Source: an uncultured Methanosarcinales archaeon
Lineage (GTDB): Archaea > Nanobdellota > Nanobdellia > Woesearchaeales > GW2011-AR9
Direction of reading: 5' to 3'
DNA length: 64,000 nt
NCBI GenBank assembly: GCA_964362365.1
Contig: CAYIEF010000003.1
Coordinates: 79 to 64,078, forward strand
Under the pieces are notes generated by a model, which was not told the origin of the DNA, made no database searches, and worked only from the letters and a program-made list of their open reading frames with translations. Below are positions 1 to 64,000 of the stretch, piece by piece; positions within the stretch are counted from its first letter, which is position 1; every line of letters starts with the position of its first letter. The translations under genes and the position numbers were made by a program.

Positions 1-92
1 ACAACGGCGTTAACGGTAACAACAATGTCAATAACAATGGTCGCTCAGTCGGAATAGTCACGCTTAGGGCTGGGACATTTTACATTAAATGA
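1..92 (+). CDS. 3' end of an ORF starting upstream of the window; its C-terminus is rich in Asn (AAY) codons and resembles a DGR template/variable repeat
   Basis: Frame 3 is open from position 3 to the TGA at 90-92 and encodes NGVNGNNNVNNNGRSVGIVTLRAGTFYIK. The nucleotide sequence is about 70 percent similar to the TR at 39442-39536. Confidence 0.45.
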   Translation, partial: NGVNGNNNVNNNGRSVGIVTLRAGTFYIK

Positions 93-257
93 AAAGAGCA
101 GAAATCCCCACTATTCCCTGGAAAATGCAACGACATTTTCGGGGTCCCGGAAGCTCACTTCCGCGGACATAGTGTGGGATGAATGCTGCGATTGATTTCG
201 CTACTTTTCATTCGGGAAATAAAGAAACTACTTTACATGAAATTAGGAACATGAAAA

Positions 258-308
258 CTGAAAAACTATCAGTTTTCAGTTCAGAAATGTGATAGTTTTC
301 ACATTTCT
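258..308. promoter_or_regulatory. Two adjacent palindromes upstream of the HTH-nucleotidyltransferase gene; putative operator sites
   Basis: CTGAAAAACT/AGTTTTCAG (258-279) and the perfect 10-bp inverted repeat AGAAATGTGA-N6-TCACATTTCT (283-308). They sit in the AT-rich leader just before the ORF at 539. Confidence 0.4.
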
Positions 309-538
309 TGAAACTACCTAATTTCAGTACCAAAATGAAGTCTTTGCTTCATTTTGTGTATTTCTGCACAGAAATCAAATCGTCGTTTGATTTCTTGTGT
401 TTCTTTTCAGGATTTTCTTTAATTAGTACATCAACGGGAGTTCAGTTCTATAGTTTGAGCGTTAGCGTTACTTTAAGAACAAGAATCCAGGGGACAATTT
501 CGTTCAAAAACGCAACATTTATATATTATTCATAATTA

Positions 539-1150
539 TTGAATGATTATTCACTTATATTGATAATGATACCGAAGAACACTGCAAGAGTAATTACGTA
601 TTTATTGAGAAATACTGGTGAATTTGGCTATAATATTAATCAGATCGCTAAACTGAATAAAATTAGTGTAGGCAGTGCATTCAAGATTCTTAAAGATCTA
701 GAGAAAGACAAAATCATTATAAAGAGGGAAATCAGCAATGCTTCTCATTATAAGCTAAACTTTGACAATTCCGAAACAATAAAGTTGTGTGAACTTCTTC
801 TTTTAGCTGAAAGGCGAAATCTTAAAGGTCATGCGAAGTTGTATGCTGATGAAGTTGTTAAATTCAAAGATGCTGAGATAATTATTATATTTGGCTCTGT
901 TCTGAAAGGAAAAGAGTTTAACGATGTTGATGTTCTCTTTCTAACCAATCAAACTAAAAAAGTAAACAATTTTTGTTTAGAAATATCTAAAGTTAGAACC
1001 AAACCAGTTGTTCCATTGATTATGAAGCAGGAAGATTTAATAAAAGCATTGAAAAACAAAAAAGAAGCCATCTTAGGTATGATGAAAGAAGGCATTGTGT
1101 TGAAGGGCGAATCAATATTTATGGAGGTAATCAAAAATGTCAATTCATAA
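539..1150 (+). CDS. winged-HTH plus nucleotidyltransferase (MNT-like) protein, partner of the downstream HEPN gene
   Basis: Motif GSVLKGKEFNDVDVLFL (the GS..D.D nucleotidyltransferase signature). N-terminal wHTH-like region. Overlaps the next gene by 14 nt. Confidence 0.7.
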   Translation: MNDYSLILIMIPKNTARVITYLLRNTGEFGYNINQIAKLNKISVGSAFKILKDLEKDKIIIKREISNASHYKLNFDNSETIKLCELLLLAERRNLKGHAKLYADEVVKFKDAEIIIIFGSVLKGKEFNDVDVLFLTNQTKKVNNFCLEISKVRTKPVVPLIMKQEDLIKALKNKKEAILGMMKEGIVLKGESIFMEVIKNVNS

Positions 1151-1613
1151 ACAAAAACTTGACTGGTGTTTGGCAAGAGAAACAAGAATGAAGAAAATTA
1201 AGCCAAATGACAAGTTATCAGAGGAGCATATCAATAAAGCAAAGCATAATCTTCGTGCCGCCGATTATAATATTAAAGGTGGTTTTAGTGATTGGGGCGT
1301 TTCACAATCTTACTATGCTATGTATCATTCTTTACTCGCAGTTCTCTTCAAACTCGGATATGAATCAAAAAATCACGAATGCACGATTAACGCTGTTGAA
1401 TATTTGATTGAAGAAGGTGAAATTGATCTTGATCGGAAAGATATTGCTTTTATCAGAACAACTGAACAAATGACCTCCAAAGATGCAAAATCACTCCGAG
1501 AAGAGTTTCAATATGGGACAGAAACCACTGTCAATGAAAAACTTTTGAAAGAGTTGTTGAAGAATGCTAAGAGAGTGGTTGAAAAAATTGAAATTGCGTT
1601 GAATGAATTATGA
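1137..1613 (+). CDS. HEPN domain protein (toxin-like partner of the nucleotidyltransferase)
   Basis: HEPN-like helical pattern (AADYNIKGGF..SQSYYAMYHSLLAVL). Operon overlap with the nucleotidyltransferase gene. Confidence 0.6.
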   Translation: MSIHKQKLDWCLARETRMKKIKPNDKLSEEHINKAKHNLRAADYNIKGGFSDWGVSQSYYAMYHSLLAVLFKLGYESKNHECTINAVEYLIEEGEIDLDRKDIAFIRTTEQMTSKDAKSLREEFQYGTETTVNEKLLKELLKNAKRVVEKIEIALNEL

Positions 1614-1767
1614 TTTCATAGAGAGAATTAGAAGAAAAATTTTATTATCGATGATTTTCACTTCTGTTCCTGTCACTTTAGCTTAGCAAAATTGACCTCT
1701 TGGCCTACTAACTAAATACGTACAAACCATAGATCTGTTTTAATAGTCTTATTAATTTCTTGATTTT

Positions 1768-2808
1768 ATGAACCATAAAATAATCTGTTTAATGATGGTA
1801 TCATTATTACTTATAACTTCCTGCACTCAACAAACTGGACAGACGTCTGGAACATCTCCAGCAGGAGAAACATTCGACGATAAATTTGTTGATCGTCCTA
1901 TGGAACCATCTGAAGAGGAAGGAATTCAAGTTACAGAAAAGGGCGTGAAGTATCTGGTTCATCCCAGCAAAATTATCGGTGGAGGCCCTCCGAAAGACGG
2001 CATTCCTGCTATTGATAATCCTAAATTTGTTTCTCTCCCAGAAGCAGATGAATGGATTGAAGATAATGAATTGGTGTTAGCAATTATTTACAAAGGAGTT
2101 AAACGAGTGTATCCTCTGCAAATTCTCGTCTGGCATGAAATTGTGAATGATAACATCGCCGGAGACCCGCTTTTAATCACCTACTGTCCTTTATGTGGTT
2201 CAGGCATTGCCTTTGAAAGAACCATCGAGATTAACGGAAAAAGAGAAGAAGTAGAATTTGGCACTTCAGGAAAATTGTATAACTCCAATTTAGTGATGTA
2301 CGACCGAAAAACTGATACCTATTGGACGCAAATAGATGGGCGCGCGATTGTGGGAGAGTTGGCTGGACAAGAATTGCATGAGCTTTCTATTGATACGGTG
2401 GTGTGGCGCGACTGGAAGAAAACACATCCAGATTCAGAGGTATTGAGCAAAGATACCGGACATAGCAGGCCGTATGGCGTAGATCCGTACGGAAGTTACT
2501 ATGAGAACAGCTTTGTATGGTTCCCGGTGGAAGCAGAAGATAAGAAAGTACATCCGAAAACGGTAATTTTCGGTATTGGAGTAAATGGCGCGCATAAAGC
2601 ATATAAAGAAGAAGATTTAGTCGAGAAAGGAACTATTATTGATGTGGTGAATGGTGTTAATGTGAAAATAGAACGAGATGAAGCGGGGATTGTGAAGATA
2701 ACTAACCTGGATACGGGAGTAGAAGTGGTGAAGGAAAGAGACTTTTGGTTTGCTTGGTACGCTTTTCATCCTAACACTTCTCTTTATGTGGCGGAGAAAA
2801 ATGGTTAA
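1768..2808 (+). CDS. DUF3179 family lipoprotein
   Basis: Signal peptide with lipobox-like LLITSC. The conserved ITYCPLCGSG motif is typical of DUF3179. Confidence 0.6.
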   Translation: MNHKIICLMMVSLLLITSCTQQTGQTSGTSPAGETFDDKFVDRPMEPSEEEGIQVTEKGVKYLVHPSKIIGGGPPKDGIPAIDNPKFVSLPEADEWIEDNELVLAIIYKGVKRVYPLQILVWHEIVNDNIAGDPLLITYCPLCGSGIAFERTIEINGKREEVEFGTSGKLYNSNLVMYDRKTDTYWTQIDGRAIVGELAGQELHELSIDTVVWRDWKKTHPDSEVLSKDTGHSRPYGVDPYGSYYENSFVWFPVEAEDKKVHPKTVIFGIGVNGAHKAYKEEDLVEKGTIIDVVNGVNVKIERDEAGIVKITNLDTGVEVVKERDFWFAWYAFHPNTSLYVAEKNG

Positions 2809-3097
2809 AGCAATTTTCAACGGAGAAGTTATTGCAGAAAGCGACAAGTGTATAGAAGTAGAAGGGAACCAATATTTTTCTCAAGATTCAGTGAAGAAAA
2901 AATTTTTAAAGAAAAGCGGCAACACTTACACCTGTTCTTGGAAAGGTGTCTGTGATTATTATGATGGTCAGAGAGCATTTATTAAGATTGAAGAGCCACG
3001 ATTATATAATGTTGTTGATGGAGAGTATGAACGGCATACCTTGAAATTAAGGGTGTCGGATGCAGGATTTTCTTTCCATGCTTTTACGTTTGGGTGA
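2801..3097 (+). CDS. DUF427 domain protein
   Basis: MVKAIFNGEVIAESD...YYDGQRAFI resembles DUF427. Overlaps the previous gene by 8 nt. Confidence 0.5.
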   Translation: MVKAIFNGEVIAESDKCIEVEGNQYFSQDSVKKKFLKKSGNTYTCSWKGVCDYYDGQRAFIKIEEPRLYNVVDGEYERHTLKLRVSDAGFSFHAFTFG

Positions 3098-3416
3098 TAT
3101 CTTCATTAATTTTAAATACTCACAGCTCTTACTCAGGGTTATGCCTTATTTGAAATTTGCTTCAGAAAAAGACGGCGAGAGAGCTTTGGACATTGAGACG
3201 AGATTAGCTGAAGAAAATAGCGGGAAAGTCCAAGGCCCGGTAGCAGTAATGCGTGATCCCCATTTTGGAAAAATCTATTTTTATTCTCAAGAGCCGTATC
3301 TTAAAGCTTTTGATAAAGAAGATCTCAAGTATCAGATAATTGAGAAAGGGCAAATTTCAGCGCCGTATGCAGAAGTTTTGCGTGAACTTCATCCGGATTT
3401 TTTAAACGAATTATAA
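3060..3416 (+). CDS. hypothetical protein (true start may lie downstream)
   Basis: ORF only. Confidence 0.3.
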   Translation: MQDFLSMLLRLGDIFINFKYSQLLLRVMPYLKFASEKDGERALDIETRLAEENSGKVQGPVAVMRDPHFGKIYFYSQEPYLKAFDKEDLKYQIIEKGQISAPYAEVLRELHPDFLNEL

Positions 3417-3473
3417 CCCTTTCTAGTCAGGAGATGCTTAAAATTTAAATATAATACTGCCTTTGAAGATAAA

Positions 3474-3869
3474 ATGGCAAATAAAAGAATAAAAGTAAGG
3501 GGAAATACACTGGGAAAAGTAGATTATGCTACAGTAGCTAAAGGGTTGGGAGCGGAAATAGTAGATATACCTGAACTATCTAAGCAAGAATCAGAAAAAT
3601 ATGAAGTATTAGGAGTGCCAGTGGTAATACCTGAACTAACTCCCGCCATTTCTTCCCAAGCTGCAAAGTCAACATTTTTAGGTTTTGTTAAGTATCACGG
3701 CTCTAAGATGCTTCAGCAAAATGGCAGTTCAATTGATGACGTTATTGGCTACCGCGTTCTGGACGCAGATGAAGAGCAGGAATTCAGGCAGCAATGCGCT
3801 AACGAAAGAAACGATCCCCGTTATCTTACTATGCCGGTAGTACGATATTATAAACAGAAAGAAGAGTAA
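3474..3869 (+). CDS. hypothetical protein
   Basis: ORF with an AT-rich leader. Confidence 0.4.
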   Translation: MANKRIKVRGNTLGKVDYATVAKGLGAEIVDIPELSKQESEKYEVLGVPVVIPELTPAISSQAAKSTFLGFVKYHGSKMLQQNGSSIDDVIGYRVLDADEEQEFRQQCANERNDPRYLTMPVVRYYKQKEE

Positions 3870-3899
3870 AATAATAACAACACTTCTTCAGTAAATTAT

Positions 3900-4115
3900 T
3901 CACTTAAATTTTCCTTTCTTTGAAAGCTCTTCCACTGCTTTGCTAAGTCTGGCAATGTTTTTATGGAAGTCCTTTTCCAGTTCTTGATATAATTTCACGC
4001 TTTGAGGCATTTTCTGCCGTTTTGCTTCCGGAAGGGCATGTTTCTTAACAAAATTCAACATCCTACTCATCTCATGAAGCAGCTTTACTTTATCATAGCA
4101 ATAATCTTTTAGCAT
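3900..4115 (-). CDS. hypothetical small protein
   Basis: ORF co-oriented with the glutaredoxin gene. Confidence 0.3.
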   Translation of the reverse strand: MLKDYCYDKVKLLHEMSRMLNFVKKHALPEAKRQKMPQSVKLYQELEKDFHKNIARLSKAVEELSKKGKFK

Positions 4116-4124
4116 ATTCTCACC

Positions 4125-4415
4125 TCATTTCTTCTTCAATGCTTTCTCGATCGCTTTCGGGTCGTAACCAACAATGATTTGATCGCCGATCTCCAGCACC
4201 GGGACGCCCATTTGTCCGGACTTTTCGATCATTCTTTTTCTTGCTTTTTCATCCGAAACAACATTATACTCAGTGTACTTAATCTTCTTCTCCTTCATCC
4301 ATTCCTTGGTTTTCTTGCACCAGGGACAGGTGGGAGTGGTATAGATTTTGACTGTGGCCATTTTTACACCTCCGTCTTGTGAGGGTAATTTCCCTTCGTT
4401 TATAATATTTTTCAA
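4125..4415 (-). CDS. glutaredoxin-like / NrdH-like thioredoxin-fold protein
   Basis: CPWC active-site motif in KIYTTPTCPWCKK. C-terminal GVPVLEIGDQIIVGYD. The start may be the internal Met at 4361. Confidence 0.7.
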   Translation of the reverse strand: MKNIINEGKLPSQDGGVKMATVKIYTTPTCPWCKKTKEWMKEKKIKYTEYNVVSDEKARKRMIEKSGQMGVPVLEIGDQIIVGYDPKAIEKALKKK

Positions 4416-4449
4416 AAACTTTATTAATCTTCTTCTTCAGAAATACTTC

Positions 4450-4902
4450 ATGGAGCATAAAATCAGGAAGAGACTTCTCAAGCTTCTTATTTTTATCAGC
4501 TTTCTGGGAGTTGCGACTTCTGCCTATTTGCTCTACAATCATTACCTCCCTGAATCGCAGAATGGATTATGCGTCAGCGCCAATGTTTTTTCCTGTTCCG
4601 TCGTCAATACCAGCAAATACGCAACTTTATTTGATCTGCCTGTAGCTTTATACGGCATAGTTTGGTTTGTTCTCTTGGGCTTGTTATCAGGAGGAGCTTT
4701 GAAGCAGCAGACGCATATACCTAAGCTCTTTTGGTGGAATGTTTCTGGTTTTGGGTTTGTAATTTACTTGCTAATAGCAGAATTTCTGCTGAAAACTATC
4801 TGTCTTTTATGTACTGGCGTCCATGCTTTGGCATTGGCAGCGTTCATAATTTCAACAAGTTTATATATTTCACAATCTAAGAAACTAAAAGAAGCGCTAT
4901 GA
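4450..4902 (+). CDS. vitamin K epoxide reductase (VKOR) family membrane protein
   Basis: Multi-TM protein with loop cysteines (CVSANVFSC) and a CLLC redox motif in the last TM. Divergent from the glutaredoxin gene. Confidence 0.55.
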   Translation: MEHKIRKRLLKLLIFISFLGVATSAYLLYNHYLPESQNGLCVSANVFSCSVVNTSKYATLFDLPVALYGIVWFVLLGLLSGGALKQQTHIPKLFWWNVSGFGFVIYLLIAEFLLKTICLLCTGVHALALAAFIISTSLYISQSKKLKEAL

Positions 4903-4911
4903 GGTGACGTA

Positions 4912-5016
4912 ATGGCTAAAAAGAAAGCAGCGGCAAAAAAAGGAGCAAAAAAGAAGGGAAAAAAATCTTCGAAAGAAAAAGTGAAGAAAGGCAAGAATGT
5001 CTGTGAATTTTGTTGA
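4912..5016 (+). CDS. small Lys-rich protein with C-terminal CEFC (below the ORF-track cutoff)
   Basis: ATG at 4912 preceded by GAGGTGA at 4900-4906. Encodes MAKKKAAAKKGAKKKGKKSSKEKVKKGKNVCEFC. Confidence 0.4.
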   Translation: MAKKKAAAKKGAKKKGKKSSKEKVKKGKNVCEFC

Positions 5017-5065
5017 GCAAACATTTATTAACTTTTTTATTTATCTTTAATTTAAAAGAGGCCTG

Positions 5066-5938
5066 ATGGTGACTATAAAACCTTTAAAGAAAATAACCGA
5101 CGTAAAGAGATTAAAACTTCTTGCCAATCAAATCAGGCAGGACCTCATCGAGGCCTTGGTTTCAGCAGGTTCAGGACACAGCGCCGGCCCTTTGGGAATG
5201 GCTGATGTTTTTACTGCATTATATTTTAATGTCCTTAAACACAATCCAAAATTTCCTTTCTGGGAAGAGCGCGACAGACTAGTTCTTTCCAACGGACACA
5301 TTTGTCCAGTTTTATATTCTACTATGGCTAATGTTGGATATTTTCCTCGAAAAGAATTGAAAACCTTGCGTCATTTCGGCACGCGTCTGCAGGGACATCC
5401 CCACCGAGCAGCTCTGCCGGGTTTGGAAACAACCTCCGGTCCATTAGGTTCTGGATTAAGCCAAGCAACTGGTATGGCCTATGCATTTCAGATGGACAAG
5501 AAAAAGAATAAAGTGTATTGCCTGATGAGCGACGGCGAGCAAGAAGCAGGACAGACCTGGGAAGCAGCTCTGTTTGCTGGGAAAAATAAATTGCATAATC
5601 TTGTCGGCATAATCGACAGAAATAATATCCAAATAGATGGGCATACTGAAGACATCATGCCTTTAGAACCATTAGCGGATAAATATCGTTCATTTAATTG
5701 GCACGTAATAGAAATTGACGCCAACAACATCAAAGCAGTCATTGATGCCTGTGACGAAGCAAGGACCATTTACGAAAAACCCACTGTTATCATTGCGCAC
5801 AACATTCCCGGAAAAGGAGTTTCCTTCATGGAAAATGATCATGAATGGCACGGCAAGCCGCCGACAGCGGAGCAGGCAAAGGTTGCACTTGCTGAATTGA
5901 AAGTGTGGCGGGAAAATATTATGAAGAATAGGGATTGA
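5066..5938 (+). CDS. tkt: transketolase, N-terminal (TPP-binding) subunit
   Basis: GHSAGPLGMADV, GHPH and TTSGPLGSG motifs. ATGA overlap with the C-terminal subunit gene, as in split archaeal transketolase. Confidence 0.9.
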   Translation: MVTIKPLKKITDVKRLKLLANQIRQDLIEALVSAGSGHSAGPLGMADVFTALYFNVLKHNPKFPFWEERDRLVLSNGHICPVLYSTMANVGYFPRKELKTLRHFGTRLQGHPHRAALPGLETTSGPLGSGLSQATGMAYAFQMDKKKNKVYCLMSDGEQEAGQTWEAALFAGKNKLHNLVGIIDRNNIQIDGHTEDIMPLEPLADKYRSFNWHVIEIDANNIKAVIDACDEARTIYEKPTVIIAHNIPGKGVSFMENDHEWHGKPPTAEQAKVALAELKVWRENIMKNRD

Positions 5939-6957
5939 AGATGGGAAAACTAAATCCAAACGCGCATCTGGTGGAAAATCTGTATGCAAATGACATCAAG
6001 AAAGTGAAAACCAGAGACGGCTATGGAAAGGGATTGGTAAAAGCTGGTGAAAAAAACAAAAATGTAGTTGTTCTTTGTGCCGACTTGTCTGAATCAACCC
6101 GCAGCGAATGGTTTCAGAAAAAATTTCCTGACAGGTTTGTGGAAATCGGCGTGGCCGAACAAAACATGGCTTCCCTGGCTTCCGGCATGGCCGCGGCTGG
6201 AAAGATTGCTTTTATTTCGTCGTATGCTGTCTTCAGTCCGGGAAGAAATAATGAGCAAATCAGAACTACAATCAGCTATAATAGTTGGGGCAGCAAACCG
6301 GGAAAAGAAATCAATGTCAAGATTGCCGGAGCGCATGCAGGCATTTCTGTCGGTCCCGATGGAGCAACGCATCAAGCATTGGAAGATGTGGGATTGATGC
6401 GCTTGCAGCCGGGCATGACAGTTATTGTTCCCTGCGATGATCAGGAATGTGAAAAAGCAACGGTAGCTGCCGCAGAAACTCCAGGGCCGGTCTATCTTCG
6501 TTTCGGCAGGGCAGATTATCCTTCCATTACCACGGACAGGACGCCTTTCCAAGTGGGGCGAATCGAAGAATTCCGCTCGGGAAAAGACTGCACTATTGTT
6601 GCCAATGGTCCTTTGGTTTACGAAGCATTGATCGCGGCTAAGAAATTGGAAAAAGAGATTGACTGCCAGGTGTTGAATTGTCATACCGTAAAGCCTTTAG
6701 ATGGGCGGACACTGCTTGCTGCGGTTAGGAAAACTGGCTGCGTGGTAACGGCAGAAGAGCATCAATGGCAGGGCGGTTTAGCCGGCGCAGTGGCAGAATT
6801 TTTAAGCGAGAATTATCCGGTTCCAATTAAAAGGGTAGGTGTTAAAGATAGGTTTGGCGAAAGCGGAAATCCAGATGAATTGTTCAAGGTGTTTGGCTTG
6901 ACGTCGGATGATATTGTCAAAGCGATAAGAGCTGCCGTGAGGATGAAAAAGAAGTGA
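5935..6957 (+). CDS. tkt: transketolase, C-terminal subunit
   Basis: Pyrimidine-binding and C-terminal domain similarity (GVAEQNMASLASGMAAAG). Confidence 0.9.
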   Translation: MKMGKLNPNAHLVENLYANDIKKVKTRDGYGKGLVKAGEKNKNVVVLCADLSESTRSEWFQKKFPDRFVEIGVAEQNMASLASGMAAAGKIAFISSYAVFSPGRNNEQIRTTISYNSWGSKPGKEINVKIAGAHAGISVGPDGATHQALEDVGLMRLQPGMTVIVPCDDQECEKATVAAAETPGPVYLRFGRADYPSITTDRTPFQVGRIEEFRSGKDCTIVANGPLVYEALIAAKKLEKEIDCQVLNCHTVKPLDGRTLLAAVRKTGCVVTAEEHQWQGGLAGAVAEFLSENYPVPIKRVGVKDRFGESGNPDELFKVFGLTSDDIVKAIRAAVRMKKK

Positions 6958-6963
6958 TGGAAC

Positions 6964-7137
6964 ATGACTAAGAAAGCTGCAAAATCAAGATTGCCGAAAA
7001 CACGCAAAGGTTTTTCCTGCATTAAATGCGGCTATGAGGCGTATAAATTAGCTGCTCTGTCTCATTGTCCTCTTTGTGTGATCTGCAAAGGATGTAAGCA
7101 GAAAGTTGGGAAGTGTAAGTGTAAGGAAGGAGAGTAA
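6964..7137 (+). CDS. small Cys-rich zinc-ribbon-like protein (57 aa)
   Basis: Encodes MTKKAAKSRLPKTRKGFSCIKCGYEAYKLAALSHCPLCVICKGCKQKVGKCKCKEGE. Multiple CxxC pairs. Confidence 0.4.
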   Translation: MTKKAAKSRLPKTRKGFSCIKCGYEAYKLAALSHCPLCVICKGCKQKVGKCKCKEGE

Positions 7138-7197
7138 AGTAAAATTTATATACTTCTTCTCTTAATTCTGGGCAATAATTTGTAGGCGTGAAACATC

Positions 7198-7296
7198 ATG
7201 GTCATGAAAGAATGTCCAGCTTGCGGGGAAGAAGTCGATAAGGATGATATTTGTCCTGACTGCAAGAAATGCGTAAGCTGCTGTGAATGTATCTAG
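7198..7296 (+). CDS. small Cys-rich protein (32 aa)
   Basis: Encodes MVMKECPACGEEVDKDDICPDCKKCVSCCECI. Tandem with the previous small gene. Confidence 0.35.
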   Translation: MVMKECPACGEEVDKDDICPDCKKCVSCCECI

Positions 7297-7391
7297 GTAG
7301 TTAAAAACTATTTCTGTTTTCTTTTTTTCTGGTTTTTGCCGGCTGATGAGATAATTAAGCCGTGGCATATAAGAAATAAAATAATTAGCGA

Positions 7392-7691
7392 TTAGCGAAA
7401 CAAGCCTAATCTGACGTTTAGGATATATTCCAGTCCGAGAACTTCTTCAGTGAAGCCTGATGCCTGTTTCGTTCCATCAAATAAAAATGCGATGCTGCCA
7501 GGATCAGCAGATTGGCTTAAGGACGGAATTGTTTCTGACGTGCCAAAACTTTTGTATTCGTATTTTAGAGCCAGCTCCAGCAGCTGGTAAATGTCTTTTG
7601 GCTCAGCCTTTCTGCTAAAATAGATGCTTACATAATATCCGCTTAAAAAATTTCCATTTGCACAGTCTGCCGGATTTGCCGAACCTTCCAT
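7392..7691 (-). CDS. hypothetical protein
   Basis: ORF only. Confidence 0.3.
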   Translation of the reverse strand: MEGSANPADCANGNFLSGYYVSIYFSRKAEPKDIYQLLELALKYEYKSFGTSETIPSLSQSADPGSIAFLFDGTKQASGFTEEVLGLEYILNVRLGLFR

Positions 7692-7807
7692 AAATCTACC
7701 TCCCTAAATTCTTAAAATAAATAATCTGCCTCTCCCTCTTCAAAGCAGCTTTCTTAGTTCTAAAAGTACCAAGCACTTTCTTTCCATCTTTAGTGTACAA
7801 GACCCGT

Positions 7808-8047
7808 TTATAACCCTCTTTTTTTATGACCATTTTTCTCCTCTAGGATGCTTTGAATCGTCCATTTGCCAGTTTTTTTCAATCGTGCGACAATAGCTTT
7901 CCCCTTCGCTCCTTTAGGAGCATCACGAACGGAGTGACTTGACTTTTTTCCTTTATAGGTGGTGTGGCTCAGTGGAACGGTACGAAAGCTTCCTTTGACA
8001 AACAAATTAGGATCTTTCAGGCGGTGGCGTTGGTATTTGCTAGTCAT
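7808..8047 (-). CDS. small highly basic protein, possibly ribosomal-protein-like or nucleic-acid-binding
   Basis: Lys/Arg-rich 79-aa ORF. A 46-aa minus-strand ORF (7693-7833) overlaps its 3' end. Confidence 0.3.
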   Translation of the reverse strand: MTSKYQRHRLKDPNLFVKGSFRTVPLSHTTYKGKKSSHSVRDAPKGAKGKAIVARLKKTGKWTIQSILEEKNGHKKRGL

Positions 8048-8050
8048 AAT

Positions 8051-9415
8051 TTACATCGGTACATTCAACGCTGCTCTTTGTACTACTTCCGATAACGCTG
8101 GATGCACGTGAACAGTATTCCGCAGCAAATCCAGAGCTTTATTCTTCCCAGCTTTCATGGCTACGCACACTTCATGCAGCAGCACTGATGCCTCAGGACC
8201 TATGATATGGCATCCGAGGATTTCTTTCGTTTTCTTATCGACAATAAATTTCACAAATCCGTGTTTCTCTGCCAGAGCGATTCCCTTTGCAGTTTGATGG
8301 TAATAGTATTTACTGGCAACATAATTTTTCTTCTGCTCCTGCGCTTCCTGTTCGGTTAACCCAACACCGGCAATCTGCGGAGAAGTGAAAATGGCATGAG
8401 GCATGGGATAGTAATCAACTGCTTTTTTCTTGGAGGCGATATTGTTCAAAGCGTAGTCCGCTTCTAAATTAGCGCTGTGTCTGAACAAATATATACCGGC
8501 AATATCTCCTAATGCCCAGATGTTTTTGACATTTGTTTCCATAAATTTGTTGACTTGAATAAAGCCGTTTTTGTTGTTTTTAACTCCAGTTTTTTCCACT
8601 TGAAGCGTATCAGAATTTGGTTTCACGCCGGTAGCAACCAGCAGTTTCTCTGCGGATATTTTTGTAGTAGAATTTCCTTGCTTTACGGTAACAGCAATAT
8701 TCTTACCTTGTTTTTCCACTTTCACGGCATCAGCATTAGTCAGAACAGTGTATCTTTTTTTCCAGAGTTCGGTAATGAGTGCAGCCACGTCTTTATCTTC
8801 CCGAGGAACTAAAAGGGCATTGCGCTGTATAATGGTAACCCTAGTTCCCAGTTCTGCATAGAAAAATCCCAACTCTGCTGCAATATAACCACCGCCGATG
8901 ATAATCATGCTTTTTGGCAAGACTGTTTGGCGCAGCGCTTCCGTGCTGGTCATATATGGCACTTTATCCAATCCTGGAATAGGCGGAATGAAAGGCCTTG
9001 CACCAGCAGCAATAAGAATTTTTGTTCCTTTTATTCGTTCGCCATTTACTTCTACAATATATTTGTCCACAAACTTTCCTCTGCCTTTGAATAAAACTGG
9101 ATTTTTTCCGGCGCGAACATTTTTCTCAATAGAACGCGCATCAGCGTCAACCGTATTGCTGGCTCTATCGGTTGTAAACTTGAAATTCACTTTTTTAAGA
9201 GATGCAGTAAGGCCAAATTCAGAAGCGCGATGAATCATCTCTGCCACTTCTGCCGACTGAATGATCATCTTAGAAGGAATGCAACCTCGGTTCAGGCAAG
9301 TTCCGCCCATGGGGCCTTCTTCCACCATGGCTACTTTCAATCCTTGTTCAGCTGCTCCCGAAGCAACATTTAATCCAGCGCCTGCTCCGATAACGATTAA
9401 GTCGAAGGTTTTCAT
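8051..9415 (-). CDS. lpdA: dihydrolipoyl dehydrogenase family (class I pyridine nucleotide-disulfide oxidoreductase)
   Basis: N-terminal FAD fold GAGAGLNVA. Redox-active [16 protein letters not shown]-binding [11 protein letters not shown]-terminal dimerisation domain. Confidence 0.8.
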
Positions 9416-9762
9416 GCTTGCTCCTCTTCCTTCAGAATAACCATAATTTCTTTTTTTAATTTAGGGAGATCTTTCTTAACAATTTCCCAAACTATATCTA
9501 AATCTACACTGAAATAAGCGTGGATCATAACATCTCGAGACCCAGCAATTTTCTTCCATTCCACTTCTGGGTGTTTAGCCTTGAGTTCTTTTGGAATATT
9601 TTTTACCGCTTCACCTATAATTTCAATTCTTCTGACTGTCGCATCTTTTACGTCTTTATTTTCCTTAAATTCTTCTTTGGATAAACCATTAACAGAATCT
9701 TCAATATCATGAACGGCATCCAGGATATGTTTCAGGTAGGGAATATTCGCATAACGAGTCAT
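9412..9762 (-). CDS. hepT: HepT-like HEPN toxin (DUF86)
   Basis: Rx4HxY motif RDVMIHAY. 4-nt overlap with the upstream MntA gene. Confidence 0.75.
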
Positions 9763-10052
9763 AATATTTTAATCTCATCAGCAAGGATGTATTTCTTTAA
9801 ATAAGGATGAATTGATTTATACGTCAATAAATCAACTTTTTTTCCTAATTTTTCCTCTAATTCCAGTTTTATTCCAACAAATTCAAGGCCGGTTCCTTTT
9901 GGCGGCTGGATAAGGATATCAATATCGCTTCGTTTCTTCGCTTCTCCTCTGGCATAACTCCCAAAGATGCTTGCTTTCAGTACCCCATTTTTTTTAAGAA
10001 TAGGTACCACTACTTTGGTAATTTGTTGTAACTTTTTATCTTTTATTTTCAT
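9759..10052 (-). CDS. mntA: MntA-like minimal nucleotidyltransferase antitoxin
   Basis: Motif [18 protein letters not shown]. Confidence 0.8.
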
Positions 10053-10099
10053 TTGTTTTTAGGAAGGCGAAAATACTATTTAAAAGTATCTTCTGCCAC

Positions 10100-10410
10100 A
10101 GATCAAGTCAAAGGTTTTCATTGTTTATCTTTGTGAACGTATACCATTCCAATGTATTGTATATCTAAAGGTGTTCCCTTATAATTGTCCTTGAGAACTT
10201 CATTCTTTATTTTTGCTAAAAGATCTTTCTCAATTGGGTCTGGGCTTCAAGGAAGAGGCTGAAGCCTTACTGCGATATGGATTTTTCCTTCCAACAAACT
10301 AATCCCGCAAGCCATGCTGTAGCCTAACTCTTCTACTTCCGGTCGCTTTTCGTTCATGAAATCCATCTTTAGCTTACTAAAATATAGTTTATTCAAAGAC
10401 ATTTGCACCA
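10100..10410 (-). pseudogene. possible frameshifted small ORF
   Basis: Two adjacent minus-strand reading frames: MSLNKLYFSKLKMDFMNEKRPEVEELGYSMACGISLLEGKIHIAVRLQPLP, then SPDPIEKDLLAKIKNEVLKDNYKGTPLDIQYIGMVYVHKDKQ. Confidence 0.15.
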
Positions 10411-10511
10411 TACCTCCTTTTTATTCTAAGTAAGAATTGATGTTATTTAAAATAATCGGTTTACAAAAGAAAAACAACATTTAAATTGATATTCCTATTT
10501 TTTGACTATTC

Positions 10512-11390
10512 TCATTTTTCTTTCAATCGTTTTCTTTTTTGTGCTTCTGGTTCCTGTAAATAATTTTCTGGAGTAACCACTCTATCGCTGGATTCAAGCT
10601 CAAGCTTTCTCCTTGCATCGCCGGCTATTCTCCCGCCTTTTCTGGCAGCAATCTTATTCTCAGAGAATCCTAAAGCATTTCTGCTTCGTGCTATCTTTGT
10701 AGTAGATGCTTCACCAAGTAAAGTAAAGATAAGCTCAAGGTCAGTCATATGATCTCTAAGATTCTCTTTCTTAAGACCTTTGAAATCTTTGTATTCATCA
10801 ACTGTTTTACCGAATGCGGCTTTACTAATTTCATTTGTCAGAATAGCATATTCTTTTTCTTCTTTAACATCCCTCTTTTTCCATTCATCGGTCAATTCTT
10901 GCCTTATAGCAATTCCTCTAACACGTTTCTCAATCCAATCATCTGAATACCCTTTTGTTTTATATAGTTCTTTCATTCTGGCTTGTGCAAGTTCTGGATT
11001 TTGTATTTCCTCTACTCGCTCATACCCAACTTGAGCCAGCCATTGCTTAAAGGGCTCTGCTTTAGGCGATGGTATAGACTGAATGATTCTAAACATATTC
11101 TTGGTATTCGCGCAATCGGTAGCATAATATTTGCCATCCGCGGAGGGTAATTTCAGTTGTAAACAAAGTGTTAACAACTGATTCTCTCTTCCTTTTAAAA
11201 CTCCCCAATACTGTCTCGGGCTATGACTATCAGTTAAAGCTTCGATAACATCTACAACTGAAAAGCACCACTCGTTATTATACCAAATTCTTCTTATTTT
11301 TTTGTCTTGAAAAACCACCAAAGCATTATGCTCATCCATTTTCATCACCCATTCAAGCCCCGACTGCTTCATATTATAAAAATCTTTCAT
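10512..11390 (-). CDS. Bro-N domain protein, DinD (DNA-damage-inducible protein D)-like
   Basis: N-terminal Bro-N-like region (IRRIWYNNEWCFSVVDVIEALT). C-terminal region TLLGEASTTKIARSRNALGFSENKIAARKGGRIAGDARRKLE typical of DinD-like proteins. Confidence 0.5.
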   Translation of the reverse strand: MKDFYNMKQSGLEWVMKMDEHNALVVFQDKKIRRIWYNNEWCFSVVDVIEALTDSHSPRQYWGVLKGRENQLLTLCLQLKLPSADGKYYATDCANTKNMFRIIQSIPSPKAEPFKQWLAQVGYERVEEIQNPELAQARMKELYKTKGYSDDWIEKRVRGIAIRQELTDEWKKRDVKEEKEYAILTNEISKAAFGKTVDEYKDFKGLKKENLRDHMTDLELIFTLLGEASTTKIARSRNALGFSENKIAARKGGRIAGDARRKLELESSDRVVTPENYLQEPEAQKRKRLKEK

Positions 11391-11461
11391 TAAAAAGCTT
11401 GGTTGTTTGTAAGTTTAAACTTTTACAAAAAGTTTAAATATCCAGCTTCGAAATAGAATAC

Positions 11462-12382
11462 ATGAAACGCAAATTAGTCCAGCAAGGAACAACAACGCTA
11501 ATGGTTTCCCTGCCTAGGACTTGGACTAAACGATTTAATCTTAGAAAAGGTCAAGAGGTGGATATTACTGACGCAAAAGATCATCTGATCATAGCTTCTT
11601 CTGAACGAAAACACAAGAAAGAAATAACTCTCTCTTTCAAAACGCATACTGAATCAGCAATACGACTTACTCTTATCAATGCATATCGTGCCGGATACGA
11701 CACTTTAACCATAAAAAATATTGACAAAGAACAACTTACCATCATCAGAGACGTTCTGCAAAACTACCTTCTGGGGATGGAGATAACCCATCAAGAAAAA
11801 GGAACGTGCGTAATAGAAAGTATCACCGAGCCGCACGAAGAGAAATTTGATATCGTCTTCCAAAAAATTTTTAGCGGCATTGCCACTATGATCCAAGGCA
11901 CAGCAGCGAGAATAGAAAATAATATGCCTTTTACAGAATATGAATTCACCATGCTGAACATCCACAAATATGACAATTTCTGCCGAAGAATGATGACGAA
12001 GCAGAATATTTACTCAGATAAAGCAATCTTCTTCTGGAATTTCTTAAGTTTGGTCATTCATGCGCCACGGGAATTATATCATCTCAATAAATATCTAGAT
12101 AAGCAGAAACTGAAATTATCAGGAAAAGAAAGCGTGTTATGCGTGCAATATTTATCTTCACTGCAAGAATTATTCTCTTTGCTTCGCCATGCCTATCAGG
12201 AGAAAGATCTATCTGCAATAGAAAAAGTGCATGAAAAATCAAGAAAACTCTTGTTCACATATTTGTACAACGAAATGAAAAAGAATAACAGTAATCCTAT
12301 TGTAGTGCACCATATCAGTATAGCTTTGAGAAATCTTTATCTTTCTACTAGTCCTTTGATTGGATTGATGCTGGAAACATAG
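11462..12382 (+). CDS. AbrB/SpoVT-type DNA-binding domain fused to a PhoU-like helical domain (predicted regulator)
   Basis: N-terminal MKRKLVQQGTTTLMVSLPRTWTKRFNLRKGQEVDI, a swapped-hairpin AbrB-like region. The long helical C-terminus resembles archaeal PhoU-like regulators. Confidence 0.45.
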   Translation: MKRKLVQQGTTTLMVSLPRTWTKRFNLRKGQEVDITDAKDHLIIASSERKHKKEITLSFKTHTESAIRLTLINAYRAGYDTLTIKNIDKEQLTIIRDVLQNYLLGMEITHQEKGTCVIESITEPHEEKFDIVFQKIFSGIATMIQGTAARIENNMPFTEYEFTMLNIHKYDNFCRRMMTKQNIYSDKAIFFWNFLSLVIHAPRELYHLNKYLDKQKLKLSGKESVLCVQYLSSLQELFSLLRHAYQEKDLSAIEKVHEKSRKLLFTYLYNEMKKNNSNPIVVHHISIALRNLYLSTSPLIGLMLET

Positions 12383-12419
12383 AAAATAATTGAATCTACC
12401 AATCTGCATGGAACATTTA

Positions 12420-13280
12420 TAAGTAAGTCCATTTTATATTATCTCCATTCTGGCTTTTGGCTAGTATCTTTTCTCCGCGCAGAGTACGGCAGGTCTGGAG
12501 CTTTTTGATGTTGAGCGGAAGACCTGCTGGTGAATGCGCTTAAAATCCGAAGGATTTTCAAACTCTAAGAATACTCTTTTTCTCACAGGTTAAAGCTTTA
12601 AGAAAGCAGTAAGCAAACCAAAATCAATAGTACCTTTGGGGCACTATTCGTATAGCGCTAAAGGTCTGAGACAACCCGTCGAACCGATATGATTTGCTTA
12701 CAGCAATTTACTTCTTTATAGCTTTAGCTATAAAATAGTTTCTAAAAAAAAGGTGATTCTTATGACAAGACAAAAAGATACTAGAAATAATTGGATAACA
12801 TTCATGTTTGTGTGTAAATATCGATATAACTGTCTGCGTAAGCAGTCAGTTATGAATGACTGCGAAGCAGCATTTAGAGAGTTTGAAAACTGCGGGTTCA
12901 AGTTTGGTCCGATTGGCTTTGGAGGAAACCACACTCATTTTAGGGTGGATGTTCCAAAGCAATATTCAATCGAGGTTGCCGAAATAATGTTAAAATCAAG
13001 ATCATCGAAAAGAATTTTCGAGAAACATCCCAACTTCCGCAAGCGCTATCCGCACGGAAGTTTCTGATCGGGATATGAACATCACGAATCGACGGGAAGA
13101 AAAGATATAGCTGCAGCTGATAAGTATATCCTCAGTCAAGAAGAACATCATGCAGTGCAGGTAATCCGTGATGTTCAAAAGAAAATTTTTTCTTTTGCCG
13201 CCGACGAAGATACTGCTACTCCCGCAGGAGTCGCAGAGTAAGGAGGCGGAAGGGGATTATAAGGGGTCGCAACCCCTTAT
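12420..13280 (+). mobile_element. IS200/IS605-family (IS200-like) element remnant carrying a Y1 transposase gene with an internal stop
   Basis: The tnpA ORF is flanked by a GC-rich structured left region (12470-12540, including GCGCAGAGTACGGCAGGTCT...AGACCTGCTGGTGAATGCGC) and a perfect right-end hairpin ATAAGGGGTCGCAACCCCTTAT (13258-13280). No TnpB gene is present. Confidence 0.5.
12753..13241 (+). pseudogene. tnpA: IS200-like TnpA (HUH/Y1 transposase) with an in-frame TGA at the conserved Trp codon
   Basis: WITFMFVCKYRYNCL and GNHTHFRVDVP (HxH motif) ...SSKRIFEKHPNFRKRYPHGSF, then TGA at 13065-13067, then SGYEHHESTG in the same frame. The family consensus here is F-W-x-R/G-Y. Confidence 0.65.
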
Positions 13281-13888
13281 TTCATTTCTTGGTATAGTGC
13301 TGCATTTTGGAAGTCAATAATCTTTGCCAGATCTAGTTGGCGTCCAACCAAAATATTTGAAGGCTTAATATCTCGATGGAGCATTTTTCTATCCACGTGA
13401 AGATACCTTAAGGCATCAGAAACTTGTGAGAATATGGCCCTAAAGAAATTATTGGTTAAAATAGGCCCCTGCACTCTAACCTTATCTTCCAAAGAAACAG
13501 CATCAAAGTGTTCTTCAATCACTACAAATCTTTTTTCATCTTCTAAGAGATCATGAATTTGGATTATATTTGGGTGCTGTAAGGCATTAAGTGTTTCCAG
13601 CTCGCGCACATTCAAATCGCCTTTAGAGCAGTTAATCCGATGTTGAACAGAATCCTTCTCTTTTTCATGATTTACTTTAGCGACGAGTTTTTTACGCAAA
13701 GGGCCTTTGATATACATCACTTCATAAACTTCTCTGAAGTATCCTTCTCCCAACTTTCGGCCTAGAATGTAGTGATGACTTTTCAGAAAATCACGCAGAT
13801 CAACATTGTTCTTTGGCATATATATTCTAGAAGCCATCCATTTTAAAATATTTCTAAGAATATTTACTAAATTGGCCATAAGCAACAT
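13277..13888 (-). CDS. Hanks-type Ser/Thr protein kinase, C-terminally truncated (ends just after the DFG-equivalent)
   Basis: Glycine loop GRKLGEGYFREVY, catalytic loop HRDIKPSNILV and DFQ (DFG-like) are present. The APE motif and C-lobe are absent. The stop codon lies inside the IS-end hairpin. Confidence 0.6.
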   Translation of the reverse strand: MLLMANLVNILRNILKWMASRIYMPKNNVDLRDFLKSHHYILGRKLGEGYFREVYEVMYIKGPLRKKLVAKVNHEKEKDSVQHRINCSKGDLNVRELETLNALQHPNIIQIHDLLEDEKRFVVIEEHFDAVSLEDKVRVQGPILTNNFFRAIFSQVSDALRYLHVDRKMLHRDIKPSNILVGRQLDLAKIIDFQNAALYQEMK

Positions 13889-13916
13889 TTAAATAATCTA
13901 ATTTCATTCTACTTCC

Positions 13917-14903
13917 ATGTCCAAAAAGAAGGTGTTTGTTACTCAAAAAATTCCTGAAAAAGGATTGCAACTTCTTAAAAAATATTTCCGGGTAAAAGTA
14001 TATCCTAAGGATCAAATTATCTCTAAAAAAGAGCTACTAAAAGAGATTAAAAAGTGCGACGCGCTTCTCTGTTTGTTAACCGATAAAATAGACCAAGAAA
14101 TAATAAATGCCAATTCCCATCTCAAAATAATTTCCAATTATGCCGTAGGTTTCGACAATGTGGATGTGAAAGCAGCTACAGCAAGAGGTATTCCCGTAAC
14201 TAACACCCCCGGTGTTTTAGAAAATGCGGTTGCTGAACATACTTTTGCCTTGATGCTGGCTCTTTCCAAACGTATTGTGGAAGCAGATCGTTTTACCCGC
14301 GCTGGCAAATACAAGCGCTGGGAACCTATGCTGCTGCTGGGAACTGAATTGGAAGGAAAAACGATTGGCATTATCGGATTAGGAAGAATTGGCGCAGGAG
14401 TAGCAGAACGTGCCAGAAAAGGCATGGGCATTAATGTTCTTTACCATGATATCAAGCGCAATAAACAATTCGAAAAAGAATACCAAGCCAAATATGTCTC
14501 TTTATCGGAATTACTCAAAAAGTCTGACTTTGTTTCTTTGCACGTTCCATTGCTTCCCTCAACTAGGCACTTGATAGGCAGGGAGGAATTAAAATTGATG
14601 AAAAAAACTGCTTATTTAATCAATACTTCTCGAGGTCCAGTAATCGATGAAAAAGCATTAGCTGAAGCGCTGCAGAAAAAACATATCGCCGGTGCAGGTT
14701 TGGATGTCTATGAAAATGAACCAAAGATAAATCCCTTATTGACTAAGCTTCGGAATACAGTATTAACGCCGCATACTGCTTCTGCCACAGTTGAAGCAAG
14801 AACAGCCATGTCTGAACTGGCGGCGCAGAATATCATTGATATCCTCCAGGGAAGAAAAGCAAAGTTTACGGTAAATCCGGAAGTATATGGAACAAAAAAG
14901 TAA
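13917..14903 (+). CDS. D-isomer-specific 2-hydroxyacid dehydrogenase (glyoxylate/hydroxypyruvate reductase-like)
   Basis: NAD-binding GIIGLGRIGAGVAERA. Catalytic R/E/H arrangement of the D-2-HADH family. Confidence 0.8.
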   Translation: MSKKKVFVTQKIPEKGLQLLKKYFRVKVYPKDQIISKKELLKEIKKCDALLCLLTDKIDQEIINANSHLKIISNYAVGFDNVDVKAATARGIPVTNTPGVLENAVAEHTFALMLALSKRIVEADRFTRAGKYKRWEPMLLLGTELEGKTIGIIGLGRIGAGVAERARKGMGINVLYHDIKRNKQFEKEYQAKYVSLSELLKKSDFVSLHVPLLPSTRHLIGREELKLMKKTAYLINTSRGPVIDEKALAEALQKKHIAGAGLDVYENEPKINPLLTKLRNTVLTPHTASATVEARTAMSELAAQNIIDILQGRKAKFTVNPEVYGTKK

Positions 14904-15669
14904 TCTGAGGCAGTTTACTGTATCTGCAGCCAAAAAAGCAGGAGCATTTCTGCTGCGCACTTTTAAAAAAGATGTATCTTTAGTGAAAAAAAGAGGAACG
15001 GCAAAAGAGATGCACTTGATGCAGGATCTAAAAAGTGATAAGCTTATCATTTCTGCAATTAAAAAAAAATTCCCAAGTCACAATATTCTTACCGAAGAAA
15101 GCGGTTTTATCAACAAGAAAAGCGAATATACATGGATTATAGACCCTTTGGACGGCAGCACTAATTTTGCCAGAGGAAATCCTTTCTTTGCGGTTTCCAT
15201 TGCCTTGATGAAGAAAAAAGAACTTTTGGTAGGTGTTGTTTTTGCTCCTTATTTGAAAGAATTATATGTTGCCGAAAAAGGGAAGGGTGTATATTTGAAT
15301 GGAAAAAAAATTCATGTTTCCAACAAATCAAAGCTTGCAGAAGGCTATTTAGTCAGCTGCGAAGGCGGGGATGCCACTAATAGACAGATTGCTGCGATAA
15401 ATGCGAAATTCCTTCCTCTGGTAAAAGATATGCGCAAACTTGGTTCGGCAGCTTTAGAATCATCATCGGTTGCGGCGGGAAGAAGTGAGGCATACATTGT
15501 TCGTAAGATTTCTTCCTGGGATGTGGCTGCGGGAGTATTATTTGTGGAAGAAGCTGGAGGCAAAGTGACTGATTTTGAAGGGAAGCCGTGGAACGGCAGA
15601 AAATCTAACTTGGTGTTTTCGAATGGGAAAGTGCATCAGAAGGTACTGAAAAAATTATCTTCTCTTTAA
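14887..15669 (+). CDS. suhB: inositol monophosphatase family protein (archaeal IMPase/FBPase)
   Basis: WIIDPLDGSTNF metal-binding motif. WDVAAG motif. Confidence 0.8.
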   Translation: MEQKSNLRQFTVSAAKKAGAFLLRTFKKDVSLVKKRGTAKEMHLMQDLKSDKLIISAIKKKFPSHNILTEESGFINKKSEYTWIIDPLDGSTNFARGNPFFAVSIALMKKKELLVGVVFAPYLKELYVAEKGKGVYLNGKKIHVSNKSKLAEGYLVSCEGGDATNRQIAAINAKFLPLVKDMRKLGSAALESSSVAAGRSEAYIVRKISSWDVAAGVLFVEEAGGKVTDFEGKPWNGRKSNLVFSNGKVHQKVLKKLSSL

Positions 15670-16326
15670 TCCATCAATCTTCACAGGAATATCACACAAA
15701 TTACTAAACCTGAAATCCGCTTCCAGATCTTCTTTCAATTTTTCGTACATATGTTTCTTTCCTAACAAAATGGTCTTTACTTTCACTTTCCTGTTGGCAA
15801 TCACGTCAGAATGAGCATCCCCAATATATAGCGCTTCCTGAGGTTTCAAATGGTGTTTCTTCAATATATGCCTCAGATTCTCCACTTTCGGTTTGGGGCC
15901 GCCCAGAATTTCATCAAAATACTGTCCTACGCCGCAATGGTCTGCTATTTTCTTGACTTCTCTTTTATCTTCTAATGATAATAAAAATAGAAACTCAACT
16001 TGTTTCTTCAATTCTTTAAGGACATTTGTGCATTGAAACATAGGACAAGATTGCATGCTTTTTTGGTAATGCTGCCCAAAATGGCCCTTCACCATTTTCA
16101 GTTCTTTTGCCGTTGGTTTTCTCTTTATAAACTGTTTAAACAACGCTTTTACTTTCTCCTCCCGATTCAGCGCTTTTCCACTTAATCTCTGGTAGGCAGC
16201 TTTAACCTCGTTTTTGATTTTGAATCTCTCACGGAATACTTTCTCCATTTCTTTCGCTTTCTGCTCTTCAGACATGATCAAGGTGCCGTCAAAATCGAAA
16301 CCCACTGCTCTGATTTTAGATTTCAT
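15655..16326 (-). CDS. HAD superfamily hydrolase
   Basis: Motif I (VGFDFDGTL). Motif IV (GDAHSDV). Confidence 0.7.
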   Translation of the reverse strand: MKSKIRAVGFDFDGTLIMSEEQKAKEMEKVFRERFKIKNEVKAAYQRLSGKALNREEKVKALFKQFIKRKPTAKELKMVKGHFGQHYQKSMQSCPMFQCTNVLKELKKQVEFLFLLSLEDKREVKKIADHCGVGQYFDEILGGPKPKVENLRHILKKHHLKPQEALYIGDAHSDVIANRKVKVKTILLGKKHMYEKLKEDLEADFRFSNLCDIPVKIDGLKRR

Positions 16327-16365
16327 GCATAACTAAAAATAAGAAGATAAAAAAAAGAAGAATGC

Positions 16366-16548
16366 TTACTTCTTTGCGCCCATGATCCTAAACATGGTAG
16401 TTCCGCACTTAGGGCATTTTCCTTTCATAGCTCTTCGTACTACGCCGCCTTTCCCTTTCATGGAAACTTCTTTACCATCGGCCATCTGGCGCTTTGCCTT
16501 ACATTTCACACAATATCCTTCTACGCTTGCTCCTGCCATTATAAACAC
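16366..16548 (-). CDS. small zinc-ribbon protein (DUF5679-like)
   Basis: CVKCKAK...CPKCGT four-Cys ribbon. Short basic protein adjacent to the valS gene. Confidence 0.5.
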   Translation of the reverse strand: MFIMAGASVEGYCVKCKAKRQMADGKEVSMKGKGGVVRRAMKGKCPKCGTTMFRIMGAKK

Positions 16549-16651
16549 CTCAGTATTTTATTAGAACGTTATTTTCACGCCCTTTATGCTTATTGAGCTT
16601 ATTTGTATTATAAACATTTCGATAGAATAAGCTGAAAATAAGAGAAAATAG

Positions 16652-19147
16652 CTATTTTACTAAACCTATTTTGATGTTGAATTTATCACTCTCTAATGAT
16701 GTCTTGCCTGCAAAAACAATCTCTTTTACATTCAAAACTGCTTTCAGATCAGCCTCCATGCTCTTGATCATTTGATGGAATTCCAGATCATCATCGCCTA
16801 AAATTAGTCTGGTAAATCCCTCTTTCATAGAAAGCTGCTGTTCTGATTTGTATTTGCGGACGGTGTTGATAATGTCCACTCCCATGTCGCCAACTAGCTC
16901 TGCTTTCTCATCAACTAACTTCTGATTGAATTCTGGCCAGGGGGAAATATGGATGCTTTTTTTCTTTTCTCGTTCTGCAAAATACAAGTGGTAAATCTCT
17001 TCCGTAATATGCGGCATGATCGGCGCGCTCATTTTCAAGATGGATAAAAAACTCTGATAGAGCGCATACTGCGCGCTTTTTCTTTCTTCATGTCCGTGTG
17101 CACCAGGATTATATAGCCGATCTTTGACAATTTCCAGATAATTATCACAAAAGGTATGCCAGAAGAATTGTTCCACTTCTGCTTTGGTTTTTGCATATTC
17201 GTAATTTTCAAAGGATTCGGTGCTTTCCTTGATCACTTTATGCAATTTGCTTAACAGCCATTTGTCAAAAACTTCAGACGGCTTCGGCTTCATTTTTGCA
17301 GCATGATCATAATCTTCCAAATGCAGCAATGCAAACTTGGAAGCATTCCATAATTTTGTGACAAACTTCTGACCGGTAAGCAGATCCTTGTCTTGGAACG
17401 GCAAATCATCACCTAACTTCGATCCCGCCGCCCAGAAGCGTAATGCATCAGCAGAATATTTTTTGATCATCTCCTGCGGCTCGACAATATTTCCTAATGA
17501 TTTAGACATCTTCCGCCCGTGCGGATCCTGCGCGTGTCCTGATATCATGACCCGTTTCCAAGGAACACGGCCATGATGATAATAACTCTTGACAGCGGTA
17601 TAAAACAACCAGGTCCTGATGATATCGTGAGCTTGAGGGCGCAGATCAAATTTCCTATCATCGTATTTGTAATCGTATTCTCCTTTGCTTACCCAATTGC
17701 TGGCAATCTCCGGGGTGACAGAAGAAGTTGCCCAAGTGTCCAGGACATCGGTTTCTCCTTTGAATGGTGTTGAACCGCAGGAACAGGCCTTCTTTGGCTT
17801 TTGGGTAGTTGGATCTACTGGCAAATCTTTGACTTCTGGGAGCATATAACTTTTACACTTGACACAGCTCCAGATAGGGATAGGAATACCAAAGTGCCGT
17901 TGCCGGGAAATACACCAGTCCCAATTCAAGTTCTGCACCCAGTGATCATAGCGTACTTTCATATGCTGGGGATACCAGGTAATGTCGTTGGCTAACTCCA
18001 GCAGTTCTTCCTTTTTATCGAGAATCTTAATATACCACTGTGTTGTTTTCAGAAATTCTATTTCTGTCTTACAACGTTCATGCACATTTACGTCGTGCAT
18101 TATTTCTTTTTGCTTGAGCAATAATCCTTTTTCCTTCAATTTGTCAAGGATTGCCTGCCGAGCTTCCTTGATCTTTAATCCTTTGAATTCTCCGGCTAAT
18201 TCGTTCATCCTGCCGTTCTTTTCAAAGACTGCCCGAAGAGGCAACCTGTATCTAAACCATTTATCTACGTCTTCCTTGTCACCAAAGGTACAGACCATCA
18301 TTAAGCCTGTTCCTTTGTCTTTCTGTACTGCTTCGTCAGCAAGAATAGGGATTTCATAATTGAAGATCGGCACTCGTGCAGCTTTTCCTTTTAACTGCTG
18401 ATACCGCTCATCAGCCGGATTGTAAAACAAAGCTACACAGGCGGGAATTAATTCTGGTCTGGTGGTGGAAATAACTAACTGTTTCCCGCCGGAAGAGAAG
18501 GCAATATCATTGAAATGCGATTTCATCTCTACGGATTCAAATTCTGCTTGGGCAATCGCAGTGTGGCATAATACACAATAGGCTCCAGGCGCTTCTTGTT
18601 GGTAGATGCGTCCTTTCTTGAACAGATCGATGAATGAAGCTTGCGAAGTGATCTGGCAGTGTCGATTGATAGTTGAGTACGAACGTTTGAAGTCAGCAGA
18701 CATGCCGATATCTTTCCAGCTCTGGATGAATTTCGGTTTTTCTTCCTCAATTACCTGATTACAGATCTTGACAAACTCTTCCCGGCTCATCTTGGAGGAA
18801 AGAATGTTCTTTTTCTTCTCCACTAACTTCTCGGTGGGCAAGCCATTATCATCAGTCCCAAAAGGGAAGAAGACATTTTTCCCTTTCATGCGCTGGTAGC
18901 GGACCACGATATCCTGCTGAGTATAGCTGAAAGCATGTCCCATGTGCATTTTTCCAGAAACAGTTGGTGGGGGCGTATCTACGGCATAGGTTTCCTTCTT
19001 TTGATCGGGATGGTAGACAAAAACTTCCTTTTCTTCCCAATACTTCTGCCAGCGCGGTTCAGCTTCTTTTGGGTCGTAGTTTCCTAAAAAACCTTTAGGT
19101 TTTTGGGACATCAAAGGTTCCACATTTGCTTGTTTAGGCAACTCCAT
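16652..19147 (-). CDS. valS: valyl-tRNA synthetase
   Basis: HIGH region PPPTVSGKMHMGHAFSYTQQDIVVRYQRMKG (ValRS-type PPPxxTG..HMGHA..RYQRM). WCISRQRHFGIPIP motif. KMSKS motif (KMSKSLGN). Confidence 0.8.
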   Translation of the reverse strand: MELPKQANVEPLMSQKPKGFLGNYDPKEAEPRWQKYWEEKEVFVYHPDQKKETYAVDTPPPTVSGKMHMGHAFSYTQQDIVVRYQRMKGKNVFFPFGTDDNGLPTEKLVEKKKNILSSKMSREEFVKICNQVIEEEKPKFIQSWKDIGMSADFKRSYSTINRHCQITSQASFIDLFKKGRIYQQEAPGAYCVLCHTAIAQAEFESVEMKSHFNDIAFSSGGKQLVISTTRPELIPACVALFYNPADERYQQLKGKAARVPIFNYEIPILADEAVQKDKGTGLMMVCTFGDKEDVDKWFRYRLPLRAVFEKNGRMNELAGEFKGLKIKEARQAILDKLKEKGLLLKQKEIMHDVNVHERCKTEIEFLKTTQWYIKILDKKEELLELANDITWYPQHMKVRYDHWVQNLNWDWCISRQRHFGIPIPIWSCVKCKSYMLPEVKDLPVDPTTQKPKKACSCGSTPFKGETDVLDTWATSSVTPEIASNWVSKGEYDYKYDDRKFDLRPQAHDIIRTWLFYTAVKSYYHHGRVPWKRVMISGHAQDPHGRKMSKSLGNIVEPQEMIKKYSADALRFWAAGSKLGDDLPFQDKDLLTGQKFVTKLWNASKFALLHLEDYDHAAKMKPKPSEVFDKWLLSKLHKVIKESTESFENYEYAKTKAEVEQFFWHTFCDNYLEIVKDRLYNPGAHGHEERKSAQYALYQSFLSILKMSAPIMPHITEEIYHLYFAEREKKKSIHISPWPEFNQKLVDEKAELVGDMGVDIINTVRKYKSEQQLSMKEGFTRLILGDDDLEFHQMIKSMEADLKAVLNVKEIVFAGKTSLESDKFNIKIGLVK

Positions 19148-19247
19148 TCTTAGCTAAAGGAGAGAGGATATTTAAAAAGTTAATGACAGGAAACGGTATT
19201 TTCAACAACTAAAAAAATTTAAAGAGAAAGCTAAAAAGGAAAATCGT

Positions 19248-19319
19248 GAGGTCGTAGTGTAAAAGGTATCATCCTTGGTTGGTGACCTTGAGATCCGGGT
19301 TCGATTCCCGGCGGTCCCA
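19248..19319 (+). tRNA. tRNA-like gene, possibly tRNA-Thr(GGU), with imperfect stems
   Basis: Canonical T-arm CCGGG-TTCGATT-CCCGG. U8 and A9 present. D-loop carries GG. Anticodon loop TTGGTGA gives anticodon GGU. The acceptor stem (GAGGTCG/CGGTCCC) has one mismatch and two GU pairs. The anticodon stem has two T-T mismatches. Confidence 0.4.
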
Positions 19320-19440
19320 CATCCCATTTAAAATTGAATGTTTTTATATATTTTTCTGTAGTTAATTGTAGATATATCCAATTGCCGTTCACAAACCTAA
19401 ATAACACCATTTATATATCAGCTCTCTTTTCATAATAGAA

Positions 19441-19785
19441 ATGCCAACGATTGAAATAGTGAGATATAGGTGTCCTAAATGTGGAAAAGAATATGAAGAT
19501 TCAGCGAGAGGACATTTTCCTGGAAAACCTTGTAAAGAATGCACTCAATTGATGATTAAATTAACTCAGCTTGAAAGACAATTAATCGCTGAAGAGTTTT
19601 CTATTGAACAAGAAGATGAGAAGATAGCAAGACAGATGAACGACTTGCTTGTTAAAGAAAGTTCTGGCATTTCTGAAAATGATGAAAGATTGCTAACCGC
19701 TTTAACAGAAAGAATGCTAAAAGATGAAAAGAGAAGAAAAAGAATAATTAAACAGATATTAAGTTTACAAAAAAAGAAACGTTAA
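19441..19785 (+). CDS. zinc-ribbon plus coiled-coil hypothetical protein
   Basis: CPKCGKEYEDSARGHFPGKPCKECT. Charged helical tail. Confidence 0.4.
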   Translation: MPTIEIVRYRCPKCGKEYEDSARGHFPGKPCKECTQLMIKLTQLERQLIAEEFSIEQEDEKIARQMNDLLVKESSGISENDERLLTALTERMLKDEKRRKRIIKQILSLQKKKR

Positions 19786-19871
19786 TTCTACGGTTTGTGA
19801 ACGACAACTTTTCGGACGAAATTTTCCCCACTACGTAGGGGAAAAGGATATAACAGGATCTCTAAGATCTG

Positions 19872-20252
19872 CTATATTTTGGCATTTGTTAGCTTTCTTT
19901 GAGTATACTTTTCTTCGTGTTTTAATGCAATTTCGTGAGCACTTTCCCTCTTGTAATCATGATACTGCATTAGGCATATTTCTACAATTTCAGGTAATAA
20001 GCATAATCTTCTTTCATTTTCTGCTTGACCATTTGCAATTAAAACTAAACATTTCTGGGGTTTTTTGTAGATTATAGTTCCTTCAATTATTCTTTCTATT
20101 TCTTCTGGTTGTACAGATGCTATAGCGCTAGGAGCGGATTCAACACAACGATCAAAATATTTTATTATAAATTCAATTCCATTGTATTCCACTAAAGAGT
20201 CCGAAACTAGGCTTGCTTCATCTACAAGAGAATATAATTTATCATAATCCAT
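19872..20252 (-). CDS. hypothetical protein
   Basis: ORF only. Confidence 0.35.
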   Translation of the reverse strand: MDYDKLYSLVDEASLVSDSLVEYNGIEFIIKYFDRCVESAPSAIASVQPEEIERIIEGTIIYKKPQKCLVLIANGQAENERRLCLLPEIVEICLMQYHDYKRESAHEIALKHEEKYTQRKLTNAKI

Positions 20253-20264
20253 AATCGATTCTGC

Positions 20265-21686
20265 TCACTCGCTCAACTTACTTCCTCTACTTTTACTCTC
20301 TTCCCAGCCGTTAGCAGTGATCTGTATAAATTCTGCATTCTCCTGCATGCCTTTAATATCCCAAGCACCGCAGTAGCTGATGCCGCTCTGTAGCCCTTTT
20401 ACTAATCCTTTGATGACTTCTCGAACTGAACCTTTGTAGTCAACTAAAATGGCTACTCCTTCCACATACACGTCTAACTTTTCCTTGACTTTCTTGCCTT
20501 CTAAATTTTCTTTCCGTTCATGATTGCTGTCATAGGAAGCGCTGCCCATATAGCGCTTATAGCGTTTTCCGTCTTTGGTGATAATATAACCGGGCGCTTC
20601 ATCAGTTCCAGCGAAAAAACTTCCTGAATATATCGTTGAAGCTCCAGTAGCTATCGCCTTAGTTACATCGCCGGGATACTGCATGCCTGCATCAGCACTA
20701 ACCGGAACATCATACCATTTTGCGACCGAAACCACGTCCATAATGGCAGTAAGCTGCGGTACTCCTGCTCCGGACATGATTCGTGTTGTGCATACTGGAG
20801 AAGCGCCTATGCCTACTTTCAGTCCATCTGCGCCCGCTTCAATCAAATCCCTTGCGGCAGCGGCCGTAGCGATGTTTCCCGCCATCAAATCAACCTGTGG
20901 AAAATGTTGCTTAAATTCCCGTATGCGCTGAATCGCCAATTCAGAATGGCAGTGAGCAATGTCGAGGATGATAACATCAGCGCCAGCATCAATCAATGCT
21001 TTGGACCTTTCAATCGTGTCTTTCACTCCTACTGCAGCGCCCACACGTAAGCGTCCTTTCTCATCCCGTGATGCATTTGGCCATTGTTCTAACTTGCGTA
21101 GATCTTTGGTGGTGATCAAACCGCGAAGTTTTCGGCCATCCAGCAATGGAAGTTTTTCAATACGATGCCGGTGCAGTATTTCTTTGGCTTGTTGTAACTC
21201 TATTCCATAGGGGGCGCAAATGAGCATATCTCTTCCGGTCATAACTTCAGTAATATTTTTATCTAAATTTTCTTCAAATAAATAATCACGCGAAGTAAAA
21301 ATTCCGATAAGTTCTTCACCATCTACAACTAAAAGGCTTGTTACTCCCTCCGTAATCATGATCTTTACCGCTTCTCCGACAGTGATAGTAGGCGGTACAG
21401 AAAGAGGGTTTTCAATCACATAGCTGGTGCTTCGCTTTACTTTTTTCACTTCTTCCACTTGTTCTTCAATAGTGTTGAACTGATGAATGGCACCTAAACC
21501 TCCTTCTCGGGCCATGGCGATGGCCATTTTATGTTCAGTAACTGTGGCCATGTTCGAACTGACTAAAGGAATATTTAAGAAAACATTTCGAGTAAATTTA
21601 GTACGTGTATCTGCTTCCGTGCGTGAACGAAGAGGGCTCTTTTTAGGAACAAGAAGAACATCATTAAAAGTAAGCCCTAGCTTCAT
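20265..21686 (-). CDS. guaB: inosine-5'-monophosphate dehydrogenase (with CBS pair)
   Basis: IMPDH TIM-barrel motifs. GSFFAGTDEAPG-like region. CBS insert. Catalytic Cys loop (GIGASPVCTTR). Confidence 0.9.
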   Translation of the reverse strand: MKLGLTFNDVLLVPKKSPLRSRTEADTRTKFTRNVFLNIPLVSSNMATVTEHKMAIAMAREGGLGAIHQFNTIEEQVEEVKKVKRSTSYVIENPLSVPPTITVGEAVKIMITEGVTSLLVVDGEELIGIFTSRDYLFEENLDKNITEVMTGRDMLICAPYGIELQQAKEILHRHRIEKLPLLDGRKLRGLITTKDLRKLEQWPNASRDEKGRLRVGAAVGVKDTIERSKALIDAGADVIILDIAHCHSELAIQRIREFKQHFPQVDLMAGNIATAAAARDLIEAGADGLKVGIGASPVCTTRIMSGAGVPQLTAIMDVVSVAKWYDVPVSADAGMQYPGDVTKAIATGASTIYSGSFFAGTDEAPGYIITKDGKRYKRYMGSASYDSNHERKENLEGKKVKEKLDVYVEGVAILVDYKGSVREVIKGLVKGLQSGISYCGAWDIKGMQENAEFIQITANGWEESKSRGSKLSE

Positions 21687-21828
21687 TGTGAACCATCATT
21701 TTTAGAGAGTGTTATGGTTTAAATAGATTATGGATATGAAGGCAATATGTCTTCTCACCCGAGCATTATCCTGGTGTTGCGAGACTTGCGTAATCTTTAA
21801 AAAGAGAAAACTTCTTCAGTAATTTTTA

Positions 21829-22257
21829 ATGTCAAAGCTTGCTCTTTTTGATGAAGAGATATATTCTACGTTAGAAGTAATAATCGATTCTATCGCGCTC
21901 TATTTACCAGTAGGAACTGAAGGAGCTTCATCTTTTCCTGATAAGGAAATATTAGGGAAGCTGCAACAGCAAGGTTATAATCCAAAAATGTCTTGGGCTT
22001 TCCTTCGCGCCTGCTATTGGCACTTAGCTGATAAGAAAATAATGATAGTTGATTATTCTTTACGTTATCGTTTAACTGAGAAAATAAATGATGAGAGAAA
22101 AACAGATCTCTGCATGAAAATCTTCTCTGAATACGAGAACTATCTTCAAGCCAACTACGCTCGTTCTTTGATTGATCCTAATCCTTATCGTTTGCCTGAA
22201 AAAGCTCCGGACAGTTCTTCTGGTTTAAGACTGAGGTCTTTTTCTGGGGGGAAATGA
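21829..22257 (+). CDS. hypothetical protein
   Basis: ORF only. Confidence 0.4.
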   Translation: MSKLALFDEEIYSTLEVIIDSIALYLPVGTEGASSFPDKEILGKLQQQGYNPKMSWAFLRACYWHLADKKIMIVDYSLRYRLTEKINDERKTDLCMKIFSEYENYLQANYARSLIDPNPYRLPEKAPDSSSGLRLRSFSGGK

Positions 22258-22281
22258 GTAAAGAAATTCCTAAAAATTACT

Positions 22282-22373
22282 ACCCCGCAGCAAGCTACGG
22301 GGCATTACGCAATTTTTCAAGACGGAATTTCTAACTCCGCTTTGGGTGTAGATACGCAGCAAGCTGCGGGGTA
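22282..22373. repeat. MITE-like element with two GC-rich palindromes (CCCCGCAGCAAGCTACGGGG and CGCAGCAAGCTGCGGGG) about 70 nt apart
   Basis: GC-rich perfect or near-perfect palindromes in an AT-rich intergenic region. The same family occurs inside the RT gene at 39889-39970. Confidence 0.5.
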
Positions 22374-22441
22374 TGGACCCAAAGCCGGAATCAATAATTT
22401 CCTACCATAAATCTTAAAACTGATTGTTCTTCCTAAAGGTT

Positions 22442-23641
22442 ATGTCGCTCTTCACCATCAAATACGCACCTAAAAACTCCGATCAGGTCTTCGGCCAGCA
22501 GTTAGCAGTTTTACAATTACGTAATTTTATAACCCAGTACAAACAGCAGCAGCACAAGTCAGCGCTTCTGCTTGGACCTATTGGCTGCGGGAAAACTTCT
22601 TCCGTGTATGCCTTAGCTAAAGAATTAAAGTACGACGTGGTGGAATTAAATTCTTCTGACCTAAGAAATGCTGAAAACATTACGCAATTCCTTAACTCTG
22701 CTCTTGGACAGCAATCACTTTTCTTCACTCCCAAAGTTGTTCTAATTGATGAAGTAGATAATATTTCCGGAGTCGCTGATCGAGGCTGCATTCCCGCATT
22801 AATCAAAGCCATCGAAAAATCGTCTTTTCCGGTAATCTTGACCGCTAATGATATTGAAGACAGCAAATTCAAAGCCTTAGCAAAAGCATCGCAAGTCATT
22901 CCTTACCACAAACTTCAGTACAAAACCGTTTCTCATTGCCTGCAATGGGTCTGCGAACAGGAAGGCATAACATTTGATGAAAAAGCGGTAAACTCTTTAG
23001 CGCGGCAAGTTGATGGAGATATGCGCGCAGCATTGATTGACTTGCAAGGAAGTTCTTCCACAAAAAATATTACCTTTGCTGACGTTTCCAATCTTTCCGA
23101 CCGCAAGCGGACAGAAACTATTCTCAATGCGCTAATGGTTATTTTCAAATCTTCCTCAATAGAGACAGCTCTTCCTGCACTAGAGAATGTCGATCTTGAG
23201 CCGCGAGATACTATCCATTGGATCGATGAGAACATGCCTAAAGAATATCTCACTGCTAAAGCATTAGCCAAAGGATATGAACATCTTGCCCGTGCAGACG
23301 TCTTCCAAGGACGGATCATGAATAGGCAGCATTGGCGTTTCTTAGCGTACATTAACGATCTCTTAACCGCGGGAATTTCTTCTGCAAAGGAAGAAAAGAA
23401 TCCGCAATTTGTTCCATATAAACAGACCATGCGTTTCTTACGCTTATGGCAGTCCAAGATGAAGAACGCCAAGAAAAAAGAAATTGCCGCTAAGTTGGCG
23501 GCAAAGACACACACTTCCACTTCAGTTGCTGAACAGCAGGTTCCATATTTGCAAGTTATCTTTCAGAAAGGCACTGGAACCGATATTGCTCAGGAATTGG
23601 AATTGAATGAGGAAGAAGTGGAGTGGCTGAAAGGGAAATAG
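22442..23641 (+). CDS. rfcL: replication factor C large subunit (AAA+ clamp loader)
   Basis: MSLFTIKYAPK... Walker A LLLGPIGCGKTS. Walker B VLIDEVD. RFC-box organisation. Confidence 0.8.
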   Translation: MSLFTIKYAPKNSDQVFGQQLAVLQLRNFITQYKQQQHKSALLLGPIGCGKTSSVYALAKELKYDVVELNSSDLRNAENITQFLNSALGQQSLFFTPKVVLIDEVDNISGVADRGCIPALIKAIEKSSFPVILTANDIEDSKFKALAKASQVIPYHKLQYKTVSHCLQWVCEQEGITFDEKAVNSLARQVDGDMRAALIDLQGSSSTKNITFADVSNLSDRKRTETILNALMVIFKSSSIETALPALENVDLEPRDTIHWIDENMPKEYLTAKALAKGYEHLARADVFQGRIMNRQHWRFLAYINDLLTAGISSAKEEKNPQFVPYKQTMRFLRLWQSKMKNAKKKEIAAKLAAKTHTSTSVAEQQVPYLQVIFQKGTGTDIAQELELNEEEVEWLKGK

Positions 23642-23655
23642 AAGTTAACTCCTTC

Positions 23656-25098
23656 CTAAGGGATGGAATTAGTTAACCATTTTGCTTTTTCGTGGGCGTT
23701 TTTAAAAAGAGACTTTACTGATTGATGTCTCAAAGCGCGAGTAGCTATCGGAGCGTAAAAATCAGCCATGGTTAAAGCATATTTCCGTGCTTGAAAAATG
23801 AAGTCTTTCGGCGGAAGTTCTGGATTCAAATCATGATGCTTCCCTTCTTTGTATTCTTCAATAAATCGTTCCTGATCCAAAATGTGAATAAACCCTTCTC
23901 TGTTTCTTTGTGCAAACTCTCCCCACTGCTTTGATACATCATTCAATTTTCGAAGCTTAGCCCCATTCTCTTTCTGTTCCATCACCAGAGAGAGATAAAT
24001 AGTATCCCCACTATTTGCTTCATCAATATACTTATTTCTTCTGTCTAAATAACAAATCTGATGATGAAAATTAGCATCGAATGTAGCTCTTCTTTCTTGA
24101 GGAGTATACAGTAATCCTCCTTTTTGTTTAGTAAGCCGTACATAGTTACAAAAAGCTTTCAACTTTGCTTGTTTTTCTTCATCTGGAATATTTTTTACTA
24201 AGGTAATATTCCAATCGTTCCAAGGATGAAGAGTAATGTGTTCAGAATCGATGTCTATAGAAACATCTTGCTCCATAGTAAATACCGGATCTTTGTAGCT
24301 ACACCAGCCATTACCTTGTGCAAGAATTAGTTTTCTTTTTGCTTGAGTAACCTGGGCCTGGTCATTGTATGTCCAGAGCAATTCATCAACATAACGGAAA
24401 AGAAACCGATCAATATATTCTTGCTTTATAGAAAACATGCCATTCTCTGAAGAGAAGCATACGGAAAGCCCCATTGTTCCTTCCGGTAAAGAAAAATTTG
24501 TAAGCTTTTGGCCACTAGAAAAATAATCAAAAAATCCCTGTGCAGAATTAAAATGTCGGATGGTAGTATGCAGTTCTTCTTCAGTGAGTTCCTCCAAAGA
24601 AGTGTAAGGGATTTTCTTTACAGTCATTTCATCATCGTTCTGAAGACAAACTGATATGCTTCCTCCAATAGGTTCTCCGCGATGGATCTCTAGATGGCTA
24701 GGAAAATATTGCGCTGATCCGAATTCGCTGAAGAAAGGATCAACCAATAAATGTTTATTTTCCAAAGGAACATCAACAATAAAATGGTCTGATTCTAGAT
24801 TGTTATAGTTTATCGCTCGGAGGAGGCGAGGGTTAAGTCCCGCTACTTTGGTAACAACGTACGTTGCTATTCCTGCCTCGGCACAATTAAGTTGTTCCCG
24901 AACTTCATGAGGATAGCGAAGGGTTCTTCCTTGCAGAAGTGCTTCTCCTACTCCGTAGTCCAGCGCATCAATCCAGTCTCTAATAGCTCCGGCAATTGTA
25001 ATCGCTGGATGAAAAACTTCTTCCGTTACGGTCTTAGAAAGAATATCTCTTGCGAAGCTTATAGATTCTTCTGATAGTTGATTCACACCGGACTCCAA
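23656..25098 (-). CDS. large hypothetical protein with a transglutaminase-like (papain-fold) Cys/His/Asp signature
   Basis: QLNCAEAGIATYVV...ESDHFIVDV arrangement. Confidence 0.3.
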   Translation of the reverse strand: MESGVNQLSEESISFARDILSKTVTEEVFHPAITIAGAIRDWIDALDYGVGEALLQGRTLRYPHEVREQLNCAEAGIATYVVTKVAGLNPRLLRAINYNNLESDHFIVDVPLENKHLLVDPFFSEFGSAQYFPSHLEIHRGEPIGGSISVCLQNDDEMTVKKIPYTSLEELTEEELHTTIRHFNSAQGFFDYFSSGQKLTNFSLPEGTMGLSVCFSSENGMFSIKQEYIDRFLFRYVDELLWTYNDQAQVTQAKRKLILAQGNGWCSYKDPVFTMEQDVSIDIDSEHITLHPWNDWNITLVKNIPDEEKQAKLKAFCNYVRLTKQKGGLLYTPQERRATFDANFHHQICYLDRRNKYIDEANSGDTIYLSLVMEQKENGAKLRKLNDVSKQWGEFAQRNREGFIHILDQERFIEEYKEGKHHDLNPELPPKDFIFQARKYALTMADFYAPIATRALRHQSVKSLFKNAHEKAKWLTNSIP

Positions 25099-25106
25099 AC
25101 ACTCTT

Positions 25107-25412
25107 CTAAATCCTCTCGTATTGTTCAAAGTTTGGCAAAGATGCAGCTCCTGCAGGCCGCCAGAACTGACGAGGAGACTTCTCATCATTCGCTATTTTG
25201 TATTCTATCTTCACGGCGTATCTTGCTTCACCATCACAAACAGCAGTTATTTCTCTATACAGAGCGTATTTACTTCTATCAGTAAAAGGCAATCCTGCTC
25301 GTGCTTGAACTATTGCTTCTTCTGGTGTTTTTCCGTATCCTCGAACCACATTTGCTCTTCGTAATAAATCTGTTAGTCCCATATGTTTTTCACCCTTTCT
25401 CGCGATAACCAA
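25107..25412 (-). CDS. hypothetical protein (operonic with the 480-aa protein)
   Basis: ORF 9 nt downstream of the previous gene. Confidence 0.35.
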   Translation of the reverse strand: MVIARKGEKHMGLTDLLRRANVVRGYGKTPEEAIVQARAGLPFTDRSKYALYREITAVCDGEARYAVKIEYKIANDEKSPRQFWRPAGAASLPNFEQYERI

Positions 25413-25469
25413 TCTAATTTAAAAATGTTTCTAGATAAATTTATAAAATACACGTACATACACGGAAGC

Positions 25470-25694
25470 ATGGGAACAAAAACAATTTCAATATCGGAGG
25501 ATGCCTATGATATTCTGAAAGCCAAGAAGGAAAGTTCTGAGAGTTTTAGTGAGGTCATTGTCAGGATGTCCGGCAAGAAAAATTTATCTTCATTCTACGG
25601 AGCATTAAGTAAAGAGAGCGCAGATGCTTTAGAAAAGGCCGTTGCAGAAATTAGAAAGAAACATAGTTCGGCTCATGCAAAAAGAATACGATGA
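25470..25694 (+). CDS. vapB: VapB-like antitoxin
   Basis: MGTKTISISEDAYDILKAKK... small protein. 4-nt overlap with the PIN gene. Confidence 0.65.
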   Translation: MGTKTISISEDAYDILKAKKESSESFSEVIVRMSGKKNLSSFYGALSKESADALEKAVAEIRKKHSSAHAKRIR

Positions 25695-26086
25695 TTTTAG
25701 ACACTACTTTTATTATTGATTTGTTGAGAGGAAAAAATCTGGGAGTGAAAGAGAAAGCAGAAGAATTAGACCATCTTTTTGAAACTAAAGCAGTAGTATC
25801 CGTTAGCGTTATGGAACTCTGGCGGGGTGCTCTTCAAAGTGTTAGAAGAGAAGAAGAACAGAATAAGATCAACGAGCTCATAAAATCGTTCTTAGTATAT
25901 CCCTTTGATGAAAAAACCGCCAGGGAATCAGGAGAAATTGAAGCTGACTTAATAAAAAAGGGGGAAATTATTGATTTAGAAGACATAATGATTGCCGGCG
26001 TTGCCAAAGTGCACAATGAAACAGTACTGACACGCAACGTAAAACATTTTGAGAGAATCAATGGTTTGAGAGTAGAAACATACTGA
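25691..26086 (+). CDS. vapC: PIN domain ribonuclease VapC
   Basis: N-terminal MILDTTFIIDLL with conserved acidic residues of PIN. Confidence 0.75.
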   Translation: MILDTTFIIDLLRGKNLGVKEKAEELDHLFETKAVVSVSVMELWRGALQSVRREEEQNKINELIKSFLVYPFDEKTARESGEIEADLIKKGEIIDLEDIMIAGVAKVHNETVLTRNVKHFERINGLRVETY

Positions 26087-26278
26087 ATGACTGCAGGTTT
26101 ATCAATATTAAAAAGAAGATAAAAAGTACTTGTGACTAAACCAAACAGCAAATTATTGAAGGCAAAGCCTTCATCGTCCTTAAAAAATTATAACAATTTT
26201 TTGGGACACAAAAGGACCTTGTCCTTTCAGTGTTTCTTAACGGAAAACTTTAATAATCTTCCCTTACAATTAACTCTT

Positions 26279-27769
26279 ATGACTCATTCAGCGCAAGATT
26301 TAGCGGTATTCTGCAGGAAGAAGGGGTTCATGTATTCTTCATCTGAAATTTACGGCGGATTGGCAGGTTTATACGATTACGGCCACTTAGGGACAAAACT
26401 GAAACATAACTTTGAGAACCTCTGGAGAAACTATTTCCTCAGTTTGGATGATAACTACTTTGAAATCGAAGCCGCCAACATCATGCATGAAAATGTGTTC
26501 AAAGCTTCAGGACATCTGGAAAATTTTATCGATCCGATTGTAAGTTGTCCCAGGTGTGATTTTTCGGAACGAGCCGATCATTTTGTGCAGGCAAAAACTA
26601 AAACCAGAGCAGAGGGCCTTTCCCCGGAACAATTAACAAAACTCATTGAAAAAAATAACCTGCTTTGTCCAAAATGCGGTGCAAAGTTAAAACAGGTTTC
26701 AGTCATGAACATGATGTTTCCGGTTAATTTAGGAACGGGGAGAGGAAATCGTGCTTATCTTCGCCCGGAAACCGCCCAATCGCCGTTTGTTAATTTTAAG
26801 TTGCAATACGAATTACAAAGGAAAAAATTACCGTTAGGATTAGCGGTTATTGGAAAAGCATATCGAAACGAAATATCCCCTCGAAATTTCGTGCTTCGCC
26901 AGCGCGAGTTTACGCAAGCAGAATTGCAAATATTCTTTAATCCGGCAAAACTGAATGAACACAAATATTTTGACTTGGTGAAGAATTACAAAGTCAGAAC
27001 CTTGTTGGTCAAAGATAGAAATGGAAATCAGGAGCAAGTGGTGGAACATACCGCTCAAGAATTAGTTTCGCAAGGTCTTCCTCAATTTTATGTCTACCAT
27101 CTGGTAAAGATTCAGCAGTTCTATCTTGATGTACTAAAAATTCCCAAAGAAAAGCTTCGCTTTTACGAACTAGATGAAAAGGAACGCGCTTTTTACAACA
27201 AATATCATTTTGATATCGAGATTGAATTGCAGGAATTTGGATATACGGAAGTGGGCGGGGTTCATTATCGGACTGACCACGATCTGAAAGGACATGAGCG
27301 GGTTTCCGGACAGAAAATGGAGATCTTCGATGAAGAATCAGCTAGTAAGTTTATTCCTCATGTTTTAGAGCTCTCTTTTGGAGTAGACAGAAATACCTAT
27401 GCCTTACTTGATCTTAATTTTGATGATGATAAAGCAAGAGGAAATATTGTTTTGCATTTGTCATCTTCCCTGGCTCCTTTTTTCTGCGCAGTATTTCCTT
27501 TAGTCAAAAACAAACCAGAAATAACTGCCAAAGCAGAGGAAGTATATTCTCTGGTACAAAAACAATTCCCTTGTTTCTATGATGAGGCAGCTTCAGTAGG
27601 CCGGCGTTACGCTCGAGCAGATGAAATAGGGGTTCGTTATTGTATTACGGTTGATTTTGAAAGTCTGGAAGATAATGCTGTTACTCTGCGTGATCGTGAT
27701 ACTACGCAGCAGGAGAGGGTAAAGATTACTAAGCTTCTAGAACGATTGTCGGAATTATCTTCTGATTAA
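26279..27769 (+). CDS. glyS: glycyl-tRNA synthetase (archaeal/eukaryal type)
   Basis: EIYGGLAGLYDYGHLG motif. Class II motifs. C-terminal anticodon-binding domain. The ORF track extends to 26132, but the conserved start is near 26279. Confidence 0.85.
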   Translation: MTHSAQDLAVFCRKKGFMYSSSEIYGGLAGLYDYGHLGTKLKHNFENLWRNYFLSLDDNYFEIEAANIMHENVFKASGHLENFIDPIVSCPRCDFSERADHFVQAKTKTRAEGLSPEQLTKLIEKNNLLCPKCGAKLKQVSVMNMMFPVNLGTGRGNRAYLRPETAQSPFVNFKLQYELQRKKLPLGLAVIGKAYRNEISPRNFVLRQREFTQAELQIFFNPAKLNEHKYFDLVKNYKVRTLLVKDRNGNQEQVVEHTAQELVSQGLPQFYVYHLVKIQQFYLDVLKIPKEKLRFYELDEKERAFYNKYHFDIEIELQEFGYTEVGGVHYRTDHDLKGHERVSGQKMEIFDEESASKFIPHVLELSFGVDRNTYALLDLNFDDDKARGNIVLHLSSSLAPFFCAVFPLVKNKPEITAKAEEVYSLVQKQFPCFYDEAASVGRRYARADEIGVRYCITVDFESLEDNAVTLRDRDTTQQERVKITKLLERLSELSSD

Positions 27770-27793
27770 TTTAAATAACAGCAATTTTTATAA

Positions 27794-28393
27794 ATGCTTA
27801 AAAAATGGTTAGTAATTATGAAAAAGAGTAAAGCTTCAGAATACGAAATTCACAAGAAAGGCTCCTATGTTTCTATTGTTTTACTAATACTAATAGCTTT
27901 AACATTAGGGGTAGTAATCTATCTCTTATTCCAGCCTGGCGCGGAAGAAGGTTCTTCTATGCGGACATTGCTGCTTTCTATAATCGGTGTAACTGTATTT
28001 GTTCTGGTTTTGTATGTAGTTTGGGAATTTTCTGCTGCCAACCGCTTGCGCAGGATGCTCAAGAAAATCGAGCCGATGGTAAGCTCTGAGCCGATGGACG
28101 AAATTAAGAAATTATACTTAAAGGCCTATAATCTATACATGAAACTTTCTGAAAAAAAGAAACAGAATTTTTACAGCAGGGTGAACTCTCTACGCGAATC
28201 TCTCGAGGAACATTTGCAAAATGAAAAAAAATTAGAACGTCTTCTCCAAGATACAGAAAAAGGCAGTATCAGTGATCAGAAGAAAAAATATTTTGATCTT
28301 TACGCTATTTACGAAAAACTTCCTCAAAAAGTACAGAATAAATATTATCCTCAGATTGTGCAACTGCGGGATAGGCTAGAGCGGGGAAAGTAA
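27794..28393 (+). CDS. membrane-anchored coiled-coil protein
   Basis: TM helix followed by charged heptad-like repeats. Confidence 0.4.
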   Translation: MLKKWLVIMKKSKASEYEIHKKGSYVSIVLLILIALTLGVVIYLLFQPGAEEGSSMRTLLLSIIGVTVFVLVLYVVWEFSAANRLRRMLKKIEPMVSSEPMDEIKKLYLKAYNLYMKLSEKKKQNFYSRVNSLRESLEEHLQNEKKLERLLQDTEKGSISDQKKKYFDLYAIYEKLPQKVQNKYYPQIVQLRDRLERGK

Positions 28394-28399
28394 TCTCTT

Positions 28400-28705
28400 A
28401 TGAAAATTACAGAAGTACAGCCAAATCAAGGAAATATTACTCTCGAAGCGGAGATTGTTTTTAAAGAAGAGCCGCGCACTTTCAATAAGTTTGGAAAAGA
28501 AGGAAAGGTATGTAACGCAACTATTGCCGATTCCAGCGGCGAAATGGCCTTAACCTTATGGAATGATGATATTGATAAAGTGAAGGTAGGAGATAAGGTC
28601 AAATTGGAAAATGGCTGGTGTTCTGAATTTAAGGGGCAAAAGCAAGTCTCTGCTGGGAAATTCGGGAAACTGGAAGTTGTGAAAGCTACAAATAAGCTAA
28701 AATAA
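28400..28705 (+). CDS. OB-fold nucleic-acid-binding protein (SSB/RPA-like single OB)
   Basis: OB-fold pattern ITLEAEIV...GKVCNATIADSSGEMALTLWND. Confidence 0.5.
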   Translation: MKITEVQPNQGNITLEAEIVFKEEPRTFNKFGKEGKVCNATIADSSGEMALTLWNDDIDKVKVGDKVKLENGWCSEFKGQKQVSAGKFGKLEVVKATNKLK

Positions 28706-28733
28706 ATAATTAAATGATCAATAAAATAAAAAA

Positions 28734-29066
28734 ATGAAACTAAAACCATCCTTAAAACAAAAGAAACGGTATGTACTCTTCGAGATCCAAGCCGCTAAGG
28801 CATTCGCTCTTTCTGAAGTATCCGAAGCCATCGAAACCTCATTGCTGCGCTTCTTGGGTGAGCTGGGGATGGCCAAAGCCAGTCCGCTCTTTGTAAGGGA
28901 GAAATGGGACGAAAAAAAGCAAAGATTTGTGCTGAAAGTCAATCACAAATATGTAGATGAATTAAAAACAGCGGTCATATTAAACAAAAAGATTAAAAAT
29001 ACCCCCGTACTTATACGTTCTGTCCTGACTTCAGGCACGCTGAAGAAGATAAGCTCACATTTATAA
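28734..29066 (+). CDS. rnp2: RNase P protein component Pop5 (Rnp2)
   Basis: MKLKPSLKQKKRYVLFEI signature. Position upstream of psmA in the exosome superoperon. Confidence 0.7.
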   Translation: MKLKPSLKQKKRYVLFEIQAAKAFALSEVSEAIETSLLRFLGELGMAKASPLFVREKWDEKKQRFVLKVNHKYVDELKTAVILNKKIKNTPVLIRSVLTSGTLKKISSHL

Positions 29067-29125
29067 TAAACCGAAAATAATAAAGCAAAAGATAATCAAT
29101 AATAAAATAATAATCGCGATTTGAG

Positions 29126-29863
29126 GTGTTAAATATGCAAGCAAAACAACAACAGATGGTCGATAAGATGGGGTATGACCGCTCCATTACCATGTTTTCT
29201 CCAGATGGAAGGTTATTACAGGTAGAATACGCTAAGAAAACCGTAAAACAGGGTTCTACGGCTATAGGTATCGCTTGCAAGGATGGGGTTGTCTTTGTGG
29301 TTGATAAAAGAGTCACTTCCAAACTTCTGGTTCCAGAAGCAATCGAGAAGATGTTTGTCATTGATGACCATGTTGCTGCTGCCGCTTCAGGTATCATCTC
29401 TGACGCGCGAGTGTTAGTAGATAGAGCGCAGATGCGCGCCCAACAGCATGCGGTTACCTATGATTCCAAAGTAGACACTCTTTCCTTAGTCAAAGAAATA
29501 TGTGACATGAAACAGATCTGCACCCAGTCAGCCGGATTGCGTCCTTTCGGCGTTTCCTTGCTGGTCGGCGGGGTAGAAGAAGATGGTACTGTCAAGCTAT
29601 TCTTGACTGAACCTTACGGATTGTACTTCCAATACAAAGCAGCAGTCATCGGCGAAGGCGAGATGGAGATCGAAGCGCAGCTGCAGAAGCGCTATAAAGC
29701 CAGCATGACCGTTGACGAAGGATTGAAATTAGGAGTTACTTTACTCAAAGAATTCTTACAGGCAGAATTCAACTTTGATAGAGTAGATGCCGCGTACATT
29801 AACGTGGAAGAGAAGCGCTTTTACAAGCTTAGCAATGATGAGTTGAAGAAGCTGGTGAAGTGA
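29126..29863 (+). CDS. psmA: proteasome alpha subunit
   Basis: GYDRSITMFSPDGRLLQVEYA alpha-subunit N-terminal motif. Confidence 0.9.
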   Translation: MLNMQAKQQQMVDKMGYDRSITMFSPDGRLLQVEYAKKTVKQGSTAIGIACKDGVVFVVDKRVTSKLLVPEAIEKMFVIDDHVAAAASGIISDARVLVDRAQMRAQQHAVTYDSKVDTLSLVKEICDMKQICTQSAGLRPFGVSLLVGGVEEDGTVKLFLTEPYGLYFQYKAAVIGEGEMEIEAQLQKRYKASMTVDEGLKLGVTLLKEFLQAEFNFDRVDAAYINVEEKRFYKLSNDELKKLVK

Positions 29864-29873
29864 GTTATCGTTT

Positions 29874-30347
29874 TTATACTCTTTGATTTATCTTTTTTTC
29901 AATCTCTTTTTTTAGAGCGTTGATATAAATTTTAAATTGCAATTCAACTTCCTTCCAATCTTTATTATCTACGGGTAACCCATAATAATTGATTCCGTTT
30001 CTTTTTGTTCTGACTTTTTCGAAGAAATCCCATTCAAATTCTAATTCGGGATGTTTTTCACAAAGAAAGACAAATAAACATTGATGGTTTTCAATTTTTA
30101 TCTTCTCGAATCGTAAATAAGATTCGGTCAGCTCATGTAAAGCATCGTAATACAGCTTATATGCGCTATTCCATAAATAATTGTTTTTAGCGGCGCTCTT
30201 CTTGATGACCTCTGCTGCTTCCACATCTCCTTCTGCAATCCTCAAAGTGGATTTTATTTTCTCTGTATCAATATCTTCTATGAATAAAAACCGCCCTTCT
30301 TTTTTGCATTTCAGAAATGCTTCTTCTTTAGTTAGATATTTAGGCAT
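29874..30347 (-). CDS. HEPN-like domain protein (partner of the wHTH-nucleotidyltransferase)
   Basis: All-helical. 8-nt overlap with the nucleotidyltransferase gene. Paralog of the 1137-1613 arrangement. Confidence 0.5.
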   Translation of the reverse strand: MPKYLTKEEAFLKCKKEGRFLFIEDIDTEKIKSTLRIAEGDVEAAEVIKKSAAKNNYLWNSAYKLYYDALHELTESYLRFEKIKIENHQCLFVFLCEKHPELEFEWDFFEKVRTKRNGINYYGLPVDNKDWKEVELQFKIYINALKKEIEKKINQRV

Positions 30348-30897
30348 TGACGTTCACCGAAATGAAATTTAAATCGCCTTTGATAAGGTTCCCTTTAATG
30401 ATGTTTTTAAGCAGTCCTTCTCCAAGCTCGGTTAATTCATTTTTATTTTGGCAAATGAACAATTGTATCTCCTTATGTAAACGTAGCTCATAATCAACTA
30501 TTTTAAGGCCTTCAGGATCTCCGTATATAAAAATATCTATGTCAGAATCTTTATACCAATCCCCTTTGGCCATGCTTCCAAAAAGAATAATAGTCTTGGC
30601 TTTTGGCAGAGACAATAGTTTTGGGATAAGGCCGCTTTTATGAAGCTGTTCTAAAGCATACATTCTTTTCCATGAAAAATAGATAAAGTTATTGCTTCCT
30701 GCGGTAAAATAAGGAAATTTTCCTTTTTCTTTTACTTTCTTCAGCAGCCCTTCTTTGAGGTATTTTTTGAGCCATTTGTTGGCTGCGGCTCTGGTAATCT
30801 TTGCTTCTCTCACGATCTCCTCAAAGTGCCATTCCTTCAATGGGCTGTTTTCTAAGATCAATTTCAACACTTTTTCTTCCTTGCTGGGGCTTGCCAT
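30340..30897 (-). CDS. winged-HTH plus nucleotidyltransferase protein (paralog of 539-1150)
   Basis: ILFGSMAKGDWYKDSDIDIFIYG motif. Confidence 0.7.
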   Translation of the reverse strand: MASPSKEEKVLKLILENSPLKEWHFEEIVREAKITRAAANKWLKKYLKEGLLKKVKEKGKFPYFTAGSNNFIYFSWKRMYALEQLHKSGLIPKLLSLPKAKTIILFGSMAKGDWYKDSDIDIFIYGDPEGLKIVDYELRLHKEIQLFICQNKNELTELGEGLLKNIIKGNLIKGDLNFISVNVNA

Positions 30898-31006
30898 AAA
30901 TTAGTATAACTGAGATATACTATTTAAAGATTTTGGTAGAAGAGATGCTTTGATGAATTGAAGAAGCCGATGAAGTAAATTTTTAATTTATTTCTCTGTT
31001 CTAGTC

Positions 31007-31948
31007 TTGTTGTTATTGATTGCAACCTCAAATTTTATAAATCGCTTAGTTCTAACGCAAAAAATGACCAAGACCTCAACAATGCAGCTTAGCGCAGATC
31101 AAATGAGCAAAGAAATTAGAAAAGCTGAGCAAAATGGGACTAGATTATTCTTGTGTGGTTTGATACATAACTACAGTATAAAGAGCCCTGGTGGAGAGAA
31201 AGATTATGTATGTATCCGTGGAGGGAAACGTATTCTTTCTACTAGTGAAATCCTTCATCTCATTCGACCAAATGTAGTGTTAATTGAAGGATATTCCCCC
31301 CATGACACTTATTATAAAGGAGTTAGGCAAGGTTTTAATGATAACTGGAGGCCCAAATACAACTCTCCAGAACTGCGTGAGATGAAAAATGACGCTGATG
31401 ATTTAGATATCCGTGTTAGAGGATGTGATCTATCTTCTTATCCTGAAAAACATAATCTAGTACACGCCTTAGGCTTCAATAAATATTGGGATTTGTACCC
31501 ACGGTTACGGAAAATACTTCAAGAACAGAAGGCAAAGATTACTTCTGACAAATCTATAAAGATGATTGAGCAATTTTTAGCTAATGATTACTCAGGATAT
31601 GATGAATACGATGCTAATGATGTGATGCGGGCTTGTAGAAAAACAAAAGAGATGATTAAAAATATAGAAAAAACTTTTTGTGAAGATGAGGATTTCAGAA
31701 CTTATAAGTTATTCCGTAACGATGCTGAAAGGATGATGAGAAAGTGGTTTAAGATCAGGGATACTAGGGTTTATGAAACTATCGGGCAAGAGTTAGGAGA
31801 GAATAATAATGTTCTTGTTAAAATCGGTCTTTCCCATATTACAAAACCTTGGGGATATTTACCTTCATTATTGAAAACGACGCCTCACTATTCTTTTCTT
31901 AATTTACAAGAACATGACAAAGGAGATCGCGAGATTGATCTCTCCTAA
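31007..31948 (+). CDS. hypothetical protein, possibly TraB/GumN (Tiki-like) family
   Basis: GLIHN near the N-terminus and IGLSHI near the C-terminus, resembling the two GxxH half-motifs of the TraB family. Weak. Confidence 0.3.
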   Translation: MLLLIATSNFINRLVLTQKMTKTSTMQLSADQMSKEIRKAEQNGTRLFLCGLIHNYSIKSPGGEKDYVCIRGGKRILSTSEILHLIRPNVVLIEGYSPHDTYYKGVRQGFNDNWRPKYNSPELREMKNDADDLDIRVRGCDLSSYPEKHNLVHALGFNKYWDLYPRLRKILQEQKAKITSDKSIKMIEQFLANDYSGYDEYDANDVMRACRKTKEMIKNIEKTFCEDEDFRTYKLFRNDAERMMRKWFKIRDTRVYETIGQELGENNNVLVKIGLSHITKPWGYLPSLLKTTPHYSFLNLQEHDKGDREIDLS

Positions 31949-32081
31949 ACCTATCTAAAGTATTTCCCCCATTTCCCACCAAAAACCTTTTAAATAAAGC
32001 CCAAATAAAAGCCTTTGCGTGAATAAAAGAACGGAGGATTCGTGCCCACGCTTATCATACCAGCACGGATAAAAAAGAAAA

Positions 32082-32765
32082 ATGAGTGAATTATTAGTAC
32101 AAGAACGAAGTGTAGTTGTTCCAGGGGAATCTCTTGCCCAAGGCATGGATTTTCTACCAGGAGATAACGCTTACCGAGAGAAAGATAAGATTTATTCTAA
32201 GGTTTTAGGATTAATGTCAGTTTCTGGCCGAGTTATTAAGATAACGCCGTTATCAGGCCCTTACCTGCCTAAAACAGAAGACAAGATCATCGCCAGAGTG
32301 ATGGATATTACTATCAGCGGCTGGCGATTTGATACTGCGACTGCATATTCAGCTATGCTTAATGTCAGAGATGCAACTACTAGATTCGTGAAGAAAGAAG
32401 AAGACTTAAGCCAGATTTTAGCGATCGGCGATTATGCTGTGGTGAAAATCGTCAATGTCACTTCCCAAAATTTGATTGATTTGACCATGAAAGAGCCAGG
32501 CTTACGCAAGATTGTCGGCGGAAGGATCGTCAGCATCAACAGCCAGAAAGTTCCTAGGGTAATTGGAAGACAGGGAAGCATGATCACCTTGATCAAAGAC
32601 AAGACCGGCTGCGATATCACCGTCGGCCAGAATGGTTTAGTCTGGATCAAAGGAACGCCGGAAGGCGAATTAAAGGCTGAAAAAGCGATCAAGCTTATCG
32701 AAGCAAAATCCCACCTGGAAGGGTTGACCGAAAAAATGGAAAAATTCCTAGTGGAGAGTGCATAA
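32082..32765 (+). CDS. rrp4: exosome RNA-binding subunit Rrp4 (S1 + KH)
   Basis: S1 domain, then KH motif (VIGRQGSMI). Confidence 0.8.
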   Translation: MSELLVQERSVVVPGESLAQGMDFLPGDNAYREKDKIYSKVLGLMSVSGRVIKITPLSGPYLPKTEDKIIARVMDITISGWRFDTATAYSAMLNVRDATTRFVKKEEDLSQILAIGDYAVVKIVNVTSQNLIDLTMKEPGLRKIVGGRIVSINSQKVPRVIGRQGSMITLIKDKTGCDITVGQNGLVWIKGTPEGELKAEKAIKLIEAKSHLEGLTEKMEKFLVESA

Positions 32766-32766
32766 A

Positions 32767-33480
32767 ATGGTCTATAACAAGCGAGTAGATGGACGTAAGA
32801 TCGATGAGCTTCGCCCGATGGAAGCGAAAGCAGGCGTAGTTAAAAATGCCAATGGCTCCGCTTCTTTCAAGATCGGAAAAACCTGGGCGATTGCCGGTGT
32901 ATATGGTCCGCGAGAAGTAGTGCCACGATTTATGGCCAATCCAAGACATGGTATTTTGAGATGTCATTATACTATGATGCCATTCTCTGGTTCAGGGGAA
33001 CGTATCAAGCCAGGAAGAAGCCGCCGTGCGCAGGAAATTTCTATGGTCATGGAACAGGCGCTAGCACCCGTGGTAGACTTATCTGCATTTCCTAATTCCG
33101 TGGTAGACATCTTTGTAGAACTGCCACAAACTGATGCAGGAACCAGATGCGCAGCTATCTCTGCTGCCTGCATCGCTCTTGCTGATGCAGGAATCCCTAT
33201 GAAGGACATGGTAAGTTCTGTTGCTGTTGGCCAAGTCGATGGCACCGTCGTTGCAGATCTGAATTATAACGAGGAATCATATCCAGCTATCGTGTCTGAC
33301 ATTCCTGTAGCGATGCTGCATAATACCAAAGAAATTTCACTCCTCCAAATGGATGGAGAGATTTCCAAAGAGGACCTTCTCAAGGCTTTAGAACTAGCTA
33401 AAGTTGCTACGGAAAAAGTCTATCAATTGCAAGTAAAAGCGTTAAAAGAGAAATACGCTGTCAATAACGAGGATAATTAA
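32767..33480 (+). CDS. rrp41: exosome subunit Rrp41 (RNase PH)
   Basis: RVDGRKIDELRPM RNase PH signature. Confidence 0.85.
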   Translation: MVYNKRVDGRKIDELRPMEAKAGVVKNANGSASFKIGKTWAIAGVYGPREVVPRFMANPRHGILRCHYTMMPFSGSGERIKPGRSRRAQEISMVMEQALAPVVDLSAFPNSVVDIFVELPQTDAGTRCAAISAACIALADAGIPMKDMVSSVAVGQVDGTVVADLNYNEESYPAIVSDIPVAMLHNTKEISLLQMDGEISKEDLLKALELAKVATEKVYQLQVKALKEKYAVNNEDN

Positions 33481-33481
33481 A

Positions 33482-34282
33482 ATGATAGTCAATAAAGAAA
33501 CAATCGCAGAATTAGCGAAGGAAAATAAACGATTGGACAACCGTACTTTAACCGAATTCCGCCAGCCGATCCAGATCGAAACTAACATCTCCTGGACTGC
33601 AGAAGGTTCTGCCCGTGTCCAGATCGGTGAAACAGTAGTCATGGCGGGAGTAAAGCTTTCTATAGAAAAACCCTACAACGATACTCCTGACGAAGGCGGC
33701 ATCATGATCAATGCGGAATTGTCTCCGATTGCCAGTCCCGAATTTGAAGCAGGCCCGCCAGGCATGAAAGCAGTAGAACTCGCTCGGGTAGTCGATCGAG
33801 GCATCCGTGAAGCAAAAGCAGTAGATCTCAAGAAGCTCTGCATCGAGCCGGGAGAAAAGGCTTGGTTTGTCATCGTAGACATAATCAGTATCAACGATGA
33901 TGGAAATCTGCTGGATGTAGCAGGATTAGCAGCCCTGGCTGCCTTAAAGACTGCGAAGTTCCCAGTGGTCGATCCAGAAACAGGCGCTATTGATTACAAG
34001 CAAAAAACCGATAAGTCCCTACCCTTGACCAAAGAGCCTTTGCCTATCACTATCTACAAAGTGAATGGCGCTTTAATGGTCGATCCTATTCGCGAAGAAG
34101 AGAAAGCCTACGAAGCGCGATTGACCGTCGGTTCAGATGCGAAAGGAACTATCTCTGCTTTGCAGAAAGGCGGAGATGTGGCTTTGACCAATGAAGAGAT
34201 AGGAAGGATGGTCGATCTGGCTTTAGAAAAGGCAAGCTTTTTAAGAAAAGAGCTTACCAAAGGGCTTAAGCTTAAACAATAA
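33482..34282 (+). CDS. rrp42: exosome subunit Rrp42
   Basis: RNase PH-like fold lacking catalytic residues. Superoperon position. Confidence 0.8.
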   Translation: MIVNKETIAELAKENKRLDNRTLTEFRQPIQIETNISWTAEGSARVQIGETVVMAGVKLSIEKPYNDTPDEGGIMINAELSPIASPEFEAGPPGMKAVELARVVDRGIREAKAVDLKKLCIEPGEKAWFVIVDIISINDDGNLLDVAGLAALAALKTAKFPVVDPETGAIDYKQKTDKSLPLTKEPLPITIYKVNGALMVDPIREEEKAYEARLTVGSDAKGTISALQKGGDVALTNEEIGRMVDLALEKASFLRKELTKGLKLKQ

Positions 34283-34310
34283 TACAAAAACAACAAAAAA
34301 TTAAGACAAA

Positions 34311-34535
34311 ATGGCAAAAAAACAACTAATCGAAGAAGAGATGGAATACACCAAGTACGAGAAAGCTCGCATGATCGGCTCTCGCGCTTTGCAATTATCC
34401 ATGGGCGCGCCATTTCTGGTAAAATTAACGCCGGAAGAATTGACCAAGATGCGTTACGATACGCTAGCGATTGCTTTACTGGAATATGAACAAGGTGTAC
34501 TTCCTATAACGGTTAAAAGGCCTAAGGCAAAATAG
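34311..34535 (+). CDS. rpoK: DNA-directed RNA polymerase subunit K (Rpb6 homolog)
   Basis: [22 protein letters not shown] matches the Rpb6/RpoK core. Confidence 0.75.
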
Positions 34536-34556
34536 CCTTTCTTTTTTATCTTTTCC

Positions 34557-34844
34557 ATGAATTCTACTATCACTTCAGAAAAACTAGAAAAATACTTTTC
34601 TATTACAGGAGAAGCGCTCCAAAAAGCTAAACATGCTGTTGATACTTCTCGAAAAGCACAGGCTGAAGACTTCTTGGACATGGCTTCACGCTACGTTGAA
34701 GATGCAGAATATTTTCTTATTAAAAAGAATGATGCTGTCTTAGCCTTTGCTGCACTAAATTATGCTCACGGGTGGTTGGATGCTGGCGCAAGGATAGGGT
34801 TGTTTAAGGTGAACGATAGCAGGCTGTTTACGGTGGATGAGTAA
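34557..34844 (+). CDS. small conserved archaeal protein (DUF357-like)
   Basis: NYAHGWLDAGARIGL motif. Confidence 0.35.
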   Translation: MNSTITSEKLEKYFSITGEALQKAKHAVDTSRKAQAEDFLDMASRYVEDAEYFLIKKNDAVLAFAALNYAHGWLDAGARIGLFKVNDSRLFTVDE

Positions 34845-34999
34845 AGAATAATAGAATATTACAACTTCCCATATAACCCCTTAATAGTACTCAAATACAA
34901 AAGTTTTATAAAGCAGGGCTATTCTGGGAGATATAGTTACAATTATCGGGGTTCTAGGTGTTTTATAGGGGCAAGCGCCCAAGGGGAAACAGATACAAT

Positions 35000-35791
35000 A
35001 TGATCGTCCAAAAAGATTTTTTAGAAAGATTGAAAGATTTTGGCTTGAATTCCTACGAACGAAAATTATGGATCGCCCTTCTGTCCAGAGGAGTATCTAC
35101 CGCAGGAGAGTTATCAGACATCTCTAACGTCCCTCGCTCCAGAGCGTATGACGTTCTTGAATCCTTGGAAAAGAAAGGATTTATTGTAGTGAAAGTAGGA
35201 AAGCCAATAAAATATTTAGCCGTCGCCCCTTCAGAAGTTATCGAGCGGGTTAAGAAAAAAGTATCTGAAGAAGCAGATGAGCGCAGCAAGATGCTCTCTC
35301 AATTGAGAGATTCTGAAATCTTGGAACAATTAAATTCATTGCATGCAGAAGGAGTTATCTTAGTGGATCCAACAGATAAATCAGGGTCGTTTAGAGGAAG
35401 GGATAAAGTCTATGAGCATCTCTTTTTGATGTTCAAGAACGCGAAGAAGAATATCACGATCATGACTTCTGCCCAAGGATTAGCTCGAAAAAATGATTCC
35501 TTTGCAAACCATCTGCGCAAAGCTGCCAAAGCTGGAGTGAATGTTCAGATTGTTGTCCCGCCTAATACTGATAAAGAACTTATTGATAACTTTTCACAGT
35601 TTGCAAAAGTGAAGACCAGCAAGAATAGTATAACTAGATTCTGCATGGTCGATGGCAAGGACTTACTGTTATTCTTGACTGATGACCAGAAAGTACACAA
35701 GAGTTACGACTGCGCAGTCTGGGTGGAAGCTCCTTACTTCGTTGAATTCTTTGGGAAGATGTTTGAGCAGGAGTGGAAAGGAAGTAAGTAA
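35000..35791 (+). CDS. TrmB family transcriptional regulator
   Basis: N-terminal wHTH (NSYERKLWIALLSRGVSTAGELSDISNVPRSRAYDVLESLEKKGF). Confidence 0.7.
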   Translation: MIVQKDFLERLKDFGLNSYERKLWIALLSRGVSTAGELSDISNVPRSRAYDVLESLEKKGFIVVKVGKPIKYLAVAPSEVIERVKKKVSEEADERSKMLSQLRDSEILEQLNSLHAEGVILVDPTDKSGSFRGRDKVYEHLFLMFKNAKKNITIMTSAQGLARKNDSFANHLRKAAKAGVNVQIVVPPNTDKELIDNFSQFAKVKTSKNSITRFCMVDGKDLLLFLTDDQKVHKSYDCAVWVEAPYFVEFFGKMFEQEWKGSK

Positions 35792-35794
35792 ACA

Positions 35795-36217
35795 ATGCCA
35801 AGACTAACTGATGATGATATCCATGGACTTGTTTATTTAGTTGAAGATTCTAAGCCTAATGCAGGTGAACAACAAGCTGAGCAATCTCTTCACGAATTAA
35901 TAGTTTATCATGGTATTGACGAGGAATTTCTAAACGATAATATTTATGCTTGGCCCCCAGGAAATGCTAAACACATAGCCATGACTAATGGTTGTAAACT
36001 TAGATTTAAAAGTATGAAACAGCTATCGGACAAATCTCACAGAAAATGGATCAGAGTTAATGGACATTTAGTTAGTGACAATGGTTGTAGCATTGGCACA
36101 GTTGTTATTGGTGATAATCCCGAGAAACTAAAAGAAGTATGTGAAACAATTCATCGCAAATATGGCGTTACTCACAAAGAAGACCGTAATCCTTATGGTT
36201 GTCATCCTAAGTGTTAA
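35795..36217 (+). CDS. hypothetical protein
   Basis: ORF 3 nt after the TrmB gene. Confidence 0.4.
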   Translation: MPRLTDDDIHGLVYLVEDSKPNAGEQQAEQSLHELIVYHGIDEEFLNDNIYAWPPGNAKHIAMTNGCKLRFKSMKQLSDKSHRKWIRVNGHLVSDNGCSIGTVVIGDNPEKLKEVCETIHRKYGVTHKEDRNPYGCHPKC

Positions 36218-36330
36218 TATAAATAAAATTTCAACCAATAACTCTTTAACTTTCTTAGAGATTTTTAGTAAATTACTTCTCCATCACAGAAATCCTTATA
36301 ACAGATCCTTTAACAACTTCTAAAGAAAAA

Positions 36331-36395
36331 AGCGGGTTCGCTTAGTCAAGTTGCGATCGCCACGCAAATATCCTTACCCAGAATGAGATTTAATA
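36331..36395 (+). other. decayed partial tRNA duplicate (junction-like GCGGGT|TCGCTTAGTC ... TTACCCAGAATGAG)
   Basis: Shares the D-arm segment TCGCTTAGTC and the TTACCCAG segment with the downstream tRNA-Ile. Lacks an acceptor stem. Confidence 0.4.
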
Positions 36396-36434
36396 TAGAT
36401 TGAATATTTAAAACTTTCGTGAAAAAAGTGCAGA

Positions 36435-36550
36435 GCCGAGGTCGCTTAGTCCGGTAGAGCGTCTGCCTGATAAGCAGATATCATTACCCAGGATAGGCGG
36501 GTTCGAACTTTCCTTTCCCACCTCGGGAAGTGGAAGTCCCGCCCTCGGCG
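36435..36550 (+). tRNA. tRNA-Ile(GAU) with two insertions (about 13 nt in the variable region and 29 nt between T-loop positions 59/60); putative non-canonical introns
   Basis: Perfect acceptor stem GCCGAGG/CCTCGGC. D-arm GCTT-AGTCCGGTA-GAGC. Anticodon arm TCTGC-CTGATAA-GCAGA. T-arm GCGGG-TTCGAA[29 nt]T-CCCGC. Discriminator G. Confidence 0.6.
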
Positions 36551-36598
36551 CACAAAAATAACAAATACTTTTTATAATACTATTTCTTCTTCAACTTC

Positions 36599-36943
36599 AT
36601 GGCCCTCAAACAAGTAATCATAGTCCGACAAGACTTACAGCTCCCAAAAGGAAAACTAGCCGCGCAATGCAGCCATGCCGCGGTAGAAGCAGTGCTAAAA
36701 TCTTCTGACAAAAAAGTTTCCACTTGGAGAAAAGAAGGAATGCCCAAGATCGTTCTCAAAGTGAAAGATGAAAAAGAACTGTTACTGTATCTGCAGAAAG
36801 CTAAGGATGATGGATTGACTACAGCTTTGATTACTGATGCTGGCAGGACTGTTGTCGCACCGGGAACTAAAACCTGCGGCGCTATTGGGCCGGATGAAGA
36901 GGAAAAAATTGATGTAGTGTCTGGGAAGTTGCCGTTGTTGTAG
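36599..36943 (+). CDS. pth2: peptidyl-tRNA hydrolase, archaeal type (Pth2)
   Basis: IIVRQDLQLPKGKLAAQCSHAA... Pth2 signature. Confidence 0.85.
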   Translation: MALKQVIIVRQDLQLPKGKLAAQCSHAAVEAVLKSSDKKVSTWRKEGMPKIVLKVKDEKELLLYLQKAKDDGLTTALITDAGRTVVAPGTKTCGAIGPDEEEKIDVVSGKLPLL

Positions 36944-36991
36944 TAGACCAGAAAAATAGTTATAAAGAATGATTATGCAGACTTCTTTCTC

Positions 36992-37587
36992 GTGGAGAAG
37001 ATAAAACTAAACCCAAAAGAGATTGATCTAGAGCTTCTGAACGAAAACAATAAAAATCATGTAGATACCTTTTCTTCAACAGCCTGTCGGGAGTTAGAAA
37101 AATTTCTTAAAGAAAACGCTTGGAATGAGCAAGTGATTGGTTTTTCGAAGACCTATCTCTTTTTTCATAGAGGGATACTAGCTGGTTATGCCACTATTTT
37201 AATGAATATTCAGAAAATAGACTACGGTCGACAGCATTAACTAAACTGAGAAATAAGACTGACCAAGGATATACTTCAGTTCCAGCGATCAAGATAGGGC
37301 GGTTATGTGTATCTGATGAGTATAATACTCAACTAACAGAGTCTCATTTTTCAGGGATGGGGAAAATAATCTTTTCCGCCGTACTTGGAATGGCTATAGA
37401 ATTGAGTCGGGAAGTAGGATGCCGCCTTATCATTAATCACGCTAAAAAATCGACCAAAGCATACGAATGGTACAAAAAAATTGGTTTTCTTTATTCATTC
37501 AACGAAGAAAAAACAAAAGAATTATTGATGAAAGAAAGTGTCGAATCTATTCCTATGTTATACGATTTACATAGGATATTAAAATAA
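36992..37587 (+). pseudogene. GNAT-fold toxin-like (TacT/AtaT-like) acetyltransferase, frameshifted
   Basis: N-terminal part (FSSTACRELEKFLKENAWNEQ) in one frame. C-terminal part (PAIKIGRLCVSDEY...GCRLIINHAKKSTKAYEWYKKIGF) continues in another frame after TAA at 37238. Confidence 0.5.
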
Positions 37588-37605
37588 ACAATTTATCTTA
37601 ATTTT

Positions 37606-37752
37606 AAATTAGGGGGAAGATTTTTAGCTAGTTGGCGGATTTCGCGCTCAGTTTTGGTCAATTTAACCGGCTTTTTTGAGAAGAGTATCTTCAATAACCT
37701 TTCAGCATCTTTTCCTTCCAGTACCGGAGTTTCTTCTATTGCTTTAGCCATC
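37606..37752 (-). CDS. small hypothetical ORF (48 aa)
   Basis: MAKAIEETPVLEGKDAERLLKILFSKKPVKLTKTEREIRQLAKNLPPNLKLR. Confidence 0.2.
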
Positions 37753-37860
37753 TTGGATTAAAGATTGTCCTGTAATATATAATCTTTTTTGTAGAATTAT
37801 GTGAAAATTTTGCATTTTTCCGCAACCTTTTTAAATAACCCGCCTTCTAAACTCCTCGAT

Positions 37861-38169
37861 ATGAAAATTCCTAAGACTATCAAGCGGTTCTGCAGATATT
37901 GCAGAAAGCATACTGAACAGAAAGTCGCTCAAAACAAGAAGAAAGCTCCTAGTTCCTTAAGCCGAGGTTCAAAATATCGAGCCAGATTACGAGGAGCTGC
38001 CAGAGGCACTGGAAATTTAGGAAGATACTCAAAACCAGCAGTTACTAAATTCAAGCGTACCGGAGCAAAAAATACCAAAAAAACTGATTTACGCTATACT
38101 TGTTCGGTTTGCAAGAAAACAAGCTCGCAAAGCAAAGGCATGAGAGCCAAAAAAGTGGAGCTGGTATAA
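37861..38169 (+). CDS. rpl44e: ribosomal protein L44e
   Basis: C4 ribbon (CRYCRKH...CSVCKK) and KKTDLRY motif. Confidence 0.8.
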   Translation: MKIPKTIKRFCRYCRKHTEQKVAQNKKKAPSSLSRGSKYRARLRGAARGTGNLGRYSKPAVTKFKRTGAKNTKKTDLRYTCSVCKKTSSQSKGMRAKKVELV

Positions 38170-38170
38170 A

Positions 38171-38359
38171 ATGAATGGCACAATCCCAAGTCCAAAAAGC
38201 AAATTTATCAAAGTTCGCTGCGCCAAATGTAAGAACGAACAGATCATCTTTGGCAATGCTTCTAATACTGTATTATGTTTAGTGTGCAGCAAAGAAGTGG
38301 CTTACCCTACTGGTGGGAAAGCAAAGATTTCTGCACGGGTGTTGGAAGTGCTGGAATAG
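38171..38359 (+). CDS. rps27e: ribosomal protein S27e
   Basis: FIKVRCAKCKNEQIIFGNASNTVLCLVCSK zinc ribbon. Confidence 0.85.
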   Translation: MNGTIPSPKSKFIKVRCAKCKNEQIIFGNASNTVLCLVCSKEVAYPTGGKAKISARVLEVLE

Positions 38360-38383
38360 AGAAGTGTTTACGGAGGAATAAAA

Positions 38384-39232
38384 ATGTCATTAGAAACAAT
38401 CACTGGAAATTTGAAAGATGCGTACAAACAATTGCAGCCAGGCACCATGCTGCACGTTGATGAATTGATGAACGAACGCCGGACAAATGAAGAATTACGC
38501 AGTAATGGCTTTTATACTCCCGATGGAGAAGTGTACTTTCTTTATGGCGTTAATAAAACTCCAATTCTGGCCATGACCAGAGAAGCTCGAAATCCAGTTC
38601 TTAAAAATATTGATGATGCTTTTGAACAGTTGACTACAAAGGGAAATTATGGTGTACAGGGAAAAGATTTCACGAAAGCCATTACTGATGCAGTACTTGT
38701 ATTCTTGCCTAACCTACGATTATCAAAACATGATGCAGAATTTCAATATCTTCCTTTCGGAACAACTCCTGCCAAATACAGTAAATTGAACGATGAAGAA
38801 CGAAAGTTCGCCGAACGTGTCTATGGCCAAGGAGATGATTTTGTCAAGAACATGAAAATGTTGAAAGAGGCAGGCATTGGTGAAACTCGGATTTGGGTTC
38901 TGAATCCAGATTACGTTCGAAAACATGCAGCCGAAGGCGCGATTGCGCGGGCCTCTTGGCTTGACAATTTCTATTATGGATCGCAATTCAATGCCGGTGA
39001 TCGTGATATCAGTAACGACGGCCGCGTCCGTGGGGTACGTCGGGAGGTCGTCGCCGAAGGCGGCGCGCAAAAAAATAAAGGTCCTTATCGCACTGCAGCA
39101 AAAAATGGTTTCGTAACTCATTACGATGCGATTCTTGCTGATCCAGAAGGCGCAGTTAAAGCCATGAATGATAAAACTGCTGCTGGCCTTTCAAGGCTTC
39201 TTTCCAGTTATTTATCTACTCGAGGACAATAA
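38384..39232 (+). CDS. DGR variable (target) protein; the VR lies at 38943-39037 near the C-terminus
   Basis: The 95-nt VR matches the TR at 39442-39536 except at 14 positions, all TR adenines. A GC hairpin (CGCCGAAGGCGGCG) follows the VR. The C-terminal region SWLDNFYYGSQFNAGDRDISNDGRVRGV is C-type-lectin-like. Confidence 0.85.
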   Translation: MSLETITGNLKDAYKQLQPGTMLHVDELMNERRTNEELRSNGFYTPDGEVYFLYGVNKTPILAMTREARNPVLKNIDDAFEQLTTKGNYGVQGKDFTKAITDAVLVFLPNLRLSKHDAEFQYLPFGTTPAKYSKLNDEERKFAERVYGQGDDFVKNMKMLKEAGIGETRIWVLNPDYVRKHAAEGAIARASWLDNFYYGSQFNAGDRDISNDGRVRGVRREVVAEGGAQKNKGPYRTAAKNGFVTHYDAILADPEGAVKAMNDKTAAGLSRLLSSYLSTRGQ

Positions 39233-47597: not shown

Positions 47598-47837
47598 ATT
47601 CTTTACATTTTCTTTCCTTCTTTTTCTGGTTAGCAGTTATTCACTTTTATCAATAAAAATATCCAAAAATAATAAAGAGAACTTTGCATAATTGATCTTT
47701 TCTTGGCAAAGTTCTCTAAGAGACTTTGAAATGGGCGTAATTTTCGCACTGAACATGACTTACTATGCGAAAATTCCTTTTTTTCAAAGTTCTCTAAAGA
47801 GAATAATTCATAAAAGAATTTTTAAGAAAAACCAAAT

Positions 47838-48422
47838 CTAAACTGTCTTTAAGTCAGCTTGGATAGCTCTCACTTTCTCAATCTTCTGATCTATGTCTAC
47901 TATTTTATCCTTGGCTAAAGATTTCTTCTTGGTAAGGTTAGCTTCTTTTTTCATAAGCTCGGAAATCTGCGTTCGTAAGGATATCTCTTTGGTTTGAGTA
48001 GAACCTAAATTATTAGAAAGCTCAGCCATCTTCGCTTCCAATTTTCTTCGAGAACTTCGTAAGCCCGACAACTCCCGATTTAAATCGCGTAACGCAGCAT
48101 CCAGAAGCGCACGTTCTTTATGCATCCACTTATGGGTGCTTCCTTCTCCTATTTTAGGAGATGGAACAGAAGGTTTGGCTCTTTTTTTATGCTTCTTCGC
48201 CTTCGGATGTTTTTTCATGACTCTCCTCTTTTTTGCTCTGCTCTTCCTTCGTATGGTCTTAAGAGCTTTTCCTTGACTCAATACTTGCATGAAAGAAGTG
48301 CTTGGCCGCGAGGGGGTAATGCTTACTTCTATATGTTGTTCCGGCAGAGGTTTGGAACCAACATCCTGCTCTTCATGGATAAGGACTGCTTTATTTCGCT
48401 TAAACCTATCCAAAAATCCCAT
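47838..48422 (-). CDS. coiled-coil protein with basic region
   Basis: KR-rich segment followed by a long heptad-like helix. Confidence 0.4.
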   Translation of the reverse strand: MGFLDRFKRNKAVLIHEEQDVGSKPLPEQHIEVSITPSRPSTSFMQVLSQGKALKTIRRKSRAKKRRVMKKHPKAKKHKKRAKPSVPSPKIGEGSTHKWMHKERALLDAALRDLNRELSGLRSSRRKLEAKMAELSNNLGSTQTKEISLRTQISELMKKEANLTKKKSLAKDKIVDIDQKIEKVRAIQADLKTV

Positions 48423-48502
48423 CTTGCCTTCACTTCTTTTCTGAAGAGATTAAACAGTAAGTCTTTATAAATTTTTTGTGGTCGCTATTTTCGAAAAAGA
48501 GC

Positions 48503-50296
48503 TTAACTTCCCTTACGGATAATCTCTTCCAGCCTTCCTTTTAGTTTTCTATACGTATCTTCTTTGATGTATCCTCTGTTGTAGCCTTCTCGCAAGGTTG
48601 CCAGCTTGCGCCTATAGTCTGACATATCTCGTTTGATGATAGTCTTTGGTTTTACGATAGTTCTTTGGACGGTCTTCTGCTTGATGATGGTTCTTTGTTT
48701 GATAATGGTCGGTGTTTTGAGCGTTTTAACTTTCTTGATCTTACGCTGGGTGAAGAACAAAGCCACTACAATTCCTACAATGAGTACAAACATGATCGGC
48801 ATAGCCCAAATCAAGGTCCGTCCGCCTGCCAATGCCGCCAATCCTGCTAAGGCAGCTCCTTTAGGCTCTTCTTCGATGGTAAAGAGTTCTGTTGCCGTGG
48901 CGAAAGAATCTGCATAAATCATCTTCAGGGAAAGCACATACTGTCCTGCTGGAAGATCTTTGGGAACAGGAATTGTTTTGGTGAAGGAAGCTTGTTTTTC
49001 AATGCTGATAGATTCTTCTTGACTATACTTAACTGTATTTGCTTGGTCAAATATTTCGTAAAGCAGCTTGACATCCTGAACAGGAACATCCAGCAAATTA
49101 AACACTGATACTGCAACTCGTAAATCTTCTCCTGCTTGTACCACTTTATCCCGAAGATCAAGGCTTCCGTCAAGCAATACAGAATCCGATTCTACTTCGA
49201 GTACCACGATTACAACTTTACTAAATTCTTCTTTTCCTGAGGAATCTGCTGCATGCACCGTTACCGTTCCGGTGTGAGTCCCCAACGCAGCATCCCGCTG
49301 CGGATTAAAGGCCAGCAAAACTGGTTGTTTGCTTTTTACCAGCAGTGAAAAAAGAGCAGGATCTATGGTGATTAGATCTCCTAGGGAAGTGCTTACATCC
49401 ACTTCCAGGTTTTCCATCCAGTCCTGGACAATTGTTATCTTCCGCTCCCACAACTGCGACTGCCTGATGCTGGATTTGAGGACATCATCGCTTAATAGTA
49501 TCCCTTCCCTGATGATTCTTATTTTTAATTTTGCAACATGGTTTTCAATTGATAATAAGGTAATTGATATATCTTTTAATTTATCATCATCGAGGTCGAT
49601 ATCTTCGCTCTCGCCGAGATCTAAATTGATAAATAAGGGATTTGATTTTACCAGCAAGGTGGCTGTATTTCCTTCTATTTTTGAAAGGCTGACAGTATGT
49701 GTTGTGCTTGCCCAGGCAAAAGCGAGATCGAAAGATTGTTCAAGTTCGAATTCCTGAAATTCGGTAGAGAGTTCTACCTCCTTCTTTGGCTTTGGTAGTC
49801 CTCCTCCACCCCCTCCTTCTCCTCCTCCTCCTCCACCGCCTGCTCCGCCTTCGCCAGCCCCGGCTGTAGAGACAGTGAGGTTAAATTGGGCTTCGCTGCT
49901 TGCATTTACGTTACAGTTAGAGGCGTCGGCTACGGTAATGAGTATGGAATGGGCACCGACATTAGCTCCTATGGGGGTGAAGCTGATATACCCGCTTTGA
50001 TTGATGGCAAATAAAGAGGTGTTATCTGCATAACTGAGGCTGGTATTTGCACCGTAGAACGTTGCGCTTACTTGTAATGTAAATGCCGTACTTACGGTAG
50101 CAGTTTGGTCAGCGATGGCGGTGATCGTCGGCGTTCTTGCGATACAAATTGAAGCGCTTCCAGTAGCAGTCGTCGAAGCGGCGGTGGTCGGTGCCGCCAA
50201 TTTACCAGTATTGACAAAGACCACAAAAAAACTAGCCAGGTTGAGTACTAAAAGAAGTATAGCTAATAATAACATCGTCCTCTTTTTTAGTACCAT
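48503..50296 (-). CDS. type I membrane / cell-surface protein
   Basis: Signal peptide. Beta-rich ectodomains. GEGGAGGGGGGGEGGGGGG linker. C-terminal TM helix plus basic cytoplasmic tail. Confidence 0.55.
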   Translation of the reverse strand: MVLKKRTMLLLAILLLVLNLASFFVVFVNTGKLAAPTTAASTTATGSASICIARTPTITAIADQTATVSTAFTLQVSATFYGANTSLSYADNTSLFAINQSGYISFTPIGANVGAHSILITVADASNCNVNASSEAQFNLTVSTAGAGEGGAGGGGGGGEGGGGGGLPKPKKEVELSTEFQEFELEQSFDLAFAWASTTHTVSLSKIEGNTATLLVKSNPLFINLDLGESEDIDLDDDKLKDISITLLSIENHVAKLKIRIIREGILLSDDVLKSSIRQSQLWERKITIVQDWMENLEVDVSTSLGDLITIDPALFSLLVKSKQPVLLAFNPQRDAALGTHTGTVTVHAADSSGKEEFSKVVIVVLEVESDSVLLDGSLDLRDKVVQAGEDLRVAVSVFNLLDVPVQDVKLLYEIFDQANTVKYSQEESISIEKQASFTKTIPVPKDLPAGQYVLSLKMIYADSFATATELFTIEEEPKGAALAGLAALAGGRTLIWAMPIMFVLIVGIVVALFFTQRKIKKVKTLKTPTIIKQRTIIKQKTVQRTIVKPKTIIKRDMSDYRRKLATLREGYNRGYIKEDTYRKLKGRLEEIIRKGS

Positions 50297-50365
50297 TTAT
50301 GCAGCTCATAGAAGCAATAACCTATAAATACTTATCTTTTTTAAGAAAATAAAATAAGAGATTAA

Positions 50366-50755
50366 TCAATGCATCCGTTCATCAATCTCTTTTGCTACTT
50401 CTTTAAGCTCAGTAAATACTGATTCGGTGTCTCTTTTCAGATCGTCTATCAAGCGGAGAAGGCTCTGTTCCCGCAAAAGGTATCCTTCCTTCTCCCGCAC
50501 CACTATGCCAGAATCCATCAATCTGGTTAAATGATGCACTACTGTGCCTCGGCTTAAATGCAGCCGCTCTGCTATTTTGTCAGAAGAAAGCGGCGCATCT
50601 GATTTCTTGACTAAGGCGATGAAGATTCTAAAGCAGCTGCTATCTTTATCCCGCAAACCAAATAGTCCTAAAGAATTACCCAGCCATTGAAGATCGGCGT
50701 TGATGTTGCTCTCGGGCGTTCTGCGGATTTTGATGACCGTGACTCTTCGTATCAT
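50366..50755 (-). CDS. winged-HTH transcriptional regulator, divergent from grpE
   Basis: HTH segment LSSDKIAERLHLSRGTVVHHLTRLMDSGIV. Confidence 0.5.
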   Translation of the reverse strand: MIRRVTVIKIRRTPESNINADLQWLGNSLGLFGLRDKDSSCFRIFIALVKKSDAPLSSDKIAERLHLSRGTVVHHLTRLMDSGIVVREKEGYLLREQSLLRLIDDLKRDTESVFTELKEVAKEIDERMH

Positions 50756-50856
50756 GATCTCTAGTTATTTTTACGGAATTTTTAAACTTTGCCCGAAAGA
50801 TTTATATATAATTTTGATTTTAGCCCAACTAAGTTGACTTAAAGTCAACAACGGGA

Positions 50857-51567
50857 GTGCAAATTACCATGATGGAAACAAAATCAAACCAAGGGATTGA
50901 ACCAGAAAATAAATCTGCTCCTGAAGCAGAACAGAAAAAAGAGCTAAGCGTAGAAGAACTAACAGATCTTCTTCAGAGAACACAAGCTAATTTTGAAAAT
51001 TACCGCAAGCAGACCCAAACCTATATCGAAGAAATCAAAAAAATGGCAGCACGTGATATAGTACTGCAAGTGTTACCAGTGCTTGACAATTTTGAATTAG
51101 CATTAAAAGCTGTTCCTCAAGACCAAGAAAATACCGATTTTGTTCAGGGTATCAAACTGATCAATTCTCAATTGTTACGGGTACTGCAGCATAATAACAT
51201 ACTTCCTATCGAGACTCTGAATAAAAATTTTGATCCTTTTTATCATGAAGCGCTGATGAAAGTGCCATCGGAGGCGCCAGCAAATAGAATTATCGAAGAG
51301 TTCCAGCGAGGGTACATAATGCACGGCAGAGTATTGCGGCATGCCAAAGTGAAGATAAGCGCTGGAAAAAAAAGAGAAGAGGAAAATAAAATGGAAGAAA
51401 AAAATAAGTTTTATAGTGCCTTAGAAATTAAGGAAAAATTTTTTGCAGGACAAAAACAACGACCAGATACTTTTGAAGCTGGTGGATTTCCCGGCATTGA
51501 GACAGGTCATCAAGAAGAGAAAGTTCACGAAAATAAAGGAGCAGGTGCACAACCACGAAAAATATAA
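50857..51567 (+). CDS. grpE: nucleotide exchange factor GrpE
   Basis: FENYRKQ and VLPVLDNFELA GrpE motifs. Confidence 0.85.
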   Translation: MQITMMETKSNQGIEPENKSAPEAEQKKELSVEELTDLLQRTQANFENYRKQTQTYIEEIKKMAARDIVLQVLPVLDNFELALKAVPQDQENTDFVQGIKLINSQLLRVLQHNNILPIETLNKNFDPFYHEALMKVPSEAPANRIIEEFQRGYIMHGRVLRHAKVKISAGKKREEENKMEEKNKFYSALEIKEKFFAGQKQRPDTFEAGGFPGIETGHQEEKVHENKGAGAQPRKI

Positions 51568-51664
51568 AGATGAAAATTATCAATTTTATTTTTGGTCTAG
51601 GGATTACAATTTCGGTGATAGGATGTTTAATTTATTTAGTTAATCAAACAGGAGGAAAATAAAA

Positions 51665-53554
51665 ATGACAAACGCAAAAAATACAAAAGTATCAGGTCCA
51701 ACCATTGGAATCGATCTAGGTACAACTTTCTCTGCGGTCGCAGTATTGGAAGGTGGAAAGCCGACTATTATTGCAAACGCAGAGGGAACCAGAACCACGC
51801 CCAGCGTAGTGCATGTAAAGGATGATGAAATTATCGTCGGGCAAGTGGCCAGAAACCAGGCTATTATTGATCCTTCGCACACTATCAGATCCATCAAACG
51901 AAAGATGGGCACTGACGAGAAAGTAGAAATAGATGGAAAGGATTATACTCCAGAACAAATTTCTGCCATGATTTTACAAAAGCTGAAGCGTGATGCAGAA
52001 GCATACTTAGGGCAGACCGTACATAATGCAGTCATTACTGTTCCTGCCTATTTTAATGATGCGCAGAGGCAGGCGACTAAAAACGCCGGGGAGATCGCCG
52101 GACTGAATGTTCTTCGTATCATCAACGAGCCTACCGCCGCAGCTTTAGCGTACGGATTAGATAAACAGGGAAAAGATCATACTATCCTAGTATTCGATTT
52201 TGGAGGAGGAACATTTGATGTCTCTATCCTAGAATTAGGAGATGGCATCTTTGAAGTAAAATCTACTTCTGGAGACAATTTCTTGGGAGGAGATGATGTA
52301 GATCAGCTTATCATTGATCATCTGGCTAAAACTTTCAAAAGTTCAACCGGTATAGACTTGCGCAACGATGCGACCGCGATGCAGAGATTGAAAGAAGCGG
52401 CAGAGAAAGCAAAAATAGAGTTGTCTTCCAAGACCAAAGTGGAGATCAGCATTCCTTTTATCACTGCGGATCAGCACGGGCCAAAGCATATCAAAGAAGA
52501 ATTAACTAGAGCTAAATTTGAAGAATTGATTTTCGAGATTCTGAAAAAATTAGAAGGGCCGGTAAAGAGCGCCTTACGCGATGCCGAACTTACTCCGGTA
52601 AAAATAGATAAAGTTATTTTTGTAGGCGGATCAACCAGAATCCCAGCAGTTCAAGAATTAGTAAAGAAACTCACCGGGAAAGAAGGAGATAAATCAGTTA
52701 ATCCTGATGAGGCAGTAGCAGTAGGAGCAGCGATCCAAGCAGGAGTTCTGGCCGGAGATATCAAAGACGTCTTGCTTTTAGACGTCACTCCTTTATCATT
52801 GGGGATAGAAACATTAGGCGGAGTATTTACTCAGCTTATCGAGAGAAATACGACCATCCCTACCAAAAAATCGCAAATATTCTCCACCGCAGCTGATAAC
52901 CAGACTGCAGTAACCATTCGAGTTGCACAAGGAGAAAGACCGATGTTTTCAGATAACAAGGTTTTGGGACAATTTGATTTAGTAGGAATACCTCCCGCGC
53001 CTCGAGGAGTTCCTCAGGTAGAAGTAACTTTTGACATTGATGCCAACGGAATACTTCATGTCAGCGCCCAGGATAAAGGGACCGGAAAAGAACACAAAAT
53101 TAAAATTACCGGCACGGGAAACCTGAGCAAAGATGAAGTGGAAAAGATGAAAGAAGAAGCGAAGAAAAACGAAGCGGAAGATGCCAAGAGAAAGGCGAAA
53201 ATCGAAGCTGATAACAATGCCGAAGCAGTGATCTTCCAAACTAAAAAAGTTCTGGAAGATTTCAAAGACAAAGTCGATGCAGAGACCAAAAAGAAGATCG
53301 AGGCTAAAATTTCCGAACTGGAAACTGCTAAGAAAGAAGGAGACGTCTCAGCCATCAACGCCAAGATCGAAGAGCTGAACAAAACGGTGCAGGAAATTGG
53401 CTCCAAGATTTACCAAGAGATGGCTGCTAAACAACAGCAGCGGTCTCCGCCGAATTCAGAAGAAGCATCCAACGACACCACCGGCGACAGTGAGAAAGTA
53501 GTGGATGCTGAGTTCACTGAGAAAGGTAAGGAGAAGAAAAAGGGAAAAGCATAA
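51665..53554 (+). CDS. dnaK: chaperone DnaK (Hsp70)
   Basis: [24 protein letters not shown] and VGGSTRIP motifs. Confidence 0.95.
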
Positions 53555-53587
53555 GCTTTTTAATTATTCTTTTTTTTATTTTGAAAA

Positions 53588-53989
53588 ATGGCAATAAGAG
53601 AATTTAGGCTGGAAGATGCAGAAGAGGTTTTTGTACTTTGGAAGAAAGCAGGAATATTCTATGACCCCTGGGATAAAAAGGAAAATCTGGCCGAGAAGCA
53701 AAAAAAAGAATCGGATCTCTTTTTAGTTTACGAAGAAAATAAGAAAGTTGTCGGTGTCGCCCTTAGCCAATATGATGGCTGGGGATCATATATACACCAT
53801 TTGGCTAGCGCTGATAGTTATGGTAAAATTGGAAGCGCATTAATCAAAGAAATGGAAAGAAGATTAAAGTCGAAAGGAGCTAAAACTGTTTTTTTATTTA
53901 CAAACCCAAAATCAAAAGAATCAGCATTTGTTCAAAACGAGGGATATAAAAGCTGGGGGATAAGCGAAGGCTGGGAGAAGAAACTATGA
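53588..53989 (+). CDS. GNAT family N-acetyltransferase
   Basis: Acetyl-CoA-binding pattern (VGVALSQ...KIGSALIKEMERRLKSKGAK). Confidence 0.6.
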   Translation: MAIREFRLEDAEEVFVLWKKAGIFYDPWDKKENLAEKQKKESDLFLVYEENKKVVGVALSQYDGWGSYIHHLASADSYGKIGSALIKEMERRLKSKGAKTVFLFTNPKSKESAFVQNEGYKSWGISEGWEKKL

Positions 53990-54630
53990 AACTTCCAACC
54001 GAACAGCAGTGCCTGAACTATTTTGCGGAGTATAAAGTACCGGACAATATCTTTCGACATTGCTGCAAAGTTCGGGAAGTGGCCGTATTTTTAGCTAAGC
54101 GATTGGAAGGAAAGAAAATTCCTATCAATGTTGAATTTGTCAGCTGCCTAGCCTATTTTCACGATCTTTGTAAGATGATTGTTATTAAGGATTTTGGCGC
54201 AAATGAATTCCATAAAGATGCAACTGTAACCAAAGAACAGGCAAAATTCTGGGAAGAAATGCAACAAAAATATCAGAATCATTACGAAGGAGAGATGGCC
54301 CATAAAATATTCAAAGATAAGTACCCTGAATTAGCTCTGGCTTTGCGTGATGTAAGCAGTCCGCGCAATCAGAATCCAACTTGGGAAGAATTAGTGGTCC
54401 ATTACGCGGATTGGCGGGTTTTAAGAGAAAAAATAGTTCTTTTAGGAGAGCGCCTGGCTTACTTGAAAAAAAGATATCCGCGCACTGCTGAAGCCTGGGA
54501 TAAATACGAACGGTTAATTAAATCACAAGAACAAAAAATATTTTCAGAACTTTCATTTGATCCGGGCGAATTAGCGGAAGAAATGGGAAGAGAAATTGAA
54601 CAGAAATCTCCGATGGTGCAGCATGGCTGA
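53986..54630 (+). CDS. HD domain phosphohydrolase
   Basis: H...HD motif (HCCKV...YFHDLCK) and a distal His (VVHYADW). Confidence 0.55.
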   Translation: MKLPTEQQCLNYFAEYKVPDNIFRHCCKVREVAVFLAKRLEGKKIPINVEFVSCLAYFHDLCKMIVIKDFGANEFHKDATVTKEQAKFWEEMQQKYQNHYEGEMAHKIFKDKYPELALALRDVSSPRNQNPTWEELVVHYADWRVLREKIVLLGERLAYLKKRYPRTAEAWDKYERLIKSQEQKIFSELSFDPGELAEEMGREIEQKSPMVQHG

Positions 54631-55762
54631 TAAAGATTATTATCAAATCCTTGGGGTGCAGAAAAATGCTACTAAGGAAGAAATTAAAAAAGCATTCAAG
54701 AAATTAGCGATGCAGTATCATCCTGATCGCGCTCCAGAAGACAAAAAGAAAGAACACGAAGAAAAATTCAAAGAGATCAATGAAGCAGTCTCTGTTTTAG
54801 GCGACGATAAAAAAAGGCAGCAATATGACCAATTTGGCAGCGCGGCATTTTCCGGAGGCGCTGGAGCTGGGGGATCGGGATTCCAGCAAGGTTTTGATTA
54901 TTCCGACATCATGTCCCAGTTTAGATCTGGCATGTTTGGTGACTTTGATGATATTTTTGATCACCTTTTCGGCGGCAGCAGAGGCGGAAGACAAAGAGCG
55001 CGGCGAGGAGCAGACTTATTGTATGAAACAGAGATAACCTTGGAAGAGGCATATTCCGGAGCTTCTAAGACTATTTCTTTAAACAAACTGGAACAATGTC
55101 CTGAATGCGAAGGGAAAGGAGCGCACCAATTTGAATCCTGTCGTCATTGCCACGGTTCAGGTTATATGAAAAGGACACAGCGCACCCCATTTGGTTTATT
55201 CCAACAGACCGGCCCATGTCCTTACTGCCATGGGAAAGGAGAACTCCCTCAGGATTCTTGCAAGGAATGTGGTGGGGAAGGAGTGATAAGAAGGAAAAAA
55301 GAACTGGAAGTTTCTATCCCTGCAGGAATTGAAGATGGTATGCGGCTGCGTATTTCCGGGGAGGGGGAAATAGGAGAACAAAAAGGTCCAGCCGGGGATC
55401 TTTATCTGCAGGTTAAGATTAAAGCGCATAAGCTCTTTCAAAGGAAAGGGAATGATCTGCATTTGACCGTCCCGGTTTCATTTTCGCAAGCAGTCTTGGG
55501 CGATGAAATTGAAGTGCCGACTGTCGACGGAAAAGCAAAATTGACTATTCCTGCTGGAACGCAGACAGAAACTATCCTGCGTATGCGCGGAAAAGGAATG
55601 CCTTCTTTGCACGATTCTGGAAAAGGCGACCAAATGGCTACAATGCATGTCGCAGTTCCGACTAAACTCAACAAGAGACAAAAAGAGTTGATCAAAGAAC
55701 TTCACGAAGAAAAGCCGCAGACAGGTTTTTTTAAGAAGATTTTTACCAGTACTTTTTTGTAA
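54623..55762 (+). CDS. dnaJ: chaperone DnaJ
   Basis: J domain with HPD (YHPDR). G/F-rich region. Four CxxCxGxG zinc repeats. 8-nt overlap with the HD gene. Confidence 0.9.
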   Translation: MADKDYYQILGVQKNATKEEIKKAFKKLAMQYHPDRAPEDKKKEHEEKFKEINEAVSVLGDDKKRQQYDQFGSAAFSGGAGAGGSGFQQGFDYSDIMSQFRSGMFGDFDDIFDHLFGGSRGGRQRARRGADLLYETEITLEEAYSGASKTISLNKLEQCPECEGKGAHQFESCRHCHGSGYMKRTQRTPFGLFQQTGPCPYCHGKGELPQDSCKECGGEGVIRRKKELEVSIPAGIEDGMRLRISGEGEIGEQKGPAGDLYLQVKIKAHKLFQRKGNDLHLTVPVSFSQAVLGDEIEVPTVDGKAKLTIPAGTQTETILRMRGKGMPSLHDSGKGDQMATMHVAVPTKLNKRQKELIKELHEEKPQTGFFKKIFTSTFL

Positions 55763-55857
55763 AAAGCGCTGTCATGGCCAAGAAAGAAAATTTTATCATA
55801 AGATTATTTTTGCGCAAGAAAAGCGAAAAATGAAAACTGATCTTTTCCAAATATTCT

Positions 55858-57090
55858 TTACTCATACTTCTCTCTATTCATGTATCTCCAAGCAACATAG
55901 AATCCAATCATTCCCAGCAATATTCCTACCAGCAGCCAGGGAGCGGCACCAGAGAAACCTCCAAATCCCACTGCTGCTCCAGTCAATGCCGGCGGAACGA
56001 GGTTTAGTTTTGCAGCATCTTCTTCCGTCACCAAGTTGGTCTCAAAGATAAATTTCTTTTCATCCATCCTGACCAAAGCCCAGAAATGTGCTGTCATCTC
56101 AAAAGTATACTTCCCAGGGCCTTTATCTTTGGCATCAAGGTAATCTGAAATTCGCTGCATCATCTCTGCTTCGATGTCCACCGAACGGGTCCTAAATTCA
56201 TCGATCTTCTGGCCTTCCCGCAGCACTTCTACATCGACATAGACATTGCGTATCTGCTGGTTCCATTTGTTAAGCAGATCCAAAGTATATTGATTGACTT
56301 TGTGAGCAATGAGGTATCGGTCGAAGTAAGTGATCTCTATCTCTGGCTTTCCGATAAGGAGAGTCTTGTACAATTCCAAGGTTTGGTCGTCATATTTAGT
56401 TATCGCAGAAACTTCGTACTGTCCTGCCTCATTGAAATTATCTTTTTCAATAGTTGTGGTGAGCAGTTTTGTTTCCTTGGTTTTAAGGCTCTCAGTCTGA
56501 GTTTCCAACTCATGTTCTTTCTGTTCTCTGTCATTGACATAAAACTTGGTCTGCACTTTCTGGATATCTTTTTTTCCTAAATTCTTCACTTCTGCCACCA
56601 GTTCAACTTCGTCTCCCTTCTCATGGAAGTTCAATGATCCTTCGACGTACAGATCAGGATAAGGTCCGATAAATGTTATTTTATGTTTTAACAGCAATTT
56701 AGACGAGACAGCGTTATCCAAGCCATCTTCGAATCGCTCTTCGATCACGATATTAGCGATGGAGCCTCCAGGAGGAATATCTTCTTTTTTGAATTCGATC
56801 TCAAATTCTACTTCCTTGGCTTCATCTTCCGGGCGGAAGGTTAATTTTTTTGGATAGGTCTTTATCCTGACAAATTCGGCCATCTCCCCCTCTTCATAAA
56901 CATCGACCGTAAATTCTCTCCCTTCGTTATTGACTACCCACAGTTTTCCATCAATTTTGATATTGTTCTCCTCATACTCATCGACGGCAATATTTGTTTT
57001 CGCTGGCCTGATTCCAATAGCTGTAACTAACTGGATGCTCATCAAGAACATTAACAGGGCCGCTATCCATACTATCTTTTTCTGTTTCAT
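55858..57090 (-). CDS. secreted protein with C-terminal transmembrane anchor
   Basis: N-terminal signal peptide. C-terminal GFGGFSGAAPWLLVGILLGMIGFYVAW TM plus a short basic tail. Confidence 0.5.
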   Translation of the reverse strand: MKQKKIVWIAALLMFLMSIQLVTAIGIRPAKTNIAVDEYEENNIKIDGKLWVVNNEGREFTVDVYEEGEMAEFVRIKTYPKKLTFRPEDEAKEVEFEIEFKKEDIPPGGSIANIVIEERFEDGLDNAVSSKLLLKHKITFIGPYPDLYVEGSLNFHEKGDEVELVAEVKNLGKKDIQKVQTKFYVNDREQKEHELETQTESLKTKETKLLTTTIEKDNFNEAGQYEVSAITKYDDQTLELYKTLLIGKPEIEITYFDRYLIAHKVNQYTLDLLNKWNQQIRNVYVDVEVLREGQKIDEFRTRSVDIEAEMMQRISDYLDAKDKGPGKYTFEMTAHFWALVRMDEKKFIFETNLVTEEDAAKLNLVPPALTGAAVGFGGFSGAAPWLLVGILLGMIGFYVAWRYMNREKYE

Positions 57091-57098
57091 CTTGTCTC

Positions 57099-60000
57099 TT
57101 AGCCAGTTATGGTAAAGGTCATGGTCGAAGTTTTGCTTCCTGGCGTTTCATTTCCAGGCACAGAAATGTTTAAATCAGTTAAAAAGTCATTGCTGATGCT
57201 GTGCCAATCTAAATTGATGACATGGAAGATGTTAGCGCCAAGGGTGCTGTTAGTTTGATTCCACTCCGTCGCCGAGGCAGTAGTATTAAATGCCCCGCTT
57301 TCGTTTGCTCTTATCTTGAATCGGTAAAAGCTTGAGGGCATCGACACCGCGGTGAAGAACGCGGTTCCAGTAACAGTTATGTTAGCGATGATATTTCCCA
57401 CATTTTCCACCCGGAAGGGAGAGGCATTATTTGGGGTGCTGACATTTGCTCCCACTGGCAATGTTCCAAATGCTACCGTTTCTTCTGTAACATTGATCGC
57501 TAGGTACGATTGCACGGTGAAATTGCGAGTTTCCGAGATACTGCCAGCATTGAGGCTATCGTTGGCAAGAACTCTCCAGAAATAGGATGTATCTACGCCC
57601 AATTCTGTGCTCAGAGTATAAGTAACGTTGTTAATAGTAGTATTGGTAATACCGCCAACATTTACTTCCAGATTGTTGAAGAGAATATTATCATCAACCT
57701 GTATTCTATAAGTAACCGCCTCTCCATCAGCATCGTTGGAAACGTTCCAAACAAAGGTAGGCGTTCTGGTAGTGACAGTACTTCGGTTGGTAAGATTCCA
57801 AAGCACTGGAATAGTGGGAGCGGTATTAACAATGGTAAGATTGTTTGAAATCACCAGCGGCCCATCTTCTGTTCCATCATTTGGCGTAGCCTGCACGGTC
57901 CAGTTTTCTCCGCGGACAGTTTCATTTGTAGTTATGACATTGGATTGGTTTCTCCAGATGGCATAGATCTGTGCTGCGGAGAGTGATCGGTTGAAAATAA
58001 TGACTTCATCGATGGTTCCGTTGAATCCGTTGACACCAGCAAATGCTTCCGGACTATCAATTCCAATGGCCAGATGCACAGTATTGGCGACAGATTTACC
58101 GCTCAGCGCGGAAATGCTTCTGGTAGGCGGACTTCCGTCTGGAACGCCGTCAACATAGTAGGTTGCTGAAGCACCCCGGTCAAAGGTTACCGCAACATGA
58201 TGCCACTTATTATCAACAAGATCGGTTGCTGAATCTGCACTGCCAGATGCAAGACTAATACCATCACCTAGCAAGAAAGAGAGCCGTCGACGAGCTGGGG
58301 TAGTCTGAATAGCAAGCCGATATCCCTTATTGTTTGAATCTCTCTTACCAATAATCACCATCGAAGTAATGTCATTAAGGTCCATGGAAACATTTGATTT
58401 AATCCAGGCCATAAGGGTAAAATCATTGGTTCCGATATCTAAATTACCATTGTCGGTAATGTTGATAAATTGCCGTGAATCCGGCGCATTCACAAACTCA
58501 AATGCTCCCCTGTTATCGTAACCGCCGGTGGAGTTCCAGAATGCATTAAACACTGTTCCATTATAGCTGAAAGGGGTGTAATCCTTTGCTCCATTGGTTG
58601 TTCCGGTGGAATTTCCGCTCAGCGATCCTCCTTCAAAGGGCAAGTTGAGGAGAGCGATAGATGTTTCATTCCTGAGCCAGTTGTAAATTACTCTCACAGA
58701 ATCACCATCAGGCTCCACTACGGTTGCATAGGCAGTTAAGTTTACTTCTGTTTTATTTGAAGAAAGATTGGTTGTATTTAACACCAAAGTAGTAATGTTG
58801 GGTGTGGTCCTAATGGTGATATTACTTGACATCACCAATTGTCCATCTTCATATCCATCATTCGGCGTAGCCTGTACGCTCCATTTTTCTCCTCCAACAG
58901 TTTCATTTGCCACAATGGTGTTTGTTTGGTTTCTCCAGATGGCATAGATTTGTCCTGCGGAGAGTGATCGGTTGAAAATCATCAATTCGTCGATGGTTCC
59001 ATTGAAATCGTTGGCGCCTGCCGCCGCTCCAACTTCAGGATTAATCATTCCAATGGTCAGATGCGCTGTATTGGCGAGAGACCCCTGCCGCGCAGAAATG
59101 GCCCTGTTAGGCGGACTTCCGTCTGGAACGCCGTCAACATAGTAGGTTGCTGAAGCATCCCGGTCAAAAGTTACAGCAACATGATGCCACTTATCATCAT
59201 CAAGATCAGTTGCTGACGCTGCCCCGCCAAACACCGTTCCCGTGCCATCATTTAGGGAAAAGGCTAGCCGTTGAAGCCCCGCAGAAGTGGCAGCTTCTAT
59301 AAATAATTCATATCCCGTGTTTGATGAATTCCTTTTGCTGAGAATTCTATATCCGCTCCCCGTAGAATCCCCAGACTCATTGTATTTAATCCAGGCCGTA
59401 ACCGTAAAATCATTGGTTCCGATGTCTAAAGTATCATCATCTGTTATATTGATAAATTGTCGTGTACCAGTTGGATTATTCACGAATTTATATGCTCCAT
59501 TGTTATCGTAACCGCCGGTGGAGTTCCAGGATGCCCTATGTACTGATCCATTGTTGCTGTAAGGGGTATAATCTTTTGCCCCATTGGTTGTTCCACTGGA
59601 ATTTCCGTTCAGTGATCCTCCTTCAAAGGGCATGTTGAGGACAGTAAAGGAGCTGCCATTCCTCAGCCAATTATAGATTACCTTGACGGTATCATCAGGA
59701 TCAGCATCCGAGGTAGTTGCGTAGGCAGTCAAGTTGACATTGGTATTATTGGAAGTGACATTGGTGCTGTTTAATACCAGGGCAGTTATAACTGGTTTAC
59801 CATTGAGGATAGTCTCATTCTTTGCTTTTATCGCTATCGTACCATCCGCAAATGTTCCATCGCTAAATCCGTCGTTTGGTGTAGCCTGCACGGTCCAGTT
59901 TTCTCCACGGACAGTTTCCTGCGCCACGATGACATCAGTTTGATTTCTCCATAACGCGTAGATCTGTTCTGCAGGCAGGCTTCTATTCCAGACCATCACT

Positions 60001-62456
60001 TCGTCGATGGTTCCGTTGAAGAAATTACCGGGGGAAGTTTCATCAATGATCCCTATAAAAACTTTTTCTGAATCTGCCCAAGCAGTAGAGTTTACGCTAC
60101 TAAAAGCACAAGCAGTTGCTGCAACTTCTGATCCGTTAAGAAATACCGCCGAATGTGTTCCATTATACCTTCCAGTTATATGATTCCATGACCGCTCTGC
60201 TATCCCCCCTCCCGTGGCGGTGCATAATCCGGTACCATTAGCAGTAATATAAAATCTTGATTCGTTAGTATTTGGGAGCTGAAGTTGGAAAAAGGCATCG
60301 CTGTTGGTAGTATCAGACCTCGCTATAACTGCTTGATGATTATTTTGTACACGGTATGTCCAAACCCAGGCGCTAAAAGTACATCCATTATTACACATTG
60401 TTTTAAAATAATCTTTATCTCCTAAATCTATATAATCATTAACACCGTCAAATTGATACGCTCCTTTCCCATCATAGCCTGCTGTTGCATTCCATAAAAC
60501 TCCATTAGTCTCATTTCCATGATTTTGTAACCCAGAATAATCCCGACTATTGTTGTAATTCGTTCCATTCACCTCTTCAAAGGGCATGTTCAATACCGCG
60601 ATCGGCGTATCGTTCACCAGCCAGTTATAGATCACTTTCACACTATCACCATTAGGGTCAGCTGTTGAGGTATACGCGGTAAGATTTACACTAGTATCAT
60701 TGCTGGTAAGATTAGTGCTGTTTAAGGTGAAAGATTGGATCACTGCCGGATAAATAATCATCGATTGCTCCATCATCGCCCCATCATCAGTTCCGTTATT
60801 TGGCGTTACTTGCACCGTCCATTTGTCTCCTTTATTTACTTCCTGGTTTACCAGGACATTGGATTGGTTTCTCCAGATGGCATAGATTTGTTCTGCGGAG
60901 ATTAATCGGTTGAAAATCATCAATTCGTCGATGGTTCCGTTCCAAAGGCCTCCTAGTTCCGGCCAGTTTCCAACATGAAGGTTGTTGGTATTGTTTATGC
61001 TGCCGCTTCGTGTGCCAATGGAAACATTGCTTCCATTGGGCTGTCCATTGATATATAACGTTGCCGATGCATCCCGGTCAAAGGTTATTGCGAAATGGTA
61101 CCAGTTCCCGTCGGTAACTTGCGCTGAACTCGGGAATCCGCTAGTCGTAGCGCCGGAGGCATCCCTTATGTAAATAGAGAGTCTTCCCAGCGCAGTAGCT
61201 ACCCTGACTGCATATCCCTCAAATGTTCCAGCATTATTTTTGCTGATGACAGTCATGGTAGGATCTGTAGAAGGGGTGTACGCCCGGTCTGTTCTAATCC
61301 AGGCCATAACCGTAAAATCATTTGTCCCCATATCGAGGCTATCATCATCTGTTATATTGATAAATTGTTGAGAACCGGGAGTATTAACTAACTCGAATGA
61401 TCCATTGTGATCGTAACCGCCGGTGGAGTTCCAGACTGCCCTATGTACTGATCCATTGTTGCTGTAAGGTGTATAATCTTTTGCCCCATTGGTTGTTCCG
61501 CTGGAATTTCCGCTCAGCGATCCTCCCTCAAAGGGCATGTTCAGTACGGCGATCGATGAATCATTTCTCAGCCAATTATAGATGGCTTTTTGCGAGGCAT
61601 CGGTAAGCGTAGCGTACGCAGTAAGGTTGACTGCATTATTTCCCTGGGTGACATAAGTGGTGTTTAACAACAGCCGGGTGACTTGCGCATTGGCTAAGAG
61701 GGTAAGATCTTCTGGAAAAATATTTTCAATTATTGAATCAATGATCGAACGGAATATTGATTTCTCTTCTACTACTGGCGCAACTTCCAGTCCCTCTTCT
61801 ACAACTTCTTCAGTTTCCGTCCAATTGTCAGCAATAGGTCCCCTTACTTCAGGAATGTCTTCCTCAACTTGCTCCTCTTCTTCAACAGGAATTTCAACTT
61901 CTTCTGCTGGAGGATTTTCAACTATCGGTTCTTCTTCTGGAATTTCTGTACTTGGCTCTTCCACTACCGGCTCTTCGATGATCGGCTGTATTCCAACCAC
62001 TGCGCCAGTTAGTGCATTGTTTCCAGAGCTATATTTTTTCAGCAACGCAACTATTTTATCACTCCAAGAGCTGGTCCAAGAAATTGAACTTTCTTCTAAA
62101 GGCATTTCTTGATTTTCCCCATAATTATGATGTATTATCAATCCAGCAAAGGCAAAAACGACGATAAAGAGCGATAACCATCCGAATAATTTCACATTAT
62201 TATGCTTTTTCTGTTCACTTTCCAATGCCGTAATCTTAGCATTAATACTCTGCAGCCCGGCCAGATTCTGATGCAATTCTTTGGTTTCATATTCCAATAA
62301 TGTTCTCAGCTGCAGCTCCCGAGTTTTCCGCCTTGACTCTTTTTCTATCTGATACAGATACAAAGTCTTCTCTCGTTTCTGGGTCAAGACTTTCACTGCC
62401 CGCTCTACCTCGGTCTTCCTCTTTTTCCAGTACGCTGCCTCCTTATGCTGGTTCAT
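57099..62456 (-). CDS. giant (1785-aa) cell-surface protein with four LamG/concanavalin-like repeats and an N-terminal coiled-coil/TM anchor
   Basis: Four copies of the module ending NGTIDE[LV]M[IV][FW]NR.LSA.QIYA[IL]WRNQ. Acidic EEPV linker. N-terminal TM helix. Confidence 0.6.
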   Translation of the reverse strand: MNQHKEAAYWKKRKTEVERAVKVLTQKREKTLYLYQIEKESRRKTRELQLRTLLEYETKELHQNLAGLQSINAKITALESEQKKHNNVKLFGWLSLFIVVFAFAGLIIHHNYGENQEMPLEESSISWTSSWSDKIVALLKKYSSGNNALTGAVVGIQPIIEEPVVEEPSTEIPEEEPIVENPPAEEVEIPVEEEEQVEEDIPEVRGPIADNWTETEEVVEEGLEVAPVVEEKSIFRSIIDSIIENIFPEDLTLLANAQVTRLLLNTTYVTQGNNAVNLTAYATLTDASQKAIYNWLRNDSSIAVLNMPFEGGSLSGNSSGTTNGAKDYTPYSNNGSVHRAVWNSTGGYDHNGSFELVNTPGSQQFINITDDDSLDMGTNDFTVMAWIRTDRAYTPSTDPTMTVISKNNAGTFEGYAVRVATALGRLSIYIRDASGATTSGFPSSAQVTDGNWYHFAITFDRDASATLYINGQPNGSNVSIGTRSGSINNTNNLHVGNWPELGGLWNGTIDELMIFNRLISAEQIYAIWRNQSNVLVNQEVNKGDKWTVQVTPNNGTDDGAMMEQSMIIYPAVIQSFTLNSTNLTSNDTSVNLTAYTSTADPNGDSVKVIYNWLVNDTPIAVLNMPFEEVNGTNYNNSRDYSGLQNHGNETNGVLWNATAGYDGKGAYQFDGVNDYIDLGDKDYFKTMCNNGCTFSAWVWTYRVQNNHQAVIARSDTTNSDAFFQLQLPNTNESRFYITANGTGLCTATGGGIAERSWNHITGRYNGTHSAVFLNGSEVAATACAFSSVNSTAWADSEKVFIGIIDETSPGNFFNGTIDEVMVWNRSLPAEQIYALWRNQTDVIVAQETVRGENWTVQATPNDGFSDGTFADGTIAIKAKNETILNGKPVITALVLNSTNVTSNNTNVNLTAYATTSDADPDDTVKVIYNWLRNGSSFTVLNMPFEGGSLNGNSSGTTNGAKDYTPYSNNGSVHRASWNSTGGYDNNGAYKFVNNPTGTRQFINITDDDTLDIGTNDFTVTAWIKYNESGDSTGSGYRILSKRNSSNTGYELFIEAATSAGLQRLAFSLNDGTGTVFGGAASATDLDDDKWHHVAVTFDRDASATYYVDGVPDGSPPNRAISARQGSLANTAHLTIGMINPEVGAAAGANDFNGTIDELMIFNRSLSAGQIYAIWRNQTNTIVANETVGGEKWSVQATPNDGYEDGQLVMSSNITIRTTPNITTLVLNTTNLSSNKTEVNLTAYATVVEPDGDSVRVIYNWLRNETSIALLNLPFEGGSLSGNSTGTTNGAKDYTPFSYNGTVFNAFWNSTGGYDNRGAFEFVNAPDSRQFINITDNGNLDIGTNDFTLMAWIKSNVSMDLNDITSMVIIGKRDSNNKGYRLAIQTTPARRRLSFLLGDGISLASGSADSATDLVDNKWHHVAVTFDRGASATYYVDGVPDGSPPTRSISALSGKSVANTVHLAIGIDSPEAFAGVNGFNGTIDEVIIFNRSLSAAQIYAIWRNQSNVITTNETVRGENWTVQATPNDGTEDGPLVISNNLTIVNTAPTIPVLWNLTNRSTVTTRTPTFVWNVSNDADGEAVTYRIQVDDNILFNNLEVNVGGITNTTINNVTYTLSTELGVDTSYFWRVLANDSLNAGSISETRNFTVQSYLAINVTEETVAFGTLPVGANVSTPNNASPFRVENVGNIIANITVTGTAFFTAVSMPSSFYRFKIRANESGAFNTTASATEWNQTNSTLGANIFHVINLDWHSISNDFLTDLNISVPGNETPGSKTSTMTFTITG

Positions 62457-62979
62457 GTTTATCTCGAGCTCGTTTCATGAGCACCGCAACTGTGTTGGGC
62501 GTTCTATGCAGCAATCTTGCGATCTGCTTGTTGGAAAGATGATGGACAGAATTCAGGTAGAAGACGATGCTTTCCAGGAAACTATATCTACGTTTTTTGA
62601 AAATTGAAAAGGGAAGAAAATATCGCTCATCTTCGATCAAGAAAATCTGTTTTTTCTTTTTCCGCGATCTCTGATAGGTCGCCCAAATACTTTTTTGATC
62701 CCGATGCAACTCTGAAGCAATCTCTTGAAAAGAAAGAGCTTCATTCTCTTTCAGAAATTTATAGAGCGATTCCGCCGGATCAAGCGAAGAAGAAAAAACC
62801 GACAAAGGGATGGACGCTTCCTCTTTCGCGGCCTGGAAAGTCTCAATCAACTCCGGCAATTGCAATCCCTGCTCTTTATGCAGCCGCTGCAGAATAATTT
62901 TCAATAACTGTTGAGAGCTGATGGTAGATAAAAGCGAATCTAGCAGTACATCTCCCTCTTTTTTGCTTTTTGCTTCCAC
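62443..62979 (-). CDS. HTH transcriptional regulator (sigma-70 region-4-like / LuxR-like C-terminal HTH)
   Basis: C-terminal LSNKQIARLLHRTPNTVAVLMKRAR. 14-nt overlap with the start of the giant gene. Confidence 0.45.
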   Translation of the reverse strand: MEAKSKKEGDVLLDSLLSTISSQQLLKIILQRLHKEQGLQLPELIETFQAAKEEASIPLSVFSSSLDPAESLYKFLKENEALSFQEIASELHRDQKSIWATYQRSRKKKKQIFLIEDERYFLPFSIFKKRRYSFLESIVFYLNSVHHLSNKQIARLLHRTPNTVAVLMKRARDKHEPA

Positions 62980-63198
62980 TAAACTCTAGGCAGGAGATTT
63001 TTTCTTTTTATAAATCTTTTTATTTATTTTTCTTAACAAATAAAGAATAATACTCTCTTTTTATTAATAAATATCTATTTATATCTTAAAAAAATCTCTA
63101 TATATTAATTAAACGGTCTTTGTTTTAAGTGGATCTTGCTAAAAAGAAAAGTATATAAATGGCTTTTACCTCCTAAACGGAGAAAAGTGATGTAAAAG

Positions 63199-63480
63199 AT
63201 GGCAAAAAGAGAGGCTGGTCGAAATAGGCGAAGTTCTCACAGAGCACATAAATCTAAACCGGACGATATTTCTGCCCAGACTCTTATGGCTATGGTCATT
63301 TTAGTATTAGTGGTAAGCGTTCTCAGTGCAACAATGTACGTGTATACTTTTTATGGGAATGGCTATTACACCAAAGTTCAAAAATCCTTATCCCCCCCTC
63401 AAGTTATGGAAGAAAAACCGGCAGCCTCGGGCACGGCCAGTATAGAGATAATCAAGCCGCCTGGCGACTCAGGAAAATAA
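63199..63480 (+). CDS. small single-pass membrane protein
   Basis: Basic N-terminus followed by a TM helix. Confidence 0.4.
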   Translation: MAKREAGRNRRSSHRAHKSKPDDISAQTLMAMVILVLVVSVLSATMYVYTFYGNGYYTKVQKSLSPPQVMEEKPAASGTASIEIIKPPGDSGK

Positions 63481-63503
63481 AAAGGTGTTAATAAAAAGGT
63501 GTT

Positions 63504-64000
63504 ATGATGGAGTTATCCAATAAAACTATTTTTACAATTTTAGCGGTCACTTTAGTGATAACCATCACCGGAACATTTGTTAATTTGAGTAAGTTTTATG
63601 ATTTTGGCTACCTGGGCCTGACCGGAGCAGCAGTATCGACTGATCAAGGCAACGCTACCATAACCATAACTCAACAAACCTCGATCACCAACAATTTTAA
63701 TGATATCCAGTTTGGTTCTGGGTATGTAAATTCAAGCTGCACCGTCTGCAACATGGACAGCAATGGCAGTGGAAACTTTGGATGCTGCGGCACTTTTAAT
63801 TGGACCAGAGGAAGCAGTACTGGTAATTTTTCTGGTTTTTTATTGGAGAATACCGGGAATATCAACCTTTCCTTAAACTATACCTGCGCCGGGAACTGTA
63901 CCGCTGCTCAGTTCATCGGCGGAACCAGTCCGGCATTCCAGATAAGAGCTACCACCAATTTCAACTCCCAGCAAAGTGGAGAAGTTAGCGCTATCGATAG
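63504..64000 (+). CDS. secreted/surface protein, 5' part (continues beyond the window end)
   Basis: Open frame from ATG at 63504 to the window end. N-terminal signal-anchor. Ser/Thr/Asn/Gly-rich with multiple Cys. Confidence 0.45.
   Translation, partial: MMELSNKTIFTILAVTLVITITGTFVNLSKFYDFGYLGLTGAAVSTDQGNATITITQQTSITNNFNDIQFGSGYVNSSCTVCNMDSNGSGNFGCCGTFNWTRGSSTGNFSGFLLENTGNINLSLNYTCAGNCTAAQFIGGTSPAFQIRATTNFNSQQSGEVSAID

Follow-up and report, generated by a model that had tools for sequence, protein, structure and literature searches.

A tRNA(GAU) gene with a predicted bulge-helix-bulge intron in the T loop, a long variable region and an upstream relic in a DPANN archaeon

The window analyzed here (the whole 64-kb stretch of DNA, 64,000 nucleotides) carries a complete tRNA gene with the anticodon GAU whose T loop is interrupted by 29 nt, and these 29 nt are convincingly an archaeal bulge-helix-bulge (BHB) intron. 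The same gene has a variable region of 18 nt and lies downstream of a decayed partial copy of itself. Overall, we consider it moderately likely that this locus is a tRNA(GAU) gene with a spliced BHB intron at tRNA position 59/60, a long variable region that is retained, and a relic upstream (Table 1).

The tRNA(GAU) gene and its genomic setting

The host of this gene is a Woesearchaeales-like DPANN archaeon from aquifer metagenomes. Housekeeping genes of the window are archaeal (exosome Rrp41/42, RpoK, a TrmB-like regulator, Pth2, L44e and S27e), and the closest homologs of Pth2 are labelled Nanoarchaeota or Woesearchaeota, i.e., DPANN, by their source records. The Pth2 of the window recurs on contigs, some from metagenomes of the Hainich aquifer and some from other runs. 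All locus-bearing contigs (8/8) are identical to the window over whatever part of the intergenic stretch between TrmB/ORF140 and pth2 each of them covers.

The ORFan, the relic and the tRNA follow one another along the ~770 bp from TrmB to the pth2 promoter, a segment of unremarkable G+C content that is absent in the closest relatives. The sole match of the ORFan among 5.8 billion proteins was itself. In six contigs of the closest relatives (L065-L070; Pth2 88-91% identical) TrmB and pth2 are spaced by 58-151 nt, and in other relatives the slot contains unrelated small ORFs. No tRNA was found between TrmB and Pth2 in the contigs of any of nine Pth2 relatives, where this slot is empty or holds other small ORFs.

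Table 1. Features of the TrmB-Pth2 slot of the window (positions of the window)
Feature	Position	Strand	Remarks
140-aa ORFan	35795..36217	+	no Pfam match; no homolog
Decayed partial tandem copy of the tRNA(GAU) gene	36307..36387	+	alignments, repeats; no significant fold
TATA-box-like A/T-rich element AATATTTAAAA	36403..36413	+	~22-32 nt upstream of tRNA position 1
tRNA(GAU) gene, complete cloverleaf	36435-36550	+	read from sequence
tRNA(GAU) 5' exon, positions 1-59 (acceptor 5' strand to T-loop U54-A59)	36435..36507	+	
Variable region TATCATTACCCAGGATAG (RNA UAUCAUUACCCAGGAUAG)	36479..36496	+	18 nt, weak hairpin, without BHB motif
BHB intron CTTTCCTTTCCCACCTCGGGAAGTGGAAG, tRNA position 59/60 (between A59 and U60)	36508..36536	+	29 nt; strict 3-4-3 motif
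tRNA(GAU) 3' exon: U60, CCCGC, CCTCGGC, discriminator G73	36537..36550	+	

The acceptor stem pairs GCCGAGG (36435-41) with CCTCGGC (36543-49) and leads into U8 and C9. It is followed by the D arm (GCUU-AGUCCGGUA-GAGC as RNA, the loop being AGTCCGGTA as DNA), by G26, and by the anticodon arm TCTGC-CTGATAA-GCAGA with the anticodon GAT at 36469-36471. The T stem GCGGG (36497-501)/CCCGC closes a T loop composed of TTCGAA, the 29-nt insertion (36508-36) and T, and the discriminator is the G at 36550, after which CCA is not encoded. Stem pairs are intact throughout (21/21; 20 Watson-Crick and one G-U, with zero mismatches), and the conserved tRNA bases U8, A14, G18G19, A21, U33, G53, U54U55C56 and A58 are all present. 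An earlier description of the locus, made from the letters of the window (hereafter the sequence-only reading), had called the acceptor, D, anticodon and T stems perfect; this is true of three of them, and the D stem (GCTT/GAGC) includes one U13-G22 wobble. Its coordinates and counts for the two insertions, 18 nt at 36479-36496 and 29 nt at 36508-36536, were exact.

Comparable A/T boxes lie at a similar distance from the window's two ARAGORN-called tRNAs, and the A/T-rich element probably serves the tRNA(GAU) gene as a promoter of its own. The leader GUGC (36428-36434) can pair with G73 and the following CAC (36550-36556), lengthening the acceptor stem past a 3-nt AGA bulge and followed by AAA. 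This pairing of leader and trailer is an HBh'-like arrangement around the entire tRNA(GAU) and may be due to chance. Another tRNA of the window, tRNA-Thr(GGU) at 19248-19320, reaches only 43 bits with Rfam; its acceptor stem contains a mismatch, A2xC71, along with two G-U pairs.

Standard searches miss the tRNA(GAU) gene because of the 59/60 intron. The genomic sequence gave no call in ARAGORN, intron mode included, and its score against RF00005 (24.6 bits) is below the Rfam gathering cut-off of 29, with the 3' half mis-aligned into the insertion. No ortholog was found in species-representative genomes, in one metagenome scan, in three viral-contig scans or by phage BLAST. Exon patterns with variable gaps returned 0 matches in the species-representative genomes and then only bacterial tRNA-Ile, mostly from Actinomyces, and no archaeal genome among these representatives had a tRNA with the same anticodon-stem and T-arm sequences. 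The D-arm/anticodon pattern recovered two bacterial tRNA arrays from JGI metagenomes, and matches in the three viral-contig scans and in the phage BLAST were at chance level or unrelated.

Other parts of the neighborhood also vary. Comparing window 35791-36600 with L012-L018, L065-L070 and L119-L123 revealed that the TrmB-Pth2 slot and the region downstream of Pth2 differ among close relatives, which have nothing, small ORFans, EndA-RadC or an ATP-grasp gene in these places, a pattern suggestive of a local gene-turnover hot spot. In L119 (3846-4085; the same in L120, 585-825) pth2 is followed by a 240-nt gap rich in inverted repeats (e.g., CACCAGTG...CACTGGTG and CGGTCGAATTTCCGACC) that contains no called gene or tRNA and could be an unrecognized small RNA. 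Further downstream in the window, an RT-11 RNA motif (39271-39413; 117.8 bits, E = 1.4e-24, below the gathering score of 143.5) lies directly upstream of two ORFs (39567-39929 and 40017-40796) that make up a split reverse-transcriptase-like gene. These elements and a 282-aa ORF (38384-39232) are found between S27e and eIF2-alpha, two genes that are adjacent in the relative L012.

The T-loop intron and the splicing capacity of the lineage

A systematic scan of 36300-36600 detected a single strong strict 3-4-3 BHB, which delimits exactly the 29-nt insertion (h = 6, H = 4/4, h' = 6). Its central helix H pairs U54-G57 (UUCG, 36502-05) with intron nucleotides 24-27 (UGGA, 36531-34) through two Watson-Crick and two G-U pairs. 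The outer helix h is the T stem, with five pairs plus the extra pair G36496-C36543, and the helix h' is made of six intron pairs (36509-14/36525-30). The splice sites are held in the 3-nt bulges, after AA in AAC and after AG in AGU. The cuts predicted by this motif coincide with the unique boundaries that regenerate the T loop UUCGAAU, so that the earlier proposal of an intron at this place is borne out by an exact hBHBh' motif. When intron sequences were shuffled with the boundaries fixed, the probability of obtaining H = 4 together with h' of at least 6 was 3.5e-5. The same BHB geometry reproduces the known 37/38 intron of the window's tRNA-Asn.

Removal of the 29 nt in silico restored a recognizable tRNA, called by ARAGORN as tRNA-Ile(gat) of 88 nt, in agreement with the isotype assigned in the sequence-only reading. 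Furthermore, a SPLITS-like test was run on BHB candidates from the window and from 11 loci of relatives; among 5,667 BHB-defined deletions only one produced a new tRNA call, namely the removal of 36508-36536. A BHB-aware finder had been proposed as a check on the gene, and this succeeded with the SPLITS-like deletions, which yield tRNA-Ile, and failed with the intron mode of ARAGORN.

The BHB conformer is not the favored fold of this RNA. Its energy is -11.6 kcal/mol, versus -21.0 kcal/mol for a register-shifted continuous hairpin that buries both splice sites and that is possible because of near-repeats within the intron (CUUUCC/UUUCCC and GGGAAG/UGGAAG). However, the BHB conformers of control canonical introns (tRNA-Asn and the RadC-adjacent tRNAs of relatives) also fall 3-6 kcal/mol short of the MFE. 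Nearest-neighbor energies therefore penalize BHBs in general, although the gap is larger for the T-loop intron, and the unfavored fold thus qualifies the assignment as an intron but does not exclude it.

Position 59/60 is a documented site of archaeal introns, including those of DPANN: both pre-tRNA-Cys and pre-tRNA-Pro of ARMAN-2 are interrupted there, and the 59/60 intron of ARMAN-2 tRNA-Cys was cut in vitro by the ARMAN-2 enzyme (PMC3239211). In our gene, the motif predicts excision at the same site. The 4-bp helix at the center would consist of U54-G57 and intron bases 24-27, with the T stem and the intron hairpin as the two flanking helices, an archaeal splicing endonuclease would cut within the two bulges, and an RNA ligase would rejoin the exons into a normal T loop, UUCGAAU. 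The 18-nt variable region would most likely escape splicing, and the mature RNA would keep it as an additional weak hairpin or loop. The product would presumably be charged with isoleucine; its G73 is atypical for tRNA-Ile, and the discriminator is a strong tRNA-Ile determinant in the systems studied (PMC9976931).

No EndA was detected by tblastn within the 64-kb window. Nevertheless, the canonical intron in the window's tRNA-Asn implies that the organism has a splicing enzyme, and close relatives encode an EndA of 202-205 aa that adjoins pth2/RadC. The relatives' enzyme aligns end-to-end with the alpha4 EndA of M. jannaschii (1a79), with 2 gap positions and no inserted loop, and on this alignment it is classed as a plain M. 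jannaschii-like alpha4 type. Alpha4 enzymes without the inserted loop have been described as needing strict motifs (PMC3239211, PMC5829648). A loop-less alpha4-type EndA in the relatives fits the strict motif at 59/60 and speaks against cutting of the motif-less variable region.

Canonical BHB introns are present in this lineage not only in the tRNA-Asn of the window but also in the RadC-adjacent tRNAs of relatives. The latter are positional orthologs of one tRNA (L065 4211-4328(-), L124 9855-9967(+), L067 4368-4475(-) and L134 8310-8419(+)); they have G73, carry a BHB intron at the canonical site 37/38 and form a genuine variable arm, with covariation and a GUC...GAC core. Two lineages have the anticodon UAA, and two others have GAA. 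Opposite position 34, the intron base changes in step (U34-A to G34-C), which shows that these anticodons are real. A tRNA that combines GAA, a V-arm, G73 and A37 is not a normal tRNA-Phe, yet TTT/TTC codons align with Phe in both lineages.

The upstream relic and the possibility of a pseudogene

The segment upstream of the gene resembles it in sequence over a promoter-like box, the leader motif GAAAAAAG, positions ~3-17, a degenerate anticodon-arm-like hairpin (TTGCG-ATCGCCA-CGCAA) and the variable region. It ends where the T stem would start, without T arm, intron or 3' acceptor strand. That this is a decayed duplicate, as had been suspected, was confirmed by the local alignment of 36280-36409 against 36410-36560, which scores 29 (500 shuffles: 14.8 +/- 2.2, maximum 24), and by the direct repeats D2/D7 of 21 nt (86%) and 15 nt (87%), placed 110 and 104 nt apart. 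Likewise, the 17-nt motif ATATCNTTACCCAGRAT has 2 exact occurrences in 64 kb, against 0.1 expected. The global alignment of relic and gene is collinear, with 65 of 78 aligned columns identical. It starts at the A/T box (TTTAAC vs TTTAAAAC) and runs through the common GAAAAAAG, an 8-nt gap (leader TGCAGA plus G1C2), CG[G/A]G[T/G]TCGCTTAGTC and a gapped, degenerate D/anticodon region to ATATC[C/A]TTACCCAG[A/G]AT. The relic has no folding signal (z = +0.54), and on the same figure a functional RNA in it was rejected.

The junction in this fragment had been interpreted differently in the sequence-only reading, namely as T-stem sequence joined directly to the D loop, arising from a tandem internal duplication or left as an att-like remnant. 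Although the 9-mer GCGGGTTCG is literally identical to the 5' half of the T arm, it was created in the relic by the 8-nt deletion plus two substitutions. A T-stem/D-loop recombination junction leaves the shared GAAAAAAG leader motif unexplained, and a collinear copy with an 8-nt deletion is more parsimonious; the fragment aligns in order with promoter, leader, positions 3-17 and variable region rather than across an internal junction. In att duplicates left by integration, the repeated portion is the tRNA's 3' part, and the repeats flank an integrase-bearing element. Here, the repeat covers the promoter and the 5' part, 104-110 nt upstream, there is no integrase, the only gene of the segment is the ORFan, and no second copy of the T arm, 3' half or 3' acceptor strand was found in the window, so that an att origin was discarded. 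A split or permuted tRNA was also rejected, the relic being a same-sense 5' copy that lacks a complementary leader and has no 3' half in the window to partner with. Nor does the relic point to selective conservation of its variable-region sequence, where 15/17 positions are identical, which is not significant given the runs expected at ~70-80% identity. From these alignments, the relic is the non-functional remnant of a ~105-nt tandem duplication whose unit reached from the promoter through the whole variable region, and which post-dates the origin of the long variable region.

This duplication bears on whether the full copy is itself functional. A rather doubtful alternative is that the locus is a graveyard of tRNA-Ile duplicates, in which the seemingly intact copy is a recently disabled or dispensable pseudogene within a strain-specific segment and the working tRNA-Ile(GAU) is encoded elsewhere. 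Consistent with it, the segment is missing from all syntenic relatives examined, a decayed sibling adjoins the gene, the archaeal species-representative genomes have no tRNA sharing its anticodon-stem and T-arm sequences, and the most stable fold of the intron hides the splice sites. The gene also has its oddities, i.e., an 18-nt variable region without a stable arm, G15 opposite G48, and G73. However, every stem pair and all conserved tertiary bases are intact, the exact strict BHB has been kept, a promoter-like box is located at the right distance, and eight assemblies from different samples carry the locus unchanged over the parts they cover. Neutral decay of equal age should have broken several pairs, as in the sibling, which is unfoldable. 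Perfect stems in one copy next to a decayed, unfoldable paralog argue for purifying selection on the intact copy, and this contrast is the best available argument for past selection on it.

The variable region in the light of known systems

The 18-nt variable region is the one odd, unexplained feature of tRNA(GAU). It can form the hairpin UAUC(A)U/A(G)GAUA with the loop UACCC and an A-G mismatch, which ARAGORN draws as a long variable arm. The stability of this hairpin is -0.1 kcal/mol at 37 C and -2.9 at 10 C, versus -1.4 to -4.8 kcal/mol at 37 C for genuine V-arms on the relatives' class II tRNAs, and its stem is flanked by 0 unpaired nucleotides before and 1 after. The most likely fate of the region is either that it is kept in the RNA as a weak extra hairpin or that the gene is impaired. 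More precisely, its retention within a working tRNA is about evenly balanced, a non-functional gene is somewhat unlikely, and splicing by an unrecognized route is distinctly unlikely.

The interpretation of this insertion as a second intron, put forward in the sequence-only reading, is not supported and fails the check for a BHB-compatible structure that was named there. In a scan allowing bulges of 2-4 nt, 36479-36497 did not contain both splice sites of any BHB, hBH or HBh' motif, and the 11 splice-site pairs that would leave a 4-5-nt variable loop, enumerated by hand, have at most 3/4 H pairs and no h; the relatives' EndA, moreover, is collinear with the strict alpha4 enzyme. Two 4-bp helices of the insert, with the D loop (GGUA/UACC) or with the anticodon loop (CCUG/CAGG), were also considered and rejected, as they would excise the whole anticodon arm. 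It is accordingly unlikely that both insertions are introns, with 13-14 nt of the variable region cut through a relaxed or unrecognized motif to leave a normal class I tRNA-Ile. This possibility has some appeal, given that removing 36483-36496 gives the variable loop UAUC, which ARAGORN accepts, and places C48 opposite G15 in a restored Levitt pair (with the 18 nt kept, G15 faces G48). The D arm is class I-like, its stem being 4 bp long and G19 and A21 being separated by just one nucleotide. Archaea have tRNAs with several introns as well as relaxed hBH/HBh' motifs (PMC3239211, PMC4090602), and in some DPANN an alpha4 enzyme goes together with disrupted tRNA genes (PMC5829648). Against this, none of the splice-site pairs leaving a 4-5-nt variable loop has a 4-pair H helix, a 13-14-nt intron would need an exon-exon helix h for hBH and none flanks the variable loop, and the relatives' EndA lacks the inserted loop, as does the strict M. 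jannaschii enzyme.

It is very unlikely that the gene encodes a class II-like tRNA with an Ile anticodon, in which the 18 nt are a true long variable arm that, with G73, G1-C72 and G30-C40, confers (partial) serine identity: although ARAGORN models such an arm, serine identity depends on a long variable arm plus G73 with the anticodon ignored, with G30-C40 and G1-C72 contributing in archaea (PMC9976931), relatives keep a G73 tRNA with a V-arm (anticodon GAA in two lineages, UAA in two) and nematodes have nev-tRNA-Ile(UAU) and nev-tRNA-Gly(CCC) (PMC4033280), the hairpin is AU-rich, mismatched and marginal beside the relatives' V-arms, lacks the unpaired flanking nucleotides of those arms, and goes with a class I-like D arm, G73 is not diagnostic as it is also found on the tRNA(UAA) and tRNA-Asn of the lineage, and in codon alignments of the relatives ATT/ATC correspond to Ile, TTT/TTC to Phe and TTA to Leu, in keeping with the standard code. 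By the same codon alignment, codon reassignment in the relatives was rejected. Class II tRNAs were defined here by a variable stem-loop that is stable and has unpaired nucleotides on its flanks, by an enlarged D loop, and by the isotype Leu, Ser or bacterial Tyr. With its marginal hairpin, 0 unpaired nucleotides before the stem and 1 after, only one nucleotide between G19 and A21 and the anticodon GAU, tRNA(GAU) was not assigned to them. If the gene did have serine identity, Ser would be inserted, or would compete, at AUU/AUC, in an archaeal analog of the nematode nev-tRNAs. It is highly improbable that a retained arm makes this a class II-type tRNA with GAU and G73 that is at least partly Ser-charged or otherwise used in regulated mistranslation, as part of a broader, as yet undescribed habit of V-arm tRNAs with class I anticodons in this DPANN lineage; such a habit is supported by the relatives' V-arm, G73 tRNA with the anticodon GAA.

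Returning to a spliced tRNA(GAU) with a retained variable region, each of its parts can be compared with known systems. In comparison with V-arm tRNAs that have an anticodon other than Leu/Ser, tRNA(GAU) is alike in its 18-nt variable region, which can be drawn as a stem-loop, and in G73, as in tRNA-Ser. However, its arm is marginal, neither flanking unpaired bases nor the D-loop features of class II are present, and the body of the tRNA is unlike the real V-arm tRNAs of the lineage. Still, the 18-nt variable region and the relatives' V-arm tRNA(GAA) hint at looser rules of tRNA architecture in this lineage than has been assumed. As to the relic, it resembles tRNA pseudogenes derived from partial tandem duplication in being collinear with the promoter and the 5' two-thirds of the gene, with indels and no folding signal.

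A cryptic tRNA-Ile(GAU) with one BHB intron at 59/60 is a known kind of feature in DPANN. The insertion point is the same as in pre-tRNA-Cys(GCA) and pre-tRNA-Pro(GGG) of ARMAN-2 and in the multi-intron tRNAs of Thermoproteales (PMC3239211), and here too the T stem serves as the outer helix while T-loop bases and the intron form the 4-bp central helix. With ARMAN-2 it further shares a DPANN host and invisibility to default tRNA finders. On the other hand, the isoacceptor is Ile(GAU), and the motif is a strict hBHBh', as in ARMAN-2 tRNA-Pro, whereas ARMAN-2 tRNA-Cys has a relaxed hBH. The tRNA(GAU) intron also differs from those of ARMAN-2 in that it can refold into a far more stable hairpin. 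Undetected disrupted tRNA genes are explicitly expected in DPANN genomes (PMC5829648). Reconstructions of these genomes often seem short of some tRNAs, and the locus described here is a concrete case, in which an intron at 59/60 conceals the tRNA that reads AUU/AUC, codons in very frequent use. Lastly, the enzyme involved here is likely a plain alpha4 EndA, and not epsilon2 or (alpha-beta)2 as in the systems compared here, which suggests that strict BHB introns outside the canonical position can occur in a lineage whose endonuclease is of the plain alpha4 type.
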